Positions 1 through 64,000 of a stretch of 64,000 bases of DNA are shown here, piece after piece; positions within the stretch are counted from its first letter, which is position 1; every line of letters begins with the position of its first letter. The stretch is from the sequence record MZ065353.1; one strand, given 5' to 3'. This DNA comes from Escherichia virus KFS-EC3. Below the pieces are notes generated by a model. That model worked only from the letters and a program-made list of their open reading frames with translations, was not told where the DNA came from and did not search any database. A program made the position numbers and the translations under genes.

Positions 1-2
1 TT

Positions 3-1697
3 ATCCGCAGTCGTTCAGGTGGCAGATACGTCCTTCTTAAGAAACTCTGGGATTACGATAAAAAGTATGCATATATTCTTATACATCGCAAAAATGTATC
101 ACTAGAAGACATTCCAGGAGTTCCGGAAATTAGCACCGAGCTCTTTACTAAAGTTGAATCGAAGGTCGGTGATGTTTATATCAATAAAGATACTGGAGCT
201 CAAGTAACTAAAAATGAGGCAATTGCTGCATCTATTGCGCAAGAAAATGATAAACGTTCTGACCAAGCTGTAATCGTTAAAGTTAAAATTTCCCGTAGAG
301 CAATTGCACAAAGTCAGTCATTAGAATCTTCTAGATTTGAAAGCGAATTATTCCAGAAGTATGAATCTACCGCAGCTAATTTCAATAAACCTGCTACCGC
401 TCCTTTAATTCCCGAAGCAGAAGAAATGAAACTTGGAATTAATTCATTAGCTTCTAAAACTAAGGCAGCAAAAATTATTGCCGAAGGAACCACAGATGAA
501 CTTCATTATGACTATAAATTCTTTTCAAAAAGTGAGGTTAATGAAGTTTCTGAAAAAATTAAAGACGTAATTTTTAACGCGATCAAAAATGAACCGACTA
601 CTTCAATAAAATGTTTAGAGAAGTATGCAGCAGCTATTAATAAATTCTTTGAAGAATATAAAGATAATTGGCTTGATAAACATAATAAAACCCGTAAAGG
701 ACAGCCAGATGAAGTCTGGGAAGAAATGACTAAAAATTCCTGGAACGCAGCAAAAACTAAATTCCTCAAAAGAATGATTTATAGTTTTTCTGGAATTGGT
801 GCAGGTCCAATGATTGATATTACTATTGCCCGTGATGGTTCTAAATATACTCCATCACAAAAGCGCGGCATTAGAGAGTATTGCGGTTCAGGATATACTG
901 ACATCAATAATCTTCTTTTAGGACGCTACAATCCAGAACGATATGATGTAATGAGTGAAAAAGAAATTGAATCTGCTATAAATAACTTAGATTCAGCTTT
1001 TGAAAATGGTGACCGTATACCAGAAGGCATTACAGTTTATCGTGCTCAAAGTATGACTGCTCCTATATACGAAGCACTAGTTAAAAATAAAGTGTTCTAT
1101 TTCAGAAATTTTGTATCTACTTCTTTAACTCCTATCATTTTTGGACGTTTTGGAATTACACATGCTGGTATTGGTCTTTTAGAACCAGAAGCTCGTAATG
1201 AACTGACAGTTGATAAAAATGAAGAAGGAATAACTATTAATCCAAACGAAATAAGAGCGTATAAAGAAAATCCTGAATACGTTAAAGTTCAAATAGGATG
1301 GGCAATTGATGGAGCTCATAAAGTTAATGTTGTATATCCAGGAAGTCTCGGAATAGCAACAGAAGCTGAAGTTATTCTACCACGCGGATTGATGGTCAAA
1401 GTTAATAAAATAACTGATGCTTCTAATAATGACGGAACAACATCTAATAATACAAAACTCATTCAAGCTGAAGTTATGACTACGGAAGAACTCACCGAAT
1501 CAGTAATTTATGACGGTGATCGTCTAATGGAAACTGGTGAAGTAGTTGCAATGACAGGTGATATTGAAATAGAAGACAGAGTTGACTTTGCATCATTTGT
1601 TTCATCAAATGTTAAACAAAAAGTAGAATCATCTCTTGGAATTATTGCGTCTTGCATAGATATTACAAACATGCCTTACAAGTTCGTTCAAGGATAA
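3..1697 (+). CDS. Alt-like ADP-ribosyltransferase paralog, 5'-truncated by the window edge (reading frame is open from nt 3; the track's 423-aa ORF is only its C-terminal part)
   Basis: Frame 3 is open from the window start through the stop at 1697. Residues before M426 (RYVLLKKLWDYDKKYAYILIHRKN...ISRRAIAQ) parallel residues ~140-230 of the downstream 685-aa Alt-like ORF. C-terminal half carries the R / STS / E-x-E ADP-ribosyltransferase signature (KRGIREY, FYFRNFVSTSL, EAEVILPRG). Confidence 0.75.
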   Translation: MRSRSGGRYVLLKKLWDYDKKYAYILIHRKNVSLEDIPGVPEISTELFTKVESKVGDVYINKDTGAQVTKNEAIAASIAQENDKRSDQAVIVKVKISRRAIAQSQSLESSRFESELFQKYESTAANFNKPATAPLIPEAEEMKLGINSLASKTKAAKIIAEGTTDELHYDYKFFSKSEVNEVSEKIKDVIFNAIKNEPTTSIKCLEKYAAAINKFFEEYKDNWLDKHNKTRKGQPDEVWEEMTKNSWNAAKTKFLKRMIYSFSGIGAGPMIDITIARDGSKYTPSQKRGIREYCGSGYTDINNLLLGRYNPERYDVMSEKEIESAINNLDSAFENGDRIPEGITVYRAQSMTAPIYEALVKNKVFYFRNFVSTSLTPIIFGRFGITHAGIGLLEPEARNELTVDKNEEGITINPNEIRAYKENPEYVKVQIGWAIDGAHKVNVVYPGSLGIATEAEVILPRGLMVKVNKITDASNNDGTTSNNTKLIQAEVMTTEELTESVIYDGDRLMETGEVVAMTGDIEIEDRVDFASFVSSNVKQKVESSLGIIASCIDITNMPYKFVQG

Positions 1698-1700
1698 ATC

Positions 1701-3758
1701 ATGGAACTTATTACAGAATTATTTGACGGCGCTTCGGCGCCGGTTGTTAACTTAAATCCTAAGCATAAAATACCTCAAATTTTTGCTATTCAAGCCGGTG
1801 AAGAAAGCGTGCTTCCTGGATTTAGATTTTGTACATACACCTCTGGCGGTGATACAAATAAAAACGTTAAGCCAGGCGATAAAATGATGCATATCGTAAT
1901 GATAGGTGTCAATGAGAAACTATCATTAGTTAAACTTAAAAACTTGGGTGGAAATCCAATTGGTGTCATTAATGCGGTTTTTGATACTGCTCTTCAAACA
2001 ATGAAACAGTATAAAATTGATGCATGCCTATTCCGCGTACTAAAAAGTAAAACAAATGGCGCAGCTCGTCAAATGCAAGTTATTGCTGACCGTTTAGTAC
2101 GTACTAAAGGAGCAGGTCGATATGTTCTTTTAAAGGAAATCTGGGATTATGATAAAAAGTATGCATATATTATGGTTTACCGTAAAAATGCCAATTTAAA
2201 AGACATTCCAGGTGTACCTCCTATTTCAACTGAGTTATTCACAAAAGTTGAATCAAAGGTTGGTGATGTTTATGTAGATGTTAAAACAGGTAATGCTGTT
2301 CCTAAAGCTGTTGCTGTTGCTGCTTCTATTGCTTTAGAAAATGATAAGCGCACGGATCAAGCTGTTATTCAGAAAACTAAAATTAGTCGTCGATTGGCAG
2401 CACAAGCTCAATATTCTACTGTCGATGCTTCGCTTCAGGGTGATAGCTTCGCTGCCAAGAAATATCAAGAGTTTGAATCTAAAGTTCCGGTATATAAAGC
2501 AGAAGGACCAATGAACTCTGGTGTTATTCAGATTGGTTCAAACTTCGGCAAAGGAGCTATCGGTGGTATGAGAAGTGCTTCTCGTTTTAAATCTAACGAT
2601 TATGAACTAGAAAGCTTCCGAAATCATATTGCATTGGCCCATGCACGTTTACGTGATCCGTCTATCAGACTGCAGAGCGATATAACACATCAAGGTTCTC
2701 AAGAATATTTAAAGAATAAAGAATTTTTTGATTATAAAACCGATAAAATTTTGAGCGATCTCGCTGACATTAATATTTCTAATAGCTTTGATGTTATTAA
2801 GAAAATTATCAATGATTTAGTTAAAGGTTCTAAAGCCACACCAGACGAAAAGGTAGCTATTATTCAATTTGTCATGAATGGCATTTATAAATTGATTAAT
2901 GAATCTGCTGCTCAGGCATATGAATACGCAAGCACCGAAGTAACTCCAAAAGGACTGACTCAGGCTGAGTCTGATGTAATTGAAGATTATTGTGCAGATT
3001 CATATGTTGAAATGAACTCGTTCCTCTTGGGTAAACCAGATTCTACCCGTGAAGAATATATGGAACGAGCTATTAAACACATCGAGACGCTGGATTCTGC
3101 CTTTGCCAAAGGTTCAGTTCTTCCTCCAGGAACTACGCTTTATCGTGGACAAGAAGTTACTTTTAAAACTTTACGCCATAATATTGAAAATAAAATGTTC
3201 TATTTCAAGAACTTCGTATCAACATCGCTTAAACCAAATATCTTCGGTGAGCATGGTAAAAACTATATGGCTCTAGATGATTCCGGCGCAGTATTTTCTG
3301 GTGAAGGAGAAGGTTCTGTTGATGCTGAAGATTTAATGCATATGGGCAGTCATTCTGCTTATGCGAATGAAGATGCTGAAACTAGCGTAGGTATGGTAAT
3401 AAAAGGAGCTGAGCGAATTAAAGTTATCGTTCCAGGTCATTTATCGGGATTTCCATCAGAAGCTGAAGTTATTCTACCGCGTGGAATTTTGTTGAAGATT
3501 AATAAAGTAAGCACGTACATGATGAAAGAAACTGCTTATAACAAGTATCTAATCGAAGGCACAATCGTTCCTCCTTCTGAACAATTAGAAGAATCGGTAT
3601 ATGATGGCGATCATCTAATGGAAACTGGTGAAGTTCGTCCAATGGCTGGGTTTAATCAATTCCTTGTAGAAGAATCAAAAGAAGAGGAAAACGAAGTTTC
3701 TCAAATCTTGGCTTCTTTGGTTAACATCAACGGAATGTCTAAAAAGTTCAAGATGTAG
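1701..3758 (+). CDS. alt: Alt ADP-ribosyltransferase (packaged, injected with DNA), 685 aa
   Basis: Length matches T4 Alt (~682 aa). R-STS-ExE motifs present (FYFKNFVSTSLKP, EAEVILPRG). N-terminus MELITE| fits the prohead protease (L/I)xE cleavage consensus. Sits next to gene 54 as in T4. Confidence 0.8.
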   Translation: MELITELFDGASAPVVNLNPKHKIPQIFAIQAGEESVLPGFRFCTYTSGGDTNKNVKPGDKMMHIVMIGVNEKLSLVKLKNLGGNPIGVINAVFDTALQTMKQYKIDACLFRVLKSKTNGAARQMQVIADRLVRTKGAGRYVLLKEIWDYDKKYAYIMVYRKNANLKDIPGVPPISTELFTKVESKVGDVYVDVKTGNAVPKAVAVAASIALENDKRTDQAVIQKTKISRRLAAQAQYSTVDASLQGDSFAAKKYQEFESKVPVYKAEGPMNSGVIQIGSNFGKGAIGGMRSASRFKSNDYELESFRNHIALAHARLRDPSIRLQSDITHQGSQEYLKNKEFFDYKTDKILSDLADINISNSFDVIKKIINDLVKGSKATPDEKVAIIQFVMNGIYKLINESAAQAYEYASTEVTPKGLTQAESDVIEDYCADSYVEMNSFLLGKPDSTREEYMERAIKHIETLDSAFAKGSVLPPGTTLYRGQEVTFKTLRHNIENKMFYFKNFVSTSLKPNIFGEHGKNYMALDDSGAVFSGEGEGSVDAEDLMHMGSHSAYANEDAETSVGMVIKGAERIKVIVPGHLSGFPSEAEVILPRGILLKINKVSTYMMKETAYNKYLIEGTIVPPSEQLEESVYDGDHLMETGEVRPMAGFNQFLVEESKEEENEVSQILASLVNINGMSKKFKM

Positions 3759-3787
3759 TTTACAAGTCCCTCGTGTTGTGTTATAGT
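3758..3787 (+). promoter_or_regulatory. T4 early-type promoter (GTTTAC -35, ~18-bp spacer, TATAGT -10)
   Basis: GTTTAC at 3758-3763 and TATAGT at 3782-3787, upstream of the 96-aa ORF. Confidence 0.45.
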
Positions 3788-3818
3788 AATCTTACTGACA
3801 TAACATGAGGAACACAAA

Positions 3819-4109
3819 ATGAAATCTTCTTTACGCTTTTTAGGTCAAGAACTTGTAGTTGAAGGCGTTATTCCTGCTGATAACGCTTTTAATGAAGCAG
3901 TTTATGATGAATTTATCAAAATTTTTGGAACAGATAAAAAGTTCGGAATTTTTCCTTCTGAAAATTTTTCAAAGCCAGAACAGACTGAAAGCATTTTCCA
4001 AGGTGTAGTAACAGGTAAATTTGAGTCAGAAGCTCCGGTAAAAATTGAAGTTTATATTGAAGACAGTTTAGTTGCTTCAGTTGCTGCTTTCATTTCATTC
4101 CGTAAATAA
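3819..4109 (+). CDS. hypothetical small protein (96 aa) between alt and gene 54
   Basis: ORF with start codon about 30 nt downstream of an early-type promoter; followed by a hairpin terminator. Confidence 0.5.
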   Translation: MKSSLRFLGQELVVEGVIPADNAFNEAVYDEFIKIFGTDKKFGIFPSENFSKPEQTESIFQGVVTGKFESEAPVKIEVYIEDSLVASVAAFISFRK

Positions 4110-4115
4110 AAATAT

Positions 4116-4133
4116 GGGGACCTTTCGGTCCCC
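4116..4133. terminator. bidirectional stem-loop (GGGGACC-TTTC-GGTCCCC) between convergent genes
   Basis: 7-bp GC-rich stem with 4-nt loop, flanked by A/T-rich sequence on both sides. Confidence 0.55.
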
Positions 4134-4137
4134 ATTG

Positions 4138-5103
4138 TTATATTGCTCCTAATATTTTACTTTGCGAATTGACAATTCCTGTCATAGTATTAATGTTTGA
4201 AATGCTTCCAGCAGTTCCCCCTAATCTACTAAGTCGTGAAAGCGAATTAGATAATCCAGTAACACCTCCACTATTTCCGAGAACGCTTTGAATGCCATTT
4301 ATAGCAGCAGATTCAAGCCACTCAAGCGCAGCTTGTCTATCAACCGACCCGGCCTGCATGACTCTATACGCAAAAGTAACATCAAATGTAGTTATTTGGT
4401 TATCTCCATCATATGATAACTCAGGAGCGCTCACTGACACTGGAATGCATCCGGTGAACATCACCGCAGTATGAGGTAATCCATTACGAGCATGAAGATT
4501 AACCTGAATATCTGCCTCGACATCTTGCGGCAAAGCACGCAGTCCAGTTACTGGGTCTTGAACAGCGTTAACCCAGTCTTGCATTGCACGATAGTTACAA
4601 GCTTCTGAATCCATTCTAAATGAAATAACCAAAGGGTCTAATTCTCTCCCAGTTATACGAATATTAGGAGAGTTATAATTCCAGTCAGTTTCATAGGATA
4701 ATCTATTCTCTGGCATTTTTACAGAATATATCATCAATCCAGATGAGTTATATGCCATATTAAAGAAGTCAATTAAATATGTACCAACTGTAAATGAGCC
4801 CAATAAACTTTGAACTGTACGTTGACTCATGGCACCAATAAGATATTTACTAACCCCTGATTTTCTTATCAGTTTTTGTGTGCCAGCAGTAATTAGCGTG
4901 GTAATTCCCTGATTAATATCGCCTTGAGACAATCCTAACCAGTCTGAATTTAGACCCAAGTTATTATAAGAAAAGTTGCTAATTGAACTTATCAACGAAG
5001 AGCTTTTAGTTGATGGAGTTGTCGCAAAAACGCAGCTAAACATATTATTACGCTGGAAATCTGCGTTTATTGCTTGATTATTAAATTCCTCTAAAGAATA
5101 CAT
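4138..5103 (-). CDS. 54: gp54 baseplate tail-tube initiator
   Basis: 321 aa; position and length match T4 gp54; start overlaps the gp48 stop. Confidence 0.85.
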   Translation of the reverse strand: MYSLEEFNNQAINADFQRNNMFSCVFATTPSTKSSSLISSISNFSYNNLGLNSDWLGLSQGDINQGITTLITAGTQKLIRKSGVSKYLIGAMSQRTVQSLLGSFTVGTYLIDFFNMAYNSSGLMIYSVKMPENRLSYETDWNYNSPNIRITGRELDPLVISFRMDSEACNYRAMQDWVNAVQDPVTGLRALPQDVEADIQVNLHARNGLPHTAVMFTGCIPVSVSAPELSYDGDNQITTFDVTFAYRVMQAGSVDRQAALEWLESAAINGIQSVLGNSGGVTGLSNSLSRLSRLGGTAGSISNINTMTGIVNSQSKILGAI

Positions 5104-6197
5104 TAAAAAGTCCCCGCATATAAAGAAGCACGGTTTAACGTGATAATTTCTCTCATAGTAATCTCAAGAGTAAATGTACTAGGGAGGTTTGGAGCAATAG
5201 CTAATCCGTTAAAGTTACCATTAGGTGTTTTATCAAATCTGATGCTCTGTATTTGACATGGGCCAAATATTTCCGTTTTTCCATCAAACTTAGATGTTGC
5301 ACCAAAGTTTTTCACCATCCAAATTGTTGGGTTTGAAACTACTAGAACGTTAGTTAAACTCGATGTCATTTTCTCAAATAGTGTTTTATTTTTAGCTGCG
5401 TCTTCCGGAGATAAAGGTTCAATTAACGTAGAACGATACCAATCATCTAAATACCCCTTTATTTCAGCAGCATATTGAGATTTGCCCGTTTCACCATAAG
5501 AAAAATAGTTAAAATATTGATAGATATTGATAATAGCCATCAAATCTTCTGTTGAACGTGGAGTCAAATCCCATGTAAACACTTTAGTTCTATTCTCAGC
5601 ACCGCCATACATACTTCTGGCTGTCGTATAAATCTGTTCATTATTATCAGCCATTATACCTTGTGTTATACTTTCCAGTGCCCCAAATACTGCAGTTGAA
5701 GCAATATTACTTAACACACCAGTAGCAGTACCTCCGCCTCTGCTGATAAGACTTTCTTGAACATCATTAAATCTATGTGATGATGTATCAACGTCAGATT
5801 TAGATCTCGGTAAAAGAATGTTTGCGACAGGAGCTTTACTTATTGTTCCTGAATTATTGTTTGATATTAATCCATTTGATAGTTTTGATACTGTACTACT
5901 AATAGTGTTTCTAGCTGTACTTAAAATACTCGAAGATGAAGAAGAGTAGTTAGATCTCATCGATCTAAGACTTCCAGAATCCCTAGATGACATATTGTAT
6001 GCAGTAAATAATAATCCATTCTTATATAGATCTGTTACCTGGAAGTCCCCTGTAGTGTCATTACCACTAGCACGCCCAGTTGGAAACTGGGCAGTGTATG
6101 TTTTAGTTGCTACTTCTGATTTAGTACTCTGTCCGGCTGAAATTTTCTCACCGGACTTTTTAATTAAATCAGCAGTTATTTCTTTAACAATTGCCAT
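5103..6197 (-). CDS. 48: gp48 baseplate tail-tube cap
   Basis: 364 aa, T4 gene order and length. Confidence 0.85.
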   Translation of the reverse strand: MAIVKEITADLIKKSGEKISAGQSTKSEVATKTYTAQFPTGRASGNDTTGDFQVTDLYKNGLLFTAYNMSSRDSGSLRSMRSNYSSSSSSILSTARNTISSTVSKLSNGLISNNNSGTISKAPVANILLPRSKSDVDTSSHRFNDVQESLISRGGGTATGVLSNIASTAVFGALESITQGIMADNNEQIYTTARSMYGGAENRTKVFTWDLTPRSTEDLMAIINIYQYFNYFSYGETGKSQYAAEIKGYLDDWYRSTLIEPLSPEDAAKNKTLFEKMTSSLTNVLVVSNPTIWMVKNFGATSKFDGKTEIFGPCQIQSIRFDKTPNGNFNGLAIAPNLPSTFTLEITMREIITLNRASLYAGTF

Positions 6198-6205
6198 ATT
6201 ATTCC

Positions 6206-7978
6206 TTAATTAACTCCAGTCGCATCAAATACACCAGGAGCAGTCGTGCTCGTTACAGGTGTCATATTATGAACGACAGTATTTTTCTTAATAACATTAT
6301 TAGTATTATTGATCGAAGGAGATGCTTGTTGAACAGGAGCTTGCTGTGCTTTGTTCTTTTCTATTACCTGGACTTGTTTTGCTTCTGGCGATTTAGCAGA
6401 AGTTTCAGGTTTGGCATTAGGCTGATTTTTCTTGAGCTCTTGATAAGTAGCATCAATTTTAGAAAATCTAGCAGCAAGTTCTTTTTTAACTGCCGGTGAA
6501 TTATTTAAATCCGGGTCATCCATTCGTTTTTTAAGGTCTTCATAGGCAGCTTCAACTGATTTAACCGTTGAGTCTTTACTCATATCAGCCGAATCAGCGT
6601 ATTTTTCAAAACGAATCATCGCGGCACGAGCTTCATTAGCTTTCATTAAAGCATTTTTTCTTTCTTCAGGTGAAAGTTGCTTTAATTTTTCTTCTTCTGC
6701 TGCGCGTTCTTCATCGGTTGTCAATGCTTCTTTATTATCAACGCCACGAATCCAGTTAGATGCACGGGTTTTCCAATTAGCAATTTTATCTAATCCTTTT
6801 GCTATTGGACCAAGATCGTCATTCATTCGTTTATCTTGATAATTTGCTACTTTTTCTTGGTCTTCTTTATTGAGAGATGCTCCAGTAGAATTTTGGAAAT
6901 TTTCCAGCGCTCTTCCTTCTACTTCATCAGCGGTATCCTTCATACCAGGAATAACTCGAAGAATTGCTGCTGATAATTTAGCCATTCCAAGCTGAATAAG
7001 TTCTCCTAAATTATAAAGAACCTTTCCAAGCCCTTCTACAATAGCTACCGTCAAACCGCCCCAATCTCCCTCTTCCCAGAATTTTTTAATTTCATCAATA
7101 GAACTAAAGATGCTCTGTAATAAAGGACCCCATGTTCCGGTTTCGCTAGAGAATTTAGTAAAGTTTGAACTAAACAAATCCCAAGCCTGCGAAAATTTAT
7201 CTGACCAATATTTAAAGTGAACCATCAGCAAATCTATTCCAACAACAACAGCCAATATCATTGCAGTCATTTTAGCAGCTTCAATAGCAGCACTGACAGT
7301 ATACTTAAATAGCATGCTTGATATTTTATCAGTAATTGAAATAGATTTCTTAAATCCGAAATCAACAGTCTTTGTTAATTTATCTAAAGCTTGAGATAAT
7401 TTTAAGTTAAATGCGTCTTTTTTCTGTTTTTCTTCTGGCGATTCTTGTTTGGGTTCAACTGGCTGAGGGGTAGGGAAAAAATCAGCATCAGGATCATTAT
7501 TAACTGCTTCAGGAGCCGGTAATAAAGGACCCACGGATTCAGCTGTATCGTCCTCAACAACTTTAACAGGAATAGCGCTTTCAACCGTAGCTAAACTAGT
7601 TCCTGTTTGTTGAATTCCGGCTGTCTGGATTTTTTGCTCTAGTAAACTCGTTAATTTATCTAATTTACTTCCGAGCGATTCGCCAATTTCTTTATTAATA
7701 TTGTTGCCAATTTCGACAGTTTCAGCAATTAACTCAGAACCAGCAGTAGTATCACTCACTGCGTTTTCTACGTTGTCAATTGCTCCAATTATTTCATTCG
7801 ATTTTTCTTCGACAGTTTGAGCAATTAATTCAGAAGCAGCTTGAGCATCATCCAATTTCGTAGATATATCGTTAAGTCCAGATAGAGTATTGGAAGCGGA
7901 TTTAGCCGCTTCCTGTGTTGGTTTATTATCTGAAATAACTTTTCTACGCATCGTTTGCATTTCTTGTGGCTTTTTCAT
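6206..7978 (-). CDS. 29: gp29 baseplate hub / tail length determinator (tape measure)
   Basis: 590 aa, matches T4 gp29 length and position. Confidence 0.85.
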   Translation of the reverse strand: MKKPQEMQTMRRKVISDNKPTQEAAKSASNTLSGLNDISTKLDDAQAASELIAQTVEEKSNEIIGAIDNVENAVSDTTAGSELIAETVEIGNNINKEIGESLGSKLDKLTSLLEQKIQTAGIQQTGTSLATVESAIPVKVVEDDTAESVGPLLPAPEAVNNDPDADFFPTPQPVEPKQESPEEKQKKDAFNLKLSQALDKLTKTVDFGFKKSISITDKISSMLFKYTVSAAIEAAKMTAMILAVVVGIDLLMVHFKYWSDKFSQAWDLFSSNFTKFSSETGTWGPLLQSIFSSIDEIKKFWEEGDWGGLTVAIVEGLGKVLYNLGELIQLGMAKLSAAILRVIPGMKDTADEVEGRALENFQNSTGASLNKEDQEKVANYQDKRMNDDLGPIAKGLDKIANWKTRASNWIRGVDNKEALTTDEERAAEEEKLKQLSPEERKNALMKANEARAAMIRFEKYADSADMSKDSTVKSVEAAYEDLKKRMDDPDLNNSPAVKKELAARFSKIDATYQELKKNQPNAKPETSAKSPEAKQVQVIEKNKAQQAPVQQASPSINNTNNVIKKNTVVHNMTPVTSTTAPGVFDATGVN

Positions 7979-8508
7979 TCAAATAATCCAATAATATTGC
8001 CAATTCCGGTTATTGGACCATTAGGGCCAGGAATTGCTAAAGTTGTAAAAATATCATTTGCCCATTTTAAAACGAATGCTGGCATCTCAAGAAAATTAAT
8101 TTCTTTAACTTCATCATTGACCTTAAGCAAGCATTTGGATAACATATCGCTCACCGTTAAAAATTGTTCAAATTTTCCAGGAGGTCTAAAATAAAATGTA
8201 TTTCCTTGGTATTGAAATTCCAATCTTTGGCATACATAAACATCATTAATGTCATAAGTATAACCATCTATTTCTTTACGAGATTTAATCTTTCCATTAA
8301 ATTCCAATAGATGAATAGAAACGAAATCAACTTCTGCCGGTGATAAATTCGGACAAATAGAATCAATAAGAAGTTTTAAATTTTCATCAGGACCTTTAAC
8401 ATCTTTTAAAATGTTATAATGTTTAAGACCCATTTTAGGAATAGAAACTTCTTTATTGCTTATTGGAAGAACTACTTTCTTCAGTGGTAGTATCAGATTT
8501 AAATTCAT
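7975..8508 (-). CDS. 28: gp28 baseplate hub distal subunit
   Basis: 177 aa as in T4; 5' end overlaps the 3' end of gene 27. Confidence 0.8.
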
Positions 8509-9628
8509 TTTTAACCTTAACTGGGTCTATTGTTTCCAGTTTCGTTGCATTAGTGAACATATATAGATGAGTTACTGAATTATTATTGGATAATTCATGG
8601 ATAACTTCATCAACGTAAAATTCTGTTTTAAATTGGTTTTTACTATCATTAAAAATAATTTTAACGCCAGGAGTCAAGTTAAAATTACCGACAGTAGAAC
8701 ATTTAGCATAACCATCGTATTGTGCCATAGTTTGAAGACGAATAGCTTCTTCATATCCATTCCTATAAGTCATTTCAGAATAAGCACCTGACCTTGATAC
8801 TACAATAGAGTTTTCTCCCTTTCCTGTAGTAATCATTGGCAATGAAGAATCCAAAAACGAATGCGCATAGATAGTAGCGTTTTTCATTGGGTCACGTTTG
8901 TGAGGATTCGATTTAGTCAACCAAACGAAATCATATGCCAATGGATATTTTAATTCTTGGATGAATTGACCTATTAAAGATGGCTCACCGACAATCATTG
9001 GATATGGTTCTTGATTTATCATCATATCATAGTCCATCATGTTAACTCCCATGATGTCTTGCCACACAAATACAAATTTGTCACTTCCTACAGCTAGAGC
9101 AACTTCTCTGACATATGACAAATAGTTTTCAAATGTACTAGTCCACGGAATATCAGGAACATAAGCATTTATTGCATTTATTGCTGGAGTTAATAACGTG
9201 CGATCCTGATAAATGACACCAAGCATTTCCTTTATAGATTCACCTGCATCAGAGAAAAACGGTCTGCCAAATTTAAGATTTTCTATAGAATGAATAGTTC
9301 CCAATTCAATAGCAATGATGTTATCACCCTTTGAATCTACAGATACAGAAAAATGCTTACATCCATAAATTCGTGTTTTAACATTATTAATATCGTTTGC
9401 ATTAGCTACAGAAATCTGAATTATTTCATTTCCATCCATTTTTGTATGGATATTTTTAGAATCATAAAACTGCAGCATTCCTTCATTTCGGCCATAAAGA
9501 GAATCCCGCATAGTTAATGTGGTAATAGTAGCAGCTAATTCAACAAATCTATTATTACTCCAAGCGTCGTAGCTATCAAATAATTTAACGCTGAGATTTG
9601 GATATCCTGGGCGTTGCAACATACTCAT
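8453..9628 (-). CDS. 27: gp27 baseplate hub subunit
   Basis: 391 aa as in T4 gp27. Confidence 0.85.
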
Positions 9629-10377
9629 TATTGTTTATCCTTCTCAATCAGTTTTAATACGAATCCGCGCTCGGCAGGAATCATTTTCATTATTGAATTT
9701 AAGCTATAATTACTTTTTACGAGTGTGTGATTAATTTGATAAAAAGTAAATATCTCATCTGGGTTAACTAATAGCTTAAACACATCTACTATATCAGTGT
9801 ATTTTTTTACATACTTATTACAACATGACATATGCAATGTTAAATTAATAGGATTCATTGCATCGAGAATTTTTTCTAATGTTTCTATCTCGATGGCATC
9901 AACAAGTTCTATTTGACTTGATTCGCTAATTTCATTCCAATCATACCACATTTCATCTACTTGAACGGAATGAATATTTTCAGTAATCATCTTTGCTTTA
10001 TTTTCATAAAACTCAGAAGGAAACTTTAATTTAATTTTAACATTAGCTACATCAAAAACAGGTTCCTTTAATTCTTTTTGATATATTTCAAATGGAACTG
10101 TCTTTTCTTTTTTACATTTTGGACATACAAATGTGACCGGTACTTTAGTTTTACCTATTGACCCTACAAATACCTGCAAAAATATAAATGGTTGCCAAGT
10201 CTTCGGATAGTCTCCAAAATAATCGGCAATTAAATCAGCAATTATTTCTTTTTGTTCTTGTGGTGACCGATGTTCTATATCGTTTCGAACTAACAAAAAA
10301 TCTCGATAATCTTCTACCGTAAATGGTTTAAAACGATGAACACCATCTGGTAATTTACAACGAATAATGTTTGCCAT
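9628..10377 (-). CDS. 51: gp51 baseplate hub assembly catalyst
   Basis: 249 aa; Cys-rich CPKC motif; T4 order. Confidence 0.8.
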
Positions 10378-10394
10378 AGATGCTCCTTTTATTC

Positions 10395-10406
10395 TATTTA
10401 TAAATA
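10395..10406. promoter_or_regulatory. divergent overlapping late promoters (TATAAATA on both strands) for genes 51 and 26
   Basis: tatttata at 10395-10402 (reads TATAAATA on the minus strand, toward gene 51) and tataaata at 10399-10406 (plus strand, toward gene 26). Confidence 0.6.
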
Positions 10407-10427
10407 TGATAAATAAAGGAGCTAAAT

Positions 10428-11054
10428 ATGTATGAATACAAATTTGATGTGAGAGTTGGTTCTAAAATAATCAACTGTCGCGCATTTACTCTTAAAGAAT
10501 ATCTAGAACTTATTACTGCTAAAAAGAACGGTTCAGTAGAAGAGATCGTTAAAAAGCTAATTAAAGACTGCACAAATGCAAAAGATTTAAACCGCCAAGA
10601 ATCAGAACTACTGTTGATTCATTTATGGGCGCATTCTCTTGGAGAAGTTAATCACGAAAACTCCTGGAAGTGCACCTGTGGAACTGAAATACCAACCCAT
10701 ATAAATCTATTACATACACAAATAGATGCACCAGAAGACCTCTGGTATACACTGGGTGACATTAAAATTAAGTTCCATTACCCTAAAATTTTTGATGATA
10801 AAAATATAGCCCACATGATAGTATCATGTATAGAAACGATTCATGCTAACGGTGAAAGCATTCCAATTGAAGACTTAAATGAAAAAGAGTTGGAAGATTT
10901 ATATTCTATCATCACAGAGTCAGATATTGTAGCTATAAAAGATATGCTTTTAAAGCCTACTGTTTATTTGGCTGTTCCAATTAAGTGTCCAGAGTGTGGA
11001 AAAACTCACGCTCATGTAATAAGAGGACTCAAAGAATTCTTTGAGCTATTGTAA
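10428..11054 (+). CDS. 26: gp26 baseplate hub subunit
   Basis: 208 aa as in T4. Confidence 0.8.
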
Positions 11055-11452
11055 TGGCAAATATTAATAAGCTTTATTCTGACATTGACCCAGAAATGAA
11101 AATGGATTGGGACAAAGACGTTTCCAGATCTCTTGGATTAAGGTCAATTAAAAATAGCCTTTTAGGAATTATTACAACCAGGAAAGGGTCAAGGCCATTT
11201 GACCCAGAATTTGGATGCGATTTATCTGATCAGCTTTTTGAGAATATGACTCCTCTTACTGCTGATACTGTTGAGCGTAACATTGAAAGCGCAGTAAGAA
11301 ACTACGAGCCACGTATTGATAAATTAGCAGTTAATGTAATACCGGTTTATGATGATTATACTCTGATAGTAGAAATACGCTTTTCGGTCATCGATAATCC
11401 TGATGATATTGAGCAGATAAAACTACAACTGGCTTCCAGTAATAGAGTATAA
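11054..11452 (+). CDS. 25: gp25 baseplate wedge subunit (lysozyme-like fold)
   Basis: 132 aa, N-terminus [15 protein letters not shown] as in T4 gp25. Confidence 0.9.
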   Translation: MANINKLYSDIDPEMKMDWDKDVSRSLGLRSIKNSLLGIITTRKGSRPFDPEFGCDLSDQLFENMTPLTADTVERNIESAVRNYEPRIDKLAVNVIPVYDDYTLIVEIRFSVIDNPDDIEQIKLQLASSNRV

Positions 11453-11478
11453 TGCTTCACGTATAAACGTGGTATAAT
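11451..11478 (+). promoter_or_regulatory. MotA-dependent middle promoter upstream of uvsY
   Basis: MotA-box-like aaTGCTTCA at 11451-11459, 13-nt spacer, TATAAT at 11473-11478. Confidence 0.55.
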
Positions 11479-11518
11479 GAATCTAAGTCCATCCAATAAC
11501 AATTGAATAGAGAACAAT

Positions 11519-11932
11519 ATGAAATTAGAAGATCTTCAAGAAGAATTGAAGAAAGATGTGTTTATAGATTCGACTAAATTACAGTATGAAGCAGCTAATA
11601 ATGTGATGTTATATAGTAAATGGCTCAATAAGCATTCAAGTATTAAAAAGGAAATGCTTAGAATTGACGCACAGAAAAAAGTTGCTCTTAAAGCTAAATT
11701 AGACTACTACTCGGGACGAGGAGATGGTGATGAATTTAGTATGGACCGTTATGAGAAATCAGAAATGAAGACAGTTCTATCAGCTGATAAGGATGTTTTA
11801 AAAGTTGATACTTCATTACAGTATTGGGGAATTTTATTGGATTTCTGTAGCGGAGCTCTTGATGCTATTAAATCACGCGGATTTGCTATTAAGCATATTC
11901 AAGACATGCGAGCATTTGAGGCTGGAAAATAA
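11519..11932 (+). CDS. uvsY: UvsY recombination mediator
   Basis: 137 aa; sequence is recognisably T4 UvsY. Confidence 0.9.
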   Translation: MKLEDLQEELKKDVFIDSTKLQYEAANNVMLYSKWLNKHSSIKKEMLRIDAQKKVALKAKLDYYSGRGDGDEFSMDRYEKSEMKTVLSADKDVLKVDTSLQYWGILLDFCSGALDAIKSRGFAIKHIQDMRAFEAGK

Positions 11933-12153
11933 TGAAAAGCATTGATGATGCTTTTAATTATGAAGAAGAATTTGAAACGGAAATTCAATTCTTAATGAAA
12001 AAGTATAATCTCAAGCGTCAGGATATTCGTATCCTGGCTGACCATCCATGCGGTGAAGATGTACTTTATATTAAAGGAAAATTTGCCGGATATCTTGATG
12101 AATATTTTTATTCTAAAGATATGGGCATTGATATGCATATGAGAGTTATATAA
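11932..12153 (+). CDS. uvsY.-1: uvsY.-1-like small protein
   Basis: 73-aa ORF immediately downstream of uvsY with an overlapping start/stop. Confidence 0.6.
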   Translation: MKSIDDAFNYEEEFETEIQFLMKKYNLKRQDIRILADHPCGEDVLYIKGKFAGYLDEYFYSKDMGIDMHMRVI

Positions 12154-12181
12154 ATAGATATATAATTTAGAGGAGACAATC

Positions 12182-12349
12182 ATGTCAGATAAGATTTGTG
12201 TTGTCTGTAAAACTCCAATCGATTCTGCATTGGTTGTTGAAACAGACAAAGGTCCTGTACATCCTGGGCCTTGTTATAATTACATTAAAGAACTACCAGT
12301 TTCAGAAAGTTCGGAAGAACAATTAAATGAAACACAACTTTTGCTATAG
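12182..12349 (+). CDS. uvsY.-2: uvsY.-2-like small Cys-rich protein (55 aa; not in the ORF track)
   Basis: ATG at 12182, stop TAG at 12347-12349; CxxC...C pattern (CVVCKTP...PGPC). Confidence 0.45.
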   Translation: MSDKICVVCKTPIDSALVVETDKGPVHPGPCYNYIKELPVSESSEEQLNETQLLL

Positions 12350-12404
12350 TGTGACCTTTAGTCTATAGTTTTGGCCCTTCCTTTTTGGTTGGGCCTTTTT
12401 TAAT

Positions 12405-12635
12405 TTAAAAGCTTTCTTCTACTTCATCGTCTGAATCTTCTAATTCAGCTCTTTTTCCTGCCAAAGCATCTCTCACAGAGATGTCATCAGTATCTTTTAA
12501 TTCAGTTTCTTTAACTCTTTTCTTATAATAAGCTTCAAGTTCTTCTAGACCTTCTAATGTTTGGCAAGAGGCAATTTTACCCATAAATTCATCAATAGAA
12601 GCTTCATAAAGAAATTGTTTAAATTCTAGTAACAT
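12405..12635 (-). CDS. uvsW.1: UvsW.1 (76 aa)
   Basis: The track start at 12647 is a TTG; the ATG at 12635 gives 76 aa, the T4 UvsW.1 length, with a GGAG ribosome-binding site upstream. Confidence 0.7.
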   Translation of the reverse strand: MLLEFKQFLYEASIDEFMGKIASCQTLEGLEELEAYYKKRVKETELKDTDDISVRDALAGKRAELEDSDDEVEESF

Positions 12636-12646
12636 CTTTTTCTCCA

Positions 12647-12662
12647 AAGGGCCGAAGCCCTT
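12647..12662 (-). other. stable hairpin (UUCG tetraloop on the transcribed strand) between the HNH gene and uvsW.1
   Basis: AAGGGC-CGAA-GCCCTT palindrome overlapping the HNH stop codon. Confidence 0.4.
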
Positions 12663-13353
12663 ATAAATTAACTGTTTTTCTAAGTATTCTTAGTTTGTAC
12701 ATTGATAATCCAGTAGCTTTAGAAGCATCTTTCATACATTTATACTTAACACCATTTACTTCTATAGGTTTAGCAGCTGGGTTATTAGCTCCTGAATTAT
12801 CTGGCATATTATCTTTAATTTTCTGAATAGATTTAGCGGAATGTTTCCTTCCATACATGCCATTATTTTTACCTGATTGATTGATAGAATGCAATCTTTT
12901 AGCTTCTTCAGTCCATTTTGTTGGGTTCATTCTTTTAGTTTTACTAATTTTACTTCCCCATGTAATTGGACGATTTTTCATGAGTTTTGACATATATTGT
13001 TTATGTTCTTCCGTATGGTGTTTTCCGTAAAATGGATTACCTTCACCTGATTGAAGTTCTGCCATTTTACGACGTTCCCAGGCGTAAGATTTATTAACGT
13101 GTCTTTCATGAGTCTTTGAATTCATCCCCATACATATAACGGCTTTAATTATACCGTAATGGTTTGGATGAATTTTAGCTAAAAGTTTATGAGCTATAAA
13201 ATGCTCTTCAGCTGTTAGTTCTACCAAATTACACTTATCATCTGTACCGCCCATACATCTAGGAATTATATGATGAGTTTCAGTGTATCCATTAAGGCGA
13301 GCCCGATTCTGGGCTCTATTAATTAAATTATCGTATATTAATTTATAATTCAA
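12661..13353 (-). CDS. free-standing HNH homing endonuclease (230 aa) inserted between uvsW and uvsW.1
   Basis: HNH core HHIIPRCMGG...NLVELTAEEHFIAH; C-terminal basic DNA-binding repeats; start ATG overlaps the uvsW stop (ATGA). Confidence 0.8.
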   Translation of the reverse strand: MNYKLIYDNLINRAQNRARLNGYTETHHIIPRCMGGTDDKCNLVELTAEEHFIAHKLLAKIHPNHYGIIKAVICMGMNSKTHERHVNKSYAWERRKMAELQSGEGNPFYGKHHTEEHKQYMSKLMKNRPITWGSKISKTKRMNPTKWTEEAKRLHSINQSGKNNGMYGRKHSAKSIQKIKDNMPDNSGANNPAAKPIEVNGVKYKCMKDASKATGLSMYKLRILRKTVNL

Positions 13354-14858
13354 AGTTTAACCTCTTTCATCACATAATTAAACTTCTCATCAGCATAACG
13401 CTGAATACGATCAAGTCCATGTTTTAAAAGATAGTTTAAATGCGAGTATTTTTTAGAAGATGTTTTTGATTTAGAAACTACGCCCGCGTCATCTATGAGG
13501 TCCCAGACCGTTGCGATTGTTTTAGAACCATGCTTACGTAATACGCGACCTATTGTTTGCAATACAATAATTTTAGATTTAACACCGTGTGCTAAAACAA
13601 CGTGATGCAGATTTTTAACTGAAATGCCAGTAGAAAATACACCATAACTAGCTACTATAATTATTCCTTTACCGTTTTCAGCTAAGGTTTTCATTATATT
13701 GCGGGTTTCGGTATCAACTTCCCCTGATACGTAATAAACTTTATCGTATTCATTTTTAATTAAATCGAAAATAGCTTTACCATGTGATACATGCTTAAAC
13801 ATGACAAAAGCGTTTTCATCTTTTTGCGCAAGCTTAATAGCTAATTTAGCGATCCATTTATTTCTTTTACTGAGTCCAGTAATAATTTTTATTTCTTCTT
13901 GGTAAGTTTTTCCCTTTAATTTAGTAGTGAACTCATCGGGATAGCGAAGAAAAATACTATTAATTTTTAACTCAGTTACTTGTCCATCTTCCATTAATTT
14001 AGAAGTCGTTACTGGCTTAAATATTTCACCGAACATTCCAACATACTGCATGATATTAGCTTTGCCATCACGTAATGAACCAGACAAACCGAATTTGAAC
14101 ATGCAGTTATTTAAACCTGATATGATAGATGAAATACTTTTTCCTGTGGCAAGATGGCATTCATCATTCATCATCATTCCAAACTGTGAGAACCATTCTT
14201 TCGGTTGTTTTACTACAGTTTGCCATGTACCAACAACGACTGGTGCATCATTTTTATATTTATCATCTTTTGATGCTCCACCGCCGATTTTCTTTATCAT
14301 TGCATGACTGAATAAACGATAGTCAACAAAGTCATCAGCCATCTGAGTTGTCAGAGCAGTTGTTGGAACAATGATAAGAATTTTACCTTCATAATTTTCC
14401 AAATAATAACGTGCAAGCAAAGCTTGAATTAAGGATTTACCTGCAGATGTTGGAAGATTAAGAATTCTACGACGATTAACTAATCCTTCGAACACTGCAT
14501 CTTTTTGATACCAATGCGGTTCAATTCTTTTATTTCCTGAATAGATTTCTAATTTAGAAAGCCATTCATCAAAATCTTTTCTTGATAATTCTTCTTTTTC
14601 GTTAATCTGTGGGTCAATCCAGGCTTTATAGCCAAAGTTATCACAGAACTTTTTAATTTGCCCGACTAAGCCGAATGGAAGAAGACGATTATAATCTAAA
14701 AGACGGATTCGTCCATCCCAGTTGCCATATCTGAAGCGAGGATTAAACCTATATCCATCGGCCTCAAACGAAAAGAAATCTCTTAATTCGTGGAACGTGC
14801 TCTCTTCACAATCGATGCGTACATGACTGAAGTCGTGAAAATGTACTTTAATATCCAT
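13350..14858 (-). CDS. uvsW: UvsW DNA/RNA helicase (SF2)
   Basis: 502 aa; N-terminus MDIKVHFHDFSHVRIDCEE and Walker A PTSAGKS match T4 UvsW. Confidence 0.9.
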   Translation of the reverse strand: MDIKVHFHDFSHVRIDCEESTFHELRDFFSFEADGYRFNPRFRYGNWDGRIRLLDYNRLLPFGLVGQIKKFCDNFGYKAWIDPQINEKEELSRKDFDEWLSKLEIYSGNKRIEPHWYQKDAVFEGLVNRRRILNLPTSAGKSLIQALLARYYLENYEGKILIIVPTTALTTQMADDFVDYRLFSHAMIKKIGGGASKDDKYKNDAPVVVGTWQTVVKQPKEWFSQFGMMMNDECHLATGKSISSIISGLNNCMFKFGLSGSLRDGKANIMQYVGMFGEIFKPVTTSKLMEDGQVTELKINSIFLRYPDEFTTKLKGKTYQEEIKIITGLSKRNKWIAKLAIKLAQKDENAFVMFKHVSHGKAIFDLIKNEYDKVYYVSGEVDTETRNIMKTLAENGKGIIIVASYGVFSTGISVKNLHHVVLAHGVKSKIIVLQTIGRVLRKHGSKTIATVWDLIDDAGVVSKSKTSSKKYSHLNYLLKHGLDRIQRYADEKFNYVMKEVKL

Positions 14859-14860
14859 AA

Positions 14861-15478
14861 TTATGCCTTACTAAATTTGCCTTTAGAATCTCTTTTCATG
14901 AGACGACCTTTAATAAATCCGTCGGGAATAATACCGTCTGGTTGTATTAATTTATTTATTGCGCCATTATTGACCCAAAAAGTTCCTGTTGTAGTCGGTT
15001 TGACTTTACATCCTTTTCTGGACTTTCTATTAGGATGAACCATCCCTTTTACAAATCCTTCTGGAACAAGTTCTCCAGGCTTAATAAAAATATTTTTAGT
15101 TCCATTAGTGTAACAAGTTGTACCTAATACCGTGCCCGGTGAGTTTTCAAATCTCTTAGCGGAAGATTCTTTCATCTTTGCTATAACCTCTGTAGTCATA
15201 ACAATTCCACCAATTCCACCAGGTTTCATATTATAATAATTTTTGCTTTTTATCAGTTCAGGAGTTATAATTTCTTCTTCATACATGTACGCTTCTTCGG
15301 AAGTTTTAAACTCTTTTAGTATTTTTCTAGAGAAATTGTTTTCACCATATTTCTTTATAGCCTGCTGAATTGCCTTACCGGAACCAAGGTAGCCATCATT
15401 CAGGTCGTCAGTAGAGTGCTTTCCTATATACTTTTTACCATTTATTAGATTTGTTGTTTCGTATACAAAGTGGTACAT
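14861..15478 (-). CDS. segD: GIY-YIG homing endonuclease (seg family; segD position)
   Basis: N-terminal GIY-YIG-type motif (YHFVYETTNLINGKKYIGKHS) and C-terminal repeated basic DNA-binding motifs; lies between uvsW and inh as segD does in T4. Confidence 0.65.
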   Translation of the reverse strand: MYHFVYETTNLINGKKYIGKHSTDDLNDGYLGSGKAIQQAIKKYGENNFSRKILKEFKTSEEAYMYEEEIITPELIKSKNYYNMKPGGIGGIVMTTEVIAKMKESSAKRFENSPGTVLGTTCYTNGTKNIFIKPGELVPEGFVKGMVHPNRKSRKGCKVKPTTTGTFWVNNGAINKLIQPDGIIPDGFIKGRLMKRDSKGKFSKA

Positions 15479-15527
15479 ACTATTTTCCGAGTAATAAATA
15501 TATCTATATTTATACTGAGGAAATATT

Positions 15528-16208
15528 ATGATAGATAAAGATTATATTGCAGAGCTGAAGGCTCTTGATGATAATAAAGAAGCTAAAGCTAAATTAGCTG
15601 AATATGCTGAACAGTTTGGTATAAAGGTCAAAAAGAATAAATCTTTTGATAATATCGTTAATGATATTGAAGAAGCCCTCCAGAAGCTCGCTAGTGAACC
15701 TATGCCAGAGACTGATGGGTTATCTATTAAAGACTTAATTGATGCTGCTGATGCTGCAGACGGATTAAAATATGACGATGAAGAAGTCAATCCAGAGGCA
15801 GCACTTCTGATTGATTCTCCGGTTAAATCTGACATTAAAATTGAAGTAGTAGAAACGGATAAAATTCCTGAAAATACCGATGTTTTGATTGAAGATACTC
15901 CTTTTGTTGAAGAAAAATTCGAGCAGGCTGTAGCTGAGATTATTGAATCTGAAAAGCCGTCTGTATTTACTCTTCCGGAAAACTTTAGTCCGAATCTTCA
16001 GCTGATTGGAAAAAATCCAGGATTCTGCACCGTTCCTTGGTGGATTTACCAGTGGATTGCTGAAACTCCGGATTGGAAATCTCACCCAACTAGTTTTGAA
16101 CACGCGTCAGCACACCAAACTTTATTTAGCTTAATTTACTACATTAATCGTGACGGATCAGTTCTAATTCGTGAAACACGTAATTCTTCTTTCGTAACAT
16201 TAAAATAA
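15528..16208 (+). CDS. inh: Inh-like acidic protein (putative inhibitor of prohead protease)
   Basis: 226-aa acidic protein between segD and hoc; assigned by position and length only. Confidence 0.5.
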   Translation: MIDKDYIAELKALDDNKEAKAKLAEYAEQFGIKVKKNKSFDNIVNDIEEALQKLASEPMPETDGLSIKDLIDAADAADGLKYDDEEVNPEAALLIDSPVKSDIKIEVVETDKIPENTDVLIEDTPFVEEKFEQAVAEIIESEKPSVFTLPENFSPNLQLIGKNPGFCTVPWWIYQWIAETPDWKSHPTSFEHASAHQTLFSLIYYINRDGSVLIRETRNSSFVTLK

Positions 16209-16217
16209 GGATAACTT

Positions 16218-17636
16218 ATGGCTTTTACAGTTGATATAACTCCTAAAACACCTACTGGAGTTATAGATCAGACTCAGCAGTTTACTGCTACACCCAGTGG
16301 TCAAACTGGAGATGGACCTATTACATATGCTTGGACTGTAGATGATGTTCCACAAGATGGAGCTGAAGCAACTTTTAGTTATGTACTAAAAGGACCTGCC
16401 GGTCAAAAGACTATTAAAGTAGTTGCAACAAACACAGTTCCAGATACTGATGCTGAAACGGCAGAAGCTACTACAACTATCACAGTTCAAAATAAGACAC
16501 AGACAACTACCTTAGCTGTAACTCCTAATAGTCCTCCAGAAGGAGTAATCGGAACAGCTGTTGAATTTACTGCTGCCTTAGCTTCACAGCCATCGGGCGC
16601 ATCTGCTACGTATCAATGGTACGTAGACGGTTCTCCTGTGGGCGAAGCAACTTCTGCTACATTCAATTACACTCCTTCCACAAGCGGAGTTAAAACAATT
16701 AAGTGTGTAGCTCAAGTAACCGCGACAGATTATGATGCAAAGGAAGTTACTTCTAATGAAGTGTCACTGACTGTTAATAAAAAGACGCAGACAACTACCT
16801 TGACAGTAACTCCTGATAGTCCTCCAGCAGGAGTTATTGGAACCCCAGTTCAATTTACTGCTACCTTGGCTTCTCAACCTGATGGAGCGTCTGCCACGTA
16901 TCAGTGGTATGTAGATGATTCACAAGTTGGTGGAGAAACTAACTCTACATTTAACTATACTCCAACTACAAGTGGAGTAAAAAGAATTAAATGCGTAGCT
17001 CAAGTAACAGCGACAGATTACGATACAAAAGAAGTTACTTCTAATGAAGTGTCATTGACAGTTAATAAGAAAACAATGAATCCACAGGTTACATTGACTC
17101 CTCCTTCTATTAATGTTCAGCAAGATGCTTCGGCTACATTTACTGCTAACGTTACGGATGCTCCGGAAGAAGCGCAAATTACTTATTCATGGAAGAAAGA
17201 TTCTTCTCCTGTAGAAGGGTCAACTAATGTATACACTGTTGATACATCATCTATTGGAAGTCAAACTATTGAAGTTACTGCAACTATTACTGCAACTGAT
17301 TACGATAGCAAAACTATTACAGCAGAAGGTCAAGTTCAGGTAACTGATAAAGTTGCTCCAGAACCAGAAGGTGAACTACCTTATGTTCATCCTCTTCCAC
17401 ATCGTACTTCAGCTTACATCTGGTGCGGATGGTGGGTTATGGATGAAATCCAAAAAATGACTGAAGAAGGTAAAGATTGGAAAACTGAAGATCCAGATAG
17501 TAAATACTACCTGCATCGTTACACTCTTCAGAAGATGATGAAAGACTATCCAGAAGTTGATGTTCAAGAATCGCGTAATGGATACATCATTCATAAAACT
17601 GCTTTAGAAACTGGTATTATCTATACCTATCCATAA
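16218..17636 (+). CDS. hoc: Hoc, highly immunogenic outer capsid protein, with one extra Ig-like domain (472 aa)
   Basis: Tandem Ig-like modules followed by a C-terminal capsid-binding region; position between inh and rnlB. Confidence 0.8.
   Translation: MAFTVDITPKTPTGVIDQTQQFTATPSGQTGDGPITYAWTVDDVPQDGAEATFSYVLKGPAGQKTIKVVATNTVPDTDAETAEATTTITVQNKTQTTTLAVTPNSPPEGVIGTAVEFTAALASQPSGASATYQWYVDGSPVGEATSATFNYTPSTSGVKTIKCVAQVTATDYDAKEVTSNEVSLTVNKKTQTTTLTVTPDSPPAGVIGTPVQFTATLASQPDGASATYQWYVDDSQVGGETNSTFNYTPTTSGVKRIKCVAQVTATDYDTKEVTSNEVSLTVNKKTMNPQVTLTPPSINVQQDASATFTANVTDAPEEAQITYSWKKDSSPVEGSTNVYTVDTSSIGSQTIEVTATITATDYDSKTITAEGQVQVTDKVAPEPEGELPYVHPLPHRTSAYIWCGWWVMDEIQKMTEEGKDWKTEDPDSKYYLHRYTLQKMMKDYPEVDVQESRNGYIIHKTALETGIIYTYP
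16491..17063 (+). repeat. in-frame tandem duplication inside hoc (two ~285-bp units, 16491-16775 and 16776-17063)
   Basis: Encoded peptides NKTQTTTLAVTPNSPPEGVIG...EVSLTV and NKKTQTTTLTVTPDSPPAGVIG...EVSLTV are near-identical. Confidence 0.85.
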
Positions 17637-17641
17637 TCATA

Positions 17642-17663
17642 GGGGCTTCGGCCCCTTTCTTCA
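17642..17663 (+). terminator. rho-independent terminator after hoc (GGGGC-TTCG-GCCCC followed by a T-run)
   Basis: GC stem with UUCG loop followed by tttcttcatttt. Confidence 0.7.
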
Positions 17664-17724
17664 TTTTGAAAGCACACAAAACACAATCGGAAAACGATGT
17701 ATATAATGGCACCAACTCGATAAC

Positions 17725-17940
17725 ATGAGATTGATTATGAGAACTGAGGTTGTGGTGTTTACACTCCATGAGTCTGGAAAGTCATTCATTGAAATTGCTC
17801 GTGAATTGAACTTACAGGCAAAGGAAGTGGCTGTATTATGGGCTCGAGCTATGACTGCTAAGAATAAATTTGAGACTCGAGAAAAAGTTGTCTATAGAAA
17901 AAGACATATTAATAAAAAGGTGAAAAATGGAACAGTATGA
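17725..17940 (+). CDS. hypothetical small protein (24.3 position)
   Basis: 71-aa ORF between hoc and rnlB. Confidence 0.45.
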   Translation: MRLIMRTEVVVFTLHESGKSFIEIARELNLQAKEVAVLWARAMTAKNKFETREKVVYRKRHINKKVKNGTV

Positions 17941-18205
17941 TCTTTATGAAAATGAATCTTTTGCTAATCGATTACGCGAAAAAGCACTTAAAAGTAAACA
18001 GTTTAAGCTAGAGTGTTTTATTAAAGATTTTTCGGAACTTGCTAATAAAGCAGCTGAACAAGGTAAAACATATTTTAGTTATTATTGTACTGCTCGCGAT
18101 AAATTGATTACTGAAGAAATTGGTGATTGGCTGAGAAAAGAAGGATTTAGCTTTAAAGTCAATAGTGATCAGCGTGATGGTGATTGGTTAGAAATTACAT
18201 TTTGA
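17927..18205 (+). CDS. hypothetical small protein (24.2 position)
   Basis: 92-aa ORF directly upstream of rnlB. Confidence 0.5.
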   Translation: MEQYDLYENESFANRLREKALKSKQFKLECFIKDFSELANKAAEQGKTYFSYYCTARDKLITEEIGDWLRKEGFSFKVNSDQRDGDWLEITF

Positions 18206-18214
18206 GGATTAATT

Positions 18215-19219
18215 ATGTTTAAAAAGTATAGCAGTCTTGAAAATCATTACAACTCTAAATTTATTGAAAAACTTTACAGTTTAGGATTGACTGGCGGCGA
18301 ATGGGTAGCTCGTGAAAAGATTCATGGCACAAATTTCTCACTGATTATTGAACGCGATAAAGCAACTTGTGCTAAACGTACTGGACCGATTCTTCCTGCT
18401 GAAGATTTCTTTGGGTATGAAATTATTCTAAAGAATTATGCTGATTCCATTAAAGCAGTACAAGATATTATGGAAACTTCAGCGGTTGTATCTTATCAAG
18501 TCTTTGGCGAATTCGCTGGACCTGGCATTCAGAAGAATGTCGATTATGGCGATAAAGATTTTTATGTATTTGACATTATTGTTACTACCGAAAGTGGTGA
18601 TGTGACTTATGTCGATGATTATATGATGGAATCATTCTGTAATACATTTAAATTTAAAATGGCTCCACTTTTAGGTCGCGGTAAATTTGAAGAGCTTATT
18701 AAATTGCCAAACGATTTAGATTCTGTCGTTCAAGATTATAATTTTACAGTAGACCATGCTGGATTAGTTGATGCAAATAAATGCGTTTGGAATGCCGAAG
18801 CAAAAGGCGAAGTATTTACCGCTGAAGGTTATGTATTGAAACCTTGCTATCCTTCTTGGATGCCTAATGGCAATCGCGTAGCGATTAAATGCAAGAACTC
18901 TAAATTTAGTGAAAAGAAAAAGTCTGATAAGCCTATTAAAGCTAAAGTTGAACTGTCAGAAGCTGATAACAAATTGGTGGGAATTTTAGCTTGTTACGTT
19001 ACACTGAACCGAGTAAATAACGTTATTTCTAAAATTGGCGAAATTGGTCCGAAGGATTTTGGAAAGGTGATGGGACTAACTGTTCAAGATATTTTGGAAG
19101 AAACTTCTCGTGAAGGTATTACTCTAACTCAAGCGGATAATCCTTCTTTGATTAAAAAGGAATTAGTTAAAATGGTACAAGATGTACTTCGTCCAGCTTG
19201 GATTGAATTGGTAAGTTAA
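18215..19219 (+). CDS. rnlB: RNA ligase 2 (Rnl2)
   Basis: 334 aa; nucleotidyltransferase motif I KIHGTN (lysine adenylylation site); T4 position. Confidence 0.9.
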
Positions 19220-19226
19220 ATAAAAA

Positions 19227-19250
19227 GGGACCTTTCGGTCCCTTTGTTTT
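19227..19250. terminator. bidirectional terminator hairpin (GGGACC-TTTC-GGTCCC followed by a T-run) between rnlB and gene 24
   Basis: Stem-loop followed by tttgtttt on the plus strand and A/T-rich on the other side. Confidence 0.65.
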
Positions 19251-20532
19251 ATTCATCAACGATAATTTTTGGTAGCTTAACGCCTAATAAAACAGACAAA
19301 TCTGAACGACCCGCCATTTTATCCATGTCTCCACCATCAATTATTCTTGCTTCTTTTTCGTCTTTTGCTACAGTGTAAGGATTTGCAGATAAAGCATATC
19401 TAACCAATAAACCGATAGATGGCTGCAAACTTTCTGGATCAACTACAACTTTAAATGCACCTACATGTTCAGGGTCATCTAAGTCAAGACCTTCTGTATA
19501 CGGAGCATAGAAAATTGATCCGACAATTTCTTTTTCGCCAATATTTTCTACCACGCCAACGATTACATAATCTAATGGGCTGTTAGTATCGCAATAAAGC
19601 GGTAAACCATTAGCTAAGAACCCATAGGCATTTTGTGAAAGATATTTATCATCTTCTGGTTTATGTTTTAACCAACCTGATGCAGCAAGAATCGCAGCGG
19701 CACGAGCTGAAGCAACACAGAACGTTGCTGTATAAGTTGATTCTTTTTGGATATGCGAAACCATTTCACACACCATTCGGTATAATGAACGACCAGCTTC
19801 AGGTGCAGATGCATAACTCAAATCAATGAATCCAGTATCAGTAATTCCTGTAACTTTATAGCGTTTTGACACTGTAATCAAAGACTGTAGAATATCTTTA
19901 TTGATTTCATCCGCCATTTCAGTTGCAAGCAAATCTTCCAAGAAATTAGGAGCATCGAATCCATTTGCTTCTAAATCTTGTGCTAATTCAACTGTAATGC
20001 CAGTTTTAAGTTTACGAGATTTAACTGCGGTTTGCCATTTATTAATCTGGAATCTAGCATCAGCAATTTCGCTATCAGAGCTTTCAAATTTGCTCGTTGA
20101 CGCTGCGTCAGAAAATAGACGAACCTTTAAAAGAACAATTGCAATCTGAAGAGCTAGTTCTAAATCGCTTTCTTCAATGGTAGCAAATGGTGTATCTTCT
20201 AATACTTTATAAACGATATTATTATATTTGAATAAATCGCCTTTATTGAGAGTTAATTTAGACTCTTCTGTTAATTCTGTGATTTGTTCTCGGTCTACAT
20301 ACCCAGCTTCGCCAGCGTAAGTAGCACCAGTTTTAAATGTAAATTCATTATCTGGGTTAAGGTATTTGATACCATAAAAAGCAGCAACAGGTTGATTAGT
20401 TCTTTGCGTTGCTACAATGTCAGAATATATTAATTTAGTGGTAGCGCGAGTCAAAGCAACGAGATTTGGGCGACCGATTGAGTTGCTATTCGTTGTGGTT
20501 GATTCGCGCAGAAGTTCGTTGATTTTAGCCAT
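19249..20532 (-). CDS. 24: gp24 capsid vertex protein
   Basis: 427 aa as in T4. Confidence 0.9.
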   Translation of the reverse strand: MAKINELLRESTTTNSNSIGRPNLVALTRATTKLIYSDIVATQRTNQPVAAFYGIKYLNPDNEFTFKTGATYAGEAGYVDREQITELTEESKLTLNKGDLFKYNNIVYKVLEDTPFATIEESDLELALQIAIVLLKVRLFSDAASTSKFESSDSEIADARFQINKWQTAVKSRKLKTGITVELAQDLEANGFDAPNFLEDLLATEMADEINKDILQSLITVSKRYKVTGITDTGFIDLSYASAPEAGRSLYRMVCEMVSHIQKESTYTATFCVASARAAAILAASGWLKHKPEDDKYLSQNAYGFLANGLPLYCDTNSPLDYVIVGVVENIGEKEIVGSIFYAPYTEGLDLDDPEHVGAFKVVVDPESLQPSIGLLVRYALSANPYTVAKDEKEARIIDGGDMDKMAGRSDLSVLLGVKLPKIIVDE

Positions 20533-20559
20533 TGCGCTTTCCTTTTGGTTTATATGATT

Positions 20560-20567
20560 TATTTATA
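20560..20567 (-). promoter_or_regulatory. late promoter TATAAATA for gene 24
   Basis: tatttata on the plus strand, about 30 nt upstream of the gene 24 start. Confidence 0.6.
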
Positions 20568-20584
20568 CCATAAAAACAACTAAA

Positions 20585-20600
20585 GGGACCCGAAGGTCCC
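20585..20600 (-). terminator. terminator hairpin after gene 23 (UUCG loop on the minus-strand transcript, then a T-run)
   Basis: GGGACC-CGAA-GGTCCC; the minus-strand transcript continues with uuuaguuguuuuu. Confidence 0.65.
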
Positions 20601-20615
20601 TTAAATCGTCAAAGA

Positions 20616-22181
20616 TTAGATACCTTTAACATATACACGGCGGAAGTAAGCGTTTTTACCAAGGCTATTCAGAATAGAAGGCATACCGCTCTGGATGCGA
20701 GAAGCCGGAGCCTGAGCAGCGGATTCTGCAAATGGGTTGATACCGATACCGTAACGAGTTTTGAATCCCATTACTGGTTGGAAGTTCTTCGGATCGGAAC
20801 CACGCAGCGGAGTCAGAGCTACATATGGAGCATAGTAAATACCAGCATCCATTTCGTTCGGACCTTTATAACCTACAGTGAAATAATCCTGTTTAGCATA
20901 CTGGTCGATATATACACGGTATTTACCACCCAGAACACCAGCAAATACTGACTTGGTAGTATCAGTGTTAAAGCCGGTAGCCAGACCTTGTGCAGCATAA
21001 GAAATGCCAGTATCAACTGAAGCCAGAACGTTAACTACGTTACGGGAAGCGATAATGAAGTTACCTTCACCACGACCGGTCTGACGAGCAATTTCAACTG
21101 CTTCTTTGTCAATCTGGAACAACAGAGCTTTAAAGGATTCACCCGCCCAGCGAGCACCACGAATATCAATCGGATCCTGGAAGTCAAATACACCAGCTTT
21201 AGAACCCGGAGTCAGGGTCATACCAGATTTACCAACCTGAGCTGAGTAGTTAATCCAATCAACAACTTCACGGTTGATTTCCAGCATGATTTCGGTAGCC
21301 AGAATACCAGACAGTTCAGCATCAGCATCCATACCGTGAACAGCGCGGAGGTCTTGTGCTAATTCGATAGAGTAAGCAGCTTTCAGCTGACGAGATTTAG
21401 CTTCGATAACTTGTTTATCGATACGGAAGCCCATTTCATTCCATGGGTTATCGGTAGAACCGTTGAAACTTTCCTGAAGTTCAGCGATAGAAGTAGCCAT
21501 ACCTTCAGCGATTTCTACCAGTGCACCAGCTTCCATTTGTTTCTTAATTTCAGCATCTAATTTAGCTGCATCAGTTGCGCCAGCATCGATTGTTACTACA
21601 GCAGAAGCCTGCAGATACACAGTACCAGTGTCCTGGAAGAAGTGAGTATAGATATCACCCACAACGGTTTGTGTACTAGCAGCCAGAGCTGGGAATTTCT
21701 TAGCAGCACCCTGACCAGAGAACATTGCATCTGGACCATACATTGGGTGGAATGCTTCTTTAGCACCGGCAGCGATTGGGTCTTTACCATATACTGCGCG
21801 CAGTGCAAATACCTGACCAGTCGGGCTGTTCATCGGCTGAACACCACAAATATCGAAAGCAATCAGGTTAGGAATAGCACGACGTACCATACCCATAACA
21901 GCTGGGCCAATCTGAGTTACTGCGCCAGAAGTCTGACCAGCAGCGATGTTAGTAGCATTGTAACCGTGGTCACCGCCGATTTCAGCTTCTGTTAAGAAAG
22001 AACCAAATGCCTGAGCAATTTTTTCGTCTTTGTACTCTGGAGCTGTCTGGAAATCTTTTTCCTGGTTTTCAAAGATTTTAGCGATAATCGCTTGTTTGCT
22101 ATTAGCAATTTCCGGTAAACCTTCACCTTCCAGTAATGGCTTCCATTTGTTCAAAAGTTCAGCTTTAGTTTTGATAGTCAT
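20616..22181 (-). CDS. 23: gp23 major capsid protein
   Basis: 521 aa as in T4 gp23. Confidence 0.95.
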   Translation of the reverse strand: MTIKTKAELLNKWKPLLEGEGLPEIANSKQAIIAKIFENQEKDFQTAPEYKDEKIAQAFGSFLTEAEIGGDHGYNATNIAAGQTSGAVTQIGPAVMGMVRRAIPNLIAFDICGVQPMNSPTGQVFALRAVYGKDPIAAGAKEAFHPMYGPDAMFSGQGAAKKFPALAASTQTVVGDIYTHFFQDTGTVYLQASAVVTIDAGATDAAKLDAEIKKQMEAGALVEIAEGMATSIAELQESFNGSTDNPWNEMGFRIDKQVIEAKSRQLKAAYSIELAQDLRAVHGMDADAELSGILATEIMLEINREVVDWINYSAQVGKSGMTLTPGSKAGVFDFQDPIDIRGARWAGESFKALLFQIDKEAVEIARQTGRGEGNFIIASRNVVNVLASVDTGISYAAQGLATGFNTDTTKSVFAGVLGGKYRVYIDQYAKQDYFTVGYKGPNEMDAGIYYAPYVALTPLRGSDPKNFQPVMGFKTRYGIGINPFAESAAQAPASRIQSGMPSILNSLGKNAYFRRVYVKGI

Positions 22182-22199
22182 TTGTGTTAACCTTTAAAA

Positions 22200-23009
22200 T
22201 TAGAAACGAGATGCGACTTTCGCATATACACTTACAATATCTTCTGCACCAGGTGCAGCTTTATCTTCTACAGCTTCAGTGACGAAATTCAGTCCGGCTG
22301 CTTCAGTATCAGGAGTATTTATACCCTCAGTAATAGTGCTTTCATCTTTATTAGACTTCTTCACCATTTCTACGATGGCACTCAATTTACTTGAGAATGC
22401 ATCTGAATAATCCATACCTTCGACCAGAGCAGAGACTTTTTCTTTTTGAGACTCAGTCAGATCTTTAGTACTTTCGCTCAATGCCACTTCACGCTGCACA
22501 TAATTGATATATGCGTCGCGCATATTGAGTTCTTCGAACAGACGAGCTGATTCTTCTTTATGTTCTTGCAGCTCTTCTTCCATTTCAGCTACAACATCAA
22601 CTGATTCTTCTGGAACAACAACGTTGTGTTCAACAAAGAGCTCTTTTAATCCACCAAGCATGGATTCAAACAGTTCGGCTTTGATGCCTTTATCAACTGC
22701 TAATTTATTTTCAGCGAGCCATTCTTTCGCAAGATGGTCGATGAATTTAGAAGCTTGCTCAGCGATTTTCTTCTCAGCTTTTTCTTCGGCTTCTTCTTTA
22801 TTTTTTTCTACTTCTTCTTCTGCTTTTTCAGCAATTTTAGCGATATGAGATTCAGCTAATTTAACGGCGTGCTGCTTGACGGTAGCTTCGAATACAGTGC
22901 CGAAAGTTTCTTTTGCTTCCGGAGAAATATTAACTGATTCGAAAATACTATCAAGAGCAACGGAAGCATCAATTTTTTGCGCTTCAGCAATCAGTTGTTC
23001 TTTAAGCAT
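22200..23009 (-). CDS. 22: gp22 prohead core scaffold protein
   Basis: 269 aa, acidic coiled-coil-rich. Confidence 0.9.
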   Translation of the reverse strand: MLKEQLIAEAQKIDASVALDSIFESVNISPEAKETFGTVFEATVKQHAVKLAESHIAKIAEKAEEEVEKNKEEAEEKAEKKIAEQASKFIDHLAKEWLAENKLAVDKGIKAELFESMLGGLKELFVEHNVVVPEESVDVVAEMEEELQEHKEESARLFEELNMRDAYINYVQREVALSESTKDLTESQKEKVSALVEGMDYSDAFSSKLSAIVEMVKKSNKDESTITEGINTPDTEAAGLNFVTEAVEDKAAPGAEDIVSVYAKVASRF

Positions 23010-23026
23010 TTTGTAGTCCTGTTGTT

Positions 23027-23034
23027 TAGATAAT
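23027..23034 (-). promoter_or_regulatory. late promoter TATAAATA for gene 22
   Basis: tatttata on the plus strand, about 20 nt upstream of the gene 22 start. Confidence 0.55.
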
Positions 23035-23039
23035 AATAT

Positions 23040-23678
23040 TTATAACGCTTTTTTCATGGCCTCTGCGAGAGCCATATAGGCGTCATCGGCACTTGTATCG
23101 GCTTCCGCCGTCTGTGATTCGGTAATTTCCTTAGGAGTTACCCATGCATCTGGAGCACTTGGACCCCATACTGCATCAACACCTACAGTTAATTTGAATC
23201 CTTCGTTTACGATACGATAACCTTTATTTGTGTCAGTCAATGAACCTAATCCACGAGAAGAAACTCCTGGAATCCATCCGGCACGAATATTAGCTGCTAA
23301 TTTATCTCCAGGACCATGGTCACCTTCAATAACACGAGCTCGTCCGTATACGTCATTTCCTTTCCACCACATATCTTCTATAATGATAGCGGCTTGCATC
23401 GGGTCAACATTAGCGCGTGGAGGATGATTTAATTCTCCGAGAGCTTGTTTAGTTAAAACTTGCTCATTGATATAGTCTTTTACCGCTTTTTCTAATATGC
23501 GTTTTGGATAAAGACGTTTATTTCTATTGACGACTTCCGCTTGCATGAATATTCCTTCGATGTATAAACCGGGTTTTAAACCTAGGTCTTTTCCATCATG
23601 AGATTCAAGCATTGGCACGCCATCAATAATTTCGCCAGGTTGACCCCAAGTTTCAATTAGTAATTGGGGTTCATTCAT
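23040..23678 (-). CDS. 21: gp21 prohead core protease
   Basis: 212 aa as in T4 gp21. Confidence 0.9.
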   Translation of the reverse strand: MNEPQLLIETWGQPGEIIDGVPMLESHDGKDLGLKPGLYIEGIFMQAEVVNRNKRLYPKRILEKAVKDYINEQVLTKQALGELNHPPRANVDPMQAAIIIEDMWWKGNDVYGRARVIEGDHGPGDKLAANIRAGWIPGVSSRGLGSLTDTNKGYRIVNEGFKLTVGVDAVWGPSAPDAWVTPKEITESQTAEADTSADDAYMALAEAMKKAL

Positions 23679-24103
23679 TAGCTTAATCCTAATGCTTTAC
23701 GGCGTTTAAGAGCTTTTTTACGCTTACGCTGAGCACGAGATTGACCTGCTGGATTGGCAATCTTCGTTTTGGTAGCTTTGCGAGCAATTTGTCTACGTTT
23801 TGCTTTAGACAGCCCGGTGGTTTGAAATGCATTACGTTCACGCGTCTTGCGGTCTTTAGTACGTGTAATTTCACCACGAGCAGAAACATGTTTAACGATG
23901 AATTCATTTAGCGGCATATCTTCATTAATAGAAGCTAATGCAATTGCTAAATCAGTTTCATCATCAAGCATATTCTCGACAATTGTATTTATATCGTCTT
24001 TATTTAAAGCAGAAGACAATTCGTCAAAGCGACCCTGTGCTTCAGGAATAAGTGCTTCGACATTCTCGAGAACTAATTCATGAGTTTCAGGGATCAGAAG
24101 CAT
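23678..24103 (-). CDS. 68: gp68 prohead core protein
   Basis: 141 aa; position between 21 and 67. Confidence 0.8.
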
Positions 24104-24344
24104 TATTCATCATCCTCGTCTTCGTCAGAGTCTTTGTCTTTTTTGTCGTCTTTATCATCGCTATCTTCGTCATCATCCTCGTCTTCGTCATCATCAGGTT
24201 CTTCACCTTCGATTAAGAAATTACGAGCGATAGCGATTTTTTCTTCTTTAATTAAATCAATCGTTCTTGCAGCCATGGCTTCAGCAAATAATTTACGAGC
24301 GGCTACGAGGTCGTTTGATTTAATAGCTTCAATTAAACCTTCCA

Positions 24345-24345
<1 letters not shown>
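24103..24345 (-). CDS. 67: gp67 prohead core protein (acidic C-terminal tail)
   Basis: 80 aa with an Asp/Glu-rich C-terminus. Confidence 0.8.
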
Positions 24346-25997
<1,652 letters not shown>

Positions 25998-26002
25998 TCA
26001 TT

Positions 26003-26494
26003 TTATTCCCAATAATCGAGAGCAAGAGTTACTTCAAAGGTTTGGATTTCATTGTTTGAATCCCAATCTAATTGAAGTTCACCCACGTTAGTAGGCCACA
26101 GGCCTTTAATTTCGACTTCTTTTGTTACAGTTTTAGCATCACGAGCATATTGGCGAACAATAGCGCTCTTTTTATACTCTGCTGGTTTTCCACCAGTAAT
26201 TTCATTCCCCTGCCCAGCAGCAATGCTTTGCCAATCAACAAACTTCTGGCGAGCATCATGTGCCTCATCGTTCATTACTGTAACAGTCCAGTCATCGAAT
26301 GTACGATCGCCTGCTACGTTAATTTTACGGTTCATAAATCCGACTGGAATTTTTTCTACAATACCAGCTGGTAAAGCAGTGGCTTTACATTGAAACGTAA
26401 AATTTTGTCCAAGATAAGAAATTTCTACTTGGAATAAGTTAGGTCGAGCAAAATCACCAGATTCAAACGCTCGTGTTACATCATCTACAAACAT
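26003..26494 (-). CDS. 19: gp19 tail tube protein
   Basis: 163 aa as in T4. Confidence 0.9.
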   Translation of the reverse strand: MFVDDVTRAFESGDFARPNLFQVEISYLGQNFTFQCKATALPAGIVEKIPVGFMNRKINVAGDRTFDDWTVTVMNDEAHDARQKFVDWQSIAAGQGNEITGGKPAEYKKSAIVRQYARDAKTVTKEVEIKGLWPTNVGELQLDWDSNNEIQTFEVTLALDYWE

Positions 26495-26567
26495 ATTAGC
26501 CTCTGTAGTATTTATATCCCTATGTTTAACCTAGGGCATATAGAATTAAAGAATTAAGGATATAGTG

Positions 26568-26575
26568 TATTTATA
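26568..26575 (-). promoter_or_regulatory. late promoter TATAAATA for gene 19 (a second copy lies at 26509-26516)
   Basis: Two tatttata octamers upstream of the gene 19 start. Confidence 0.5.
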
Positions 26576-26610
26576 TGGCCTGCCGAAACAGGCCTTTAGA
26601 ATGCACCGTA

Positions 26611-28590
26611 TTAACCTGCAAGACCAGTTAACTCATCGAAATCTGCACCAGTAGCAGTTGCTACGAAGTTTAAGGTAATGTAGTTAATGCTTCTAGCCGG
26701 TTGAATGTAGAATGTTGCAACAAACTCATTTCTATCAATTACTGACGGAGTGTTATTTGTTGTATCGCAAACTACACGATATTCATAAATTCCACCGAGA
26801 GCTTTAATTCCCTGCAAGTACTGGGAAGTTTCTGTGCGGAACGATGAACGAGTAAACGCGTTGTTTAATTCGAACAAACGATATTTTGAACTACGTCCGA
26901 TATTCGTTTTTAACATATTAAACAGACGACGAACGTTAATACGATCAAATGGAGAAGGAACAGAAGTAGCTGTTTTATCACCATATAATACGTAACCATC
27001 ACCACCTGTACCAGTTACTGGGTTGATAGCTTCTTGGTATAAACGGTCGCGCTGCGCCTGGCGAGTTTCAATAGCAAGTTTAATAACGTTAAGAATCTGG
27101 CCACGATTATAACCAGCCGGAGACATCCAAGTCTGAGAAACGTTATCAGTTCTTGCGCATAAACCAGCAATATCAGCTGCTAATGGAACCCAACGATTCA
27201 CATCATTATATTTGTCATACTGATACTTGTAGTTACCATCGATTGCTGCATAGGTTGAACTGATATTAAAGTTGTTATCAGTGTATGAACCTGCTGCAGT
27301 TCTCCAATTGACTAAGTTATCAACAGCACGAGTTACAGGAATTCCAACTACAGTTTCGCGCGGCGGTGAGCACAATACTAAGCAATCTTGGCGAGCATCA
27401 CCAATTGAAACGACATGTTTTTGGACAGTAGATGCTGTTTCTAAAGATTCGCCGGCGCAAGAACCCGCAATAAACAACTGAACGTCAACAGATTCACGGT
27501 CAGCAAAGAAGTCCCAAGCTTCCATCAAATCTCCTGCTGTTACTTCAGCATTTGACGATAATCCACCAGACAGAGTTAAAATTCCAGAGAAGCCTTCTGG
27601 CCAGTTTTGTGCAGTTGCAAAAATATATTCTGAACCACCTTTTGCGAAAAAGTCATCAATATAGATGTTACTATCGTAAATATCTTTTTCACCACGCTTC
27701 GTTGAAAGAACAACGCTTTGAACAATAGCATCATTGCGACGAACTATAATAGCGTATTGTGAATCAGTTTGTGGTCCGTATCCAAACACTGCTTTGGCAG
27801 TAGATGCGCGTGTGCCGCCGCCTGGATAAATTGGAAGTAATGCAGAAGCACCTTTTGCGTAGTCAGCTTTAGATACGATTTCAATTTCGATTTTATCGCC
27901 CAACTCGCCTGGATAAAGAGCTACTACTCCTGGAATTCCATATTTTTCGAGATTTGCTTGAAAGTCAACAGCTGTCATGGCAGCTTCAGCATTTTCAATT
28001 TCAGCTAATAAAATACCAGAATCAGTAATAATTTTTCCAAGAGTTATTACTGCAGCTAAACCAGAGGAAGACGAAGAAATTTCCGCGGTCCAGTTAGAAC
28101 CTAATGTTGGATATTCACCGACTTCTTTCGCTTTAGCGATAATTTTTGCGGTAGGAATATTAATTTTCTTAATTTTTCCATCAGCATCTACTTCGGTAAC
28201 TTTACATTCTGTTTCAATGTCTTCTGAAACATACTTAACCGTGATTTTATCTCCAACCGCGTAGTTACTACCTGGGGTAGAAATAGTGTATTCAATATTA
28301 CCGGCAATTGGAGATGAGTTTTTAGCGGTATCTCTATCGACAGCACGCACAACTCGCAAATCATTTCCGTATTGTAAGAAATTCATTGCAGACATAAAAT
28401 AGTCAGCAGTTTCAGCTGTAGGTTGACCAAAAGTATTAACTAAATCTACTTCATTTGTAACCTGTTTAATTTGAAAAGCAGGACCCCACTGGAATTTACC
28501 GGCCAAAGCTGCTGTACCAGTAGAGTTATTAACCACGGTGCTTTGAACCGTAGTTTCTTTGAGCTCAATGCCCGGAGATAATAAAGTCAT
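26611..28590 (-). CDS. 18: gp18 tail sheath protein
   Basis: 659 aa as in T4. Confidence 0.95.
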   Translation of the reverse strand: MTLLSPGIELKETTVQSTVVNNSTGTAALAGKFQWGPAFQIKQVTNEVDLVNTFGQPTAETADYFMSAMNFLQYGNDLRVVRAVDRDTAKNSSPIAGNIEYTISTPGSNYAVGDKITVKYVSEDIETECKVTEVDADGKIKKINIPTAKIIAKAKEVGEYPTLGSNWTAEISSSSSGLAAVITLGKIITDSGILLAEIENAEAAMTAVDFQANLEKYGIPGVVALYPGELGDKIEIEIVSKADYAKGASALLPIYPGGGTRASTAKAVFGYGPQTDSQYAIIVRRNDAIVQSVVLSTKRGEKDIYDSNIYIDDFFAKGGSEYIFATAQNWPEGFSGILTLSGGLSSNAEVTAGDLMEAWDFFADRESVDVQLFIAGSCAGESLETASTVQKHVVSIGDARQDCLVLCSPPRETVVGIPVTRAVDNLVNWRTAAGSYTDNNFNISSTYAAIDGNYKYQYDKYNDVNRWVPLAADIAGLCARTDNVSQTWMSPAGYNRGQILNVIKLAIETRQAQRDRLYQEAINPVTGTGGDGYVLYGDKTATSVPSPFDRINVRRLFNMLKTNIGRSSKYRLFELNNAFTRSSFRTETSQYLQGIKALGGIYEYRVVCDTTNNTPSVIDRNEFVATFYIQPARSINYITLNFVATATGADFDELTGLAG

Positions 28591-28618
28591 TTTTAATCCT
28601 CTTTAATATGCTTTAATA

Positions 28619-31759
<3,141 letters not shown>

Positions 31760-31800
31760 GATTTCTCCTAATCTGGGCTTTAATTAGTTTATAATATTTA

Positions 31801-33502
<1,702 letters not shown>

Positions 33503-33515
33503 TTAAAAATCCTTT

Positions 33516-33531
33516 GGGGCCTTGCGGCCCC
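33516..33531 (-). terminator. terminator hairpin after wac (GGGGCC-GCAA-GGCCCC followed by a T-run on the minus strand)
   Basis: GC-rich stem with GNRA loop; the transcript continues aaaggauuuuu. Confidence 0.65.
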
Positions 33532-33534
33532 ATG

Positions 33535-34998
33535 TTATGCTGGTGATAAAAAGGTAGAAAGTAATACCCATTCGCCGTCTTTACGAACGTAAGCTTGACC
33601 ATCTTTTGGAGCTTCAGGAATATAACCTGCTTCTTGTAGAGCTTGAACATCACCTTGCAGAGAAGATATACTACCTTTGGCTGTATTCACTTCTTGTGTA
33701 ACTGATGCAATGTTGGTTTCGTTAGCTTTTATTGAATTGGTTAATCCACGTTCTTCGACAGTTGAACCGTTTGGATTAGTTCCATTTACTAAAGTATTTA
33801 ACGCTACAACTTGCCCTTTAATTCCTGTGCTGTTATTACCAATCTCTACTTGTAGGTTCTGAACATCGTTATTCAAACCTGAAACAGAAGTTTCAATTGT
33901 AGAAACTCGGTTTAAAAGAGACCCAGGAGGAGAAGGTTGTCCACCGCTAGAATCAGTTCCAACAATTTGGTTTAACCACGAAACATTCGCTCTTAAACCA
34001 GATGAAGTGTTTTCACCGACGATTCCATTTAGAGCTTCGATTGAAGTTGTATTATCTTTGATTTGACCTTTAATACTCGAAGGAATATCATCTGAACCAA
34101 TAGAAGTTTCAATAACGGTTAAACGCTGTTTAATACCTCCACTTTGATTTAGCTCTAAATTAATAGATGCAATATTATCAGTGTTTGTATTAACACTCGT
34201 AATAATCGAATTATTTCCTGGATATCCTATTGAGGTCTTAATAGCACTAATGTCAGATTCAACTGCTGTCTGTTTAGTGTCAATTTCATTTAAGCGACTG
34301 TAAACAGTTTGTGAAAACGATGGTGGTTTTGGTCCAAGCTCTTCACGGAGATTACCAACTTCAATAGTCAAAGAACCTACATCAGATTCAATAAATTTTG
34401 TTTCTAATTCGCTTAAACGTATTCCTTGTGAAGTAATGACATCAGTATTATTAATAATGCGATGCTTCATTCCTGTGCTAGGATTTCCTACAACAGGAAG
34501 ACCATTAATATCTTGGCCTGTATATTGTCCAAGTTCACGCTTTATCCACAGTAAATCATTTCTGATCGTTCTGTATACAGAGTTGGCCTCGGAGTTAAAT
34601 GGACCAATATCAGCAAGAATGCTGTCAACCGTACTATTAGTCCCATTTAATATTTCTGTATGTTCACTGGTTAGCGTTTTAAGGTCAGAAATATCCTTTT
34701 TATTGATACTTATTTGGGCCAAAGCTTCAATATCACCAGATACATCTAAGATGCCCTGAATTGTTTTAATATCACTATTCGCGGATTCTAAAGATGTTTT
34801 GAGTATTCCGATGTTTTTATCGAGAACTTCAACATTTCTTAGTACAGAAACTGTAGGTCTATTCATTGAGCCTTCACTTCCATACTGTGTGTCAGCTCCT
34901 AATATTTCTTCGCCGTTTTTAATCCAGGAAATGCGGCTCTGGCCCTTTGCAGGAGGGCCGTCAACGAATGGTAAGTCATTCAGTACAATATCTGTCAT
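33535..34998 (-). CDS. wac: fibritin (whisker antigen control) with C-terminal foldon
   Basis: 487 aa; C-terminus [27 protein letters not shown] is the foldon trimerisation domain. Confidence 0.95.
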
Positions 34999-36578
34999 TC
35001 TTTTACCTTAATTATGTAGTTTAAAGAAATGTTCCATGGACGTGTTTCATTTCCAATTAATTCGGGACGATTTAATGTATATTTGGAATTTCGTTGTGAT
35101 GCTGGGTCAATTTCATATCCGTCATTGGTGAAGTATGAACGGTTATCCCAGTCAAGTCCTTTACGTGTACCAACAAAATTTGATCTACGGGTATTACCGA
35201 ATGCTCCAGAATCATCATGCTCACCAAATCCGCCAGCGTGTTTATGATAAGACATCTGCTGTTTTTGTACTTCGCCAACATATCCACCGGTACAACCTAC
35301 ACCTAATCTAGGCTTACCAAATTGGTCATTACCATTAACGTTTGGATTTGTTAAGTGAGAGCCACGACCAGAGCCACGAACAAAAAGACCACGCATATCA
35401 GGTAATCCAGGATTTGATGAGCTTCCGCCGTATCTTGTTCCAATTCTAGAAGCATATAACGGACAATCTGATGCTGAAACAGTTCCACCATGACAGAAGC
35501 GCCAAGCATCACTAGGAAGACTATCTGCCGCCCACATCATAATAGCTCCGACAGGAATAGTTCTATCTATTTCATTCTGTGTTACAACACGCTTACCTTG
35601 AATATAACCACCAGTCATGTTAACTGTTCCGGTAATATTTGCTCCACCTGAAGCTATTGTAAGCGTATTATTAATGCGAAGTGTTCCATTAATCGTTTGA
35701 CCACCTCTTTGGTGGATAACATCAGCATTCCAAGCTAGTGCTGATGAAGCATCACCTCCACTCTGTGAGCCGGCGGTTGTAGTTAATTTAACTACGCCTC
35801 TCATTGACGTTGTAGAACCACGACCATTAAGAGTTGCGCCAGTAACTGCAACAGAAGCATTATTCGAGTTAACTTCTGATTGTGTTCCTAATTTAATTAC
35901 GCCTTTATATTCTTCAGTAGCAGTAGAATTCATTAACGTATAAGGAGAAATTGCATAACCTTCTCTTAATGTTCCTTGACGAACTTGAGCTACTGTCGCT
36001 AATTGAACAACACCTTGGTCCGATTCGGTAGCTGTGGTTTCAGAAGGAGCGATTTGCGCAATTAATTTAATAGCTAACTGTTGTGTTTTTAATGGAGTCA
36101 TCGCAGTAGTATCATCTGCGCCAGCTAATGCTTGTGGTAGAGATGAAATTTTAATAACTCCATTTGATGATTCAGTTGAAACTCGTGTTTCAAAGGCATT
36201 ATTAAGGGCAACAGTAAATTTAGCGGGAGTTATAGAAGATTCATTATTAACTCCGGCAATTGCTTCATCATTGGTTGAATATCTTGTTAATCCGTAAACA
36301 GTTTCAGTTGCGTTTGGATAAGATAATCTTGTTGCCAACGTTGCTGGTGTAACTGCTTTGGTATTATCAGTTCCGTCGATAACTTCCTGTTCAGTGGCAA
36401 GAAATAAAATTCCTTTTGTTGTTGATGATGCATCAGGAACTCCATTTACACCAGCAGGAGAAATGGCTGCTATAGCAGCCTGAACATCAGTAATCTCTGC
36501 CGGAAAATTTGTACCAGTTGGATCAAATTTTACATAGCGAGATTCATTAGAAACGTGTTGATATGTATTATTACTCAT
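34995..36578 (-). CDS. 12: gp12 short tail fibre
   Basis: 527 aa as in T4. Confidence 0.9.
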
Positions 36579-37234
36579 GCTGTTCTCTCAAAATGATAAA
36601 GTACTATTGGAGTTTGCTGATTATCTAAAGTTACAGTTTGTGCACCAAGCAAATTCCATGTGCCATATCCAGGCTTAGATTCTGAAATAATTTCTTGGGA
36701 AATAGTTATTCCATATGTAGAATATGTGCTTAATACGTGTTTTTGATTATCTAAATAAGTAACTTCTAATTTACTACCATCGGTTGGATGGTCTTTATAT
36801 GAATTGATAGCAGTAAATGACGCAATAGCTTCTTGTAGCGCAACGCGAACTTTGGCAACAAACTCGATAGCTGTCATTCCGGTTGTTGCTGAAACCGGAA
36901 GACCAAATACTAATACAGTAACAGGAGAACCAGGAGGAAGCGAATCATCTGTCACAGTTCCTGAAAATGCCCAATAATCAGTTTGAGAAACACCCTCAGG
37001 AGAAACGCCGGTTTTATTAGTAATAATTGTACCAACGTCTTTTATAGAAAAATTATGAACATCATTAATAGCTGATTCTACGTTTGGTTCATAAAATCCT
37101 TTCGCTAATTGAGAAATTGTCACTGACCCAACTGATTGACGATTCATTACATCGATGTCGCCAGTTTTAGGTCTAAAACCAAGAAAATCGGCTAAGCGGG
37201 AAATAACTCCCGCTTTATTATTAAGTAAACTCAT
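36575..37234 (-). CDS. 11: gp11 baseplate wedge / short tail fibre attachment
   Basis: 219 aa when started at the Met of MSLLNNK (the track ORF is extended upstream to 37252). Confidence 0.85.
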
Positions 37235-39042
37235 TATGCAATCCTTATCCAACGATAAACTGTAATATATGGTTGAATGTTAGTTATTGATGTTGGCGGA
37301 GTGTGAGTAGAGTTAGTAGATGCTTTAGCTTCACGGTATTTCGTGTAAACTGGACCAGATTCATCTGGATCGTATTGACATCCACCAACAATGACTGATC
37401 CATTTTCATCAACTATTAGAACTTCTTCATCTGTCTCAGTTGCAGGAAGATTAGCATTTTCCAATGTAACAGAAGTAGAACCACCTGTTCCGCCTGCAGT
37501 ATGTGAAGGATTTCCACCCGAATCTAAATCGTTGTTATTTAGAGCAAAGTTAGGGTCCGAAATATCTTCATTCCATCCAACTAAAACTTTTCCTTGCCCA
37601 AATAATTTCCATGAGCCGAATCCCATATATGTAACAGGGTTATTTGGATTAACAGCGTTTTCATATATAGTTCCAATAGGATAAATCGTATCAAAGATAT
37701 TTGAAACAGCATTAAATTCACGTTGATAGGATTGAACTGCTTCTACATTTGGCCAACCAATTTTATCGAAGTCTGTTAAATTTACATCACCGGAAATATC
37801 TACTCCTGGTCCTTGCGATACATAGAGATTATCAGTTTCATCAATAATCTCATCTTTTGTTAATAATGTACCTAAATCATTATTAAACCAGGTGATATTA
37901 ATAATGTCGCCATGCTCAAATACTCTATCGAAGTGCAATGTTTCTGGTATGCCGTTTTCATCAGTTTCAACTGAATAGTCAGTATGAGACTGTTCCCAAG
38001 TTCCACCTAAAACAGAGCATTCTACTTCATCGTCTGAATCGGCACCAACACAATGAAATAATGGCATTCCAACTGTTCCAGCCAATTCTTGTAAAATTCC
38101 ATTAAAACGGACCTCGAGAGAATTAGGATTAATAGGTTCACCTGGAATTAATCCAAAAGCTGAAAACGGAATTGATTTCATTGTTGATAAATCAGTAACG
38201 TAAATGCTTCCTTCTAAAGAAGTCTTTGACGTTAATTTTGAATCTAACAATCTAATTTGACGTCTTGTATATGAACTTCTCCACTGTGATACGCCATCCA
38301 TAAATGTTTCAATTTGAACAGTATCGCCAATATTACAAGGCTGTCTTAATCGAATATTAAATCCATCAAGAGGAACTAATTCGCCTTCATTTTCGCCCGG
38401 AGAGCCAAAATCGCTGTTTTCACTAAATACATCGCCGTAATACAATTCGTTACCACGATGTTTTACTCTGATGTTATTTACATTATAACTAGTTCCACGG
38501 AAAACATCTAAAAAGTCTGTCTGTCCTTGGACTTCAACTAAAAATTCTTTACGAGCTACATTACTAATGTCTGAACTGGTAATTTTGTCAATTTGCTTAT
38601 TTTTGACATATTCCCAACGTCCTGGGGCGCAATACACTAATTCCAAATCGCTGAATTGAACATTAATTTCAACTGGTACTGCAGACCCTTTAATCGTATC
38701 GCCGGAAGCAGCTACTAATGTAACTGGGTTGACGTTCCATGTAGCAAATACGTCTCTAGCTCTAATTACCTTGTTGTAATCATTGACAGTTCCTTTTGGA
38801 AGATTTATAGTTACTCTTCCAGAAGAGGTATTAATAGCGTATGATTTTCCCCACTCAGCTTTTAGTGTTTGGCCAGATGAAGCATCATAAGTTTTCCAGG
38901 CACCGGCTGAATATGGAACATCTCCATCACCAAGCTCATAATAAAGCTCATCAAAGTTTTCATTTATTTTTATACCACCTTTACGCAGGTAGTCACCGGT
39001 ACCATCATCAACAACATTACCGATATTAATATTTTGTTTCAT
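37234..39042 (-). CDS. 10: gp10 baseplate wedge subunit and tail pin
   Basis: 602 aa as in T4. Confidence 0.9.
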
Positions 39043-39908
39043 TATTGAGCCACCCCGATTTTCTGCGTAGCGATAACTTTAACTGCTGCTCTCATACCGA
39101 CAGTTGCAGAACTTATAGTCGCCGTTACATAATTTTCTTTAATACTAAATGCAATATTAGCGATTTCGTCTTCTTCGGTTTCATTCCCAACCCGCATGAC
39201 AGCATATTCAGAAGAAATGACCTCTGAATTAACAGTATCCACAAGAATATTTATTTCTGCTGTTTTAATTTTTCTTCCATCTACTGATTGGCATGTAACT
39301 AGCAATTTAGCCATATTGTATTCAGTGCGATGAAATAGTGGAATATCAACTGATCCGGATGTAGAAATATTCCATGTACCTTCAGCTGGTGATTCCTTTT
39401 GTCCAAACATGCTTTCAATAGAATAATTCCAAACCGATGTAGAATTATCAGATGAAATACAGCGTAAAGTTACTTTACTATATGGGCTAGTCACTACTAA
39501 ATTACCCGAAACACCTTTAATTGAATCAATCGCTTGAATCGTTAAAGGATTAGTAACTGATATAGATCCATTTGAGTTAATAAATTCAACGCAGTCGCCA
39601 AGTTCGCCTCTTTCAATGATAACTTTAACACCTACAGTAGAGGTATCAATATCATGCCTAGTGCCAACTTTTACTGGAGTTGCGTACTCTGCAATAGAGT
39701 GTTTTTGATAATATCCAGTAGCATGGATAATTTGGCCATCTGCTCCAGTTCCATTTGCTACTGCCATTTTACGTTGATCGCCAAACGCATTATAAATTGC
39801 GTTAAAATCACTATTAATTTTATTACCACCGTCGAATAAGATATCACCAGTAGAAGCGTTACCAATTTCGCCGGTATCAATCAATTTCTTTGGTTCTTGA
39901 ATGAACAT
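39042..39908 (-). CDS. 9: gp9 baseplate wedge, long tail fibre socket
   Basis: 288 aa as in T4. Confidence 0.9.
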   Translation of the reverse strand: MFIQEPKKLIDTGEIGNASTGDILFDGGNKINSDFNAIYNAFGDQRKMAVANGTGADGQIIHATGYYQKHSIAEYATPVKVGTRHDIDTSTVGVKVIIERGELGDCVEFINSNGSISVTNPLTIQAIDSIKGVSGNLVVTSPYSKVTLRCISSDNSTSVWNYSIESMFGQKESPAEGTWNISTSGSVDIPLFHRTEYNMAKLLVTCQSVDGRKIKTAEINILVDTVNSEVISSEYAVMRVGNETEEDEIANIAFSIKENYVTATISSATVGMRAAVKVIATQKIGVAQ

Positions 39909-39932
39909 AGCGGTTTCCTTATGAGTTTATAG

Positions 39933-39940
39933 TATTTATA
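39933..39940 (-). promoter_or_regulatory. late promoter TATAAATA for gene 9
   Basis: tatttata on the plus strand, about 25 nt upstream of the gene 9 start. Confidence 0.55.
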
Positions 39941-39948
39941 AAGAAAAA

Positions 39949-39966
39949 GGGAGCCCATGGGCTCCC
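39949..39966 (-). terminator. terminator hairpin after gene 8 (GGGAGCC-CAUG-GGCUCCC followed by a U-run on the minus strand)
   Basis: 7-bp stem; the downstream minus-strand sequence is tttttcttt. Confidence 0.6.
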
Positions 39967-39971
39967 TTAAG

Positions 39972-40976
39972 TTAAAATGTAAACAGAATATTGATTTCTT
40001 CTGTTTGATCCATTGCCATGATAATAGGTGGCCTATTTTCCATATAAATCATTTCGCCCGAATGCCTCATTAAATCTTCCGGATCATAATAATCCTTTTC
40101 AGCTTTAACGTTTGGGTCATTTGGATGAGCTTTAGCTTCAAGAGGATTCGTGATTATTGATATTTGTCTAAATCCTTTATTTCCCGGCAATGCAGCCTCA
40201 GGAAAATAAACTGAATCTAAATATGCTTTAAAACGGATAGTATTTGCCTTAACACGGTAAATTAATCCAAAATCATCTTGTTGCCAAGTGAGATTATCTT
40301 CATACCCCCATCTAGCCGGGTCTTCTTTTAATTCCTCAGGCCAAGGAACCACGATATATTCATTCGTGCATCTATTTATAGATACATCAGGCGGAATCTC
40401 AAAAAGATATTCCCAAACATATCCGTCTCCAGGCTCGATTGTTCCTTCCGCATCTCCTCGACCTTCAGGAGGAGTCATTGACCTAGCGGAAGGAGTCCAT
40501 TTTCCACCTAACTTAAGGCATTCATCTTTATCAGTTAAAGACTCAATTGAGCACATTCCAGTATCAGGAACATCTAAACAGCGATATACTAACCAGCCTG
40601 CGCCTGATTCGGTAGCATTGTAAGGAGCTGAGTTACATACTACAATATCGTTAATTCTAAATGTGTATGGATCCGGATATCTAGTATCTCCCCAATCTCG
40701 ACGAGGAATAACTGCATCAAGCATAGATGGAAGAACCTTTACAGTTCCCATCATATGAGTCCACATGTCAGTTACACCTAATACAGAATCGGTGGGATAA
40801 GGTGGGGCAAATCCCACCTCATTTTCATTTGATGACCATGGTTCTGATCTTCCAAATGTGATAAAGATAGTGTTTTTATCCGGACCACTTCCAATTGAAT
40901 TATAAAAATTCAACATTTTTTCTGTTCTAAATTTTGAAGTAACTATCGCACGATAGATAACACTTGAATCATTCAT
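39972..40976 (-). CDS. 8: gp8 baseplate wedge subunit
   Basis: 334 aa as in T4. Confidence 0.9.
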   Translation of the reverse strand: MNDSSVIYRAIVTSKFRTEKMLNFYNSIGSGPDKNTIFITFGRSEPWSSNENEVGFAPPYPTDSVLGVTDMWTHMMGTVKVLPSMLDAVIPRRDWGDTRYPDPYTFRINDIVVCNSAPYNATESGAGWLVYRCLDVPDTGMCSIESLTDKDECLKLGGKWTPSARSMTPPEGRGDAEGTIEPGDGYVWEYLFEIPPDVSINRCTNEYIVVPWPEELKEDPARWGYEDNLTWQQDDFGLIYRVKANTIRFKAYLDSVYFPEAALPGNKGFRQISIITNPLEAKAHPNDPNVKAEKDYYDPEDLMRHSGEMIYMENRPPIIMAMDQTEEINILFTF

Positions 40977-43900
40977 CTATTTTAACCTGTGTTGGATTTT
41001 CAGGGTCTCTTGGATTTCCTATATTATCTTTTAGACGTTTATTAACTAAATCTCTAAATTGTGCAAATGTTGTTCCAGATGCATCGAATAAAGGACTCAT
41101 TAATTTACGTCGTTCAGATGGCAATTGACCTTGAAATATTGAATTATTATTTTCAGCATTATAGTCATCAGGAAGAGGATATTTTACACCAGCCATTGGG
41201 CCAGGTTCATAAATTGCTTCGCCTGTTACCGAATCATGCTCAATTTCACCGGTTGGAGTCAATTTAGCTACTCTATCAGCATATTCAGTAGGCAATCCAG
41301 AATCCCATTTATAGTTTTTGTATTTATTAATTATAGTCTCTGTATGTTTAAGAGTTAAACCAACATTAATAAACATTGTTAAAAGGGTAATTGCTATAAA
41401 TCCAAATCCTACTGGATGAACAAAACGAATAACGTCAGATTTCCAGCGGGAAGAAGGCAAATTGGATTTAATTTTCATTACATAATATGACCGACTTCTA
41501 TTAATATAGTCTATATTATTTTGAAGCAAATCCTTCCCTTTAACTCCACGAATAATTTCGCCTTCAAAACTAGGAAGTCTTTCTGCTTTAACTTCTTGAC
41601 CGGCAATTAATCTTCCCAAAAGATTATGAATAGTTACGGTCCATTGTAATTTACCGTTAGAATAGCTTCTTTCTATATAAGTAACATTACATCTTCCTGT
41701 GGCTGTATAAATCGTTTGTCCTACTAAATCTTCAGTCAAAGAATCGGATTGAACGATTATATCATATTCAGTACCAGCTCCAGATTCAATTTCAATTTCA
41801 ACCTCTTCATTATAAAGAACTTTAAAAAGAAATTTGTATGATGCTTCAATTCCTTTAGTAGAATAAAAATCATAGCTACGTGATTCGAAAAATCTTGCAA
41901 CAGCATCACGTTTGTCAGCATTTAAATAAATGTTTCTTTTATATATCTCTGACCACAAATATTCCCATGCATGCTCTTCTCGTGGATATTTGTTACGAAT
42001 TAAATTTCGTAAATTGTTATACTGAGTTCCATATCCATCAGAAAGATACTGAATATATGCTTCGCAAAATGCCTCAAAATTCGAATCCTGCAACAAATAA
42101 GAATCAGGCATCATTGTGCCAATCAATGGTCTTAAATCAGGGTCAGCTAATCCACGCTCTTCTTCAGGCGACCAGGGGGTTTCATGTTCTTGGTTTTGTA
42201 AAAATGCTTTTAAAAATACTTCAGTTGGCTTCCAAATAATTTCGACAGTGTCTCTAACACGATAGTTAAAATCATAGTAAGAAATTATTTCACCAGAGGC
42301 TTTATAGAAAAGCATCCCAGATGCATATTTTTTAAATCCAGTGAATTTAACATTTGGCATTACTATAGTGCAATCGCCATCATCCCAGTATTCATGAACT
42401 AATCTATCTGGTGATGTTTCCGGAATATTTTCTATAACTTTAGTGTATTTTAAATCAGCATAAACTACTACAACCCTATCGGAGTTGTTTATCCAACAAC
42501 GTGTGTTAGATTTTTTAGACCAGTTAAAGAACGGTTCTGCGTAGTATTTCATCGGCTGAGGAGTAAAAGTTTCCCAATCAGACTTTTCATCTGCTATAAA
42601 TGCCATCATATGATAATGCTTATCAGCTAACCATTCGCGAGGAAATTCATATTTAACAGCACCGATTAACTGATATTTTGCTGCAGTTTCAGGGTCATTA
42701 ACAACATTATCACTTAAAAATTTAAAATTACTCGATGATAGAGAAACTAATTTACCATCAGTTGACATATTCGCGTACCCTGGTTGAATACGTCTTCTTT
42801 CTTCTTCAGTGTTGCCAAAAACTCTTTTCCACGTTTTTGTGTCGTGATTTAAAACATATATTCCTTTATCAGCAGAATCAATTATTTTTGATGTTCTAGG
42901 ATTAGCATTTAATGTTTCAACTTCACCAATAATAAGAGCAAAAACTTTATCACCGATAGAATCCATTTTATAGCATACTGCTTTAGGATTTCCGGTTATA
43001 GTCATTGTATCAGGTTCAAAAAGCCTTTCCGAATATGTTGGAGATAATGGATCAGAATCTATAGGTGCATTGCTCGTTTTTATGTATCTAACTTTGTCTC
43101 TGGCGACAACGTAAATGTAATCATCGGTACAAGTAATAGCTTCTGCAATGCGATATACATTCGCTGGTAAAGTCGCGTAAGTGGCAAAAATTTCTACATC
43201 AAATCCTAAATGTAATTGGTCGCCAAGTTTAGCAAATGTTATATCCTGAGAACTAAATCTGACATCATCAGCTGACCATCTAACATCAGTCGATTTGCGG
43301 CCATAGAAAATCTTGTCGTATCCTAGAACGTATGTTGTGTTCGCAGATTGGTAATATACTGTCTTAGATAAAGGATATCCTACGCGGTCATTGAAGAGCT
43401 TTACAGCTTTCCAAGTTTGTCCTTTATCATTGGATACTTTAACTACAGGTTGATAACGCTCAAAAAGGTATAAAATCCCTTCTGATTCCATCAAATAAAC
43501 TCGGTTAATATCCTTACATACTTGCTGAATAGAACCTTGTATTTCATGATACTCATTTTCACCAATAATAAAATTGCTTATTGATGAAACATCAACATAT
43601 GATGGACTGAATTGAAAAGATTCATTCATCAATGCAGCCATTATAGTGTCATTATTAAAATTAACATAATCAGAATTATTAAGAGTAAATTTTTCCTGAA
43701 TGAATTTATTGGCTAATTGCATTTCAATCATGTTTTGAAATGTATAAGCATTTGTAGCAAAAGTTTCAAATTCTTCGGTATAAATCCAATCAGACTGCTC
43801 AAAATCTTGTGCAGCTGTAGCTACTCTAATAACGTATGATGTCAATGGGTCAGCATCATCAAAAAAGAAGCTGTTATTTGCAGTATATCCTAAGTTAATC

Positions 43901-44067
43901 CATCTGTATTGATTACTCGGAAGATTTTCCCCCGAGTTTGTTTTTGTCTCAGCGATTTCTACAAAATAGTAGAAATTAGCACCAACGTCATCCCAGCGTA
44001 CTTGCACCTGATTTGCGGATAACTTGGAAATTCTGAGACTAGTGACTGAAGGTGCTTTTACTGTCAT
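40969..44067 (-). CDS. 7: gp7 baseplate wedge initiator
   Basis: 1032 aa as in T4. Confidence 0.95.
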   Translation of the reverse strand: MTVKAPSVTSLRISKLSANQVQVRWDDVGANFYYFVEIAETKTNSGENLPSNQYRWINLGYTANNSFFFDDADPLTSYVIRVATAAQDFEQSDWIYTEEFETFATNAYTFQNMIEMQLANKFIQEKFTLNNSDYVNFNNDTIMAALMNESFQFSPSYVDVSSISNFIIGENEYHEIQGSIQQVCKDINRVYLMESEGILYLFERYQPVVKVSNDKGQTWKAVKLFNDRVGYPLSKTVYYQSANTTYVLGYDKIFYGRKSTDVRWSADDVRFSSQDITFAKLGDQLHLGFDVEIFATYATLPANVYRIAEAITCTDDYIYVVARDKVRYIKTSNAPIDSDPLSPTYSERLFEPDTMTITGNPKAVCYKMDSIGDKVFALIIGEVETLNANPRTSKIIDSADKGIYVLNHDTKTWKRVFGNTEEERRRIQPGYANMSTDGKLVSLSSSNFKFLSDNVVNDPETAAKYQLIGAVKYEFPREWLADKHYHMMAFIADEKSDWETFTPQPMKYYAEPFFNWSKKSNTRCWINNSDRVVVVYADLKYTKVIENIPETSPDRLVHEYWDDGDCTIVMPNVKFTGFKKYASGMLFYKASGEIISYYDFNYRVRDTVEIIWKPTEVFLKAFLQNQEHETPWSPEEERGLADPDLRPLIGTMMPDSYLLQDSNFEAFCEAYIQYLSDGYGTQYNNLRNLIRNKYPREEHAWEYLWSEIYKRNIYLNADKRDAVARFFESRSYDFYSTKGIEASYKFLFKVLYNEEVEIEIESGAGTEYDIIVQSDSLTEDLVGQTIYTATGRCNVTYIERSYSNGKLQWTVTIHNLLGRLIAGQEVKAERLPSFEGEIIRGVKGKDLLQNNIDYINRSRSYYVMKIKSNLPSSRWKSDVIRFVHPVGFGFIAITLLTMFINVGLTLKHTETIINKYKNYKWDSGLPTEYADRVAKLTPTGEIEHDSVTGEAIYEPGPMAGVKYPLPDDYNAENNNSIFQGQLPSERRKLMSPLFDASGTTFAQFRDLVNKRLKDNIGNPRDPENPTQVKIDE

Positions 44068-46046
44068 TGTGATATAGGCTCCAAATCGATAGTTAAGTAT
44101 TGTGGACGTAAGTCATTTTCAAATACAATCAGTGAACCGTCGCGAGTAAAAATAACATCATCGGTTGGGTCAGAATATAATTCGATGGTCTGAACTTCAA
44201 ATTTTTCAGATGTTAAATTAATTTTAGCGATATTCCAATAAATCACATCAGCTGGATAATTTATTTCACCGATAACATAGTATTTGTCGCGTCCATCAGA
44301 ATTTGCTAATTTGTTAAAATCGTTGCCTGTATATGGCTGAATGTTTTCATTTTCTGTAACATCGCCAGAAGCAAATGGACCAATAATAACTTTACCAATT
44401 CCTTTAGAATCTCGGTCTGTTGATACTATGCGAACGTCATATAATACATCTTCTTCTAAACCAGTATCAGGATTTACAACCTTTCGTCCAGAATTAAATG
44501 AAAACGTATTAGATTCCATAGAACGATCTTTTATTTGATTATTGTATTTAATACCTGCTTCAGGCGTTTTATAGAAGTTTTGTACTTCACGAACAATTTG
44601 AATTGTCGCTGATGAACCAATGATAGAATGATCTGCATCATCTACATATGTCAACATCTTAGATTTAGCGAAAGATGAGTTAAAAATTTCTACATCTTCG
44701 GTATAATAACGATCAATTTTATCAATTATTTGACCTTCGAGCCACTGTTCGGATTCTTGCAGCTTATTTAAAGCATATGTGACTTTTAAATTAGTCTTAA
44801 TAAAAAGATAATTAGGAGAAATAATTGATGGCGTAATAGGAGCTAAATTATAGTCTTTGAGATAATTTTTAATATCTTCGCGCTGTACGGTAGTTAAATA
44901 CAGACCTGATTTAGGTTTAGCAGCAATAAATGCATAACCAGGTTTAGTAGAATCAGTGAACGTCTGAACTGCTTGAATAATAGAACCAAATCTCTCTGAA
45001 ACGAATGTATCATAGTCAGTCGCAGTTACGCAGCGTTGCTGGGTTTCGCGTTTAATAGTACCCAATTCGCGAATACGTTCAATATCTTCTGGATCGCCGC
45101 CGCCATCTGCCCCAACAAAATCTGGGTCATCGTTTGGATTTTCATTAATGTTGATGACAGTTATATTTGTTAATGTATCTGCATATGAAAATCCGACTGC
45201 ACCATTCGCATCTGCACCGTTAGTACTGATGTACTCAATAACAATCGTAGAGTTCTGGGTAGGCTTAAGACCTCCAATATAATTAGCAGTCAATGCTCCT
45301 TCTGCCGCATTAACAGAAATCTCGCCTTCACCAAAATAAAACTCAGTATTTCCATCAATAGTTTCACGCATGTAGTAAATTGTCGATGTAGAACCAGCAT
45401 GAACCATTGACTTTCTTGTCCAGTTAATCCATTCTGCTCCATCAACATATAGTTTAACTTGGTTTCTATCTATATTTTTGTCATAAATGATAATAGGTGT
45501 TAATTTATCATAAATGATTTCAGTTCTTACTATACGTCCCTGGGCCAATTTTAAACGTGGAAAATATTGGTTATTTTTATCGCGAATAGCAATAACATCT
45601 TCGGTAGATACAAAGTTGTAAGGATTAACGGAAGTATCCTTTGCATATGCTAAAAAGCGAGTACCACGAGGAATAGTAATGTAATTTCTATTCAATGCGT
45701 CTGTACAAGTTAGCATAATTTCAGTTTGAGCAGCTGATTTTGAAGTAGGTAAATATCCATTATCTTGTGCAGCTTGAACTACTGAACTACGCAAATTAGC
45801 AGTACGCATAAAGCTTTCATACAAGGCAGCATTACCAAACTGCTGAATGTATAATGTATTATAAGCCAAAAGGTCGCACAGAACGTTTAATCTTGAGCCT
45901 TCAAAATCATAATCCAAAAATTCATTTTGGCCATTAAGCCATTCAATGAGGTTTTGTTTTATTTCAGCAAATGTACCCCCGACGAATATCTCGGGAATAG
46001 CATTTGCTGTTCTTGTTAATTGATAATTTACAGGGGTATTTGCCAT
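44064..46046 (-). CDS. 6: gp6 baseplate wedge subunit
   Basis: 660 aa as in T4. Confidence 0.95.
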   Translation of the reverse strand: MANTPVNYQLTRTANAIPEIFVGGTFAEIKQNLIEWLNGQNEFLDYDFEGSRLNVLCDLLAYNTLYIQQFGNAALYESFMRTANLRSSVVQAAQDNGYLPTSKSAAQTEIMLTCTDALNRNYITIPRGTRFLAYAKDTSVNPYNFVSTEDVIAIRDKNNQYFPRLKLAQGRIVRTEIIYDKLTPIIIYDKNIDRNQVKLYVDGAEWINWTRKSMVHAGSTSTIYYMRETIDGNTEFYFGEGEISVNAAEGALTANYIGGLKPTQNSTIVIEYISTNGADANGAVGFSYADTLTNITVININENPNDDPDFVGADGGGDPEDIERIRELGTIKRETQQRCVTATDYDTFVSERFGSIIQAVQTFTDSTKPGYAFIAAKPKSGLYLTTVQREDIKNYLKDYNLAPITPSIISPNYLFIKTNLKVTYALNKLQESEQWLEGQIIDKIDRYYTEDVEIFNSSFAKSKMLTYVDDADHSIIGSSATIQIVREVQNFYKTPEAGIKYNNQIKDRSMESNTFSFNSGRKVVNPDTGLEEDVLYDVRIVSTDRDSKGIGKVIIGPFASGDVTENENIQPYTGNDFNKLANSDGRDKYYVIGEINYPADVIYWNIAKINLTSEKFEVQTIELYSDPTDDVIFTRDGSLIVFENDLRPQYLTIDLEPISQ

Positions 46047-46054
46047 TTTAAATC

Positions 46055-46348
46055 CTATTTAATGAATACTTTAGATGATGCCTGAGCCACTGTATCACCG
46101 CATGATATTGGATCAGCCATTTGAACAGCTTTCTTTCCAGTGACATATACCTTAGAAGTTCTAGGTTGTGTCACTCCGCCATGTGTTTCATATGGCTTTT
46201 TAATTTCTGTATGTTCTGTAATTGGATCACCTGCTACGAGAACAGCAATTCCTCCAGTGAATACTTTACTTTGCGTAGCATTCACAACTGTTGGAGGCCA
46301 TGCTTCATGGCCGGCAGTAACACACTTATCATAACTTAATCCTGACAT
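46055..46348 (-). CDS. 5.4: gp5.4 PAAR-repeat spike tip protein
   Basis: 97 aa; small protein directly upstream of gene 6, with the length and position of T4 gp5.4. Confidence 0.85.
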
Positions 46349-46906
46349 TTATGGCCTCTCATACACGTAGCTTCTCAATTTATTAGCCCAACGGCTCCAA
46401 TTTCCAACTATAGTTTTTGTATAATTTTTAACAAGAGTTTTTCTTATTGGAGCTGGAGGATCAGTTGGTTCAGTAGTATCAGAAGATGACCTAGAATTAC
46501 TGCCAGAACCTCCAGATTCACCTTGTTCTTGGTAGTCATATATTAATGTTACTTCGTAAGTGAATGTCTTCTGGAGGTTTTGAGGAGCTTTCCATAAATA
46601 TAACTGAGTATTAGAATCAGTTGGAAGGTCTTCCCATGAAGCAGCAGTTTTAAATTCATTATCTAAACGATATTTCAACGCATCATTTCCAAATCCAAAT
46701 ACAGATTCATACGTTCCATATAAACGATTTTCTTCTACTAAAACCCCAGGAGTTTCTTCGTAACTAGTTATATTTATAGATACTAACGTTTCACCTGTTT
46801 CTAATTGAGCGGTAAAGGTGACGTCGATAGAAGAACCTTCCATGGATTCTCCTAAATCAGCGCTCATTGGAAGTATATTAGCCAATGTCAATCCTCGATC
46901 CATCAA
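46349..46906 (-). CDS. 5.1: gp5.1-like conserved hypothetical protein (the true start may be an internal Met, e.g. 46843)
   Basis: ORF between gene 5 and 5.4; the annotated 5' end overlaps the gene 5 stop by 29 nt. Confidence 0.55.
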
Positions 46907-48605
46907 TTGTGTATTGACCAGATGAAATAGAACTCATAGATGCCATTTTTTCTGTCCAATCACCACCAACGTCCCAATCAACTGTCCCAGCAACTTTCCA
47001 AGAAAGATTTCCATTTACTGTATTAGTCTGATTTCCTTCAACTAAAGTGGTAGCATCTCCTTTAACTGTAATGTCAGCATTACCTTCAACTACAATAGTA
47101 ACATTACCTTTGACTAGGATAGTTCCATTACCTTCAACCGTCTTAGTTTCATCGCCACGCACAAATATTGTATTGCTTCCATCTATTTGGTGGAGACGAT
47201 TATCCATGTTGTAATAAATTTCTGACCCACCGACGTTAGTCTTTTTATCGCCAGCTACCAAAAAATTACCATCAGCATTTGTTATATCATACAAATTATC
47301 AACAGTTTTTCTTGTTCTTCTTCCTGACGGTGATACTTCCTCATATGTTCCAGTCGGATGAACTAATCTGTATCGTTCTTGCCCAGGGGTATCATCAAAT
47401 TCCTGAATATGACCGCTTTCAGTTTCCATTGTGTGAACATACGGATATTCGCCTTTATATGAAGAAACAGGTTCTTTAAATAAAATTCTCGAATCATTCG
47501 GAATAGGAGGGTCAGCTGGATCAGAAGACTTTGCTACAGCAGCAGCCATTGCTGACAAAGACCTAGCCGGTGTTTTCACTTCAATACCGTATGATTCCAA
47601 ATTACCCGTAAGAATAATCATGGTAACACGGGATGCACGGCCTTTTGTTTGTTGATACCACAATGAATCACGACCAGCTTTATATGCTTTTTCCCAATCT
47701 CCGGCTAACATAGCAGTTAACATTGTGTTAAATTTAGCTACACCGCCAACACCCATCTGAAATGCCATATTTTCTAATGCCATTTGACGAGAACGATTAA
47801 CTGCCTGCCAAACTGGGCCAACTTTAGAATGTGATTTAATGTCACGTTGCATATCAGCCAAATCACGTTCAAATAAAGTTACCGCTTCTTCCATTGTAAT
47901 AGAACCTGGATTTCCGGTAATTTCACGACCAACTTGTTTTGATAAAACTTTATTAATTTGAGTCATATCACGAACTGGCTGCTTCATGATAAGATGACCA
48001 ATACCAATTGTCGGATATCCTTCAGTATCCCAATAAACTTTTAGTCTTAATCCTTCATCACGGCGAAGCATTTCAGCCATTGACATATTTGGATTATCAT
48101 CAGTTGGAATTTCTGACAGCGGTCTATCATCAGGATTTATCGCAGTGTCTAGATTACTGTCTTGGATAATATTAGAAGACGAATCATATCCTACTTCTCC
48201 GCCTTGGTTTAATACGTTAGTATCATTTCCTAGACGTCTAGGATACTGTCCAGTCGGGTCAGAAAATCCTTCAAGTCTATTAGGCTTTTCGCGAACTATT
48301 CCACCATACGTGCCAAGGACAATTCCGTTAGTTTTCCATTTGTCTAAAAAATGACCATAAACTCTAGTTCCTTCTACTGGACCAGTAACGGAGCCTCCAA
48401 TTCCAGACATTGCTGCAGAAGTTATAGGTTGAATAACTGACATCCATGGTAATTTATCAGTTGGAATACCCATTACGTCGCCTTGTGCTCTTTGAGGTGG
48501 ATGCAGACCAACTACACGAACACGAACACGACCTAATTTTAATGGGTCCATTCTATCTTCAACAACACCAACAAACCAATTAAGGTTATTACTTATCATT
48601 TCCAT
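46878..48605 (-). CDS. 5: gp5 baseplate hub + tail lysozyme (cell-puncturing device)
   Basis: 575 aa as in T4 gp5; the central region carries a T4-lysozyme-like domain (compare gene e: DTEGYPTIGIGHL). Confidence 0.95.
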   Translation of the reverse strand: MEMISNNLNWFVGVVEDRMDPLKLGRVRVRVVGLHPPQRAQGDVMGIPTDKLPWMSVIQPITSAAMSGIGGSVTGPVEGTRVYGHFLDKWKTNGIVLGTYGGIVREKPNRLEGFSDPTGQYPRRLGNDTNVLNQGGEVGYDSSSNIIQDSNLDTAINPDDRPLSEIPTDDNPNMSMAEMLRRDEGLRLKVYWDTEGYPTIGIGHLIMKQPVRDMTQINKVLSKQVGREITGNPGSITMEEAVTLFERDLADMQRDIKSHSKVGPVWQAVNRSRQMALENMAFQMGVGGVAKFNTMLTAMLAGDWEKAYKAGRDSLWYQQTKGRASRVTMIILTGNLESYGIEVKTPARSLSAMAAAVAKSSDPADPPIPNDSRILFKEPVSSYKGEYPYVHTMETESGHIQEFDDTPGQERYRLVHPTGTYEEVSPSGRRTRKTVDNLYDITNADGNFLVAGDKKTNVGGSEIYYNMDNRLHQIDGSNTIFVRGDETKTVEGNGTILVKGNVTIVVEGNADITVKGDATTLVEGNQTNTVNGNLSWKVAGTVDWDVGGDWTEKMASMSSISSGQYTIDGSRIDIG

Positions 48606-49179
48606 AAGATTTCTCCATTATACGTATAAGGTCGTTCATAAATGAATTGATGTCTGATTTTGCTATTATTTTTATTTGACGAAGTTTTTCATTTTCAAGA
48701 ACAGCAGCTTCATACGTATCGACCGCAGCAAGTGCTCCTTCATATTGAGGATATTTTCTAGCTTTATCGCCTTTGTCATACCAAACATATGGATTATCAT
48801 CGTATGATATTAAATTATAAAATTTTTCACCGTTCTCATTCACATGATATACTATTTGGTCTCCACCTACATTTTTGTATTTTTGTATAGATGCTTGATA
48901 AGCAGCTTCTTGCGAAGTAATCCATCCATAATACGGATCATAATTATCATTACACATCAATAAAACCCAATACAACTGCGGATTTCCATATATAGCATTT
49001 GCTAATTCTTCCGGGCGTGGTGAACCTTTGATATAGTAAGTGCGTAAGCGATATCCCGCAAGAGCGCGTTTGAAATAGTCTTTATAGTTTCTAAAAATAT
49101 CTGTCATAGGAATAGTCGGCGCGTTTTTATTCACCGTTTTGGCCGCATATTCAATCGGATCAAAAAATGTAAAGAGCAT
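48589..49179 (-). CDS. 53: gp53 baseplate wedge subunit
   Basis: 196 aa as in T4. Confidence 0.9.
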   Translation of the reverse strand: MLFTFFDPIEYAAKTVNKNAPTIPMTDIFRNYKDYFKRALAGYRLRTYYIKGSPRPEELANAIYGNPQLYWVLLMCNDNYDPYYGWITSQEAAYQASIQKYKNVGGDQIVYHVNENGEKFYNLISYDDNPYVWYDKGDKARKYPQYEGALAAVDTYEAAVLENEKLRQIKIIAKSDINSFMNDLIRIMEKSYGNDK

Positions 49180-49192
49180 GGGCCCTCCTGTT

Positions 49193-49215
49193 TATAAATA
49201 TATTATCTATTTATA
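49193..49215. promoter_or_regulatory. divergent late promoters (TATAAATA on both strands) for genes 4 and 53
   Basis: tataaata at 49193-49200 (plus strand, toward gene 4) and tatttata at 49208-49215 (minus strand, toward gene 53). Confidence 0.6.
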
Positions 49216-49226
49216 AGGAGAATCCA

Positions 49227-49679
49227 ATGGCATATTCTGGAAAATGGGTTCCTAAAAATATATCAAAATATAGAGGTGACCCTAAAAAAATTACGTATAG
49301 ATCAAATTGGGAAAAATTCTTTTTTGAATGGTTAGATAAAAATCCAGAAATTATTGCATGGGGTAGTGAAACAGCAGTAATTCCTTATTTTTGTAATGCA
49401 GAAGGGAAAAAACGTAGATACTTCATGGATATTTGGATGAAAGATTCTTCTGGTCAAGAATTTTTTATTGAAATAAAACCTAAAAAAGAAACACAACCAC
49501 CAGTTAAACCAGCACATCTAACAACTGCAGCGAAGAAAAGATTTATGAATGAAATTTATACATATTCCGTTAATACTGATAAATGGAAAGCAGCGCAAGC
49601 TTTAGCTGAAAAGCGCGGAATAAAATTTAGAATTCTAACAGAAGATGGATTACGAGCTCTTGGCTTTAAGGGGGCATAA
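49227..49679 (+). CDS. 4: gp4 head completion protein
   Basis: 150 aa as in T4. Confidence 0.85.
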
Positions 49680-50506
49680 TGGCTATTTTTCAAATAATTA
49701 ATGAAAGCACTCCCCAAGTTCCAAAGGTTAAGCAATCATTAAACGAAAAGAAATGGATTCAGATAGGTCTTGAATACAAAAAGGCCAAAGCAAAAGGAAT
49801 GACAGGAAAGCAATTTGCTGAAGAAAGAGGAATCAAATACTCTACGTTTACTTCAGCAATGTCAAAATATGCTTCAGGAATTAAAACAGCTGAAAAGATT
49901 CAAAAGCTTGAATCAAAACCAATGAATAAACTCAATAAGCAAGAAAGACAACTGCTTATGATAAATTCATTCAGGCAAACGTTGCGTGATAAAATTCGTA
50001 ATGAAGGTGCAGCAATTAATAATAAAACCAGAAAGTGGTTTGCTGAAACTATTAAGCAGGTAAAAGGACATAAAGTTGTTCGCCCGCAGCCGGGACGAAT
50101 ATATGCTTTTGCTTATGATGCTAAACACAAGGAAACTCTTCCTTATTGGGATAAATTTCCTTTGATAATTTACCTCGGTTTAGGTAAACACAATTTAATG
50201 TACGGATTGAACTTGCACTATATTCCACCTAAAGCTCGTCAGCAATTTCTAGAAGAGCTTTTAAAGCAATATTCAAATACACCTACTATTACTAATAAAA
50301 CGAAATTAAAAATTGATTGGAGTCAAGTGAAAGGATTTAGGGGTGCAGACCAAATGATTAAGGCATATATACCTGGTAATATTATGGGTAGCCCTGTTGA
50401 AATCGCCCCGAAAGACTGGGCGAACGTTGTGTTAATGCCACTCCAAAGCTTCTACTCCAAAGGAAAACGTTTCTCTGCAAACAAAGTTTGGAGCAATGTA
50501 CGATGA
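49679..50506 (+). CDS. 2: gp2 DNA end protector protein
   Basis: 275 aa (T4: 274). Confidence 0.85.
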
Positions 50507-51162
50507 ATTATGAAAAAATTTATAATTCACTAATTGATAGGGCTCGCAATAGAGCCCTTACTGGATATAAAGAAAGACATCATATTATTCCGAAATGTTT
50601 AGGCGGTAGTAATGATGCTTCTAACTTGGTTGATTTAACTCCAGAAGAGCATTATGTTGCACATCAGCTATTAGTAAAAATACACCCAAATTCTTTAAAA
50701 TTATCTTATGCAGCCATAAAAATGACGGTTTCAACTAAATATGTTAGGAGAAATAATAAAGTTTATGGTTGGTTAAAAAGAAAACATGCAAATAATATTT
50801 CAAATACACAAACTGGACGAAAATATTATAATAATGGTAAAAGATGTATAAAATTACATGATGGAGATATAATTCCTGGGGGATTTATTTTAGGAAGAGG
50901 ATGGAGTCCGACACAAGGAACAACTCATTCTAGAAAAAATGACACGTTTAAAAACAAAAAGCTTCAATCTGCTTTAGCTAATAAACGGTGGGAAAAAGAA
51001 AAGAAAATAATGTTAGATAACTTTGGAGTTAACACTATTGATGAAGCAAAGAAAATTGTTCTTGATTTTAAATCAACTTGTCATCCAAGATATTGGCGAA
51101 AGCCAACTTTAGAAAAATTTCCATTTATGACTTCTGCTCGTTTAAGAAGTCTAATAAATTAA
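50503..51162 (+). CDS. free-standing HNH homing endonuclease (219 aa), paralog of the one at 12661..13353, inserted between genes 2 and 3
   Basis: The track start at 50488 is a TTG; the ATG at 50503 overlaps the gene 2 stop (ATGA). HNH core [11 protein letters not shown]...[14 protein letters not shown]. Confidence 0.8.
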
Positions 51163-51268
51163 TTCTATTATCTTCCATTCTTTTCTATTGTTTGTTCTAA
51201 TTGGAATTGAATGGAAGGGACTTAGACCCATTATACCACCAACATTTATAAAGCATTATGAGGAATAT

Positions 51269-51799
51269 ATGTCGCAAGCACTACAACAAATTTTTAACCA
51301 AGCAAATACAACTAACTTTGTAGTATCAATACCACATAGTAATACTACATCTGCTTTTACTTTAAATGCTCAGTCAGTTCCTATTCCGGGAATTAGGATA
51401 CCTGTTACTGATACCGTGACTGGGCCGTTTGGACTAGGCCGAGCACAGCGTCCAGGAGTTACATTTGAGTATGATCCACTCATCGTGAGATTTATAGTTG
51501 ATGAAGAGCTTAAGTCGTGGATAGGAATGTATGAATGGATGCTAGGAACTAGTAACTATCTTACAGGCGAAAATACTGCCCAAAAAACAGGTCCTGAATA
51601 CATTACGCTTTACATTTTAGATAACAGTAAAACTGAAATCGTGATGTCAATAAATTTTTATAAGCCTTGGGTTTCTGACCTGTCTGAAGTAGAATTTAGC
51701 TACACGGAAGATTCAGACCCGGCTTTAGTATGTACAGCAACGATTCCTTATACGTATTTTCAAGTAGAAAAAGATGGCAAAATTATAGCAGAAGTTTAA
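51269..51799 (+). CDS. 3: gp3 tail tube terminator / tail completion protein
   Basis: 176 aa from the ATG at 51269 (the track ORF is extended upstream to 51188); AGGA ribosome-binding site. Confidence 0.85.
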   Translation: MSQALQQIFNQANTTNFVVSIPHSNTTSAFTLNAQSVPIPGIRIPVTDTVTGPFGLGRAQRPGVTFEYDPLIVRFIVDEELKSWIGMYEWMLGTSNYLTGENTAQKTGPEYITLYILDNSKTEIVMSINFYKPWVSDLSEVEFSYTEDSDPALVCTATIPYTYFQVEKDGKIIAEV

Positions 51800-51848
51800 T
51801 GCTTCAGTTTCATGTGTTATAATCTTAACTAAATTTGAGGAGAAACAT

Positions 51849-52561
51849 ATGAAACTAATCTTTTTAAGTGGTGTAAAGCGTAGTGGAAAAGATACTACTG
51901 CAGATTTTATTATGAATAATTATTCTGCAGTTAAATATCAACTTGCTGGTCCTATTAAAGATGCATTGGCTTATGCATGGGGTGTATTTGCAGCAAACAC
52001 TGACTATCCTTGTTTAACTCGTAAAGAGTTTGAAGGAATTGACTATGATCGTGAAACTAATTTAAATCTGACTAAATTAGAAGTAATTACGATTATGGAA
52101 CAAGCATTTTGCTATCTTAATAGTAAAAGCCCAATTAAAGGTGTGTTTGTTTTTGATGACGCAGTTAATTTCGTAGCATTTAACAAGATTGCTGACGTTA
52201 TAAATAATATTGAAGATCAATGGTCAGTCCGTCGTCTGATGCAAGCCCTAGGTACGGATTTGATTGTTAATAACTTCGACCGCATGTATTGGGTAAAATT
52301 ATTTGCTTTAGATTATCTTGATAAATTTAACTCAGGTTATGATTATTATATCGTTCCTGATACTCGTCAAGATCATGAAATGGATGCGGCTAGGGCGATG
52401 GGTGCTACAGTAATTCATGTAGTTCGTCCTGGTCAAAAATCCAATGATACACATATTACAGAAGCTGGATTGCCAATTCGTGATGGCGATTTAGTAATTA
52501 CAAACGATGGTTCTCTTGAAGAACTTTTTTCTAAAATTAAAAATACACTAAAGGTACTATA

Positions 52562-52562
<1 letters not shown>
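51849..52562 (+). CDS. 1: gp1 deoxynucleoside monophosphate kinase
   Basis: 237 aa; N-terminus MKLIFLSGVKRSGKDT (P-loop) as in T4 gp1. Confidence 0.9.
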
Positions 52563-53259
<697 letters not shown>

Positions 53260-53271
53260 TTTCACAAAGTT

Positions 53272-53301
53272 GTTTACATGCTGATGAGGTAGTGATACTA
53301 T
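53272..53301 (+). promoter_or_regulatory. early promoter module, copy 1 (TTCACAAAGTTGTTTACA...GTAGTGATACTATTA)
   Basis: GTTTAC at 53272-53277; -10-like GATACT/TACTAT at 53294-53301. Confidence 0.6.
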
Positions 53302-53331
53302 TATCTCATCAAAATTAATTAGGAAAATAAA

Positions 53332-53589
53332 ATGAAAACTTTCAAAGAGTTTGCTACAAAAACCACTATCACTGAATCTTCTCACGGTATGGAAGTAAAG
53401 CTTGGAATGGCTTTAGCTGAAGCTGAGCGTCTTTTCTCTCGTATTAAAGAACTTGCTGCTGCAGTCGATCCTTCATCTTTTAAAGGAGACCAAACTAAAG
53501 TTAAAGCACTTTTAGCGTTATGCTCCGATGCAGGAGAAATTGCTAAAAATGGTTCTAAGATGAAGAAACGATTAGAAGATTTAAAATAA
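53332..53589 (+). CDS. internal-protein-like small protein with capsid targeting sequence (85 aa)
   Basis: N-terminus MKTFKEFATKTTITE|S has the IP-type leader ending in an (L/I)xE protease site; early promoter upstream. Confidence 0.65.
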   Translation: MKTFKEFATKTTITESSHGMEVKLGMALAEAERLFSRIKELAAAVDPSSFKGDQTKVKALLALCSDAGEIAKNGSKMKKRLEDLK

Positions 53590-53601
53590 TTTCACAAAGT
53601 T

Positions 53602-53631
53602 GTTTACACAGGGTTTTAGTAGTGATACTAT
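53602..53631 (+). promoter_or_regulatory. early promoter module, copy 2
   Basis: Same 18-mer TTCACAAAGTTGTTTACA as copy 1; GTTTAC at 53602-53607; GTAGTGATACTATTA at 53619-53633. Confidence 0.6.
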
Positions 53632-53665
53632 TACCCTATCAAAACAAAATCAAATGGAAATCAAA

Positions 53666-53899
53666 ATGAAAACTTTCAAAGAGTTTATCGCTGAATCTTC
53701 TGATGTAAAAGTTGAGTTTATTTACACTGGCAAGAAAGATAAAATGGGTGAAATGCCTTATGGAGTTCTTCGTGATGCATTAGATAATTTCGGTCAACTC
53801 GCCGCAGAAGATTACGGTGATAAAATTGTTGTTACTGGTCCTGCTGCAGTTATTGAAAAATGGGCAGCAGAAAATAAATCAATTTTTCGTAAAAAATAA
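53666..53899 (+). CDS. internal-protein-like small protein with capsid targeting sequence (77 aa)
   Basis: MKTFKEFIAE|S leader (IAE site). The track ORF at 53600 is extended upstream through the promoter. Confidence 0.6.
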   Translation: MKTFKEFIAESSDVKVEFIYTGKKDKMGEMPYGVLRDALDNFGQLAAEDYGDKIVVTGPAAVIEKWAAENKSIFRKK

Positions 53900-53929
53900 G
53901 TTTACTTTTAGATGGGGTAGTGATACTAT
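53900..53929 (+). promoter_or_regulatory. early promoter module, copy 3 (partial upstream half)
   Basis: GTTTAC at 53900-53905; GTAGTGATACTATTATCTCATCAA repeated as in copy 1. Confidence 0.55.
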
Positions 53930-53957
53930 TATCTCATCAACTACTGAGGAGAATAAA

Positions 53958-54143
53958 ATGAAACGTTGTGAATTAATTCGAAATGTTGCTATTGCAATTT
54001 CTGCTTCTGCTTTTAGTTTTTCAATGTTTGTTGGATTTATATGCGGATTATTGACTACAGCAGAAAATGTTTTTTCACTTGTAGTAGCATTTTTAATTGG
54101 TTTAATTGCTATCGTTATGGATAAAATTTCTAAAGGTGAATAG
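53958..54143 (+). CDS. small hydrophobic (membrane) protein, 61 aa
   Basis: MKRCELIRNVAIAISASAFSFSMFVGFICGLLTT... has two hydrophobic segments; ribosome-binding site GAGGAG upstream. Confidence 0.5.
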   Translation: MKRCELIRNVAIAISASAFSFSMFVGFICGLLTTAENVFSLVVAFLIGLIAIVMDKISKGE

Positions 54144-54144
54144 A

Positions 54145-54525
54145 ATGTACAAAGTGTATGCGGATTATCAGGCTAATCCATCTGAAAAGCCAGGTTGTCA
54201 AATTGGATGGGCTCATGATACTTTGCTTGAAGCAGTAGATGCTGCTCAAAAATTGGGATATAAATATGTAGAGATTGTTCAACCGTCAGGAAAAGTTATT
54301 ACTCTTGAAGAGTTCAATAACATTAAACCAAACTTTTTACTTTTTGCAGGTGATAATTATTATCCTCGTGGTGGATATGCTGATTTAATAGCGAAAGCCA
54401 CCACTGAAGATGAACTCCGTGACATTATCAAAGAAAATGAAAACAAACCAGATTATGGTTCTAATCGCTTTGATTGGTGGCAAATTGTAAATGCCAATAC
54501 GCATACTATTGTTGATGAAGGTTGA
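54145..54525 (+). CDS. hypothetical protein (126 aa)
   Basis: ORF with ribosome-binding site GGTGAA; start/stop coupled to neighbours. Confidence 0.5.
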   Translation: MYKVYADYQANPSEKPGCQIGWAHDTLLEAVDAAQKLGYKYVEIVQPSGKVITLEEFNNIKPNFLLFAGDNYYPRGGYADLIAKATTEDELRDIIKENENKPDYGSNRFDWWQIVNANTHTIVDEG

Positions 54526-54818
54526 TAATGATTCTTTATGCGAAAGTATCATCCATTGAAAATGGATATAAATATGATCAAGACGCGGCTAAAGCCTTGA
54601 TTGATGATTATGGCATTTTAACATATTTTGAAGTTGAAAAGGTTTACATTGACCGTTCATCTTCACAAGTTAAATTAGTGAAGGAAGACCGTAAATTTAA
54701 TACAGTAAATTTTGATTTCTTTATCGAAACAGAAAAAGGTCCTCTTGAATATGATATTTTCAAGAATCCTTTGGGTCTTGAATGTATTAAATATACTTAC
54801 ATTAATGCAGCGTGGTGA
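54522..54818 (+). CDS. hypothetical protein (98 aa)
   Basis: ORF overlapping its neighbours by 4 and 7 nt. Confidence 0.5.
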   Translation: MIMILYAKVSSIENGYKYDQDAAKALIDDYGILTYFEVEKVYIDRSSSQVKLVKEDRKFNTVNFDFFIETEKGPLEYDIFKNPLGLECIKYTYINAAW

Positions 54819-55336
54819 AAATGAATATTTGTTTAGGTACTACAATTCCGCAGGGCTACGTAATTGATGTCACTACCTGGGAAAATGATGGTGACAACTA
54901 TAAAACCAAAACATTGTTTGGCGTAGAAGAGCATGAAATCTTACAATTTCAGTATCTTTTAAAGAAGTTTAAAAGCAGATATTCTAGTACTAAAATTGAG
55001 CGCTATTGTGGTAATGGTTTGTTCAGCGAGCAATCTCTTTTTATTTATGAATACTTGGTTGAAGGACTGTTCTCAGATCAGCTTTATCCAGAATTCATTA
55101 AAAAGGTCTTTCGCATAGAAGTTGATCTTGGTAATAAATCTGAAGAAGATGAAGAACGTGTATTTGACTTATTCTTTGTGAATGGTAATAAAGTGCTTGA
55201 AGGACTTATTAATATTTTAGGTAATGCTTCTGAGTATTATGATTATGATTTTTTGCGTGTAGTTGAGAGTGTTAAATACTCTTATATAGAAGAAGAAATT
55301 GTTTTGCCGACCGTTAAAATGTTTAATTTGCTTTAA
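54812..55336 (+). CDS. hypothetical protein (174 aa)
   Basis: ORF immediately upstream of the tRNA cluster. Confidence 0.5.
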   Translation: MVKMNICLGTTIPQGYVIDVTTWENDGDNYKTKTLFGVEEHEILQFQYLLKKFKSRYSSTKIERYCGNGLFSEQSLFIYEYLVEGLFSDQLYPEFIKKVFRIEVDLGNKSEEDEERVFDLFFVNGNKVLEGLINILGNASEYYDYDFLRVVESVKYSYIEEEIVLPTVKMFNLL

Positions 55337-55422
55337 GAATTATTTGTTATTATTAACTCATACCGCACTGATTAATACCCTCTATCATCAAGGGTTCTTG
55401 CTTGAGAGCCTTTGTTAATAAT

Positions 55423-55495
55423 TGGGAATTAGCCAAGTTGGTAAGGCACTGGATTTTGATTCCAGGATGCAAAGGTTCGAGTCCTTTATTCCCAG
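55423..55495 (+). tRNA. tRNA-Gln (anticodon TTG)
   Basis: Manual cloverleaf: acceptor tgggaat/attccca, anticodon loop ttTTGat, T-arm ggttcgagtcc. Confidence 0.8.
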
Positions 55496-55496
55496 C

Positions 55497-55583
55497 GCGA
55501 GAATGGTCAAATTGGTAAAGGCACAGCACTTAAAATGCTGCGGAATGATTTCCTTGTGGGTTCGAGTCCCACTTCTCGTACCA
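55497..55583 (+). tRNA. tRNA-Leu (anticodon TAA), long variable arm, encoded CCA
   Basis: Acceptor gcgagaa/ttctcgt, anticodon loop ctTAAaa, T-arm ggttcgagtcc, 3' ...a-cca. Confidence 0.8.
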
Positions 55584-55589
55584 AAGTTT

Positions 55590-55661
<72 letters not shown>

Positions 55662-55673
55662 AAATTTAATTTA

Positions 55674-55747
55674 CTCCGTGTAGCTCAGTTTGGTAGAGCG
55701 TCTGCTTTGGGAGCAGAATGTCGTAGGTTCAAATCCTGCCGCGGAGA
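55674..55747 (+). tRNA. tRNA-Pro (anticodon TGG)
   Basis: Acceptor ctccgtg/cgcggag, anticodon loop ttTGGga, T-arm aggttcaaatcct. Confidence 0.8.
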
Positions 55748-55749
55748 CT

Positions 55750-55836
55750 GGAGGCGTGGCAGAGTGGTTTAATGCACCGGTCTTGAAAACCGGCAGTCGC
55801 TCCGGCGACTCATAGGTTCAAATCCTATCGCCTCCG
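55750..55836 (+). tRNA. tRNA-Ser (anticodon TGA), long variable arm
   Basis: Acceptor ggaggcg/cgcctcc, anticodon loop ctTGAaa, T-arm aggttcaaatcct. Confidence 0.8.
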
Positions 55837-55843
55837 TAATTTC

Positions 55844-55916
55844 GCTGATTTAGCTCAGTAGGTAGAGCACCTCACTTGTAATGAGGACGTCGGCGGTTCG
55901 ATTCCGTCAATCAGCA
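55844..55916 (+). tRNA. tRNA-Thr (anticodon TGT)
   Basis: Acceptor gctgatt/aatcagc, anticodon loop ctTGTaa, T-arm cggttcgattccg. Confidence 0.8.
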
Positions 55917-55922
55917 TATCAA

Positions 55923-55994
55923 GGCCCTGTAGCTGGAAGGTTCAAGCAAGCGACTCATAATCGCCAGATGGTGGTTCAATTCCACCCAGGGCCA
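55923..55994 (+). tRNA. tRNA with CAT anticodon (Ile by T4 precedent, lysidine-modified; Met by sequence alone)
   Basis: Acceptor ggccctg/cagggcc, anticodon loop ctCATaa, T-arm ggttcaattcc. Confidence 0.75.
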
Positions 55995-56035
55995 TATTTT
56001 GAGAACATAAATACTCTTAGAAATAGGAGATATTT

Positions 56036-56701
56036 ATGTTCCATTACATTTATAAAATAACAAATAAAATTAATAATAAAATCTATATAGGCGCTCATTC
56101 TACCGAAAATTTAGATGATGGATATATGGGTTCTGGCAAATTATTAAAAAGAGCCCAAGACAAGTATGGTATAGAAAATTTCTCTAAAGAAATATTAGAG
56201 TTCTTTGACGATAAAACCTCTATGTTTGAGTCAGAAAAGAATATTGTGACTGAAGAGTTTTTAAAGCGCCCTGATGTTTATAATTTGAAATTAGGTGGTG
56301 AAGGTGGTTGGGACCATTTAAACACTAAAGAATATTTGGATAAAAAGAAAGAAGCTTCCTTAAAAGGAGCTGCCGCTTTTAAAACCAGATTTGAGAACGA
56401 CCCAGACCTTAAAGAAAAATATCGTAAAATGGGTTCAGAAAGGTTTAAACAGCTTTGGGATAATCCTAAGTATAGAGAGAAATTTTTAAATACTAAATCT
56501 TTCTTGGGTAAGACCCATACTCCTGAAACTATTAATAAAATGAAAGAATCTCACGCCAGAAATAAACACCAACAGGGCGAAAAGAATTCCCAATTTGGTA
56601 TGATGTGGATTCATTCATTAGATGAAAAAGTTTCTAAACGTATTAAGAAAACTGACCCAATTCCAGAAGGATGGTTTAAAGGTCGAAAAATGAAATTTTA
56701 A
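56036..56701 (+). CDS. segB: GIY-YIG homing endonuclease SegB-like, embedded in the tRNA cluster
   Basis: 221 aa; N-terminal GIY-YIG-type motif FHYIYKITNKINNKIYIGAHS; located between tRNA-Ile and tRNA-Arg as T4 segB is. Confidence 0.8.
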   Translation: MFHYIYKITNKINNKIYIGAHSTENLDDGYMGSGKLLKRAQDKYGIENFSKEILEFFDDKTSMFESEKNIVTEEFLKRPDVYNLKLGGEGGWDHLNTKEYLDKKKEASLKGAAAFKTRFENDPDLKEKYRKMGSERFKQLWDNPKYREKFLNTKSFLGKTHTPETINKMKESHARNKHQQGEKNSQFGMMWIHSLDEKVSKRIKKTDPIPEGWFKGRKMKF

Positions 56702-56704
56702 TTA

Positions 56705-56781
<77 letters not shown>

Positions 56782-56784
56782 AAC

Positions 56785-57097
56785 AAGAAACCGGGTCGCT
56801 ACCGGTAAGTCGTCGGACTGATGTTCCCTGAGTAAGGAATTGCGTTAATAATCTTTACGTTTATTGATGCCCCCTTATATCACAGCAGAAACGGCGCACC
56901 GAATTATCGATTCGAGGAAATATCTTTGCCGTAAGCCGAGTAGCGTTTTTGACGGAACGTTCGGATACGGTCGAGATATGGCCTTTTAAAAAATATTGAG
57001 TAGCGTCAACTGCTTAATAACCGGGTTCGAATCCCGGCGTTTCGTACAAACACTTGCCTTAGCAGGTGGAACCCCGACAAGGTTGCCGCAAGGCTTA
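56785..57097 (+). ncRNA. small stable RNA region (T4 species 1/2, rnaC/rnaD-like), including a tRNA-like element with a canonical T-arm at about 56953-57045
   Basis: No ORF; ccgGGTTCGAATCCcgg T-arm with a pairing acceptor stem (cggaacg/cgtttcg); ends at a strong terminator; same position as the T4 stable RNAs downstream of tRNA-Arg. Confidence 0.5.
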
Positions 57098-57125
57098 GCC
57101 CCGACCGAAAGGTTGGGGCTTTTTA
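57098..57125 (+). terminator. rho-independent terminator (9-bp stem, GAAA loop, T5)
   Basis: gccccgacc-gaaa-ggttggggc followed by ttttt. Confidence 0.75.
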
Positions 57126-57126
57126 G

Positions 57127-57134
57127 TATAAATA
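57127..57134 (+). promoter_or_regulatory. late promoter TATAAATA upstream of the IP-like gene
   Basis: Exact TATAAATA about 40 nt upstream of the ATG at 57175. Confidence 0.55.
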
Positions 57135-57174
57135 TAGTAGTATATTAAATCCACGAATTAAAACAGGAAATAAG

Positions 57175-57648
57175 ATGAAATCATATGCTCAATTTTTAAA
57201 TGAAGCGGTGTTAAATGAAGCATCTAGCACCGAAATTCAAGCTGTCGCAAAAGCTGCCATTGCCGCGGGTAAATATTCCTATAAAGATGCTTCCGATGAA
57301 TCACGATTCCAATTTGCTCGTGATATGAAAGCCGAAGGATTTACAGGGAATGCAGTTAGTATGGCTTGGAAAAGTTTAGTTGCTACTGGCGCTGCTTTTG
57401 CAAAGGCTTCGGGTAAACCTGCTCCTAAAGCAGATCCTAAAGTCGCACAAGAGAAAAATATTGTTAAAGGAATTATCTCCAAATATGAAGCTATCCTTAA
57501 AGAGCTTTTAGTAATCAAAACTGAAGGCCAAAAACTGGCTCGTGCTTATAGTTTCAAAGATAACCCACATGCTCACTCTCTTGAGTATGTTGAAGACATC
57601 CAAAAAATTATTAAAGACCGCATTTGGTCTGCTAAACAAATCAAATAA
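57175..57648 (+). CDS. internal-protein-like protein with capsid targeting sequence (157 aa)
   Basis: MKSYAQFLNE|AVLNE|A gives two (L/I)xE prohead-protease sites near the N-terminus; flanked by terminators. Confidence 0.6.
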   Translation: MKSYAQFLNEAVLNEASSTEIQAVAKAAIAAGKYSYKDASDESRFQFARDMKAEGFTGNAVSMAWKSLVATGAAFAKASGKPAPKADPKVAQEKNIVKGIISKYEAILKELLVIKTEGQKLARAYSFKDNPHAHSLEYVEDIQKIIKDRIWSAKQIK

Positions 57649-57655
57649 CATTCTT

Positions 57656-57683
57656 AGCCCTAGCCGAAAGGTTGGGGCTTTTT
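57656..57683 (+). terminator. rho-independent terminator, near-duplicate of the one at 57098
   Basis: gccctagcc-gaaa-ggttggggc followed by ttttt. Confidence 0.7.
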
Positions 57684-57805
57684 GGTATCTAGACCTTTCC
57701 AGGCCTCTCTAGACATCATTTAGTTTCTACCCTTTATAATATATTATCCTATCCTTTGATTTCCCCTCCCTGCCCTAGAATTCCCCAAAACTTTTTAAAA
57801 ATTTT

Positions 57806-57846
57806 TTCACAAAACTGTTTACATCCTTGTCCTTCCATGGTACTAT
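57806..57846 (+). promoter_or_regulatory. early promoter, diverged fourth copy of the TTCACAAA..TGTTTACA module
   Basis: ttcacaaaactgtttaca with GTTTAC at 57817-57822; -10 TACTAT at 57841-57846. Confidence 0.55.
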
Positions 57847-57889
57847 ACAACTATCAACTACTGATACAGAAAACAACTTGGAGAATGAA

Positions 57890-58153
57890 ATGGATAATTA
57901 CGGTGAACTGTTCAACTTCTTTATGAAATGTGTTTCAGAAGATTTTGGTCGTACAGTGAATGATATTAAAGTTATCGGTCCTGATCATCCGATGTTTGAA
58001 ACTTACGCAGTAATGGGTAATGAAGATGGTCAGTGGTATACTGTAAAGGTTGTGATTAACATGTTCACAGCAGAAGGTTATGTTAAACTGTCTTCTAAAG
58101 TTTACCACGATAACGACGAAATCGCAGAAGAATATTTCAATAATATGAAATAA
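57890..58153 (+). CDS. hypothetical small protein (87 aa)
   Basis: ATG at 57890 with GGAG ribosome-binding site; the track ORF at 57827 is extended upstream. Confidence 0.5.
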   Translation: MDNYGELFNFFMKCVSEDFGRTVNDIKVIGPDHPMFETYAVMGNEDGQWYTVKVVINMFTAEGYVKLSSKVYHDNDEIAEEYFNNMK

Positions 58154-58182
58154 GTTTACACAGGCTCATGATTGAGATATTA
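58153..58182 (+). promoter_or_regulatory. early promoter (GTTTAC...GATATTAT) with the -10 embedded in an 8-bp inverted repeat
   Basis: GTTTAC at 58153-58158; inverted repeat aggctcat...atgagcct at 58161-58188. Confidence 0.5.
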
Positions 58183-58209
58183 TGAGCCTGTAACTTGAGG
58201 AAAACTGTT

Positions 58210-58740
58210 ATGTCTCTTTATACCGAACTAAATGAAACTTCCGAAAAATCTTTTGATGGTATCTTATCAATAATGCAAAAGCAGGTATTAGAACAACTTA
58301 GTGAAGCCGCAAGCAATGGGCACAAGGCTTGTCGAGTCCAAAGCCCACATCGTCGCATGTATGAACGCCCTCTTATTAATTGGTTAGAAAGCGAAGGTCT
58401 TACGGTTAAGATTTGCCCTGCTAAATTTGATGTCCCACGTATTCTTAATATTTACTGGGATAAACCGGTTGATAAACCGGTTGAGAAAAGTGACCCTTGG
58501 GTTGTTAATGTAAAAACATGTGATAATGGATGCTCACTTGAGGTGTCTGCTGTAATTAAAGGCACTCACGGTGAAAAAACGTGGGGTTGGCCTGGTAAAG
58601 ATAAAGAAATCGTGTTAAGTGTAAAAGCTACTAGTATTAGTACTCCTATAGCTAAAAGCATTATCACTGCCGCTGTTGAAGAAGCTGAACGAATTTGTAA
58701 AATTAAAAATAGTTTACATCTCTTAAGTAGCATGATATAA
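58210..58740 (+). CDS. hypothetical protein (176 aa)
   Basis: ATG at 58210 in frame with the track ORF; no recognisable motifs. Confidence 0.5.
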   Translation: MSLYTELNETSEKSFDGILSIMQKQVLEQLSEAASNGHKACRVQSPHRRMYERPLINWLESEGLTVKICPAKFDVPRILNIYWDKPVDKPVEKSDPWVVNVKTCDNGCSLEVSAVIKGTHGEKTWGWPGKDKEIVLSVKATSISTPIAKSIITAAVEEAERICKIKNSLHLLSSMI

Positions 58741-58741
58741 T
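58712..58741 (+). promoter_or_regulatory. early promoter (GTTTAC, 18-nt spacer, TATAAT) inside the 3' end of the preceding gene
   Basis: GTTTAC at 58712-58717; TATAAT at 58736-58741. Confidence 0.55.
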
Positions 58742-58783
58742 TTTTCTGTAAATTTTAATTTCTAATCAACCTAAGGAAATACT

Positions 58784-59377
58784 ATGAACACACTGAAGAA
58801 AATTGTTGAGTTTATTCGCACTAAACTTGGTTCTGCTATGGCTAAAAATCTATCTGTTGAAGAGCAGTATACTGCTGCGGCAGCAAAACTACTTGATAAA
58901 ATTAAAGACCTAAAAACTGCTTCTATTAAATCTATTAATGAAGAAAAACGTATTCGTGAACTTATTGTCGAAAAGAATAAGCAGGCCGAATCAAAAGAGC
59001 GTGAAATTCGCAAGCTTCTTTCCGAAGGTCAAGATGTAACAATGCATGCTAAACTTGGTTTACTATATCGTCGAACAGCTGAGCAGTTGACTACTAAGGC
59101 TGACGGTTATGCCGAAATGCGAATTGAAATCGCTAAGAAAGTAGTTGAGTTAGATGATGCTCGCCAAGAACTTGCAGTTAAATTGGAATATATCCGTGAA
59201 ACTCGTGCGGCAAATGCCCTTGGAATTAGTACTGCTGATGATGTAGTTGAAATTGCAGCACTGACTAAGGTTGATATTGAAGATACCCTTGCTCGAGTTG
59301 AAACCTTTAACGGTAATATTTCTGGGGTTGAAACCACCTCTGCCGATGTCCAGGAATATATTAATTCTCTGAAATAA
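58784..59377 (+). CDS. hypothetical coiled-coil protein (197 aa)
   Basis: AAGGA ribosome-binding site; heptad-rich, charged sequence; followed by hairpin GGGGC-TTCC-GCCCC at 59383-59398. Confidence 0.55.
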
Positions 59378-59418
59378 TGATAAGGGGCTTCCGCCCCTAT
59401 TACTTGGAGTAAATAGGA

Positions 59419-60024
59419 ATGAAAATGCAAAGTGATTTCAATTCAATGTTTGAAGAGTTCCAAAGACAGGTTGATGTTCCAGATCAATTACTAAATGCTC
59501 TTAAACGTATGGCAGAAGGACGTAATTACTATTGGGGGTCTTCATACGAAACTGATGAAAGTCTTTCTGGATTTTATAAAGGTAAAAAGTCTTTAATACG
59601 TCCTGGAATACTCATTAAAAGTATTGAATCAATTCATTCATTGACGTGTGATTTTGATGTTGAATTTACTGATTTCATTTCTCCTGAATGGACAGTTTGT
59701 TATTTAAATGACGATTATGATTATCTTGGCGTTTACAGTTTAAGTGACGCATGGTTTAAACGTAATTTACAAAAGTCAAATTTGTTCTATATTGATACTA
59801 CGGTAAAATTTCAGGGAAAGAAATATTTCTTTACTCTTATAGTTGACTCTGAAACGAAGCATGAAAATAAACGTATTCTTAGTAAAAGAAATATCTTGAA
59901 TATTGTTGATGATCTTTTTGATAAATTAGTGGAAAATCCTAATTTTGAAAGTGATTTATTACTAGAAAAATTTGTTAAGGAATGTAGAGAATATGTCAAA
60001 GCCATCACTATACCTTCCAAGTAA
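59419..60024 (+). CDS. hypothetical protein (201 aa), first member of the junction-linked tandem family
   Basis: C-terminal FVKECRE motif; its 3' coding sequence contains the ribosome-binding site and start of the next gene. Confidence 0.5.
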   Translation: MKMQSDFNSMFEEFQRQVDVPDQLLNALKRMAEGRNYYWGSSYETDESLSGFYKGKKSLIRPGILIKSIESIHSLTCDFDVEFTDFISPEWTVCYLNDDYDYLGVYSLSDAWFKRNLQKSNLFYIDTTVKFQGKKYFFTLIVDSETKHENKRILSKRNILNIVDDLFDKLVENPNFESDLLLEKFVKECREYVKAITIPSK

Positions 60025-60385
60025 ACCTTTGAAGTATGAATTAAAGCGCCAGCTAATTCCTACTGATGTATTAATAGGTCCTGTTATACTCATATCATTT
60101 GTAATTCTATTGATTATTGGAGGTGTTTTAGATGTTATGACTGATATTGATTCTGGCGAAATACTTGTGTTAATGCTAATTCTTCCATTAATAGTTCCAC
60201 TTTTATTAGTACCTGTAAATTGGGTAGGATACTGGTATCAAGGAAGGCATTATCGTAAACGCGTACGTGATTGGAAAGCACAGTGTAAAAAGATTAAAAA
60301 GGAACATCAGCTTAAACTTGCTGCGTATGAATTTGATGAAATTATGAAATTTGTTAAGGAATCACGATGCAAAAGCCAAAACTAA
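59993..60385 (+). CDS. small membrane protein (130 aa), tandem family member
   Basis: Two hydrophobic helices (LIGPVILISFVILLIIGGVL, LVLMLILPLIVPLLLVPV); C-terminal FVKESRC motif. Confidence 0.5.
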   Translation: MSKPSLYLPSKPLKYELKRQLIPTDVLIGPVILISFVILLIIGGVLDVMTDIDSGEILVLMLILPLIVPLLLVPVNWVGYWYQGRHYRKRVRDWKAQCKKIKKEHQLKLAAYEFDEIMKFVKESRCKSQN

Positions 60386-60729
60386 ATAAAGTCAAATATT
60401 CGCTTCCTGAGTCATTTTTAATTTTTGCTGTGGCGTTGGCTGCAGCTCTTGCGGGTAGTCTTTTTGGATTATTAATTGACTGTCTTATTTTAAACATCGA
60501 CGGCACAGTAAATATAATAGAAGTTTGGAGTGAACTTCGCTATACTAAAATTATTTCATTATTTTCATTCTTTGGTACCATGCTATATTTTCATTATGAT
60601 AATTTTAAAATAAATTGGCAAAGAAAAAAGGATTACAAAATACAATTAAAAGAATATAATAGCTACATGTCTTATATTGAAAATGAATCAATGAAAGAGT
60701 TTGTGAGTGATTGCAGGAAAATCAAATGA
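60367..60729 (+). CDS. small membrane protein (120 aa), tandem family member
   Basis: Hydrophobic segments; C-terminal FVSDCRKIK; stop overlaps the next start (ATGA). Confidence 0.5.
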   Translation: MQKPKLNKVKYSLPESFLIFAVALAAALAGSLFGLLIDCLILNIDGTVNIIEVWSELRYTKIISLFSFFGTMLYFHYDNFKINWQRKKDYKIQLKEYNSYMSYIENESMKEFVSDCRKIK

Positions 60730-61210
60730 TTTTAAAAACTCGCTGGTATGATTTAGATGACGGGGATGATGGCATTTCAGTTGATAGAGTTGACTGGAAT
60801 GGCTGTTCCGAAGATATGAAAAATTTGCTGATTAGGGAGTTTAGAATGGGATATCAACCAGTTAAGCCATCTACTGCAACAGATGATAAATTCGTGTGTA
60901 TTCATAATGGTCGCGCTAAATTAACGAACGCTGATTGGTTCACAGATAAGATTATGATTCTGTGGTATATTATTAGTTTTCCTGTGACATCATTTGTATT
61001 TTGCTTCTTTGGAGAAAGTCCAGTAGGCAGAACGGAAGATTGGATTCTTTTAATTATACTTGTTAATATTTTTACAGCAGCAGTACTATCAGGAATATGG
61101 TGCGTGTTCATTGAAATGCCATGGCGGCTACGCAGACAACAAAAGATTTTTGATGAAAAGAAATACGCTCAAAATTTAAATAACTTTATCACTGAATGCA
61201 GGAAATTAAA

Positions 61211-61214
<4 letters not shown>
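60726..61214 (+). CDS. small membrane protein (162 aa), tandem family member
   Basis: The track start at 60711 is a TTG; the ATG at 60726 sits in an ATGA overlap. Hydrophobic segments; C-terminal FITECRKLK. Confidence 0.5.
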
Positions 61215-62183
<969 letters not shown>

Positions 62184-62187
62184 AGCT

Positions 62188-62217
62188 GTTTACTTTCTAC
62201 TAGAATTGTGATAGTAT
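62188..62217 (+). promoter_or_regulatory. early promoter (GTTTAC, 18-nt spacer, TAGTAT)
   Basis: GTTTAC at 62188-62193; TAGTAT at 62212-62217. Confidence 0.5.
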
Positions 62218-62271
62218 ATTCACAGTTGCTTGAAGAGACAAATTACTAATTAAAATATTTAAAGGAAACAT

Positions 62272-62745
62272 ATGAAAACATATCAAGAATTTATCACTGA
62301 AGCAGTTATTAATTCTCAAATTATTGCTGAATCTTTTACTGATCTTTTGAAATTTAAAAAAGGTCAAAAAATTACTGCTGTATTAGATGATGGTACAGAA
62401 GTTGAGATGGATGTACAGGGATATAATTATGCAGTAGATGGAAAACTGTATAATAAATCTCATGCTAAATTTGATTCATTTGACGACTTTGTTAATACAG
62501 TTGAAGATGAAAAAACTCGTCGATCCATTGCAACTGGTGATGCTAAGGTTCTTATGGCGCACGGTCATGAACGTATCCGCGCCAAACAGAATAAAATGGG
62601 CGAAGATAATTTTGCATTAGTTGGTTATCAATCTGGTAAACAAACTTATGGTTATCAGCGTACTGCTACCATGTATAACAAAAATGGTAAAATTGCCTTT
62701 GTAAATAGTAAAGGTTCTATTCAGTACGTTAAATCGTTCAAATAA
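62272..62745 (+). CDS. internal-protein-like protein with capsid targeting sequence (157 aa; ipII/ipIII position)
   Basis: MKTYQEFITE|AVINSQIIAE|S gives two (L/I)xE sites; adjacent to e, as the T4 ipII/ipIII genes are. Confidence 0.65.
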   Translation: MKTYQEFITEAVINSQIIAESFTDLLKFKKGQKITAVLDDGTEVEMDVQGYNYAVDGKLYNKSHAKFDSFDDFVNTVEDEKTRRSIATGDAKVLMAHGHERIRAKQNKMGEDNFALVGYQSGKQTYGYQRTATMYNKNGKIAFVNSKGSIQYVKSFK

Positions 62746-62823
62746 TATGGGAACAGCCTGGACCTCATTTGAGGTATTCCCGCCAACCTGTGATAAGGTC
62801 GAGCCAAAGCGCGGTAATGGGTA

Positions 62824-63420
62824 ATGCAGGAATGGACAACTCATGTGCCATGGAATGGCCCAAAAATTAAGAGAGAAAATATGAGAACATTTTTAACTGG
62901 CCCGTATCTATCCCTGATGAATGCTTTTACACACCATTCTGATGCTAGAGTAGAAGAACTCTGTAAGAATGATTATCTTCCACCAATGGAAGATGTGCTC
63001 AAACAGTACTGCACACTTCGACTAGATGGTGGACGTCAATCTGGTAAATCAACTGCTGTGACTAACTTTGCTGCTAATTGGCTGTATGACGGTGGAACAG
63101 TTATTGTTCTTTCTAATACTTCAGCTTACGCTAAAATTTCTGCAGGCCACATTAAAAAAGAATTTTCTCGTTATTCTAGTGATGATATTCGATTCCGCTT
63201 ATTTACTGATTCTGTCCGTAGTTTTATCGGTAATAAAGGAAGCAAGTTCAGAGGTTTATCGCTTTCTCGAATTTTGTATATAATTGATGAGCCTGTTAAA
63301 TCTCCTGATATGGATAAGATTTATAGCGTCCATATTGACACTGTACACTACTGCTGTAATAGTAAATGTTGCATTGGTGGTATTACTCGTCCGCAGTTTT
63401 TCGTAATCGGAATGCAATGA
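62824..63420 (+). CDS. hypothetical P-loop NTPase (Walker A GGRQSGKST, Walker B-like LYIIDEP), 198 aa
   Basis: Motifs read from the translation; start uncertain (alternative Met at 62881). Confidence 0.5.
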   Translation: MQEWTTHVPWNGPKIKRENMRTFLTGPYLSLMNAFTHHSDARVEELCKNDYLPPMEDVLKQYCTLRLDGGRQSGKSTAVTNFAANWLYDGGTVIVLSNTSAYAKISAGHIKKEFSRYSSDDIRFRLFTDSVRSFIGNKGSKFRGLSLSRILYIIDEPVKSPDMDKIYSVHIDTVHYCCNSKCCIGGITRPQFFVIGMQ

Positions 63421-63746
63421 TGACAGACACACAGCTTTTCGAATATCTTTATTTTTCGCCAAAAACTATTAAAAATAAATTGGTGAATCATTTTGAAATT
63501 TTGGCAAATAACAACGTCTTGAGCGAATTTTATCCTAAGCAATACAAATTACAAAAAGGTGTATTCAAAGGATGCAGAGTTTTGTGTACTGCTCCTAATG
63601 CAAGATTAATGAATAAAATTCCATATTTTACCATGGAATTTATTGATGGACCTTTTAAAGGACTAATCACCCAAAGTTTAATGGCATATGATTCTGAGCC
63701 ATTTTTAATTAAAGAACAGTCTTGGATAAATTTATTTTCTAATTGA
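63417..63746 (+). CDS. hypothetical protein (109 aa)
   Basis: ATG at 63417 overlaps the upstream stop (ATGA); the track ORF at 63366 is extended upstream. Confidence 0.45.
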   Translation: MMTDTQLFEYLYFSPKTIKNKLVNHFEILANNNVLSEFYPKQYKLQKGVFKGCRVLCTAPNARLMNKIPYFTMEFIDGPFKGLITQSLMAYDSEPFLIKEQSWINLFSN

Positions 63747-63752
63747 GGTTAT

Positions 63753-64000
63753 ATGAAAGCATATCAAATTCTTGAAGGCACACATAAAGGTACTATTTAT
63801 TTTGAAGATGGTATTCAAGCACGAATTATTGTTTCTAAAACCTTTAAAGAGGACTCTTTTGTAGACCCAGAAATTTTCTACGGTTTGCATGCCCGTGAAA
63901 TTGAAATTGAACCACAGCCTACAGTTAAAATTGAAGGTGGTCAACACCTGAACGTTAACGTTCTACGTCGTGAAACTCTGGAAGATGCAGTTAGGCAGCC
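63753..64000 (+). CDS. hypothetical protein, 3'-truncated by the window end
   Basis: ATG at 63753 with GAGG ribosome-binding site; open to the end of the window ([20 protein letters not shown]...). Confidence 0.4.

Follow-up and report, generated by a model that had tools for sequence, protein, structure and literature searches.

Tandem Alt-type ADP-ribosyltransferase genes of Escherichia virus KFS-EC3 and their T-even relatives

The tandem alt locus and its expression signals

The window analysed here, a 64,000-nucleotide stretch of Escherichia virus KFS-EC3 (MZ065353.1), comes from a Tequatrovirus closely related to T2, T6 and HY01, and two alt-type genes occupy the plus strand at its left edge. 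The first, ORF A (positions 3 to 1697, + strand), is the positional orthologue of T4 alt; its frame is open from base 3 for 564 C-terminal codons and ends with a stop codon at 1695-1697. A previous sequence-only reading of this DNA had described the gene as open at the window edge, which is indeed the case: about 133 N-terminal codons lie outside, and the full-length gene can be read from the close relatives HY01, T2, T6 and RB68, in which the orthologue is 697 aa long. The second, ORF B (1701 to 3758, + strand), follows the stop codon of A after 3 nt and encodes a full-length Alt paralogue that begins with MELITELF and has 685 aa, the length and MELITE start given by that reading. Both proteins scored far above the cut-off of PF03496 (ADPrib_exo_Tox; 23.4 bits), with 131.6 bits (E 3e-38) for A and 72.8 bits (E 3e-20) for B, and both matched phrog_802 end to end (1e-202 and 2.7e-255, respectively); no NCBIfam model matched A or B. 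These matches, together with the catalytic residues kept in both proteins, confirm the two adjacent plus-strand genes as Alt-type.

The gene order at the two-gene locus, whose upstream side was examined in HY01, T2 and T6, is gene 30, alt.1, alt A, alt B, alt.-3 and gene 54, the last being convergent on the opposite strand. The alt pair is thus located between gene 30/alt.1 and the baseplate gene 54 (4138 to 5103, − strand), on the strand opposite the latter, and gene 54 is followed in the window by gene 48 (5103 to 6197, − strand). The downstream neighbour of B is a homologue of alt.-3 (3819 to 4109, + strand; DUF5498, 96 aa; PF17602, 1.4e-64), which probably lies outside the Alt system. In the interval between alt.-3 and gene 54, a GC-rich hairpin (4114 to 4135) is terminator-like on both strands and would stop transcripts coming from the alt side.

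B has an AAGGA ribosome-binding site (1690 to 1694, + strand) within the last codons of A, 6 nt ahead of its ATG. No late-promoter motif of its own was found close to B, the nearest being at 977-984 inside A. The promoter region of A lies outside the window; in HY01 and T4, TATAAATA precedes alt by 24-29 nt. A sigma-70 promoter scan of positions 1-4300 returned 15 sites versus 15.8 in shuffled sequence, that is, no excess, and among these sites only the one at 3759 to 3787 (+ strand) looks meaningful because of its position, directly 3' of the B stop codon and upstream of the alt.-3 homologue; its resemblance to T4 early promoters (TTTACA, 17 nt, TATAGT, with TG) is a consensus match only. T4 alt is a late gene (PMC9697503). 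Judging from the relatives and the 3-nt spacing, A and B would be co-transcribed on one late message from a promoter upstream of A, with B having its own Shine-Dalgarno sequence.

Modules and catalytic residues of the two proteins

The alignment of A with B spans 576 residues at 35% identity (E 2e-89), which is no chance resemblance. This identity is unevenly distributed: the N-terminal 235 aa are 68% identical, the next ~180 aa are unalignable, and the transferase domains are 35% identical. Hence, the sequence-only reading was right both about a shared N-terminal region and about C-terminal transferase domains that differ substantially. The N-terminal module of B (aa 1-235; 1701 to 2405, + strand), which it has in common with A, may serve as a head-core association or packaging module. 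The middle module of B (aa 236-415; 2406 to 2945, + strand) has no detectable similarity to the A-type middle module (14-19% identity; hhalign probability 0.2%), although this profile-profile comparison is a weak negative, the profiles being built from only 3 and 2 sequences. Separate Pfam scans (E ≤ 5) of the N-terminal module, the A-type and B-type middle modules and the C-terminal tail gave no match above the cut-offs.

The ADP-ribosyltransferase domain of B (aa 416-625; 2946 to 3575, + strand) is supported by the Pfam match, the alignment and the comparison of the family profile with toxin structures. Its catalytic residues lie in YRGQ (3141-3152, with Arg482 at 3144-3146), STS 507-509 (3219-3227) and E587-A-E589 (3459-3467), while those of A (1038 to 1373, + strand) lie in YRAQ (1038-1049, with the Arg at 1041-1043), STS (1116-1124) and EAEV (1362-1373, with EAE at 1362-1370). 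The Arg, Ser-Thr-Ser and Glu-x-Glu positions form invariant columns with R478, S503, E574 and E576 of T4 Alt and with ModA and ModB, so that neither copy lacks catalytic residues and the R / STS / E-x-E signature assigned earlier to both is upheld. The loop region between STS and ExE, on the other hand, is unlike in A and B in both length and sequence. By these features, A and B would be functional arginine-type (R-S-ExE) mono-ADP-ribosyltransferases.

One of the closest known proteins, T4 Alt (gpalt, 682 aa), has the same locus and strand context, the R-S-ExE residues, the ITE-6 site, an aligned C-terminal LxE and the tail motif. A is 62.5% identical to residues 134-682 of T4 Alt over 566 aa, compared with 98% identity to the Alt proteins of T2 and T6. 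It is a mosaic allele: its N-terminal 245 residues match T4 Alt at 97-100% identity, whereas this value drops to 12-70% for residues ~250-615, which are nearer to copy 1 of Dhakavirus. The alignment of B with T4 Alt covers 718 positions at 41% identity (E 4e-161; 41-43% overall), with 68% in the N-terminal module and an unrelated middle module. T4 ModA and ModB belong to the same ADP-ribosyltransferase clade and have the same R, S and ExE columns; however, they are early, unpackaged proteins of about 200 aa without the N-terminal module, middle module or propeptides, and their identity to T4 Alt is 18-19%. A and B, with 697 and 685 aa and with N-terminal modules, middle modules and propeptides, were therefore not assigned to the ModA/ModB type.

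More distant similarity was found to bacterial toxins. B alone had no match among PDB sequences at E ≤ 0.01, and the Alt-family profile matched the toxin structures 4xsg (C3-like), 5gtt (BECa), 4fk7 (Certhrax) and 1qs2 (VIP2) as well as CdtA and iota Ia with E values from 1e-6 to 1e-3, a local similarity that takes in the ExE strand and the helical region ahead of the Arg strand. In contrast to the phage proteins, these R-S-E toxins reach their substrates, eukaryotic actin or Rho, by secretion or with the help of a binary partner, and they have no phage-head targeting module. The enzymatic components of binary toxins (VIP2, iota Ia, C2I and CdtA) have two transferase folds in tandem, the N-terminal one an adaptor and the C-terminal one active, and depend on a partner translocation component. 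The Alt-family profile matched only the C-terminal active domain of these toxins; because A and B each have a single PF03496 stretch, and their N-terminal and middle segments match no family, they do not appear to be components of this kind.

Distribution of the pair and the remnant in T4

The tandem arrangement is already known: it is annotated in RefSeq as well as in hundreds of publicly available genomes, and mentions of it in print go back to 2006. About 396 phage records, T2 and T6 among them, have an intact ORF B at ≥95% identity, and window positions 1-4200 are covered to ≥80% by 278 records. T2 and T6 carry a 697-aa and a 685-aa gene that are 98% identical to the pair in the window, and the second alt gene of T2, T6, RB32 (ORF194c), RB68 ('alt.-2') and HY01 is the same 685-aa gene as B. 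Across its Tequatrovirus counterparts (~400 records), B shows 97.5-99.9% identity and the same site between alt and alt.-3, with no material difference. The recurrence of this arrangement, with identical gene lengths, in hundreds of independently sequenced genomes leads us to dismiss altogether the notion that the pair arose by misassembly or as a duplication artefact in the present sequence; moreover, the two copies are only about 69% identical in DNA even across their most similar part.

Adjacent alt copies are likewise present in Dhakavirus, Biquartavirus and Krischvirus. In the transferase domain, the copies group by position across genera (A with dhabil_1, 83%; B with dhabil_2, 56%; A with B, 35%), whereas in the N-terminal module they group by genome rather than by position. 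A single ancient duplication would thus need gene conversion, head-core co-evolution or module exchange to account for the N-terminal grouping. Overall, the two-gene state is common and apparently ancestral, with T4 as an exception by loss. The second gene, which the sequence-only reading had marked as a possible extra copy, is therefore no gain of this phage: the pair is found in T2, T6, the RB phages, ~396 records and other genera, and it is T4 that deleted its copy.

In line with the sequence-only reading, T4 has a single full-length alt (682 aa) rather than two, and this gene is accompanied by two short remnant ORFs. These ORFs, alt.-1 and alt.-2 (61 and 67 aa), run colinear with codons 1-117 of ORF B, to which they are nearly identical, and their families phrog_23015 (alt.-1) and phrog_15247 (alt.-2) match B residues 1-56 and 62-117, respectively. 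The start codon context is likewise conserved in the T4 remnant, and the 117 codons are followed by a junction at one copy of CTAAAAAGT. In the window, this 9-bp direct repeat is present at 2040 to 2048 and at 3739 to 3747 (both + strand), which are the left and right ends of a 1699-bp deletion found in T4, FL23 and SG1 that removes most of ORF B. The contiguous junction of the T4-type deletion was found in 91 of 499 records. In addition, an A5 run at 1860 to 1864 (+ strand) is A4 in T4, causing the frameshift that ends alt.-1; FL23 has the large deletion with A5 kept and no frameshift, and the 1-nt frameshift in T4 is later than the 1699-bp deletion. The T4 record explains alt.-1/alt.-2 as an old, partial duplication covering the beginning of alt. 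Our comparison of the sequences corrects this reading: the two ORFs are what remains of ORF B, a complete paralogue that was truncated by deletion.

The annotation of alt.-1/alt.-2 might suggest that B itself is a decaying or non-functional duplicate of alt, and B can evidently be lost, since T4 and about 90 other records hold only the truncated remnant. Since B is absent as a full gene from ~18% of Tequatrovirus records, T4 included, phages can do without it on at least some hosts. Nevertheless, the 685-codon frame is intact in the about 396 records mentioned above, every catalytic residue is kept, and orthologous second copies with 50% identity exist in Dhakavirus. Furthermore, purifying selection is strong, with dN/dS of 0.01-0.07 for B versus 0.02-0.09 for A (five genomes, dS up to 0.30). 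On the basis of this selection and conservation, we rejected the pseudogene reading, which we regard as highly improbable.

Predicted packaging, processing and host targets

T4 Alt is present in about 40 copies in the mature head and is injected with the DNA. B retains at both of its ends the motifs for the prohead protease gp21. The T4 enzyme cuts Alt at ITE-6 and LTE-619, removing a 6-residue N-terminal propeptide (PMC5694885). The MELITE of B (1701 to 1718, + strand) is identical to this propeptide, so that the proposal of a prohead-protease site after MELITE is supported at the motif level. Near the other end, LEE/S (3585-3596; the slash marks the predicted cut) is aligned with LTE-619 of T4 Alt and, together with the C-terminal tail, spans 3585 to 3755 (+ strand); the predicted propeptide of 54 aa contains a conserved YDGDxLMETGEV motif, and mature B would comprise residues 7-631 (69.1 kDa). 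In A, whose N-terminus lies outside the window, LTE/S (1491 to 1502, + strand) is aligned with the same T4 site and is followed by a predicted propeptide of 65 aa. The window also contains gene 21 for the prohead protease (23043 to 23678, − strand; 99.5% identity to T4 gp21), an enzyme expected to cut both Alt proteins.

Because B keeps both positions at which T4 Alt is cut, we infer that it is probably packaged into the head and injected with the DNA. Specifically, A and B would enter the prohead core via their common N-terminal module, and gp21 would trim them twice, at ITE-6 and, about 55-65 residues before the C-terminus, at an LxE site; after injection with the DNA, they would use host NAD+ to ADP-ribosylate host proteins before phage gene expression. 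We also considered that B is a functional transferase that is not packaged and acts in the cell late in infection or in the manner of ModA/ModB, transferases of the same clade that are able to act without packaging. Searching the literature for proteomics or functional work on the second Alt copy, we found descriptive mentions only and no proteomic or biochemical paper, virion proteomics of B included. However, B has the 235-aa Alt N-terminal module (68%), the exact MELITE, the aligned LxE and the propeptide motif, all absent from ModA/ModB, and it lies without a promoter of its own 3 nt behind a late gene, which makes an unpackaged B unlikely. We therefore favour, with a probability of about 85%, an ancestral two-gene locus encoding two functional, head-delivered R-S-ExE mono-ADP-ribosyltransferases, with the T4 remnant arising by deletion. 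In this reading, the homology, the intact catalytic residues, the purifying selection, the distribution among phages and the T4 deletion are shown by the sequences, and co-transcription, packaging, cleavage, injection and target range are predicted.

Studies of host targets concern T4 Alt only. A corresponds to T4 Alt, which modifies Arg265 of RNA polymerase alpha as well as other proteins. Given its unrelated middle module and its 35%-identical transferase domain, B would probably have a substrate range partly different from that of A, and different host targets for the two, as first suggested from the differing domains, are plausible. Divergence by itself is no proof of different targets, though, since T4 Alt and ModA are only about 19% identical in alignment and yet both modify Arg265. 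A and B could therefore be redundant, both acting on Arg265 of RNA polymerase alpha, with the pair raising dose or robustness; T4, moreover, is able to grow with only Alt, which is itself non-essential. Against this, the middle modules are unrelated and the STS-ExE loops are unlike in length and sequence. Strong purifying selection has also maintained the two copies across genera from a time before Tequatrovirus and Dhakavirus diverged, an unusual fate for genes that are purely redundant, and we consider this option rather doubtful.

A bolder extension of the head-delivered reading, to which we give somewhat more credit than to redundancy without holding it to be the probable case, is that B has targets unlike those of Alt and that Alt proteins are modular with an exchangeable cassette. 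B would then neutralise, for example, a defence or translation factor at injection. In such proteins, a lineage-specific N-terminal head-targeting module and the C-terminal propeptide would frame a cassette of middle module and transferase domain that, by analogy with polymorphic toxins, would recombine between phage lineages. If B does have its own targets, the T4 model would under-report the injected effector set of typical T-even phages. Nearly all knowledge of injected phage ADP-ribosyltransferases is based on T4, yet T4 is atypical: most of its close relatives, T2 and T6 included, hold a second, strongly conserved Alt paralogue, and this paralogue is a useful pointer for work on host take-over or anti-defence in T-even phages. 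In RefSeq, the second alt gene is listed as 'Alt-like RNA polymerase ADP-ribosyltransferase', and in many GenBank entries it appears as 'hypothetical protein'.

The gene pair and its remnant in T4

Two adjacent plus-strand genes occupy positions 3-3758, where the sequence-only reading had placed tandem Alt-type paralogues. ORF A, the alt orthologue, is open for 564 codons from base 3 to a stop codon at 1695-1697, and ORF B (1701..3758) encodes 685 aa with the N-terminus MELITELF; the ATG of ORF B follows the ORF A stop by 3 nt. Both products matched PF03496 (ADP-ribosyltransferase exoenzyme) in Pfam well over the cut-off (E-values of 3e-38 for A and 3e-20 for B), as well as the PHROG family "Alt-like RNA polymerase ADP-ribosyltransferase" from end to end (1e-202 and 2.7e-255, respectively). 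Aligned with each other, A and B share 35% identity over 576 residues (E-value 2e-89). These data confirm the pair at its proposed location and support its reading as Alt paralogues. Downstream of ORF B lies a DUF5498 gene (3819..4109, 96 aa), a homologue of T4 alt.-3, beyond which the baseplate genes 54 and 48 on the minus strand converge on the alt genes.

The R / STS / E-x-E signature that had been noticed in both proteins was recovered in an alignment of T4 Alt, the full-length A orthologue of phage HY01, the window's A and B, T4 ModA, and T4 ModB, in which R478, S503, E574, and E576 of T4 Alt are among the invariant columns. The corresponding plus-strand motifs are YRAQ (1038-1049), STS (1116-1124), and EAE (1362-1370) in A, and YRGQ (3141-3152), STS (3219-3227), and EAE (3459-3467) in B. 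The E-x-E form is that of the arginine-specific members of the R-S-E transferase clade. A search of the PDB by sequence with B alone gave no match; an Alt profile built from eight sequences reached the solved structures of C3-like, BECa, Certhrax, VIP2, CdtA, and iota Ia, with E-values of 1e-6 to 1e-3.

The T4 reference has the order alt (682 aa), alt.-1 (61 aa), alt.-2 (67 aa), alt.-3, and gene 54, and a note in the T4 record traces alt.-1 and alt.-2 to an old duplication affecting the initial part of alt. T4 and ORF B are colinear and near-identical from the ribosome-binding site and ATG to codon 116, and the PHROG family of alt.-1 matches residues 1-56 of B and that of alt.-2 residues 62-117. 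The window has A5 at 1860-1864 where T4 has A4, which gives rise to the alt.-1 stop. Furthermore, CTAAAAAGT is present in two copies in the window (2040-2048 and 3739-3747) and in one copy in T4, indicating that the intervening 1699 bp were lost from T4. The same deletion junction occurs in phages FL23 and SG1, and since FL23 retains A5, the deletion preceded the frameshift. T4 thus carries one alt gene and the wreckage of a second, so that the earlier statement of a single alt in T4 was correct as regards full-length genes.

Distribution, selection, and evolution of the pair

ORF B is encoded at no less than 95% identity in about 396 phage records (tblastn), and 278 records cover at least 80% of window positions 1-4200 (megablast). 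With a 401-nt query across the T4 junction, the junction was contiguous in 91 of the 499 matching records. T2 and T6 each have a pair of 697 aa and 685 aa, 98% identical to the window proteins; tandem alt pairs were also found in Dhakavirus (phage dhabil) and Biquartavirus (Aeromonas phage SW69-9), and Krischvirus (ECD7) has one full alt copy plus one C-terminal part. The two-gene locus is thus the common state and T4 the exception, the gene pair being ordinary for this phage group.

The annotated pair is already known. It is annotated in many GenBank and RefSeq genomes, with the RefSeq label "Alt-like RNA polymerase ADP-ribosyltransferase (x2)". Nolan et al. 2006 counted T4 alt.-1/alt.-2, along with RB49 and 44RR ORFs, among paralogous alt duplications, and pointed out the full-length duplicate in 44RR (PMC1524935). 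A 2026 paper reported a pair of Alt-like paralogues with 43% identity in phages 6phi13 and SHFML-11, and proposed their functional divergence (PMC13600099). In the literature that we searched, the second Alt copy was not the subject of any biochemical or proteomic study. The present analysis makes small additions, namely the exact origin of alt.-1/alt.-2, the frequencies of both states, an estimate of selection, an aligned C-terminal protease site, and a module-wise mosaic.

Among five genomes with synonymous divergence of up to 0.30, dN/dS was 0.01-0.07 for B and 0.02-0.09 for A, showing that B is constrained at least as much as A. This low dN/dS, together with the intact frame and the intact catalytic residues, rules out B as a decaying duplicate.

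The transferase-domain copies cluster by position across genera: HY01 A and dhabil copy 1 are 83% identical and window B and dhabil copy 2 56%, compared with 35% between A and B. This clustering points to an alt duplication that predates the Tequatrovirus-Dhakavirus split. The N-terminal module, on the other hand, clusters by genome, with 68%, 65%, and 56% identity within genomes versus 42-46% between genera. Compared with T4 Alt, window A is 97-100% identical over residues 1-245 and 90-100% over the last ~80 residues, and its centre, including the transferase domain, is 12-70% identical and nearer to Dhakavirus copy 1. Relative to T4 Alt, then, the allele of Alt A found in the window, T2, T6, and HY01 is a recombinant mosaic. 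The mosaic and the genome-wise N-terminal clustering fit a lineage-specific delivery module joined to a middle/transferase cassette that is exchanged by recombination from one lineage to another; alternatively, the N-terminal module may have undergone gene conversion.

Modules, expression, and predicted action

Segment-wise comparison of A-type and B-type proteins bore out the earlier description of a common N-terminal region and divergent transferase domains, with 68% identity in the N-terminal 235 aa and 35% in the transferase domain. The middle module, ~180 aa following the N-terminal part, shows 14-19% identity and no profile-profile similarity between the types (hhalign probability 0.2%, with shallow profiles), and the last ~60 aa are 46% identical and keep a YDGDxLMETGEV motif. 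A Pfam scan of the N-terminal, middle, and tail segments matched no family.

T4 Alt is trimmed by the prohead protease gp21, which removes 6 residues at ITE-6 and 63 at LTE-619 (PMC5694885; PMC9026906). The MELITE start of B, proposed as a protease site, is identical to that of T4 Alt and thus holds as a motif, and the column of LTE-619 reads LEE|S in B and LTE|S in A. Only seven [LI]xE motifs occur in the whole of B, whose predicted mature form comprises residues 7-631 (69.1 kDa). The gp21 encoded in the window is 99.5% identical to that of T4.

The ORF B ATG is preceded by AAGGA, and neither a terminator-like hairpin nor a late-promoter motif was found between the two ORFs. The late-promoter motif TATAAATA stands 24-29 nt upstream of alt in HY01 and T4, and time-course data for T4 show alt to be expressed like a late gene (PMC9697503). 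From these features and the 3-nt gap, we infer that both ORFs are carried on a bicistronic late message. An exact TATAAATA, also conserved in HY01, occurs within ORF A at 977-984 (+), ~720 nt ahead of ORF B. In addition, a T4-early-promoter-like site at 3759-3787 directly follows the stop codon of ORF B and precedes the alt.-3 homologue, and a hairpin with a 9-bp stem (4114-4135), terminator-like on both strands, lies between this homologue and gene 54.

In the mechanism that we propose, A and B would be produced late, enter the prohead core via their common N-terminal module, be processed by gp21 at both termini, and be injected along with the DNA, whereupon they would ADP-ribosylate arginines of host proteins using host NAD+. 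T4 Alt chiefly modifies Arg265 on one of the RNA polymerase alpha subunits, besides many minor targets (PMC2988021; PMC5512222). As the middle modules are unrelated and the loop between STS and ExE also differs, it is plausible that the target range of B differs in part from that of A, although Alt and ModA, ~19% identical in our alignment, have the Arg265 target in common (PMC2988021).

Other differences from T4 in the window

Between uvsW (13350..14858, -) and an 80-aa uvsW.1-like ORF (12405..12647, -), the window has an ORF of 230 aa at 12661..13353 (-) that carries an HNH-type motif (ETHHIIPRCMGG...EEHFIAHK). T4 has no sequence at that place, and this ORF is probably a mobile homing endonuclease. 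A second HNH-type ORF (50488..51162, +; 224 aa), whose N-terminal part resembles the first, is inserted right behind gene 2 (49679..50506) and is missing from T4. Conversely, the window lacks two T4 homing-endonuclease genes, with no counterpart of segD (between genes 23 and 24 in T4) at ~20544-20605 or of segC (between 5.1 and 5.3) at ~46350.

The 1.44-kb ipIII-ipII-denV stretch of T4 is replaced by 441 nt; denV is absent from this position, and the replacement encodes a 157-aa protein (62272..62745, +) that starts with MKTYQEFITE, an IPIII-type leader. The T4 ipI locus is likewise replaced, by two small genes (53332..53589 and 53600..53899, both +) whose products carry MKTFKEFATK...ITE and MKTFKEFIAE at the N-terminus or at an internal start. 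Both sequences are capsid-targeting-type leaders of internal head proteins, which makes the two products further candidate injected proteins besides both Alts. Finally, the hoc region (~16480-17074, -) is ~320 nt longer than in T4, and T4 110749-111053 aligns to it twice, which suggests a Hoc decoration protein with one extra Ig-like repeat.

Follow-up and report, generated by a model that had tools for sequence, protein, structure and literature searches.

A predicted Mob-type HNH homing endonuclease cassette five codons inside uvsW in KFS-EC3 and other T-even phages

The free-standing homing endonucleases of phage T4 include the Mob and Seg enzymes, of which MobE, a characterised member of the MobA-E group, is encoded at the nrdA/nrdB site and cuts nrdB. 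MobA and MobE are reported to nick their targets and free-standing endonucleases to cut away from their own genes, and translation of mobE by coupling to termination of the upstream gene has been proposed (PMC2988022). Homing by SegE is proven, and flanking sequence is co-converted in the process (PMC2330249, PMC2988022). Also among the systems closest to the gene described here are the DNA-binding domain of I-TevI (PDB 1I3J/1T2T) and I-HmuI (PDB 1U3E). As to the neighbouring gene uvsW.1, its product has been established as a separate protein in T4 since the UvsW crystal structure and resequencing of Sickmier et al. (2004; PMC1524935), so that a gene arrangement of the kind discussed below does not newly demonstrate independent expression of UvsW.1, as had been suggested for it.

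The DNA analysed is a stretch of 64,000 nucleotides from Escherichia virus KFS-EC3 (MZ065353.1; hereafter the window), which belongs to a Tequatrovirus, i.e., a T4/T6-like phage (best record match 98.5% over 24 kb). An earlier note on this DNA described a recent, clean insertion of an HNH endonuclease gene precisely between uvsW and uvsW.1. We consider it likely from the sequence comparisons that the gene is a promoter-less Mob-type free-standing homing endonuclease cassette that entered the late segE-uvsW-uvsW.1 unit 18 nt inside the ancestral uvsW. Read along the minus strand, the locus begins with a segE orthologue (14861..15478; 205 aa, GIY-YIG homing endonuclease, 96-100% nucleotide identity to T4 segE), which lies directly upstream of uvsW, so that a homing endonuclease gene stands on either side of the latter. 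The uvsW helicase gene (13350..14858; Pfam UvsW_N, ResIII/DEAD and Helicase_C) is followed by the endonuclease ORF (12661..13353; 230 aa) and by uvsW.1 (12405..12635 from the ATG at 12635; ORF as listed 12405..12647; Pfam UvsW-1, PF11637, E 1.7e-30), all in the same orientation. Both neighbours are intact, as the earlier note held (uvsW 502 aa, uvsW.1 76 aa, by ORF listing and Pfam), and uvsW.1 is 100% identical to the T4-type copies.

That a 230-aa ORF of endonuclease type occupies the uvsW/uvsW.1 boundary is borne out by the protein searches: two NUMOD3 repeats score above the Pfam cut-off (51.8 bits vs 20.4), PHROG 655 ('homing endonuclease') matches with E 1.6e-61, and the Pfam HNH match is weak, at 16.8 bits under a gathering score of 21.4. 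The protein consists of an HNH nuclease module at approximately residues 1-75 (13129-13353), NUMOD3 repeats at approximately residues 94-122 (12988-13074) and 157-185 (12799-12885), and an I-TevI-like helix-turn-helix at approximately residues 195-225 (12679-12771). In an alignment of 73 homologous sequences H27/H28, N42, H51 and H55 show no or almost no variation, and the motif can be aligned with HNH domains from a group II intron maturase and from Cas8-HNH. The AlphaFold2 model (pLDDT 89 overall) places strands at residues 25-28 and 43-46, then a helix at 48-61 with pLDDT 96-97. Residues 1-75 are 44-59% identical to T4 MobB/C/D and the remainder is unrelated to them, with a C-terminus that resembles the DNA-binding domain of I-TevI. 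The gene is thus classed, by its predicted domains, as a Mob-type free-standing HNH homing endonuclease that is the orthologue of no T4 mob gene. Its TIGR01453 score is 30 bits against a cut-off of 56, and the 'group I intron endonuclease' labels found in some GenBank records reflect name transfer only. An Rfam intron search of 12200-15700 matched no group I intron or other intron model; with no such match, with uvsW ending at its own stop and with the ORF filling the insert, an intron-encoded gene was ruled out.

Pairwise and multiple alignments against the empty-site Tequatroviruses (T4 and about 450 records) delimit a 689-bp insert at 12679..13367 on the minus strand, essentially all of it ORF, which lies 18 nt (five codons and the stop) upstream of the native uvsW end. 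With the empty T4 junction as query, alignment to a carrier genome picks up again exactly 18 nt ahead of that end. The insertion is consequently not exactly at the junction, nor precisely between the genes, but five codons inside uvsW, for which it supplies a substitute 3' end. In KFS-EC3 the element-borne end reads AAA GAG GTT AAA CTT TGA (KEVKL*; 13350..13367, minus), and the native end, AAA ACA GTT AAT TTA TAA (KTVNL*; 12661..12678, minus), now terminates the endonuclease ORF. Whereas uvsW of empty-site phages ends NYVM-KTVNL*, that of KFS-EC3 ends NYVM-KEVKL* and its HNH ORF ends LRILR-KTVNL*; these last five codons and stop are identical in T4, LH2, OES_C-2 and the IMG/VR empty-site phages. 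Because the HNH ORF ends on the native uvsW codons, the hairpin and ribosome-binding context of uvsW.1 is left untouched. This context consists, in order from the HNH stop, of the hairpin AAGGGC-UUCG-GCCCUU (12647-12662), the GGAG ribosome-binding site (12642-12645; whole feature 12642..12662, minus) and the uvsW.1 ATG. The earlier note had correctly seen both the hairpin and the GGAG; since they are present unchanged in phages without the HNH gene, they are ancestral intergenic sequence outside the insert.

The same architecture recurs outside the Tequatroviruses. A substitute end of the design AAAGAGGT...TTGAATTAT is also found in the Dhakaviruses PSD2002 and Bp7, and one of the design CAGGTGG...TTGAATTAT in Gapriverviruses. 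PSD2002 has KEVQI upstream of its HNH gene, which ends with the native KQVDL* of JS98, and the Gapriverviruses TH40 and SP18, compared with the empty site of VR7, carry a 19-nt exact direct repeat, TAATTAAACAGGTGGAAAT (KQVEI/KQVEI). Duplicated terminal codons of uvsW around the gene in three genera are, as read from these alignments, an insertion signature.

A clean and recent insertion that filled just the intergenic space and began with an ATG over the uvsW stop would agree with the intact neighbours and with an ORF that abuts both of them; it is contradicted by the position of the insert 18 nt inside uvsW with its substitute 3' end, and by the start codon itself. The plus strand reads TCAA at 13350-13353, which makes the start/stop overlap TTGA, i.e., a TTG start over the TGA stop of uvsW, rather than the ATGA first described. 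An in-frame TAA stands two codons upstream of this TTG and the first internal methionine of the protein is residue 34, within the HNH catalytic motif, leaving TTG as the only plausible start. The same TAA rules out a UvsW-HNH fusion produced by frameshifting. The TTG-AAT-TAT start with its TTGA overlap is kept in the Dhakavirus and Gaprivervirus homologues; the Jiaodavirus copy alone has ATGA. A GAGG Shine-Dalgarno sequence (13361-13364) lies 7 nt upstream of the TTG (13351-13353), within the substitute uvsW codons, and the overlap of a weak TTG with the TGA points to low expression, coupled to translation of uvsW. An inverted repeat of 7 bp, rich in GC, at 13299-13316 (GAGCCCGATTCTGGGCTC, plus strand), which falls 37-54 nt into the endonuclease reading frame and shortly after the TTG, is predicted to form an mRNA hairpin that might damp translation.

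The motif scan found a single exact T4 late-promoter consensus within 12200-15700, TATAAATA (15507..15514, minus), which is upstream of segE and likely serves as the promoter of a segE-uvsW-HNH-uvsW.1 transcript; as this is the only exact consensus, the HNH gene is probably a promoter-less passenger of that late transcript. Scans of the region for sigma-70 promoters and terminators gave no excess over shuffled sequence.

Both the gene and its location are already in GenBank, annotated, and the mobile element is an ordinary one with no novelty, as follows from the presence of the same gene at the same spot in T6 and about 47 other records; for genome annotation, the HNH gene is a routine mobile element. 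In total it occurs in approximately 48 of approximately 498 Tequatrovirus records, at 96.5% nucleotide identity or more and always adjoining uvsW, and approximately 450 records (about 90%) have an empty junction. With a 2.7-kb query this arrangement was recovered, 97-98.5% identical, from T6, Yersinia phage PST, EC121, HY03, ACG-C40 and others. The carrier copies are mostly labelled 'homing endonuclease' in GenBank (T6ORF179 in T6; AXN58218), and our literature searches found no paper characterising the endonuclease of the uvsW/uvsW.1 junction. Its absence from T4, on which the claim of an insertion had depended, holds: the modern T4 sequence has uvsW (502 aa), 25 nt and uvsW.1 (76 aa). The T4 RefSeq record NC_000866 has a fused 587-aa uvsW and is likewise without the HNH gene. 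This fusion of uvsW and uvsW.1 is a historical sequence error, two bases being missing around TTA-TAA-GGGC (locus L001, 3160-3200), and the modern T4 sequence OL964735 (locus L108) has uvsW and uvsW.1 as two ORFs. Several other irregularities of annotation touch the locus: T6 (MH550421, 3551-5058) splits uvsW into 'uvsW' and 'uvsW-B' and differs from KFS-EC3 by one internal indel, the HNH gene is called 'GIY-YIG' in Nispero, UvsW is called 'U3 small nucleolar RNA-associated protein' in the Roth phages, and UvsW.1 appears as 'DNA helicase' in several public records.

Homologues at the same junction are found in Dhakavirus (PSD2002, Bp7), Gaprivervirus (TH40, SP18 and others) and Jiaodavirus (Nispero and the Roth phages), and the association of gene and site, being present in at least four genera, is therefore old. 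Could the gene then be ancestral at uvsW/uvsW.1 in T-even phages and have been deleted in T4 and most of its relatives? The homologues at one junction in at least four genera would fit such a history, which we nevertheless regard as very improbable. Alongside the empty majority of the Tequatroviruses, every other genus examined has members that lack the gene: Dhakaviruses and Gapriverviruses each include filled and empty members, and JS98, VR7 and the IMG/VR loci (scans with the HNH protein and UvsW.1 returned few T-even loci, of which a handful were empty) lack the insert. At all these empty sites, those of the Tequatroviruses included, the junction is identical and seamless. Deletion would have had to occur independently and precisely many times to leave such junctions, and it is further opposed by the duplication of the uvsW terminal codons at filled sites and by the inter-genus level of divergence in the adjoining uvsW tract of carrier Tequatroviruses, which indicates import.

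Variant endonucleases also occupy the junction in Bp7 (260 aa; locus L101, 2208-2990) and in Yersinia phage vB_YenM_P8 (NUMOD1-type). These share the TTG-AAT-TAT start and first codons or the HNH module and have a different C-terminal DNA-binding region, a pattern that resembles the shuffling of domains at one fixed site.

The divergent uvsW tract spans 13350..13490 on the minus strand and was delimited by a sliding-identity profile, alignments and counts. Within it, 41 of 141 nt (29%) differ from T4, compared with 0-10% in 50-nt bins over the remainder of uvsW, and the sequence directly downstream of the insert is 100% identical to that of HNH-less Tequatroviruses. The insertion is thus not a clean one, since the approximately 141 nt of adjoining uvsW form a foreign haplotype. 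The tract includes a recoded loop in which VVSKSKTSSKKYS replaces VKPKSANTKKKYV (KSANT to KSKTS). All 48 carrier records have this 3' haplotype in common, and HNH-less records reach at most approximately 93% identity to it over the last 204 nt, LH2 and OES_C-1/2/3 matching at 91.6-93.1%. The two of these four that were examined, LH2 (locus L103, 2001-2211) and OES_C-2 (locus L104, 2001-2210), have the recoded loop VVSKSKTSSKKYS together with an empty, native KTVNL* junction, with a crossover at approximately window positions 13437-13442; they could be recombinants from which the gene was lost, or resistant alleles.

A comparable tract is present in Dhakavirus PSD2002, whose uvsW is 77-85% identical to that of JS98 over its final 300 nt and 93-99% over the remainder, and whose loop change (KSANA to KSKDS) is partly convergent with the Tequatrovirus recoding. 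In the carrier Gapriver- and Jiaodaviruses uvsW retains the wild-type sequence, and the linked tract was not seen in Gaprivervirus; a recoded loop that serves as a universal immunity or target site was ruled out on this account. Searches for a donor of the foreign tract found none, the best matches outside Tequatrovirus being 68-73% identical, and derived states are shared mildly with the Dhakavirus HNH+ haplotypes (18-19 vs 14-15 of 41 sites). From the carrier-linked haplotype, the loop-bearing phages with empty sites and the wild-type Gapriver- and Jiaodaviruses, the tract is best read as a co-converted foreign flank. Such a flank is typical of co-conversion or immunity.

A 23-nt stretch of uvsW, AAAAAGAAATATGTTCATTTGAA (equivalent to window positions 13424-13446), has at most two differences among HNH-less phages of at least five lineages (loci L108, L107, L105, L092, L093 and L098, third codon positions included) and is altered in KFS-EC3. 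Its conservation even at third positions suggests a constraint beyond coding, and the stretch could be the endonuclease target or an embedded signal. As an alternative to a target in the tract, a candidate target may span the insertion point. It is possible, and we put it forward tentatively as something we would not ourselves bet on, that the final ~140-300 nt of uvsW travel with the HNH gene between T-even genera as one composite cassette, in which the recoded loop and terminal codons would confer immunity to nicking at AAAAAGAAATATGTTCATTTGAA. If so, each homing event would also replace the C-terminal end of a recombination helicase, and LH2 and OES_C, as HNH-less phages with the loop, would count as resistant 'escapees'.

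The other end of uvsW presents a similar picture. Its first ~150 nt (14701-14858) are 98-100% identical to those of segE+ phages (T4, LH2, T6) and 68-82% identical to those of segE-less Tequatroviruses (IMG/VR loci L087 and L088; OES_C-2), and this segE-linked 5' tract mirrors the HNH-linked 3' tract. The carrier phages ZN18, BF15 and W143 appear to be without segE (95% query coverage), which suggests that the segE and HNH elements assort independently. As uvsW is bracketed by two endonuclease genes, each with a linked tract, the T4-, LH2- and T6-type sequences offer natural substrates for target mapping.

Nor does the age of the gene accord with a recent arrival. Between KFS-EC3 and T6, third-codon-position divergence is 0.082 for the HNH gene and 0.068 for uvsW, i.e., on a par, and homologues 58-69% identical in amino acid sequence are found at this site in a further three genera. 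This synonymous divergence equal to that of uvsW, and the occurrence of the gene in T6, 47 other records and other genera, join the TTGA overlap and the position inside uvsW in leaving the recent, clean, intergenic insertion scarcely credible.

Purifying selection acts on the ORF, with a dN/dS of 0.06 in the comparison with T6 and of 0.13-0.29 in those with other genera, and none of the seven HNH copies examined contains a frameshift or stop. These values bear on two further explanations. A stranded, immobile remnant, whose nuclease is inactive or for which every available target is resistant, has a precedent in the defunct T4 endonuclease I-TevIII (PMC2988022), and both the TTG start, with the weak expression it suggests, and the sub-threshold Pfam HNH score would suit it. 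We think a remnant unlikely given the low dN/dS and uninterrupted copies, the invariance of the catalytic His/Asn/His and the empty T4-type site that is still there in about 90% of Tequatrovirus records. The same strong purifying selection would be expected of a nuclease co-opted beyond its own spread, either for marker exclusion, which is documented for T4 Seg/Mob enzymes (PMC2988022, PMC2330249), or for the initiation of recombination with UvsW/UvsW.1, and the location within a recombination/repair operon would favour such a role. Although compatible with homing, co-option seems to us unlikely, as the gene is missing from some 90% of close relatives; nor was specific evidence of a host-beneficial role found.

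Under the preferred reading, that of a promoter-less homing cassette within uvsW, the element equips uvsW with five new terminal codons and a TGA that also encode its own GAGG ribosome-binding site, and the HNH protein would be translated weakly from the TTG, coupled to termination of uvsW. During mixed infection the enzyme would introduce a nick or cut into the genome of a non-carrier phage, in the uvsW 3'/uvsW.1 region, and T4-type recombinational repair would then copy the gene into that genome along with ~140-300 nt of the adjoining uvsW. What the sequences show is the domain composition, the conservation of the catalytic residues, the limits of the insert, the scattered occurrence of the gene, the uvsW haplotype linked to it and the purifying selection; nuclease activity, target position, homing, TTG coupling and late transcription are inferred. 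In its corrected anatomy the element starts at TTG, lies five codons within uvsW, gives uvsW a replacement 3' end bearing a ribosome-binding site and borrows its C-terminus from the host gene, and the enzyme is an apparently uncharacterised member of the Mob family whose insertion site is shared across four genera.

Compared with known systems, the copies in T6, PST, EC121, HY03, ACG-C40, W143 and BF15 are the nearest, with 96.5-100% nucleotide identity, the same position, TTG, flanks and uvsW 3' haplotype, and no material difference. The PST copy (AGR46130) is labelled mobD/MobE; 'mobD' and 'MobE' are misnomers here, since the similarity to T4 MobD is confined to the first ~75 aa. The likeness to T4 MobA-E lies in the homologous N-terminal HNH module, in nucleotide similarity to mobE/mobB and in a promoter-less cassette with the orientation of its neighbours, and, for mobE, in a start that overlaps the stop of the upstream gene (UAAUGA in mobE; PMC2988022). 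It differs from MobA-E in its C-terminal region, which here consists of two NUMOD3 repeats and the I-TevI-like helix-turn-helix, in its insertion site at uvsW/uvsW.1, which is empty in T4, and in taking its last five codons from the host gene; among the T4 free-standing endonuclease genes only mobA has a non-AUG start, whereas the KFS-EC3 gene uses TTG. With T4 SegE it has in common that a free-standing homing endonuclease flanks uvsW and that the adjacent ~150 nt of uvsW form an endonuclease-linked divergent tract, but SegE belongs to the unrelated GIY-YIG nuclease family and sits at the opposite end of uvsW.

Follow-up and report, generated by a model that had tools for sequence, protein, structure and literature searches.

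An extra Ig-like domain in the Hoc capsid decoration protein of a T4-type phage appears to be an old member of a copy-number-variable array

The hoc gene of Escherichia virus KFS-EC3 (MZ065353.1) encodes a head decoration protein of 472 aa that contains two adjacent, similar Ig-like units. An initial annotation, made from the sequence alone, read these as the result of a recent in-frame duplication. This raised the questions of how old the extra unit is, how widely it is shared and by what process the number of units changes. The DNA analysed, here called the window, is a stretch of 64,000 nt, and the positions of its relevant features are collected in Table 1.

The window protein matched the T4 Hoc chains in the PDB with an E value of 9e-219 (phmmer against PDB sequences; 5vf3_Z and four other entries), and the window gene shared 96.5% nucleotide identity with the annotated hoc of phage SA20RB. 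The gene order segE-inh-hoc-24.3-24.2-rnlB agreed with the annotated T4, pSe_SNUABM_01 and SA20RB regions, and the gene lies in the position of hoc, downstream of inh and upstream of 24.3, 24.2 and rnlB. T4 Hoc is 376 aa long (PDB chain 5vf3_Z; T4 record), in agreement with the initial annotation. It aligned to the window protein in two collinear pieces, window residues 1-109 to T4 1-109 and window residues 189-472 to T4 93-376 (phmmer). Window Hoc thus consists of T4 Hoc plus exactly one additional 96-aa Ig unit of the domain 2 type. The view that the 472-aa protein has one Ig-like domain beyond those of T4 Hoc is upheld; this added domain is domain 2 copied in tandem.

Table 1. Positions of hoc, its domains and its neighbours in the window.
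Feature	Position (nt)	Strand	Basis and remarks
SegE equivalent, GIY-YIG homing endonuclease gene	14861-15478	-	Adjoins inh and hoc
inh (inhibitor of prohead protease gp21)	15528-16208	+	ORF; position equivalent to T4 inh; upstream neighbour of hoc
hoc, highly immunogenic outer capsid (head decoration) protein, 472 aa	16218-17636, stop codon included	+	ORF, phmmer, nucleotide identity, gene order
Ig-like domain 1	16218-16481	+	aa 1-88 in repeat register, aa 1-91 in model; aligns to T4 Hoc 1-88; predicted beta-sandwich, pLDDT about 90
Repeat unit 1, domain-2-type Ig-like, 'type 1', aa 89-184	16482-16769	+	Repeat searches; 97.2% nucleotide identity to SA20RB unit 1, 79% to unit 2
Repeat unit 2, domain-2-type Ig-like, aa 185-280	16770-17057	+	Repeat searches; 92.7% nucleotide identity to SA20RB unit 2
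Ig-like domain 3, aa 281-376	17058-17345	+	Aligns to T4 Hoc 185-280; Ig_3 / I-set Pfam matches; beta-sandwich in model
C-terminal capsid-binding domain, aa 377-472	17346-17633	+	Near-identical to T4 Hoc 281-376, with few substitutions
Intrinsic-terminator-like hairpin and T-rich tail	17641-17666	+	AGGGGCTTCGGCCCCT then TTCTTCATTT, just past the hoc stop codon

A terminator is annotated in SA20RB and fPS-90 at the place equivalent to the hairpin that follows the window hoc. The T4 late-promoter motif TATAAATA was found on the minus strand at 15507-15514, just upstream of the SegE-equivalent gene; on the plus strand, a search of the window found none directly upstream of inh or hoc. The window as a whole holds 23 occurrences of this motif compared with 9.1 expected, a count reached in 0 of 100 shuffles, and the excess is consistent with a late-gene-rich region of a T4-type phage. 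The SegE-equivalent gene is also found in T4 and pSe_SNUABM_01 and is missing at that position in SA20RB.

The C-terminal domain of window Hoc is homologous to T4 Hoc residues 281-376, the capsid-binding domain (PMC10385173), and nearly every one of its columns was invariant in an alignment of 31 Hocs. Because this domain is near-identical to that of T4, monomers of window Hoc probably occupy the centres of the gp23 hexamers once the capsid is mature. It is preceded by an N-terminal string of Ig-like (PKD/Ig/BIg) domains with predicted beta-sandwich folds. In the repeat region the Pfam PKD family scored 38.5 bits against a cut-off of 23.5, with BiPBP_C and PKD_3 also above their cut-offs, whilst the Ig_2, Ig_3 and I-set matches fell below theirs. 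The PKD/Ig matches sit in unit 2, the best PKD stretch spanning aa 195-253. An AlphaFold2 model, built from the 31-sequence alignment, predicted four beta-sandwiches at about aa 1-91, 92-187, 188-283 and 284-376 with a pLDDT of about 90 and gave the C-terminal domain low confidence. The best Foldseek matches to this model in the PDB were four-Ig ectodomain fragments (Sidekick, Dscam and ICAM-5), and RB49 Hoc (3shs) was among the matches. Unit 2 is the copy nearest to the single domain 2 of T4 (89.9% nucleotide identity), and domain 3 shared 41.9% of its aa with unit 2.

A direct-repeat search recovered the two units as a tandem in-frame direct repeat with a period of 288 nt (16482-16769 and 16770-17057). 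At the same period TRF reported 2.1 copies over 16482-17075, with 80% matches, no indels and a score of 773. The repeat is in frame and far above chance. It is identical to the one previously placed at 16491-17063, in a register shifted by three codons, and the peptides quoted for it are present. The initial annotation was thus right about adjacent in-frame Ig-like units inside hoc; its description of the copies as near-identical, with high DNA identity, did not hold. Units 1 and 2 shared 230 of 288 nt (79.9%) and 78 of 96 aa (81%), their longest perfectly identical run was 24 nt, and third codon positions accounted for 38 of the 58 nucleotide differences. By the Nei-Gojobori method (NG86), dS between the units was 0.82, a value that is noisy over 96 codons, with a dN of 0.108 and a dN/dS of 0.13. 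The units are two diverged paralogs, both under purifying selection.

We then compared each unit with its counterparts in other phages. Window unit 1 was 97.2% identical in nucleotide sequence to unit 1 of SA20RB and 94.4% to unit 1 of phage 'Some', and window unit 2 was 92.7% and 92.0% identical to their second units. Cross comparisons of unit 1 with unit 2 between phages gave 78-79%, and comparisons with the unit's own neighbour 78-80%. In neighbour-joining on 34 units from 18 hoc genes, the nearest neighbour of every unit (34/34) was in another phage and never in its own gene; for the window these neighbours were 97.0% (unit 1) and 92.2% (unit 2) identical over nt 19-288. The first units of 12 phages, the window included, formed one clade with 100% bootstrap. 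Over the orthologous sequence of domain 3 and the C-terminal domain, 17 other hoc genes of Tequatrovirus differed from that of the window by a dS of 0.11-0.34. The dS of 0.82 between the window copies is 2.4 to 7 times this, so the duplication predates the divergence of the Tequatrovirus phages. No recent-looking pair of units was found among the 13 multi-unit genes or 30 two-unit proteins compared, in which the highest identity within a gene was 81% (nucleotides) and 83% (aa), respectively. The copies are not near-identical in DNA when synonymous sites are counted, nor is the pair confined to one lineage in which the paralogs resemble each other more than they do any ortholog.

A stricter scheme, in which units of types 1, 2 and 3 follow each other in 1-2-3 order, was considered and rejected. 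Only type 1 was robust (100% bootstrap); the separation of types 2 and 3 received bootstrap values of 47% and 6%, and site patterns at the protein level were heavily mosaic.

The architecture of the window gene is common among its relatives. A megablast search of the window hoc against 50,697 phage records returned 654 matching records, almost all from Tequatrovirus-type phages of Escherichia, Shigella, Yersinia and Salmonella. In an evenly spaced sample of the matching records, 23/60 (38%) carried the 472-aa form with two units as a one-piece match of 1419/1425 nt, 29/60 (48%) the 376-aa form of T4 length with one unit (about 1131 nt), and 8/60 partial or other forms. A 568-aa form with three units (1707 nt) was present in at least 11 records among the best 40 matches of a query with a 568-aa allele. 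In a collection of 5.8 billion proteins, the best 120 protein clusters included 79 with 376 aa, 29 with 472 aa and 8 with 568/570 aa. Tequatrovirus Hoc thus carries one, two or three units in its domain-2 array, at total lengths of 376, 472 or 568 aa. The top protein match to window Hoc was 96% identical (P0009), and the exact window allele was not in the databases searched. Window hoc belongs to an ordinary and widespread class of 472-aa, two-unit alleles that is already sequenced and annotated. A scan of IMG/VR yielded only 21 loci, mostly from other genera, and was used for comparison with Dhakavirus-type phages, not for population statistics.

Taken together, these results show that the extra domain is an old, diverged copy common to hundreds of sequenced relatives, with no recent duplication. 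The recent event proposed in the initial annotation is contradicted by the dS of 0.82 between the copies, by orthologs at 92-97% identity elsewhere and by the 472-aa form in 23 of 60 records. That annotation had itself named a comparison across relatives as the test of its claim, and the four-domain Hoc with diverged repeats does recur among them. Of the old, fixed architecture that it had set out as the alternative, the age is borne out but the fixation is not, since one, two and three units coexist in very close genomes.

Several records depart from these length classes or carry unexpected labels. AR1 Hoc (301-1725 of its locus) is 474 aa long through a two-residue insertion in the acidic loop that closes domain 1 (…VPESESEPETAE…), and a 570-aa protein (P0002) likewise gains two residues in front of its domain-2 array. 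Hoc length thus shows a second polymorphism, of small size. The gene is split or truncated in several deposits, among them SHFML-11 (KX130861.1, 301-1720) and FriedrichMiescher. These give a match of 1420 or 1418 nt, their annotation lists either two CDSs or 'Hoc part 1 / part 2', and they are either genuine hoc pseudogenes or homopolymer sequencing errors. Hoc is non-essential. A T4-type hoc with 93% identity is held by the record of 'Staphylococcus phage SAJK-IND' (MG010123.1, 32 kb), and phage HP3 (KY608967.1) is filed under Rosemountvirus, yet its hoc is Tequatrovirus-like. Both entries are probably mislabelled or contaminated database records.

The genomes nearest to the window differed in unit number. 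Over 24 kb, SH-1 (97.9% identical to the window) and pSe_SNUABM_01 (97.7%) have one unit, KMB39 and Pu-Krd-SF6/SF7 (96.9%) two units and ESh36 (96.7%) three. The 376-aa hoc genes of SH-1 and pSe_SNUABM_01 lie at 11222-12352 and 1501-2631 of their own loci. Their single unit is made of alternating segments like window unit 1 and like window unit 2. The several switches between them point to gene conversion or to recombination that happened repeatedly, as opposed to a single crossover. Being a mosaic, it does not represent a state before duplication. The single unit of T4 was examined as a possible hybrid of units 1 and 2. Its unit-1-like sites at the 5' end fall within the linker and the first strand and are position-constrained or non-diagnostic across alleles.

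Cleaner events were found in the allele family of YOKO23, a 166-kb metagenomic contig with a three-unit hoc. Besides this three-unit gene the family includes two-unit derivatives of three kinds, two of them with clean hybrid units, and its flanks are 99.5-100% identical except in fPS-90, where the 5' flank is at 87.5%. The flanks of UoN_LDJ77_1 are 100% and 99.8% identical to those of the three-unit YOKO23 gene; its unit 1 is identical to YOKO23 unit 1 to nt 90-104 and to YOKO23 unit 2 from there on, with exactly 288 nt removed. This gene is the product of a clean single unequal crossover. As the switch falls inside an identical run of 14 nt, short homology suffices. In vB_Eco_BGP unit 1 is kept and unit 2 is a hybrid of YOKO23 unit 2 and a type-3 unit, whereas in Kelasse, ESh31 and fPS-90 both unit 1 and unit 2 are retained and unit 3 is missing. 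Because YOKO23 has unit segments that are missing from the two-unit genes, these events are contractions from three units to two. The family thus shows recurrent recent unequal crossovers. It makes the hoc array a clean natural example of the process, with units about 76-81% identical and switches in identical runs of 14-23 nt.

No such product was found for the window allele itself. Window unit 1 is 84-87% identical to the first units of three-unit genes and window unit 2 is 88-89% identical to their second units, and no clean single-switch partner with one or three units was present among SH-1, pSe_SNUABM_01, ESh36, T4_ev151, YUEEL01 and OMNI12. The process that set the copy number in the window phage is therefore deduced from its relatives. 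Different copy numbers were observed among close alleles and genomes, and single-switch hybrid units between flanks of 99.8-100% identity were observed in relatives. The suggestion of a hotspot for expansion or contraction accordingly stands on an evolutionary scale in the relatives, with one to three units and clean hybrids, but not as an event in the window allele.

The explanation that we consider very probable is that of an old domain-2 array, polymorphic in copy number and remodelled by unequal crossover, of which the window carries the common 472-aa class. Copy number would change by unequal homologous recombination between domain-2 units that are roughly 75-81% identical, ordinary recombination would move hoc alleles among genomes, and the window phage is one carrier of the two-unit allele. 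Homing-associated co-conversion could be part of the decoupling between hoc alleles and genome backbones; the hoc closest to that of the window is in SA20RB.

A recent in-frame tandem duplication of domain 2, in the window phage or its immediate lineage, could account for two adjacent units in frame, of equal length and without indels, and only a single unit is present in SH-1 and pSe_SNUABM_01, its nearest relatives by whole genome. This is very improbable given 58 differences in 288 nt with a dS of 0.82, orthologs of both units at 92-97% in SA20RB, Some and other phages, the same architecture in about 38% of sampled Tequatrovirus hoc records, and the mosaic of unit-1-like and unit-2-like segments that makes up the single unit of those two relatives. 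We give still less credence to an assembly artefact of the repeat as the source of the extra unit or of the variation among records. The frameshifted or split hoc CDSs of SHFML-11 and FriedrichMiescher do indicate that the gene is error-prone in some assemblies, but the units, at about 80% identity and with no identical run beyond 24 nt, offer too little for an assembler to collapse or expand, the window ORF is intact, and hundreds of isolates obtained independently by different laboratories share the same architectures.

The high divergence of the copies could in principle also come from the joining of two deeply diverged alleles and not from age in situ, the copies being old either way. The two-unit gene would then have arisen by unequal recombination of a type-1-like and a type-2-like single-unit allele and would never have held old paralogs side by side. 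T4-type phages recombine at high frequency, hoc alleles have clearly been swapped between genome backbones, and single-unit genes exist that are almost pure type 1 (IMGVR_2938479101) or type 2 (T4, IMGVR_2974787500). We nevertheless regard such an assembly from alleles as unlikely. Unequal pairing requires non-allelic homology, which an existing tandem array supplies far better, and the flanks (domain 1, domain 3 and the C-terminal domain) lack a comparable depth of divergence, with dS of at most 0.34. In addition, those events whose direction can be resolved are contractions from three units to two, and three-unit genes are in an equally diverged state. An old array remodelled by unequal crossover remains our preferred reading.

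Comparison with known Hocs places the window within a wider range of domain numbers. T4 Hoc (PDB 5vf3, 8t1x and others) has three Ig-like domains along with a C-terminal capsid-binding domain. It shares with the window the position between inh and 24.3 and a collinear domain 1, domain 3 and nearly identical C-terminal domain, but lacks the type-1 unit that the window has between domain 1 and its T4-like domain 2. The 472-aa Hocs of vB_EcoM_SA20RB, Pu-Krd-SF5/6/7, vB_Eco_Some, AR1 (474 aa), fPS-90 and ime09 have the architecture and length class of the window and differ from it by allelic sequence alone; the closest of these genes are 94-96.5% identical to the window in nucleotides over their whole length, with units orthologous one-to-one. 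The 568-aa Hocs of YUEEL01, ESh36, T4_ev151, OMNI12 and UGKSEcP1 have the same array with a third unit, which the window lacks.

Hocs of the Dhakavirus/Gaprivervirus type are about 50% identical to window Hoc and have two, three or four Ig domains before the conserved C-terminal domain. IME341 Hoc is 472 aa long, several are of 377 aa (TH41, PSD2001) and those of Bp7, SP18 and MX01 are of 282 aa. Loci of this type in IMG/VR encode Hocs of 282, 373-377 and 471-472 aa. The repeated Ig unit is of the domain 3 type in these phages and of the domain 2 type in the window, and their gain and loss of domains is an independent polymorphism in a sister group. Bacterial surface adhesins also carry tandem arrays of Ig-like/Big beta-sandwich domains; unequal recombination alters the number of these modules, which determines how far the surface fibre reaches. 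Their likeness to Hoc is one of analogy; divergence among Hoc units far exceeds that among typical adhesin repeats and Hoc, unlike the adhesins, is a virion protein. A 'variant Hoc' without domain 3 has been described in phage PNJ-9 (PMC11853027) and, from that description, is probably a comparable two-Ig form.

Variable Ig-domain number in Hoc is already known. According to Fokine et al., the Ig-like domains of 650 Hoc homologs come in strings of 1 to 10 (PMC10385173), and domain number is reported to differ among the Hocs of T4-like phages (PMC13435897). In the searchable literature we found only such general statements on domain number and no explicit account of the 376-, 472- and 568-aa classes or of unequal crossover in Tequatrovirus hoc. 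The 472-aa Hoc of the window, as a common annotated allele class, carries little weight as a discovery.

T4 Hoc is a fibre of 180 Å with four domains (PMC10385173), and the extra domain of the window protein would lengthen the fibre by one Ig module. It may also repeat the domain-2 surface, including an S-L-T motif with a reported mucin contact in another Hoc: in PNJ-9 Hoc, S183-L184-T185 was reported as a contact for MUC2 (PMC11853027). The S-L-T motif has equal numbering (183-185) in unit 1 of the window protein and recurs in unit 2 at 279-281.

The 376-aa Hoc of T4 is not the sole common form in the genus, making up about half of the sampled records, with the four-Ig form at about 38%. Extrapolation from T4 on Hoc mucus adhesion, immunogenicity and Hoc-display should therefore heed the three-, four- and five-Ig length classes. 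More tentatively, the domain-2 array may be an ancient cassette of two to three units, with the three-Ig Hoc of T4 a secondary contraction and with copy number continually reset by unequal crossover under selection on reach or on glycan/mucus avidity. We hold this broader proposal to be possible but rather less probable than its opposite. If it is true, Hoc length would serve, inside a single phage genus, as an adhesion trait that can be tuned rapidly.

Follow-up and report, generated by a model that had tools for sequence, protein, structure and literature searches.

Between late genes 2 and 3 of the window (the whole 64,000-nt stretch of Escherichia virus KFS-EC3, MZ065353.1, that was analysed) lies an additional open reading frame. 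This locus raises the question of what the frame encodes, how it came to sit at the end of gene 2, and whether it is still mobile. A preliminary description had proposed that it is a second HNH endonuclease, paralogous to one found next to uvsW and inserted into a late operon. The genes concerned are:

49679..50506, + strand: gene 2, DNA end protector, 275 aa; the host gene, with a recoded 3' end
50503..51162, + strand: putative Mob-type HNH endonuclease ORF, 219 aa, from the reading frame, its sequence and the RB32 annotation
51269..51799, + strand: gene 3, tail completion / sheath stabiliser, 176 aa (PF06841); the downstream neighbour
12661..13353, - strand: Mob-type HNH endonuclease gene paralogous to the gene 2/3 ORF, 230 aa; it follows uvsW directly and starts with TTG within a TTGA overlap

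The gene 2/3 reading frame and its protein family

Genes 2 and 3 were identified from annotated T4 and RB32 records, to which they are 96-99% identical in nucleotide sequence, and the model PF26869 (Phage_T4_gp2) matched in orthologous contexts. The endonuclease frame runs from the ATG at 50503 to the TAA at 51160-51162. Position 50488 is merely an in-frame TTG upstream of this ATG, and since all 23 of the 23 orthologues open with MNY, we place the start at 50503. At the other end, 51268 is the last base ahead of the gene 3 ATG (51269). The overlap with gene 2 that had been described is real: in the ATGA at 50503-50506 the first three bases are the endonuclease ATG, and the TGA (50504-50506) is the gene 2 stop. 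The GC content of the frame is 29.7%, compared with 35.6% in gene 2 and 37.5% in gene 3.

Sequence comparison makes it very likely that this frame, located where gene 2 meets gene 3, encodes a free-standing homing endonuclease of the HNH type and of the T4 Mob family. The protein matched phrog_655 'homing endonuclease' (E=6.5e-59) and 2884 homologues at E<=1e-10, and by this measure its homology to homing endonucleases is far above chance. In BLASTP against T4 proteins, its N-terminal 62-125 residues were 38-62% identical to MobB/C/D/E (MobB 1e-29, MobE 2e-26, MobD 2e-22, MobC 5e-17), with a weaker match to the MobA fragment (4e-6). The homology lies in the N-terminal nuclease module of the Mob proteins (MNYxxIY...HHIxPxxxGG...NLVxLTxxEH). 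Residues H26, H27, N41, H50 and H54, together with many C-terminal positions, are invariant across the 23 orthologues (44-64% identity). In the AlphaFold model (mean pLDDT 88, pTM 0.57, extended shape), strands 24-27 and 42-45 and helix 47-60 form a beta-beta-alpha core with pLDDT ~94. Sequence and model thus both point to a His-Me finger core with its His...Asn...His residues, and the protein may act as a metal-dependent nuclease. The model predicts the following layout:

~aa 20-60: HNH core
aa 88-103: helix
aa 106-119: beta-hairpin 'YYNNG...P.GF..GR', followed by a low-confidence linker
aa 152-218: helical C-terminal domain

The top Foldseek matches to this model were HNH domains, all of them weak; no fold match was significant, the C-terminal domain included, and no PDB chain was matched by sequence. 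Searches of Pfam and NCBIfam returned only sub-threshold HNH and IscB matches, with HNH_5 at 17.8 bits (cut-off 27.5) and HNH at 16.5 bits (cut-off 21.4). Because the uvsW-associated paralogue and the homologue P0025 likewise fall below the Pfam HNH thresholds, this shortfall suggests a limit of the HNH models and is not evidence against membership. The C-terminal part contains no NUMOD1/NUMOD3 or I-TevI-type DNA-binding motifs. A motif 'xNNG...P.GF.KGR' is common to residues 106-132 and to a Seg-like ORF of the window. Among the Tequatrovirus copies, variable codons comprise 9 synonymous and 4-6 non-synonymous changes, an excess that we count in favour of selection on the protein.

Pairwise alignment with the uvsW-associated protein supported the claim of a shared N-terminus and different C-terminal regions. 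The two proteins share 54 of 98 residues (55%, E=4e-34), and no similarity was found past about residue 98; only the uvsW copy carries two NUMOD3 motifs, along with a weak I-TevI-type (HTH-type) DNA-binding match. The uvsW paralogue was found in 48 of ~516 related records, independently of the gene 2/3 element, and ESh26 carries one of the two HNH genes while T6 carries the other. By these comparisons and the N-terminal identities to MobB-E, the two genes belong to separate branches of the known Mob family, both of them old. The proposed 'active' diversification is thus overstated: the lineages are old, their distributions independent, and the gene 2/3 lineage has diverged between genera to the same degree as the neighbouring core genes.

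Insertion site, distribution and expression

We found a 659-nt element placed precisely after the last sense codon of gene 2 and before the original gene 2 stop. Its right-hand boundary is defined by two features:

51160..51162, + strand: endonuclease TAA stop, at the alignment position of the gene 2 stop in genomes with an empty site
51163..51268, + strand: native gene 2 to gene 3 spacer, 106 nt, outside the element; collinear with the T4 spacer with scattered substitutions only

In the empty-site phages T4, T6 and RB5, and in ~93% of Tequatrovirus records, gene 2 is directly followed by the same 106-nt spacer and gene 3, and variation within the spacer shows no linkage to the insertion. Both neighbouring genes keep their full length and their collinearity with T4, and the frame lies outside any intron or intein, as expected of a free-standing gene. 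A match of the last 109 nt of the query to empty-site phages, annotated there as 'DNA end protector', raised the suspicion of a duplicated gene 2 tail downstream of the insertion; this was rejected, since the match overlaps the stop codon only. A relic copy of the gene 2 end was also considered, as the 3' end of the element, AAGTCTAATAAATTAA, resembles the gene 2 end, AAAGTCTGGTCAAATATCTAA, and the Manna allele is recombinant exactly at AAGTC. Against such a relic, the C-terminal peptide of the element is itself conserved and the Gaprivervirus ends are dissimilar.

The element is present in 36 of ~505 Tequatrovirus records (~7%) at 98.3-99.7% identity, and the rest have the empty site. In Gaprivervirus, it is present in 9 records and absent from 25, with the same geometry and the same 659-nt length. 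Insertion-free alleles are thus abundant in synteny comparison, which bears out the earlier claim of an insertion, and the sporadic presence among near-identical genomes is that of Mob genes. Orthologues at 52-63% identity occupy the same post-gene 2 slot in Gapriver- and Kanagawavirus and in Serratia and Acinetobacter phages, and 77 Straboviridae records have the C-terminal domain, with one copy per genome. The gene touches or overlaps the gene 2 stop in every context examined, namely VR25, P479, Kosakonia 305, Morttis, Serratia SP1 and 4S, and five metagenomic contigs; in L168 it is still at this stop although gene 4, not gene 3, comes next. Between genera the endonuclease has diverged as far as the core genes on either side, which fits long vertical residence as well as repeated homing. 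Decayed copies were also found, with a 486-nt internal deletion in CT01, a 1-nt frameshift in FL23 and FL44, and loss of the stop codon in Manna. Such stages of decay would be expected of a selfish element.

A terminase-associated HNH protein was considered and rejected, as T4-type phages package by a headful mechanism and most relatives do not have the gene.

For expression of the gene, three features are relevant:

49193..49200, + strand: consensus T4 late promoter TATAAATA, ahead of gene 4; no second one lies before the endonuclease on this strand
50504..50529, + strand: predicted 11-bp A/U-rich RNA hairpin that takes in the last two bases (U and G) of the start codon and the codons right after it
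50539..50558, + strand: predicted 7-bp G/C hairpin AGGGCUC-GCAAUA-GAGCCCU, over codons 13-19 (RARNRAL)

We found no other promoter-like site upstream on the + strand before gene 3, and a terminator scan of 49100-51900 on this strand detected no terminator-like site. A sigma-70 promoter scan gave 7 sites against 11.8 expected. As the promoter at 49193 is the only one upstream, the late operon presumably runs 4-2-HNH-3, and the co-transcription with late genes proposed earlier is plausible.

The minimum-free-energy fold of 50478-50560 reached -24.1 kcal/mol (z=-5.5), and none of 200 shuffled sequences was equally stable; RNA structure in the gene 2 to gene 3 spacer was not significant (z=-1.1). 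The start-proximal hairpin, conserved only partly in orthologues, may be a translational brake that ties initiation to ribosomes finishing gene 2. The second hairpin was found in 11 of 12 orthologues with differing stem sequences. Its pairing is kept in 76% of cells compared with 68% in shuffled alignments (0/500) and at most 49% in slid controls, and its covariation score is 0.277 against 0.140 (0/500), with 5 pair types at one pair. Like the mobE hairpin, it lies in the 5' coding region, ~27-35 nt past the start codon. However, the stem in the window is followed by CCCUUACUGG, with no U-tract. Its function may therefore differ from that of the mobE hairpin, because the U-tract is missing here and an efficient terminator would starve gene 3. 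A hairpin common to the whole Mob family was rejected, as T4 mobB, mobC and mobD and most metagenomic relatives have none.

The recoded end of gene 2 and the proposed homing cycle

To compare carriers and non-carriers, we used 21 singly fetched genomes and BLAST identity bands, since IMG/VR has only three close Tequatrovirus contigs. Of 149 informative sites from gene 4 to gene 1, 14 are linked to the insertion, all of them at 50443-50498, in the last 64 nt of gene 2; the records share ancestry and include RefSeq/GenBank duplicates, so that the Fisher p-values make the association look stronger than it is. The nearest flanking sites, 50434 and 51187, are unlinked. Haplotypes to the left and right are fully shuffled with respect to the element, which therefore occurs in many backgrounds. 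The end of gene 2 is divided as follows:

50443..50458, + strand: block 1 of the recoding, CTCCAAAGCTTCTACTCC (LQSFYS) against CTTCAGCAGTTCGTTTCA (LQQFVS) in most empty-site phages
50459..50487, + strand: unlinked 29-nt gene 2 stretch, codons KGKRFSANK, with no insertion-linked difference in the 21-genome alignment
50488..50506, + strand: block 2 at the left junction, GTTTGGAGCAATGTACGATGA in place of GTCTGGTCAAATATCTAA

Block 1 holds 9 substitutions in 16 nt, each present in 9-10 of 10 carriers and 0-1 of 11 non-carriers in the 21-genome alignment. Among the records, the carrier type of block 1 was found in 37 of 37 carriers and in ~15 of ~466 non-carriers, whereas the common type was found in 0 of 37 and 451 of 466, respectively. 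This makes block 1 a candidate cleavage or immunity determinant. In the 29-nt stretch that follows, the only difference among the 21 genomes is one private substitution in the non-carrier IMG86, and the peptide SKGKR(F/Y)SA.KVW is kept across Straboviridae; the stretch is a candidate binding site for the DNA-binding domain. In block 2, the change of a Ser codon from TCA to AGC makes a GGAG Shine-Dalgarno sequence at 50491-50494, 8 nt before the endonuclease ATG, and the end of gp2 changes from ...SNI* to ...SNVR*.

In Gaprivervirus, 7 fixed differences between carriers and non-carriers were found among 101 variable columns, all of them 27-69 nt upstream of the junction, and the codons equivalent to block 1 are the sole fixed differences. 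Judged from these alignments, the pattern is independent of that in Tequatrovirus. Taken together, these data suggest that, through its recoded gene 2 end, a carrier is probably shielded from the nuclease that it encodes. However, physical proximity and shared history alone can produce linkage over ~60 nt. Since ~15 empty-site phages also have the carrier-type block 1, this block could just mark the genetic background that first received the element.

The protein family, the insertion geometry, the sporadic distribution, the decayed copies, the shared slot in several genera and the tight linkage of the recoded end are established by these comparisons. From them we infer nuclease activity, homing, where the cut falls, immunity and the two regulatory roles. 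During mixed infection, the enzyme would nick or cut the 3' end of gene 2 in a co-infecting element-free phage, by analogy with MobE, SegF and SegG. Recombination repair from the carrier would then copy the 659-nt element, together with the adjacent ~60 nt of recoded gene 2, into the recipient. The carrier would be spared by the recoding of its own gene 2 end, through the 9 changes in 16 nt of block 1 and the block 2 junction. Expression would be parasitic on the late 4-2-3 transcript, with no promoter of its own; translation would use the GGAG made by the recoding, with the ATGA coupling the start to gene 2 termination. Output would be damped by the start-proximal hairpin and by the conserved hairpin at the mobE-terminator position.

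A fuller version of this cycle is tentative, and we rate it at slightly below an even chance. The mobile unit would be a ~720-nt cassette (50443-51162): it would bring along a recoded copy of the final 20 gene 2 codons that is immune to cleavage, a ribosome-binding site built from the recoding and a borrowed host stop. Its lineage would have resided on the gene 2 stop since before the split of Tevenvirinae and Twarogvirinae. Three allele classes (sensitive empty; block-1-recoded empty; recoded occupied) would pin the recognition or immunity determinant to a 16-bp block, and expression would be governed throughout the clade by a covarying 5' hairpin that the gene has in common with mobE, the uvsW paralogue and the mobA remnant.

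Could the gene instead be an inactive or no longer mobile relic of one ancestral insertion, kept by linkage to essential late genes and lost piecemeal, so that loss and ordinary recombination produced the sporadic pattern? We consider this unlikely. Degenerate copies, divergence between genera that matches the core genes, carriers at only ~7% of Tequatrovirus records and the demonstration of activity for few Mob genes (PMC2988022) would all agree with it. However, the window copy is intact with all HNH residues, and the HNH and many C-terminal positions have stayed invariant at 44-64% identity across 23 orthologues, with more synonymous than non-synonymous changes. The shuffled haplotypes on both sides place the element in many backgrounds, and a simple deletion would not restore the exact empty-site GTCTGGTCAAATATCTAA that is present in >450 records.

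Co-option for the benefit of the phage, by marker exclusion of competing T-evens around genes 2 and 3 or by action against host or satellite DNA, appears still less probable. T4 homing endonucleases do cause marker exclusion of T2 (PMC2988022, PMC2790892), and the lineage is long conserved at one locus in many genera. Yet most close relatives are without the gene, decayed copies are tolerated, and family searches found only homing-endonuclease families and no defence or anti-defence domain; moreover, marker exclusion is a by-product of homing and not an alternative to it. That the frame is non-functional, arisen by chance or by misannotation of the spacer between genes 2 and 3, is already refuted. 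Nothing beyond the sub-threshold Pfam scores would speak for it, and a 219-codon frame in ~30% GC DNA, the homologues counted above, full-length orthologues in several genera and a confident structure model speak against it. Homing by a Mob-type endonuclease, as set out above, is the likely reading and the one that we prefer.

Comparison with known systems

As such, the gene adds little, being one more catalogued Mob-like homing endonuclease. Its value is as a tractable case for the poorly understood Mob family, in which MobE alone has activity data and no target has been defined in vitro. Public genomes offer a precise empty site, linked recoding in two independent genera, and empty sites that bear the putative immunity block. 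The locus is also an example of an element inside an essential late operon without polar damage, with a reused host stop, putative translational coupling and a hairpin free of a U-tract.

The gene is already known and is annotated in RB32 and dozens of relatives. RB32ORF146c (YP_803088.1) and the copies in RB33, HY03, fPS-2 and vB_EcoM_112 are the same gene, with the same position and gene 2 overlap, at 99.2-99.5% nucleotide identity and with no difference of substance from the window gene. The RB32 record notes a homing endonuclease 'similar to mobB; not conserved from T4 position', and a 2010 review counted two mob-like HNH genes in RB32 (PMC2993671). No experimental work on RB32ORF146c was found in the literature searched.

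T4 MobE, encoded between nrdA and nrdB, is 62% identical to the gene 2/3 protein over the first 63 residues. Both genes are free-standing, sporadic HNH genes that are promoterless and dependent on an upstream-gene transcript (presumably so at gene 2), with a hairpin at the same codons of the 5' coding region. For mobE, a weak intrinsic terminator inside the gene and a nick site in polymorphic flanking sequence were demonstrated, and MobE is the only Mob protein shown to act, as an in vivo nickase that resisted in vitro work (PMC2790892); mobA-D are given as 'ND' in Table 1 of PMC2988022. The MobE target lies in polymorphic flanking coding sequence beside a conserved block (PMC2790892), and the end of gene 2 suggests the same arrangement. 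The differences are that MobE has 141 aa without the long C-terminal region, targets nrdB, and has a hairpin with a U-tract that terminates 30-50% of transcripts, whereas the gene 2/3 hairpin lacks a U-tract, the element is hosted by late virion genes and the endonuclease start overlaps the upstream stop. T4 MobB, MobC and MobD are also free-standing, with the same N-terminal HNH module (38-53% identity) and variable C-terminal regions that are unrelated to the gene 2/3 protein past about residue 125; their loci differ, and their genes have no 5' hairpin.

In the 'intronless homing' of SegF and SegG, a neighbouring conserved gene is cleaved in the element-free genome, repair copies the element with flanking markers, and polymorphisms of the carrier give immunity (PMC2988022). 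The gene 2/3 element would follow the same mechanism by analogy, although these enzymes belong to the GIY-YIG family and not to HNH. Their cleavage sites are hundreds of bp from the insertion, compared with the ~60-nt linked tract at gene 2. Another HNH nickase, I-HmuI, encoded in an intron of SPO1 (PDB 1U3E), is extended and modular: an HNH domain at the N-terminus is followed by C-terminal modules that bind DNA. The model of the gene 2/3 protein is likewise extended, but this protein is free-standing and without NUMOD motifs, whereas I-HmuI is intron-encoded and has them, as does the uvsW paralogue.

The HNH gene and its relatives

The HNH ORF between genes 2 and 3 is real; it encodes 219 aa, starts at 50503 and ends at 51162. 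Its ATG forms the first three bases of an ATGA overlap, and the gene 2 TGA the last three. The preliminary description gave 50488 as the start of its range, which is an in-frame TTG upstream of this ATG. Since MNY opens all orthologues, the true start is 50503. T4-type coliphages (Tequatrovirus) share 96-99% identity with the region, with Shigella phage ESh26 as the closest match (99.1%) and RB32 and RB33 at 97.4%.

Gene order around the gene 2/3 element (the insertion with the HNH ORF)
48589-49179, -, gene 53
49227-49679, +, gene 4
49679-50506, +, gene 2
50503-51162, +, HNH ORF, 219 aa
51163-51268, spacer of 106 nt
51269-51799, +, gene 3
51849-52562, +, gene 1

The GC content of the element is 29.7%, compared with 35.6% for gene 2 and 37.5% for gene 3. 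The head completion protein gp4 (gene 49227-49679, +) matches Pfam Tn7_TnsA-like_N (E=1.7e-21), an endonuclease-type fold, and is named 'head completion nuclease' in some records.

To place the HNH protein, we compared it by BLASTP with MobA-E from the T4 reference genome, and found 38-62% identity to T4 Mob proteins across the first 62-125 residues (E-values: MobB 1e-29, MobE 2e-26, MobD 2e-22, MobC 5e-17). The phrog_655 profile, 'homing endonuclease', matches both HNH proteins of the window (E=6.5e-59 and 1.6e-61), and with the Pfam HNH models the protein scores under their thresholds. Residues H26, H27, N41, H50 and H54 are unchanged across 23 full-length orthologues. In the AlphaFold model (mean pLDDT 88), which is extended (pTM 0.57), a beta-beta-alpha unit (pLDDT about 94) carries the HNH residues.

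Parts of the AlphaFold model
N-terminal part, HNH core
aa 88-103, helix
aa 106-119, beta-hairpin carrying YYNNG...IKL, then P.GF..GR
after the P.GF..GR stretch, low-confidence linker
C-terminal, long helix and three-helix bundle

The ORF is already known as an annotated member of a known family. The note for the same gene in RB32 (RB32ORF146c) reads 'similar to mobB; not conserved from T4 position', and two mob-like HNH genes were listed for RB32 by Petrov et al. (PMC2993671).

The second HNH gene of the window adjoins uvsW; its TTG start and the uvsW stop overlap as TTGA.

Genes around uvsW
12405-12647, -, uvsW.1
12661-13353, -, HNH paralogue, directly after uvsW
13350-14858, -, uvsW
14861-15478, -, GIY-YIG Seg-type homing endonuclease ORF, 205 aa (SegE_GIY-YIG at 5.9e-9), immediately upstream of uvsW

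Hence uvsW has a homing endonuclease gene on each side, the Seg-type ORF upstream and the HNH ORF downstream. The Seg-type ORF has two 'xNNG...P.GF.KGR' copies, and the gene 2/3 HNH protein has this motif too, at aa 106-132. Protein alignment of the two HNH products confirmed the proposed common N-terminus (54/98 identities, E=4e-34) and the proposed difference between the C-terminal regions, with no similarity past about residue 98. In the uvsW paralogue a domain search found NUMOD3 twice and, as a weak match, an I-TevI-type DNA-binding motif; it found neither in the gene 2/3 HNH protein. The paralogue is sporadic, with 48 carriers among about 516 related records (present in T6 and W143, missing from T4 and ESh26), and the two elements are distributed independently of each other. 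The preliminary description, which took the two genes for copies of one endonuclease family, was correct in all points, and so was its interpretation.

Insertion geometry and conservation of the slot

The claimed insertion between genes 2 and 3 was borne out by insertion-free alleles, such as that of T4, where gene 2 is followed by the same 106-nt spacer and gene 3. In alignments, the endonuclease TAA (51160-51162) falls on the T4 gene 2 TAA, and the element is 659 nt placed after the last gene 2 sense codon and before the original gene 2 stop. We found the complete element in 36 of about 505 records (at least 95% identity across the region, RefSeq/GenBank duplicates counted in), at 98.3-99.7% identity; the remaining records match the flanks only. 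Decayed copies were found in CT01 (174 nt left after a 486-nt internal deletion), FL23 and FL44 (1-nt frameshift), CE1 (3-nt in-frame deletion) and Salmonella phage Manna (L152, locus 2304-3599; stop codon lost). The endonuclease 3' end of Manna is recombinant and reads ...AAGTCAAATATCTAA; this is the gene 2 ending of empty sites, with the join at the microhomology AAGTC. The Manna record annotates one 432-aa ORF continuing into gene 3, which may reflect a real fusion or be due to a sequencing error.

The C-terminal domain (aa 100-219) occurs once per genome in 77 records, all in Straboviridae. We inspected its contexts in VR25 and P479 (Gaprivervirus), Kosakonia phage 305 (Kanagawavirus), Acinetobacter phage Morttis (subfamily Twarogvirinae), Serratia phages SP1 and 4S, and five metagenomic or assembly contigs. 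In all of them the orthologue lies directly after gene 2, with its start either overlapping the gene 2 stop or adjoining it (ATGA, TTGA or TAATG). One contig of a divergent T4-like phage (L168, Logan SRR13090265, 92-2221) has the order gene 2, HNH element, gene 4, whereas the usual order is 4-2-3. Here the element overlaps the gene 2 stop despite gene 4 downstream, indicating that it is tied to gene 2 and not to gene 3. Identity between genera is 55-63% for the endonuclease, 59-71% for gp2 and 46-51% for gp3. The divergence of the endonuclease is thus inside the range of its neighbours, which argues for an old association, not a recent jump between genera. The element is sporadic in Gaprivervirus too (9 carrier and 25 empty records).

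Different Mob-like HNH genes were observed between genes 4 and 2 in P479 (locus L139, 1021-1668) and in locus L098 (1611-2270), and between genes 53 and 4 in loci L091 and L092 (about 1340-2050). These other insertions mark the 53-4-2-3 cluster as a recurrent landing zone.

Linkage to a recoded gene 2 end

Our alignment covered genes 4 to 1 in 10 carriers (decayed copies included) and 11 non-carriers. Only 14 of the 149 informative sites are associated with the element, all within the last 64 nt of gene 2 (50443-50498), and the nearest flanking sites, 50434 and 51187, show no linkage. The linked sites form two blocks, with 29 nt between them that hold no insertion-linked difference.

Linked blocks
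50443-50458, block 1: carriers CTCCAAAGCTTCTACTCC (LQSFYS), non-carriers CTTCAGCAGTTCGTTTCA (LQQFVS)
50488-50506, block 2 (left junction): carriers GTTTGGAGCAATGTACGATGA, non-carriers GTCTGGTCAAATATCTAA

A search with the 107-nt junction sequence gave three allele classes. The carrier type was found in 37/37 carrier or remnant records (common block 1 in 0/37), and the common type in about 451 empty-site records. In the third class, about 15 empty-site records (SG1, vB_SsoM_113, F26 and others), block 1 is of the carrier type and block 2 of the empty type. Escherichia phage T4_ev151 (LR597660.1), named as an evolved T4 derivative, has a carrier-type block 1 and no element; its allele may have arisen by recombination during an evolution experiment with mixed phages.

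In Gaprivervirus (2 carriers, 3 non-carriers), 7 of 101 variable columns are fixed differences, all 27-69 nt upstream of the junction and in the same codons as the linked sites of Tequatrovirus. The insertion is also 659 nt and lies before the original gene 2 stop. Gaprivervirus is an independent replicate of the linkage pattern.

This pattern is expected under intronless homing, in which the segment from cut site to insertion would always be co-converted and the carrier allele would have to be uncuttable. MobE has the same arrangement, with nick sites in a polymorphic nrdB stretch adjoining a conserved block (PMC2790892). As our best estimate, we infer that the enzyme would recognise the conserved gene 2 end (a 17-residue peptide) and cut empty-site genomes at block 1 or close to it. 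The 60-nt linkage can also be historical, and the roughly 15 empty sites whose block 1 is of the carrier type fit homing and history alike. These mixed alleles may be resistant alleles from a crossover in the 29-nt spacer, or they may represent the background where the element first landed.

Expression and the 5' hairpins

The only consensus late promoter upstream of the ORF on the + strand is at 49193, before gene 4, and a scan of the strand upstream found no further late-type, middle-type or terminator-like site ahead of gene 3. In carriers, a Ser codon change from TCA to AGC turns TGGTCA into TGGAGC, so that GGAG arises 8 nt ahead of the ATG. With the ATGA overlap, the ORF start can be coupled to ribosomes that finish gene 2. 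The 83 nt around the ORF start fold with unusual stability (-24.1 kcal/mol, z=-5.5) because of two hairpins there. A middle-promoter-like site, TGCTT...TATAAT, was also seen just upstream of gene 1.

Promoters and hairpins
49193-49200, +, consensus late promoter before gene 4
49208-49215, -, divergent consensus late promoter for gene 53
50504-50529, hairpin 1, 11-bp, A/U, includes part of the AUG
50539-50558, hairpin 2, 7-bp, G/C, over codons RARNRAL
51800-51825, +, middle-promoter-like site

Hairpin 2 is present in 11/12 orthologues with different stem sequences, and one pair appears as GC, AU, CG, UA and UG. Both its paired cells (76% vs 68% in shuffles, 0/500) and its covariation score (0.277 vs 0.140, 0/500) exceed those of shuffles, and slid controls are at most 49% paired. 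Some of the Mob genes share a G/C hairpin over 'RAxxRA' codons, in which third-position changes are compensatory. Equivalents were found in the uvsW paralogue (about 13296-13315, -), the T4 mobA remnant (locus L003, about 3800) and T4 mobE (locus L005, 5' end), and were absent from T4 mobB, mobC, mobD and most metagenomic relatives. In T4 mobE the stem-loop lies 27 nt past the AUG and has been proven to act as a weak intrinsic terminator (PMC2790892); hairpin 2 has the equivalent position. No U-tract was found at hairpin 2 of the window, which makes sense if gene 3 depends on read-through.

Taken together, this analysis adds the exact insertion geometry, the three allele classes, a slot conserved across subfamilies and a covarying 5' hairpin, as well as, for two genera, an obligatory link between the element and a recoded end of gene 2. 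The main gain is that the element is easy to test, and the added points agree with the known behaviour of MobE and the Seg endonucleases.

Follow-up and report, generated by a model that had tools for sequence, protein, structure and literature searches.

A probable internal protein gene in a terminator-bounded late cassette at the rnaC/e.8 junction of T4-like phages

The 64,000-nucleotide stretch of the Escherichia virus KFS-EC3 genome analyzed here (sequence record MZ065353.1; hereafter, the window) contains a 157-codon gene, referred to below as gene A, that lies between two nearly identical transcription terminators. This arrangement raises the questions of what kind of protein would be encoded in such a unit and whether the unit was acquired horizontally, as the original prediction had it, or has long resided at this site. 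Over this region, identity to Tequatrovirus genomes (e.g., those of SG1, RB51, and RB32) is 95-97%, and the source phage is a T4-like Tequatrovirus. The plus strand of the window corresponds to the minus strand of T4.

Genes and cassettes of these kinds have been described before; what is new is an unannotated member at this particular locus. We consider it likely that gene A belongs to a third, unnamed internal protein (IP) locus of the T-even-type phages, that its product is injected and acts in counter-defense, and that it is swapped at recombination handles on its borders. This IP site has stayed unnamed and unrecognized because T4 lacks it.

The gene A cassette and its surroundings

Upstream of the cassette, the window carries a tRNA cluster (55423-55994), an intact gene for the homing endonuclease SegB (56036-56701, ~470 nt upstream of the cassette), a tRNA-Arg gene (56705-56781), and, between the latter and the cassette, the small RNAs rnaD and rnaC. 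An Rfam scan of the cassette returned only tRNAs and no other RNA family. The cassette is bracketed by a direct repeat, copy 1 of which (CTTAGCCCCGACCGAAAGGTTGGGGCTTTTTAGTAT, positions 57094 to 57129, plus strand) contains terminator T1, a hairpin at 57097-57120 with a U-tract to 57124 that presumably ends the tRNA/rnaD/rnaC transcription unit. Copy 2 (CTTAGCCCTAGCCGAAAGGTTGGGGCTTTTTGGTAT, positions 57653 to 57688, plus strand) contains T2, a predicted terminator (hairpin at 57656-57679, U-tract to 57683) at the end of the gene A transcript.

The two flanking terminators had been described as nearly identical, and an alignment of the copies bears this out, with a slightly longer repeat than claimed: the repeat finder gives 36 nt per copy, 32 of 36 positions identical (89%), and a spacing of 559 nt. 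T1 and T2 each comprise a 10-bp stem, a GAAA loop, and a U5 tract, with folding energies of -20.3 and -18.3 kcal/mol, respectively, and z scores of about -4 relative to shuffled sequences; with a GC-rich hairpin followed by a U-tract, both look like intrinsic (rho-independent) terminators. The copies' three differences all fall in the 5' arm of the stem, and pairing is kept in all cases. Even when up to 3 mismatches are allowed, the 64 kb contains just two occurrences of the 20-nt core, CCGAAAGGTTGGGGCTTTTT, with 0 expected, and across 942 records the terminator element is found in one to three copies per genome, at this locus only. Copy 2 is followed by GGTATCTAG, which is also the sequence 3' of the single terminator of T4. 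The GenBank records of RB32 and RB51 already describe the gene A ortholog as flanked by a 34-bp imperfect direct repeat.

The exact T4-type late promoter octamer TATAAATA is present at 57127-57134 on the plus strand, where it had been predicted, 40 nt upstream of the ATG; the last three nucleotides of repeat copy 1 (TAT, 57127-57129) double as its first bases. This octamer occurs 23 times in the window versus 9.1 expected. By sequence, it fits the pattern of a T4 late promoter, which has this motif at about -10 and no -35 element, and it is conserved at the orthologous place in eight phages (RB32, RB51, fPS-90, GRNsp7, RB27, SYGD1, phiKp_22, and VP8). A Shine-Dalgarno sequence, AGGAAA (57165 to 57170, plus strand), ends 4 nt upstream of the start codon of gene A (57175 to 57648, plus strand). 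The view of the cassette as a self-contained expression unit thus holds: terminator, late promoter, ribosome-binding site, gene, and terminator follow one another and are present or absent as a unit.

On the right, the unit is bordered by the early-promoter module of gene e.8 (TTTCACAAAACTGTTTACA-N17-TACTAT, positions 57789 to 57859, plus strand; e.8 ATG at 57890). The promoter itself (57818-57846) is the nearest early promoter on that side, ~135 nt beyond repeat copy 2. The module belongs to a family of 71-nt repeats with copies in the window at 53244, 53574, 53872, and 57789; besides preceding e.8, these PeSL-like (promoter-early stem-loop) modules bracket the IpV and IpVI genes at 53.2-53.9 kb. 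With this layout, T1 would halt early and middle transcripts that enter from the tRNA cluster, the late promoter would yield a short monocistronic late mRNA that starts near 57140 and ends at T2, and transcription of e.8 would restart from its own early promoter. Since the unit appears to be insulated on both sides, the gene A protein would be made only during prohead assembly.

The product of gene A

The predicted product (157 aa, N terminus MKSYAQFLNEAVLNEASS...), whose translation opens MKSYAQFLNEAVLNEA, is a probable internal protein precursor. As had been noted from the open reading frame, it starts with MKSYAQFLNE|AVLNE|A (57175 to 57219, plus strand; bars mark the putative cleavage positions), a leader resembling a capsid-targeting sequence (CTS) with two (L/I)xE protease sites at residues 8-10 and 13-15, so that LNE|A spans residues 8-11 and again 13-16. 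Codons 1-10 resemble the start of the T4 proteins IPII and IPIII, whose leader, MKTYQEFIAE|A, is matched by MKSYAQFLNE of gene A. The second LNE|A site comes from a polymorphic 5-codon tandem duplication (FLNEA/VLNEA; codons 11-15, 57205-57219); the AVLNE segment is missing in SYGD1, RB27, and PhAPEC2.

No part of the family is better conserved than the leader, which distant homologs retain: full-length distant relatives still open with M..F.(E/D/S)FL.E, those that are only ~25-35% identical keep [FY]xxFLxE, and the FLxE site is found in all gene A homologs, the 25-35% identical ones included. PhAPEC2 has Gln in place of Ala immediately behind the cleavage Glu. The leader is also rare. Of the 501 ORF candidates in the window that start with ATG and reach 50 aa or more, only 4 fit a loose pattern, ^M[KR].[FY].[EQ]F: gene A itself and homologs of the phage PST proteins IpV (53332-53589), IpVI (53666-53899), and IpIV (62272-62745), all of which match PHROGs named as internal virion or head proteins. 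The genes for these three proteins sit behind early-type promoters and not behind TATAAATA, whereas gene A has a late promoter alone behind a terminator; because of this difference, late-only expression cannot be regarded as a general property of IPs.

Past the leader, the predicted layout consists of a helical N-domain (residues ~16-75), a K/P-rich disordered linker (76-93), and a C-terminal helical hairpin (94-157), and the predicted mature part is basic (pI 9.5), with 20 Lys residues (14% Lys). The protein matches PHROG 2280, labeled "unknown function"; a Pfam search gave only subthreshold noise, and an NCBIfam search gave no match. The family is narrow: a profile search of 1.84 billion representative proteins retrieved only 14 relatives, all of them phage-like. 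In Foldseek searches with an AlphaFold2 model of medium confidence (pLDDT 72), PDB gave no match (best E value about 1) and BFVD gave only the protein's own family. A likeness to pentatricopeptide repeats, seen as a profile match to a designer PPR protein (E value of 6e-7) in which no single stretch passed, was rejected; it covers one helix-turn-helix in a repetitive target, has no support from the Pfam PPR profiles, and was judged compositional.

These features can be compared with those of the T4 IPs, which share with gene A a leader of ~10 aa, MK(T/S)(Y/F)x(E/Q)F(I/L)xE, followed by a small residue, and are likewise small, nonessential, polymorphic, and similar to one another only in the leader; IPII and IPIII also have a basic mature part. 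Gene A differs from them in its location at rnaC/e.8 rather than at ipI or ipII-ipIII, in its absence from T4, in having another fold and family (PHROG 2280), and in the duplicated cleavage site of the window allele. By its sequence, the gene A product thus has the marks of an IP, namely, the leader and the (L/I)xE site followed by a small residue, and, like members of that class, gene A appears to be nonessential and polymorphic among close relatives.

Evidence from particles comes from Yersinia phage fD1, whose g140 is a gene A ortholog with 98% identity. LC-MS/MS of purified fD1 virions found g140 to be particle associated at the strict threshold, among 113 to 137 of the 277 gene products (PMC8309999, Table S3); that set also holds DenV, lysozyme, and NudE (PMC8309999). 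As about half of the fD1 gene products are listed in the same way, this detection is supportive but weak evidence. The paper on phage fPS-90 contains no proteomics. The low specificity of the fD1 proteome leaves room for a quite improbable reading of gene A as a late cytoplasmic or assembly-associated protein that was carried over into the particle preparation and resembles CTS proteins by descent or by chance, and it would fit such a reading that gene A has no likeness to any IP beyond 10-12 residues. However, the T4 proteins Ip1, Ip2, and Ip3 also have nothing but the leader in common (PMC12373910), the leader is both rare in the window, where its three other bearers are annotated IPs, and the best-preserved feature of distant homologs, and seemingly unrelated neighbors at the same locus (gene B and a 72-aa ORF of phage VP8, described below) carry the same leader. 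The idea of an IP-like product is upheld by the CTS, the conserved (L/I)xE site, the basic Lys-rich mature part, and the late promoter, with weaker support from the detection of an ortholog in purified virions.

If gene A encodes an IP, then, by analogy with the T4 proteins, the leader MKSYAQFLNE would act as a CTS and carry the precursor into the scaffolding core, where the prohead protease gp21 would cut after LNE10 and/or LNE15 (Glu10 and Glu15), leaving AVLNEASSTEIQAVAK and/or ASSTEIQAVAK as processed N-terminal peptides. The mature protein of 142-147 aa would stay in the head with the DNA and be injected together with it.

Locus states and exchange among relatives

Presence and absence in related phages, which the original prediction had proposed to check, do vary. 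T4 and Yersinia phage PST have a single terminator and no gene A, the left flank of T1 being joined to the right flank of T2 in the empty-site sequence ...CTTAGCCCCGACCGAAAGGTTGGGGCTTTTTGGTATCTA..., and the span of the match to a flank-only query indicates that T2, RB55, ACG-C40, VEc74, and a Salmonella phage are empty as well. The terminator is found twice per genome in carriers of gene A and once in T6, EP01, and HY03. In tblastn searches, an A-type gene was detected in 511 phage records, with identity of at least 90% in 367, while ~790 records matched the flanks; gene A is absent from roughly 280 of these ~790 records, and a few of the 511 carriers lie outside that set. The cassette is thus far from universal, and its flanks are at least 95% identical in the comparison of the window with SYGD1.

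The occupied sites are of several kinds. Gene A alone is found in the window, RB32, RB51, RB27, and SYGD1. Pu-Krd-SF1 carries only a second gene, B, with T1 fused directly to the B leader. Phage fPS-90 and the Mosigvirus PhAPEC2 have both genes, with B located after T2 and followed by a third terminator, whose U-tract, together with what lies downstream, matches the T4 empty site. In GRNsp7, gene A is followed by an unrelated gene for a 184-aa membrane protein. The junctions of all these states (empty, A, B, A plus B, and A plus another gene) lie inside the terminator element, and the rnaC/e.8 junction is a combinatorial locus.

Gene B encodes a 187-aa protein of the RB69ORF149c family that opens with MKTYAEFLTE|AAKLPSE|A; a literature search found no mention of RB69ORF149c or of RB32ORF133c. 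Of the 165 records with gene B, which span Tequatrovirus and Mosigvirus, 164 agree at 95% identity or better and one stands at 85%, and such identity across two genera points to a recent spread of B. In direct BLASTP and hhalign comparisons, A and B align over the first 11-12 residues only. Both proteins match PHROG 2280 over the full length, and variants from Jiaodavirus and Yersinia phages provided no significant bridge between the two.

The same architecture extends beyond Tequatrovirus. The Mosigvirus PhAPEC2 has the same cassette layout, with AATAAATA rather than TATAAATA as the promoter. In the Jiaodavirus phiKp_22, the tRNA/small-RNA region is followed by a terminator, an exact TATAAATA, and a homolog (MKFKEFLAE|A...) that has the N-domain in common with gene A but differs in the C-domain and the downstream terminator. 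Cronobacter phage VP8 shows the order tRNA, terminator, GGTATAAATA, two ORFs with CTS leaders, terminator plus TTTTAGTATCC, and an early promoter, TTTCACAAAAACTGTTTACA; the first ORF, of 72 aa (MKSFTEFLTE|S...), overlaps a 169-aa gene A homolog (MKSFSSFLNE|G...). Because this architecture recurs in Tequatrovirus, Mosigvirus, Jiaodavirus, and the Cronobacter phage, the locus appears to be ancient, older than the split of these genera. Its age makes deletion between the terminator copies the simplest account of the T4-type empty site, and T4 has probably lost gene A, rather than KFS-EC3 having gained it.

Sequence divergence within Tequatrovirus tells of long residence as well. There are two deep alleles of gene A, type 1 in the window, RB32, RB51, fPS-90, and fD1 and type 2 in GRNsp7, RB27, and SYGD1. 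Within type 1, the window and fD1 differ at 18 synonymous and 3 nonsynonymous positions (pN/pS far below 1), and the gene is under purifying selection. Between the alleles, pS reaches 0.5-0.75, i.e., near saturation, and pN is 0.18-0.23 in the N-domain versus 0.03-0.05 in the C-domain, so that the N-domain evolves 4 to 5 times faster at nonsynonymous sites. In a sliding comparison of the window with SYGD1, identity stays at 95% or above from rnaC across T1, the promoter, and the leader, falls abruptly to ~60% directly after the leader, recovers slowly, and is back at 95% at T2. These breakpoints suggest that the body of gene A has been exchanged through homology in the promoter/leader on one side and in the terminator on the other.

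The predicted horizontal origin can be spelled out as the recent capture of a circular or linear promoter-gene-terminator module at the resident terminator of a T4-like empty site, with duplication of that terminator. Such an event would yield the observed order of terminator, gene A, and terminator, which is the product expected from a circle with one terminator in the mini-circle model of PeSL shuffling (PMC2839356); the empty site is precise, and the neighboring module B, so uniform over 165 records, Mosigvirus included, has evidently spread of late. Nevertheless, we regard recent insertion of gene A as improbable: A-type genes occupy the same position behind a terminator and TATAAATA in four genera, deletion between repeats would leave an equally precise empty site, and alleles that are saturated at synonymous sites between flanks of at least 95% identity speak for long residence with allele exchange. 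Of the horizontal scenario, exchange is supported, in the form of allele replacement and gain or loss of modules; acquisition into an empty site is not, given the same architecture at the same position in Mosigvirus, Jiaodavirus, and the T4-like Cronobacter phage.

The cassette invites comparison with the PeSL cassettes of T4-type phages, which are shuffled via mini-circles (Arbiol 2010, Comeau 2014; PMC2839356, PMC4122927). As in those cassettes, a variable ORF lies between direct repeats of a stem-loop, a related phage has a single copy of the repeat and no ORF, and the repeats serve as sites of recombination for ORF insertion, deletion, and exchange. However, a PeSL combines the stem-loop with a sigma-70 early promoter, whereas the repeat here is a strong terminator, with a late promoter behind copy 1 and no promoter behind copy 2; and PeSL copies are dispersed in hyperplastic regions, whereas the window has 2 copies in 64 kb (no more than 3 mismatches), both at one locus. 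Assignment of the gene A cassette to the PeSL modules was rejected on these two grounds, promoter type and copy distribution.

In the reading we prefer, the left-hand handles would be the terminator, the late promoter, and the CTS, the right-hand handle would be the other terminator copy, and recombination at these handles would delete gene A (as in T4, PST, and T2), swap its alleles, or add and remove module B. Both terminator copies of PhAPEC2 carry the variant CCCCTTCC, with two U-U mismatches, as does the downstream terminator of GRNsp7, and a variant common to the copies is better explained by copying between repeats than by independent mutation.

The intact segB gene nearby suggests another driver, namely, that the spread and mosaicism of the modules are due mainly to co-conversion of flanking DNA once SegB has cut in the tRNA region and not to recombination between terminator copies. 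In mixed infections, SegB reportedly causes the T4 tRNA region to be inherited preferentially, an effect that would suit this idea. We nonetheless find it unlikely. Locus states join within the terminator repeat, and the breakpoints of the allele swap are located at the CTS and T2, with no gradient from segB. T4 has segB and an empty site, whereas RB27 has gene A and no segB at that position.

Counter-defense and relation to other internal protein loci

Each of the T4 proteins Ip1, Ip2, and Ip3 blocks a distinct type IV restriction enzyme of the GmrSD kind (PMC12373910), and Bas37_0260, encoded at the ipI locus, inhibits McrBC (bioRxiv 10.1101/2025.11.20.689424). The four T-even IPs with known function all block modification-dependent restriction enzymes, do so with narrow specificity, and help to set the host range. 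By analogy, the likeliest role of an injected gene A protein is to inhibit some restriction or defense system of the host. Its fast-evolving N-domain would probably bind a host target that varies, for which a modification-dependent (type IV) restriction enzyme is the likeliest candidate.

A packaged protein might instead have a structural or physical role, such as neutralizing the charge of the DNA or aiding its packaging or ejection. The basic, Lys-rich character of the predicted mature protein is in line with such a role, as are the contacts that lysines of T4 internal proteins make with DNA phosphates (PMC3012670) and the very strong conservation of the C-domain. Yet gene A is dispensable in nature, judging by T4, T2, PST, and the other flank-matching records without it; the rapid change of the N-domain and the deep alleles form the pattern of an arms-race binder; and all four T-even IPs that have been functionally tested turned out to be restriction inhibitors. 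We accordingly give a purely structural role little credence and favor counter-defense.

Viewed as probable injected proteins, A and B become two antidefense candidates for which the empty, A, B, and A-plus-B genomes offer natural isogenic controls. Together, they occur in hundreds of coliphages that are therapeutic candidates and in Shigella and Yersinia phages, where they are annotated as "hypothetical." The locus also offers a clean natural case of modules being exchanged by recombination at handles that consist of regulatory elements and a targeting signal. A broader proposal, to which we assign somewhat less than an even chance, is that the rnaC/e.8 junction may be an ancient third IP locus of the Tevenvirinae encoding at least three CTS proteins (A, B, and the 72-aa ORF of VP8), that these may be injected inhibitors of defenses that have no matched phage antagonist, and that the handles may represent the late-gene counterpart of PeSL shuffling.

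Two known systems come close to this picture. Like gene A, Bas37_0260 is a recently recognized CTS protein that occurs in a T4 relative but not in T4 and has no sequence relationship to Ip1-3; its target has been defined experimentally (HIDEN-SEQ preprint), whereas that of the gene A protein is proposed by analogy. The second system is the ipI locus of T-even phages, for which shuffling of the IP palette has been proposed to alter the host range (Repoila et al. 1994, as presented in PMC4122927 and PMC12373910). According to these secondary accounts, ipI resembles rnaC/e.8 in holding alternative CTS-bearing genes in one slot between conserved flanks; the rnaC/e.8 slot lies ~3.5 kb away from it and differs in that its modules are additive (empty, A, B, and A plus B) and bounded by terminators.

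Leader variation and the relation of A to B

The leader of gene A, the probable internal-protein gene of the cassette, includes a five-codon tandem duplication (FLNEA/VLNEA; positions 57205-57219 of the window), which would provide it with a second predicted protease site. This duplication is polymorphic: it is found in the KFS-EC3 window, RB32, RB51, fD1, and GRNsp7 and is missing in SYGD1, RB27, and PhAPEC2. PHROG 2280 takes in both A and B, the other protein with a capsid-targeting sequence (CTS) encoded at this locus, with a full-length match for each, and pairwise and profile comparisons of the two limit the alignment to the leader. A and B may be very distant paralogues built on a single plan (leader, helical domain, PK-rich linker, and helical hairpin); alternatively, PHROG 2280 may be a composite. 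In Cronobacter phage VP8, a terminator and TATAAATA lie directly upstream of a 72-aa ORF (locus positions 2286-2504) within which the A homologue begins. The CTS-like N-terminal leader of this ORF, MKSFTEFLTE|SADLTLTE|A, contains two xTE sites, and the ORF possibly represents a further internal-protein family.

Terminator variants and neighbouring genes

In GRNsp7, the T2 terminator is missing between gene A and an unrelated gene (locus positions 2300-2854), whose product is a predicted 184-aa membrane protein (PHROG 2143, of unknown function). Downstream of this second gene lies GGCCCTTCCGAAAGGTTGGGCC, a variant of the terminator, and the upstream promoter region of e.8 differs. The terminator variant CCCCTTCC, with two U-U mismatches within its stem, is common to both PhAPEC2 copies (locus positions 3425-3455 and 3972-4003) and the downstream terminator of GRNsp7 (near 2870), which suggests copying between the repeat copies (concerted evolution) in these phages.

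The segB gene, located among the tRNA genes (56036-56701) ~470 nt upstream of the cassette, is intact; it encodes a GIY-YIG homing endonuclease and could drive co-conversion of this neighbouring module during mixed infections. Between tRNA-Arg and rnaD, only a few hundred bases from the cassette, there is another hotspot for indels: RB51 (locus positions 1598-1948) and GRNsp7 (1049-1399) carry there an extra 351-bp RB69ORF150c-like ORF, which encodes a 116-aa protein with no CTS and is not found in the window. ARAGORN assigns positions 55923-55994 to tRNA-Met (CAT); the counterpart of this gene is annotated in the T4, RB32, and RB51 records as tRNA-Ile with a CAU anticodon.

IpIV-, IpV-, and IpVI-like genes and early-promoter repeats

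Three more CTS-bearing ORFs in the window, homologues of IpV (53332-53589), IpVI (53666-53899), and IpIV (62272-62745) of Yersinia phage PST, match PHROGs titled internal head or virion protein; T4-type ipI, ipII, and ipIII are not found in this phage. Gene e appears to lie immediately upstream of the IpIV homologue. The IpV-like and IpVI-like genes are bracketed by members of a 71-nt repeat family (53244-53314, 53574-53644, and 53872-53942), and one more (57789-57859) precedes e.8. At the classical ipI locus, this is a PeSL-like (promoter-early stem-loop) arrangement: the repeats carry an early-type promoter, TTTCACAAAGTTGTTTACA-N17-GATACTAT, whereas the unit containing gene A has a late one.
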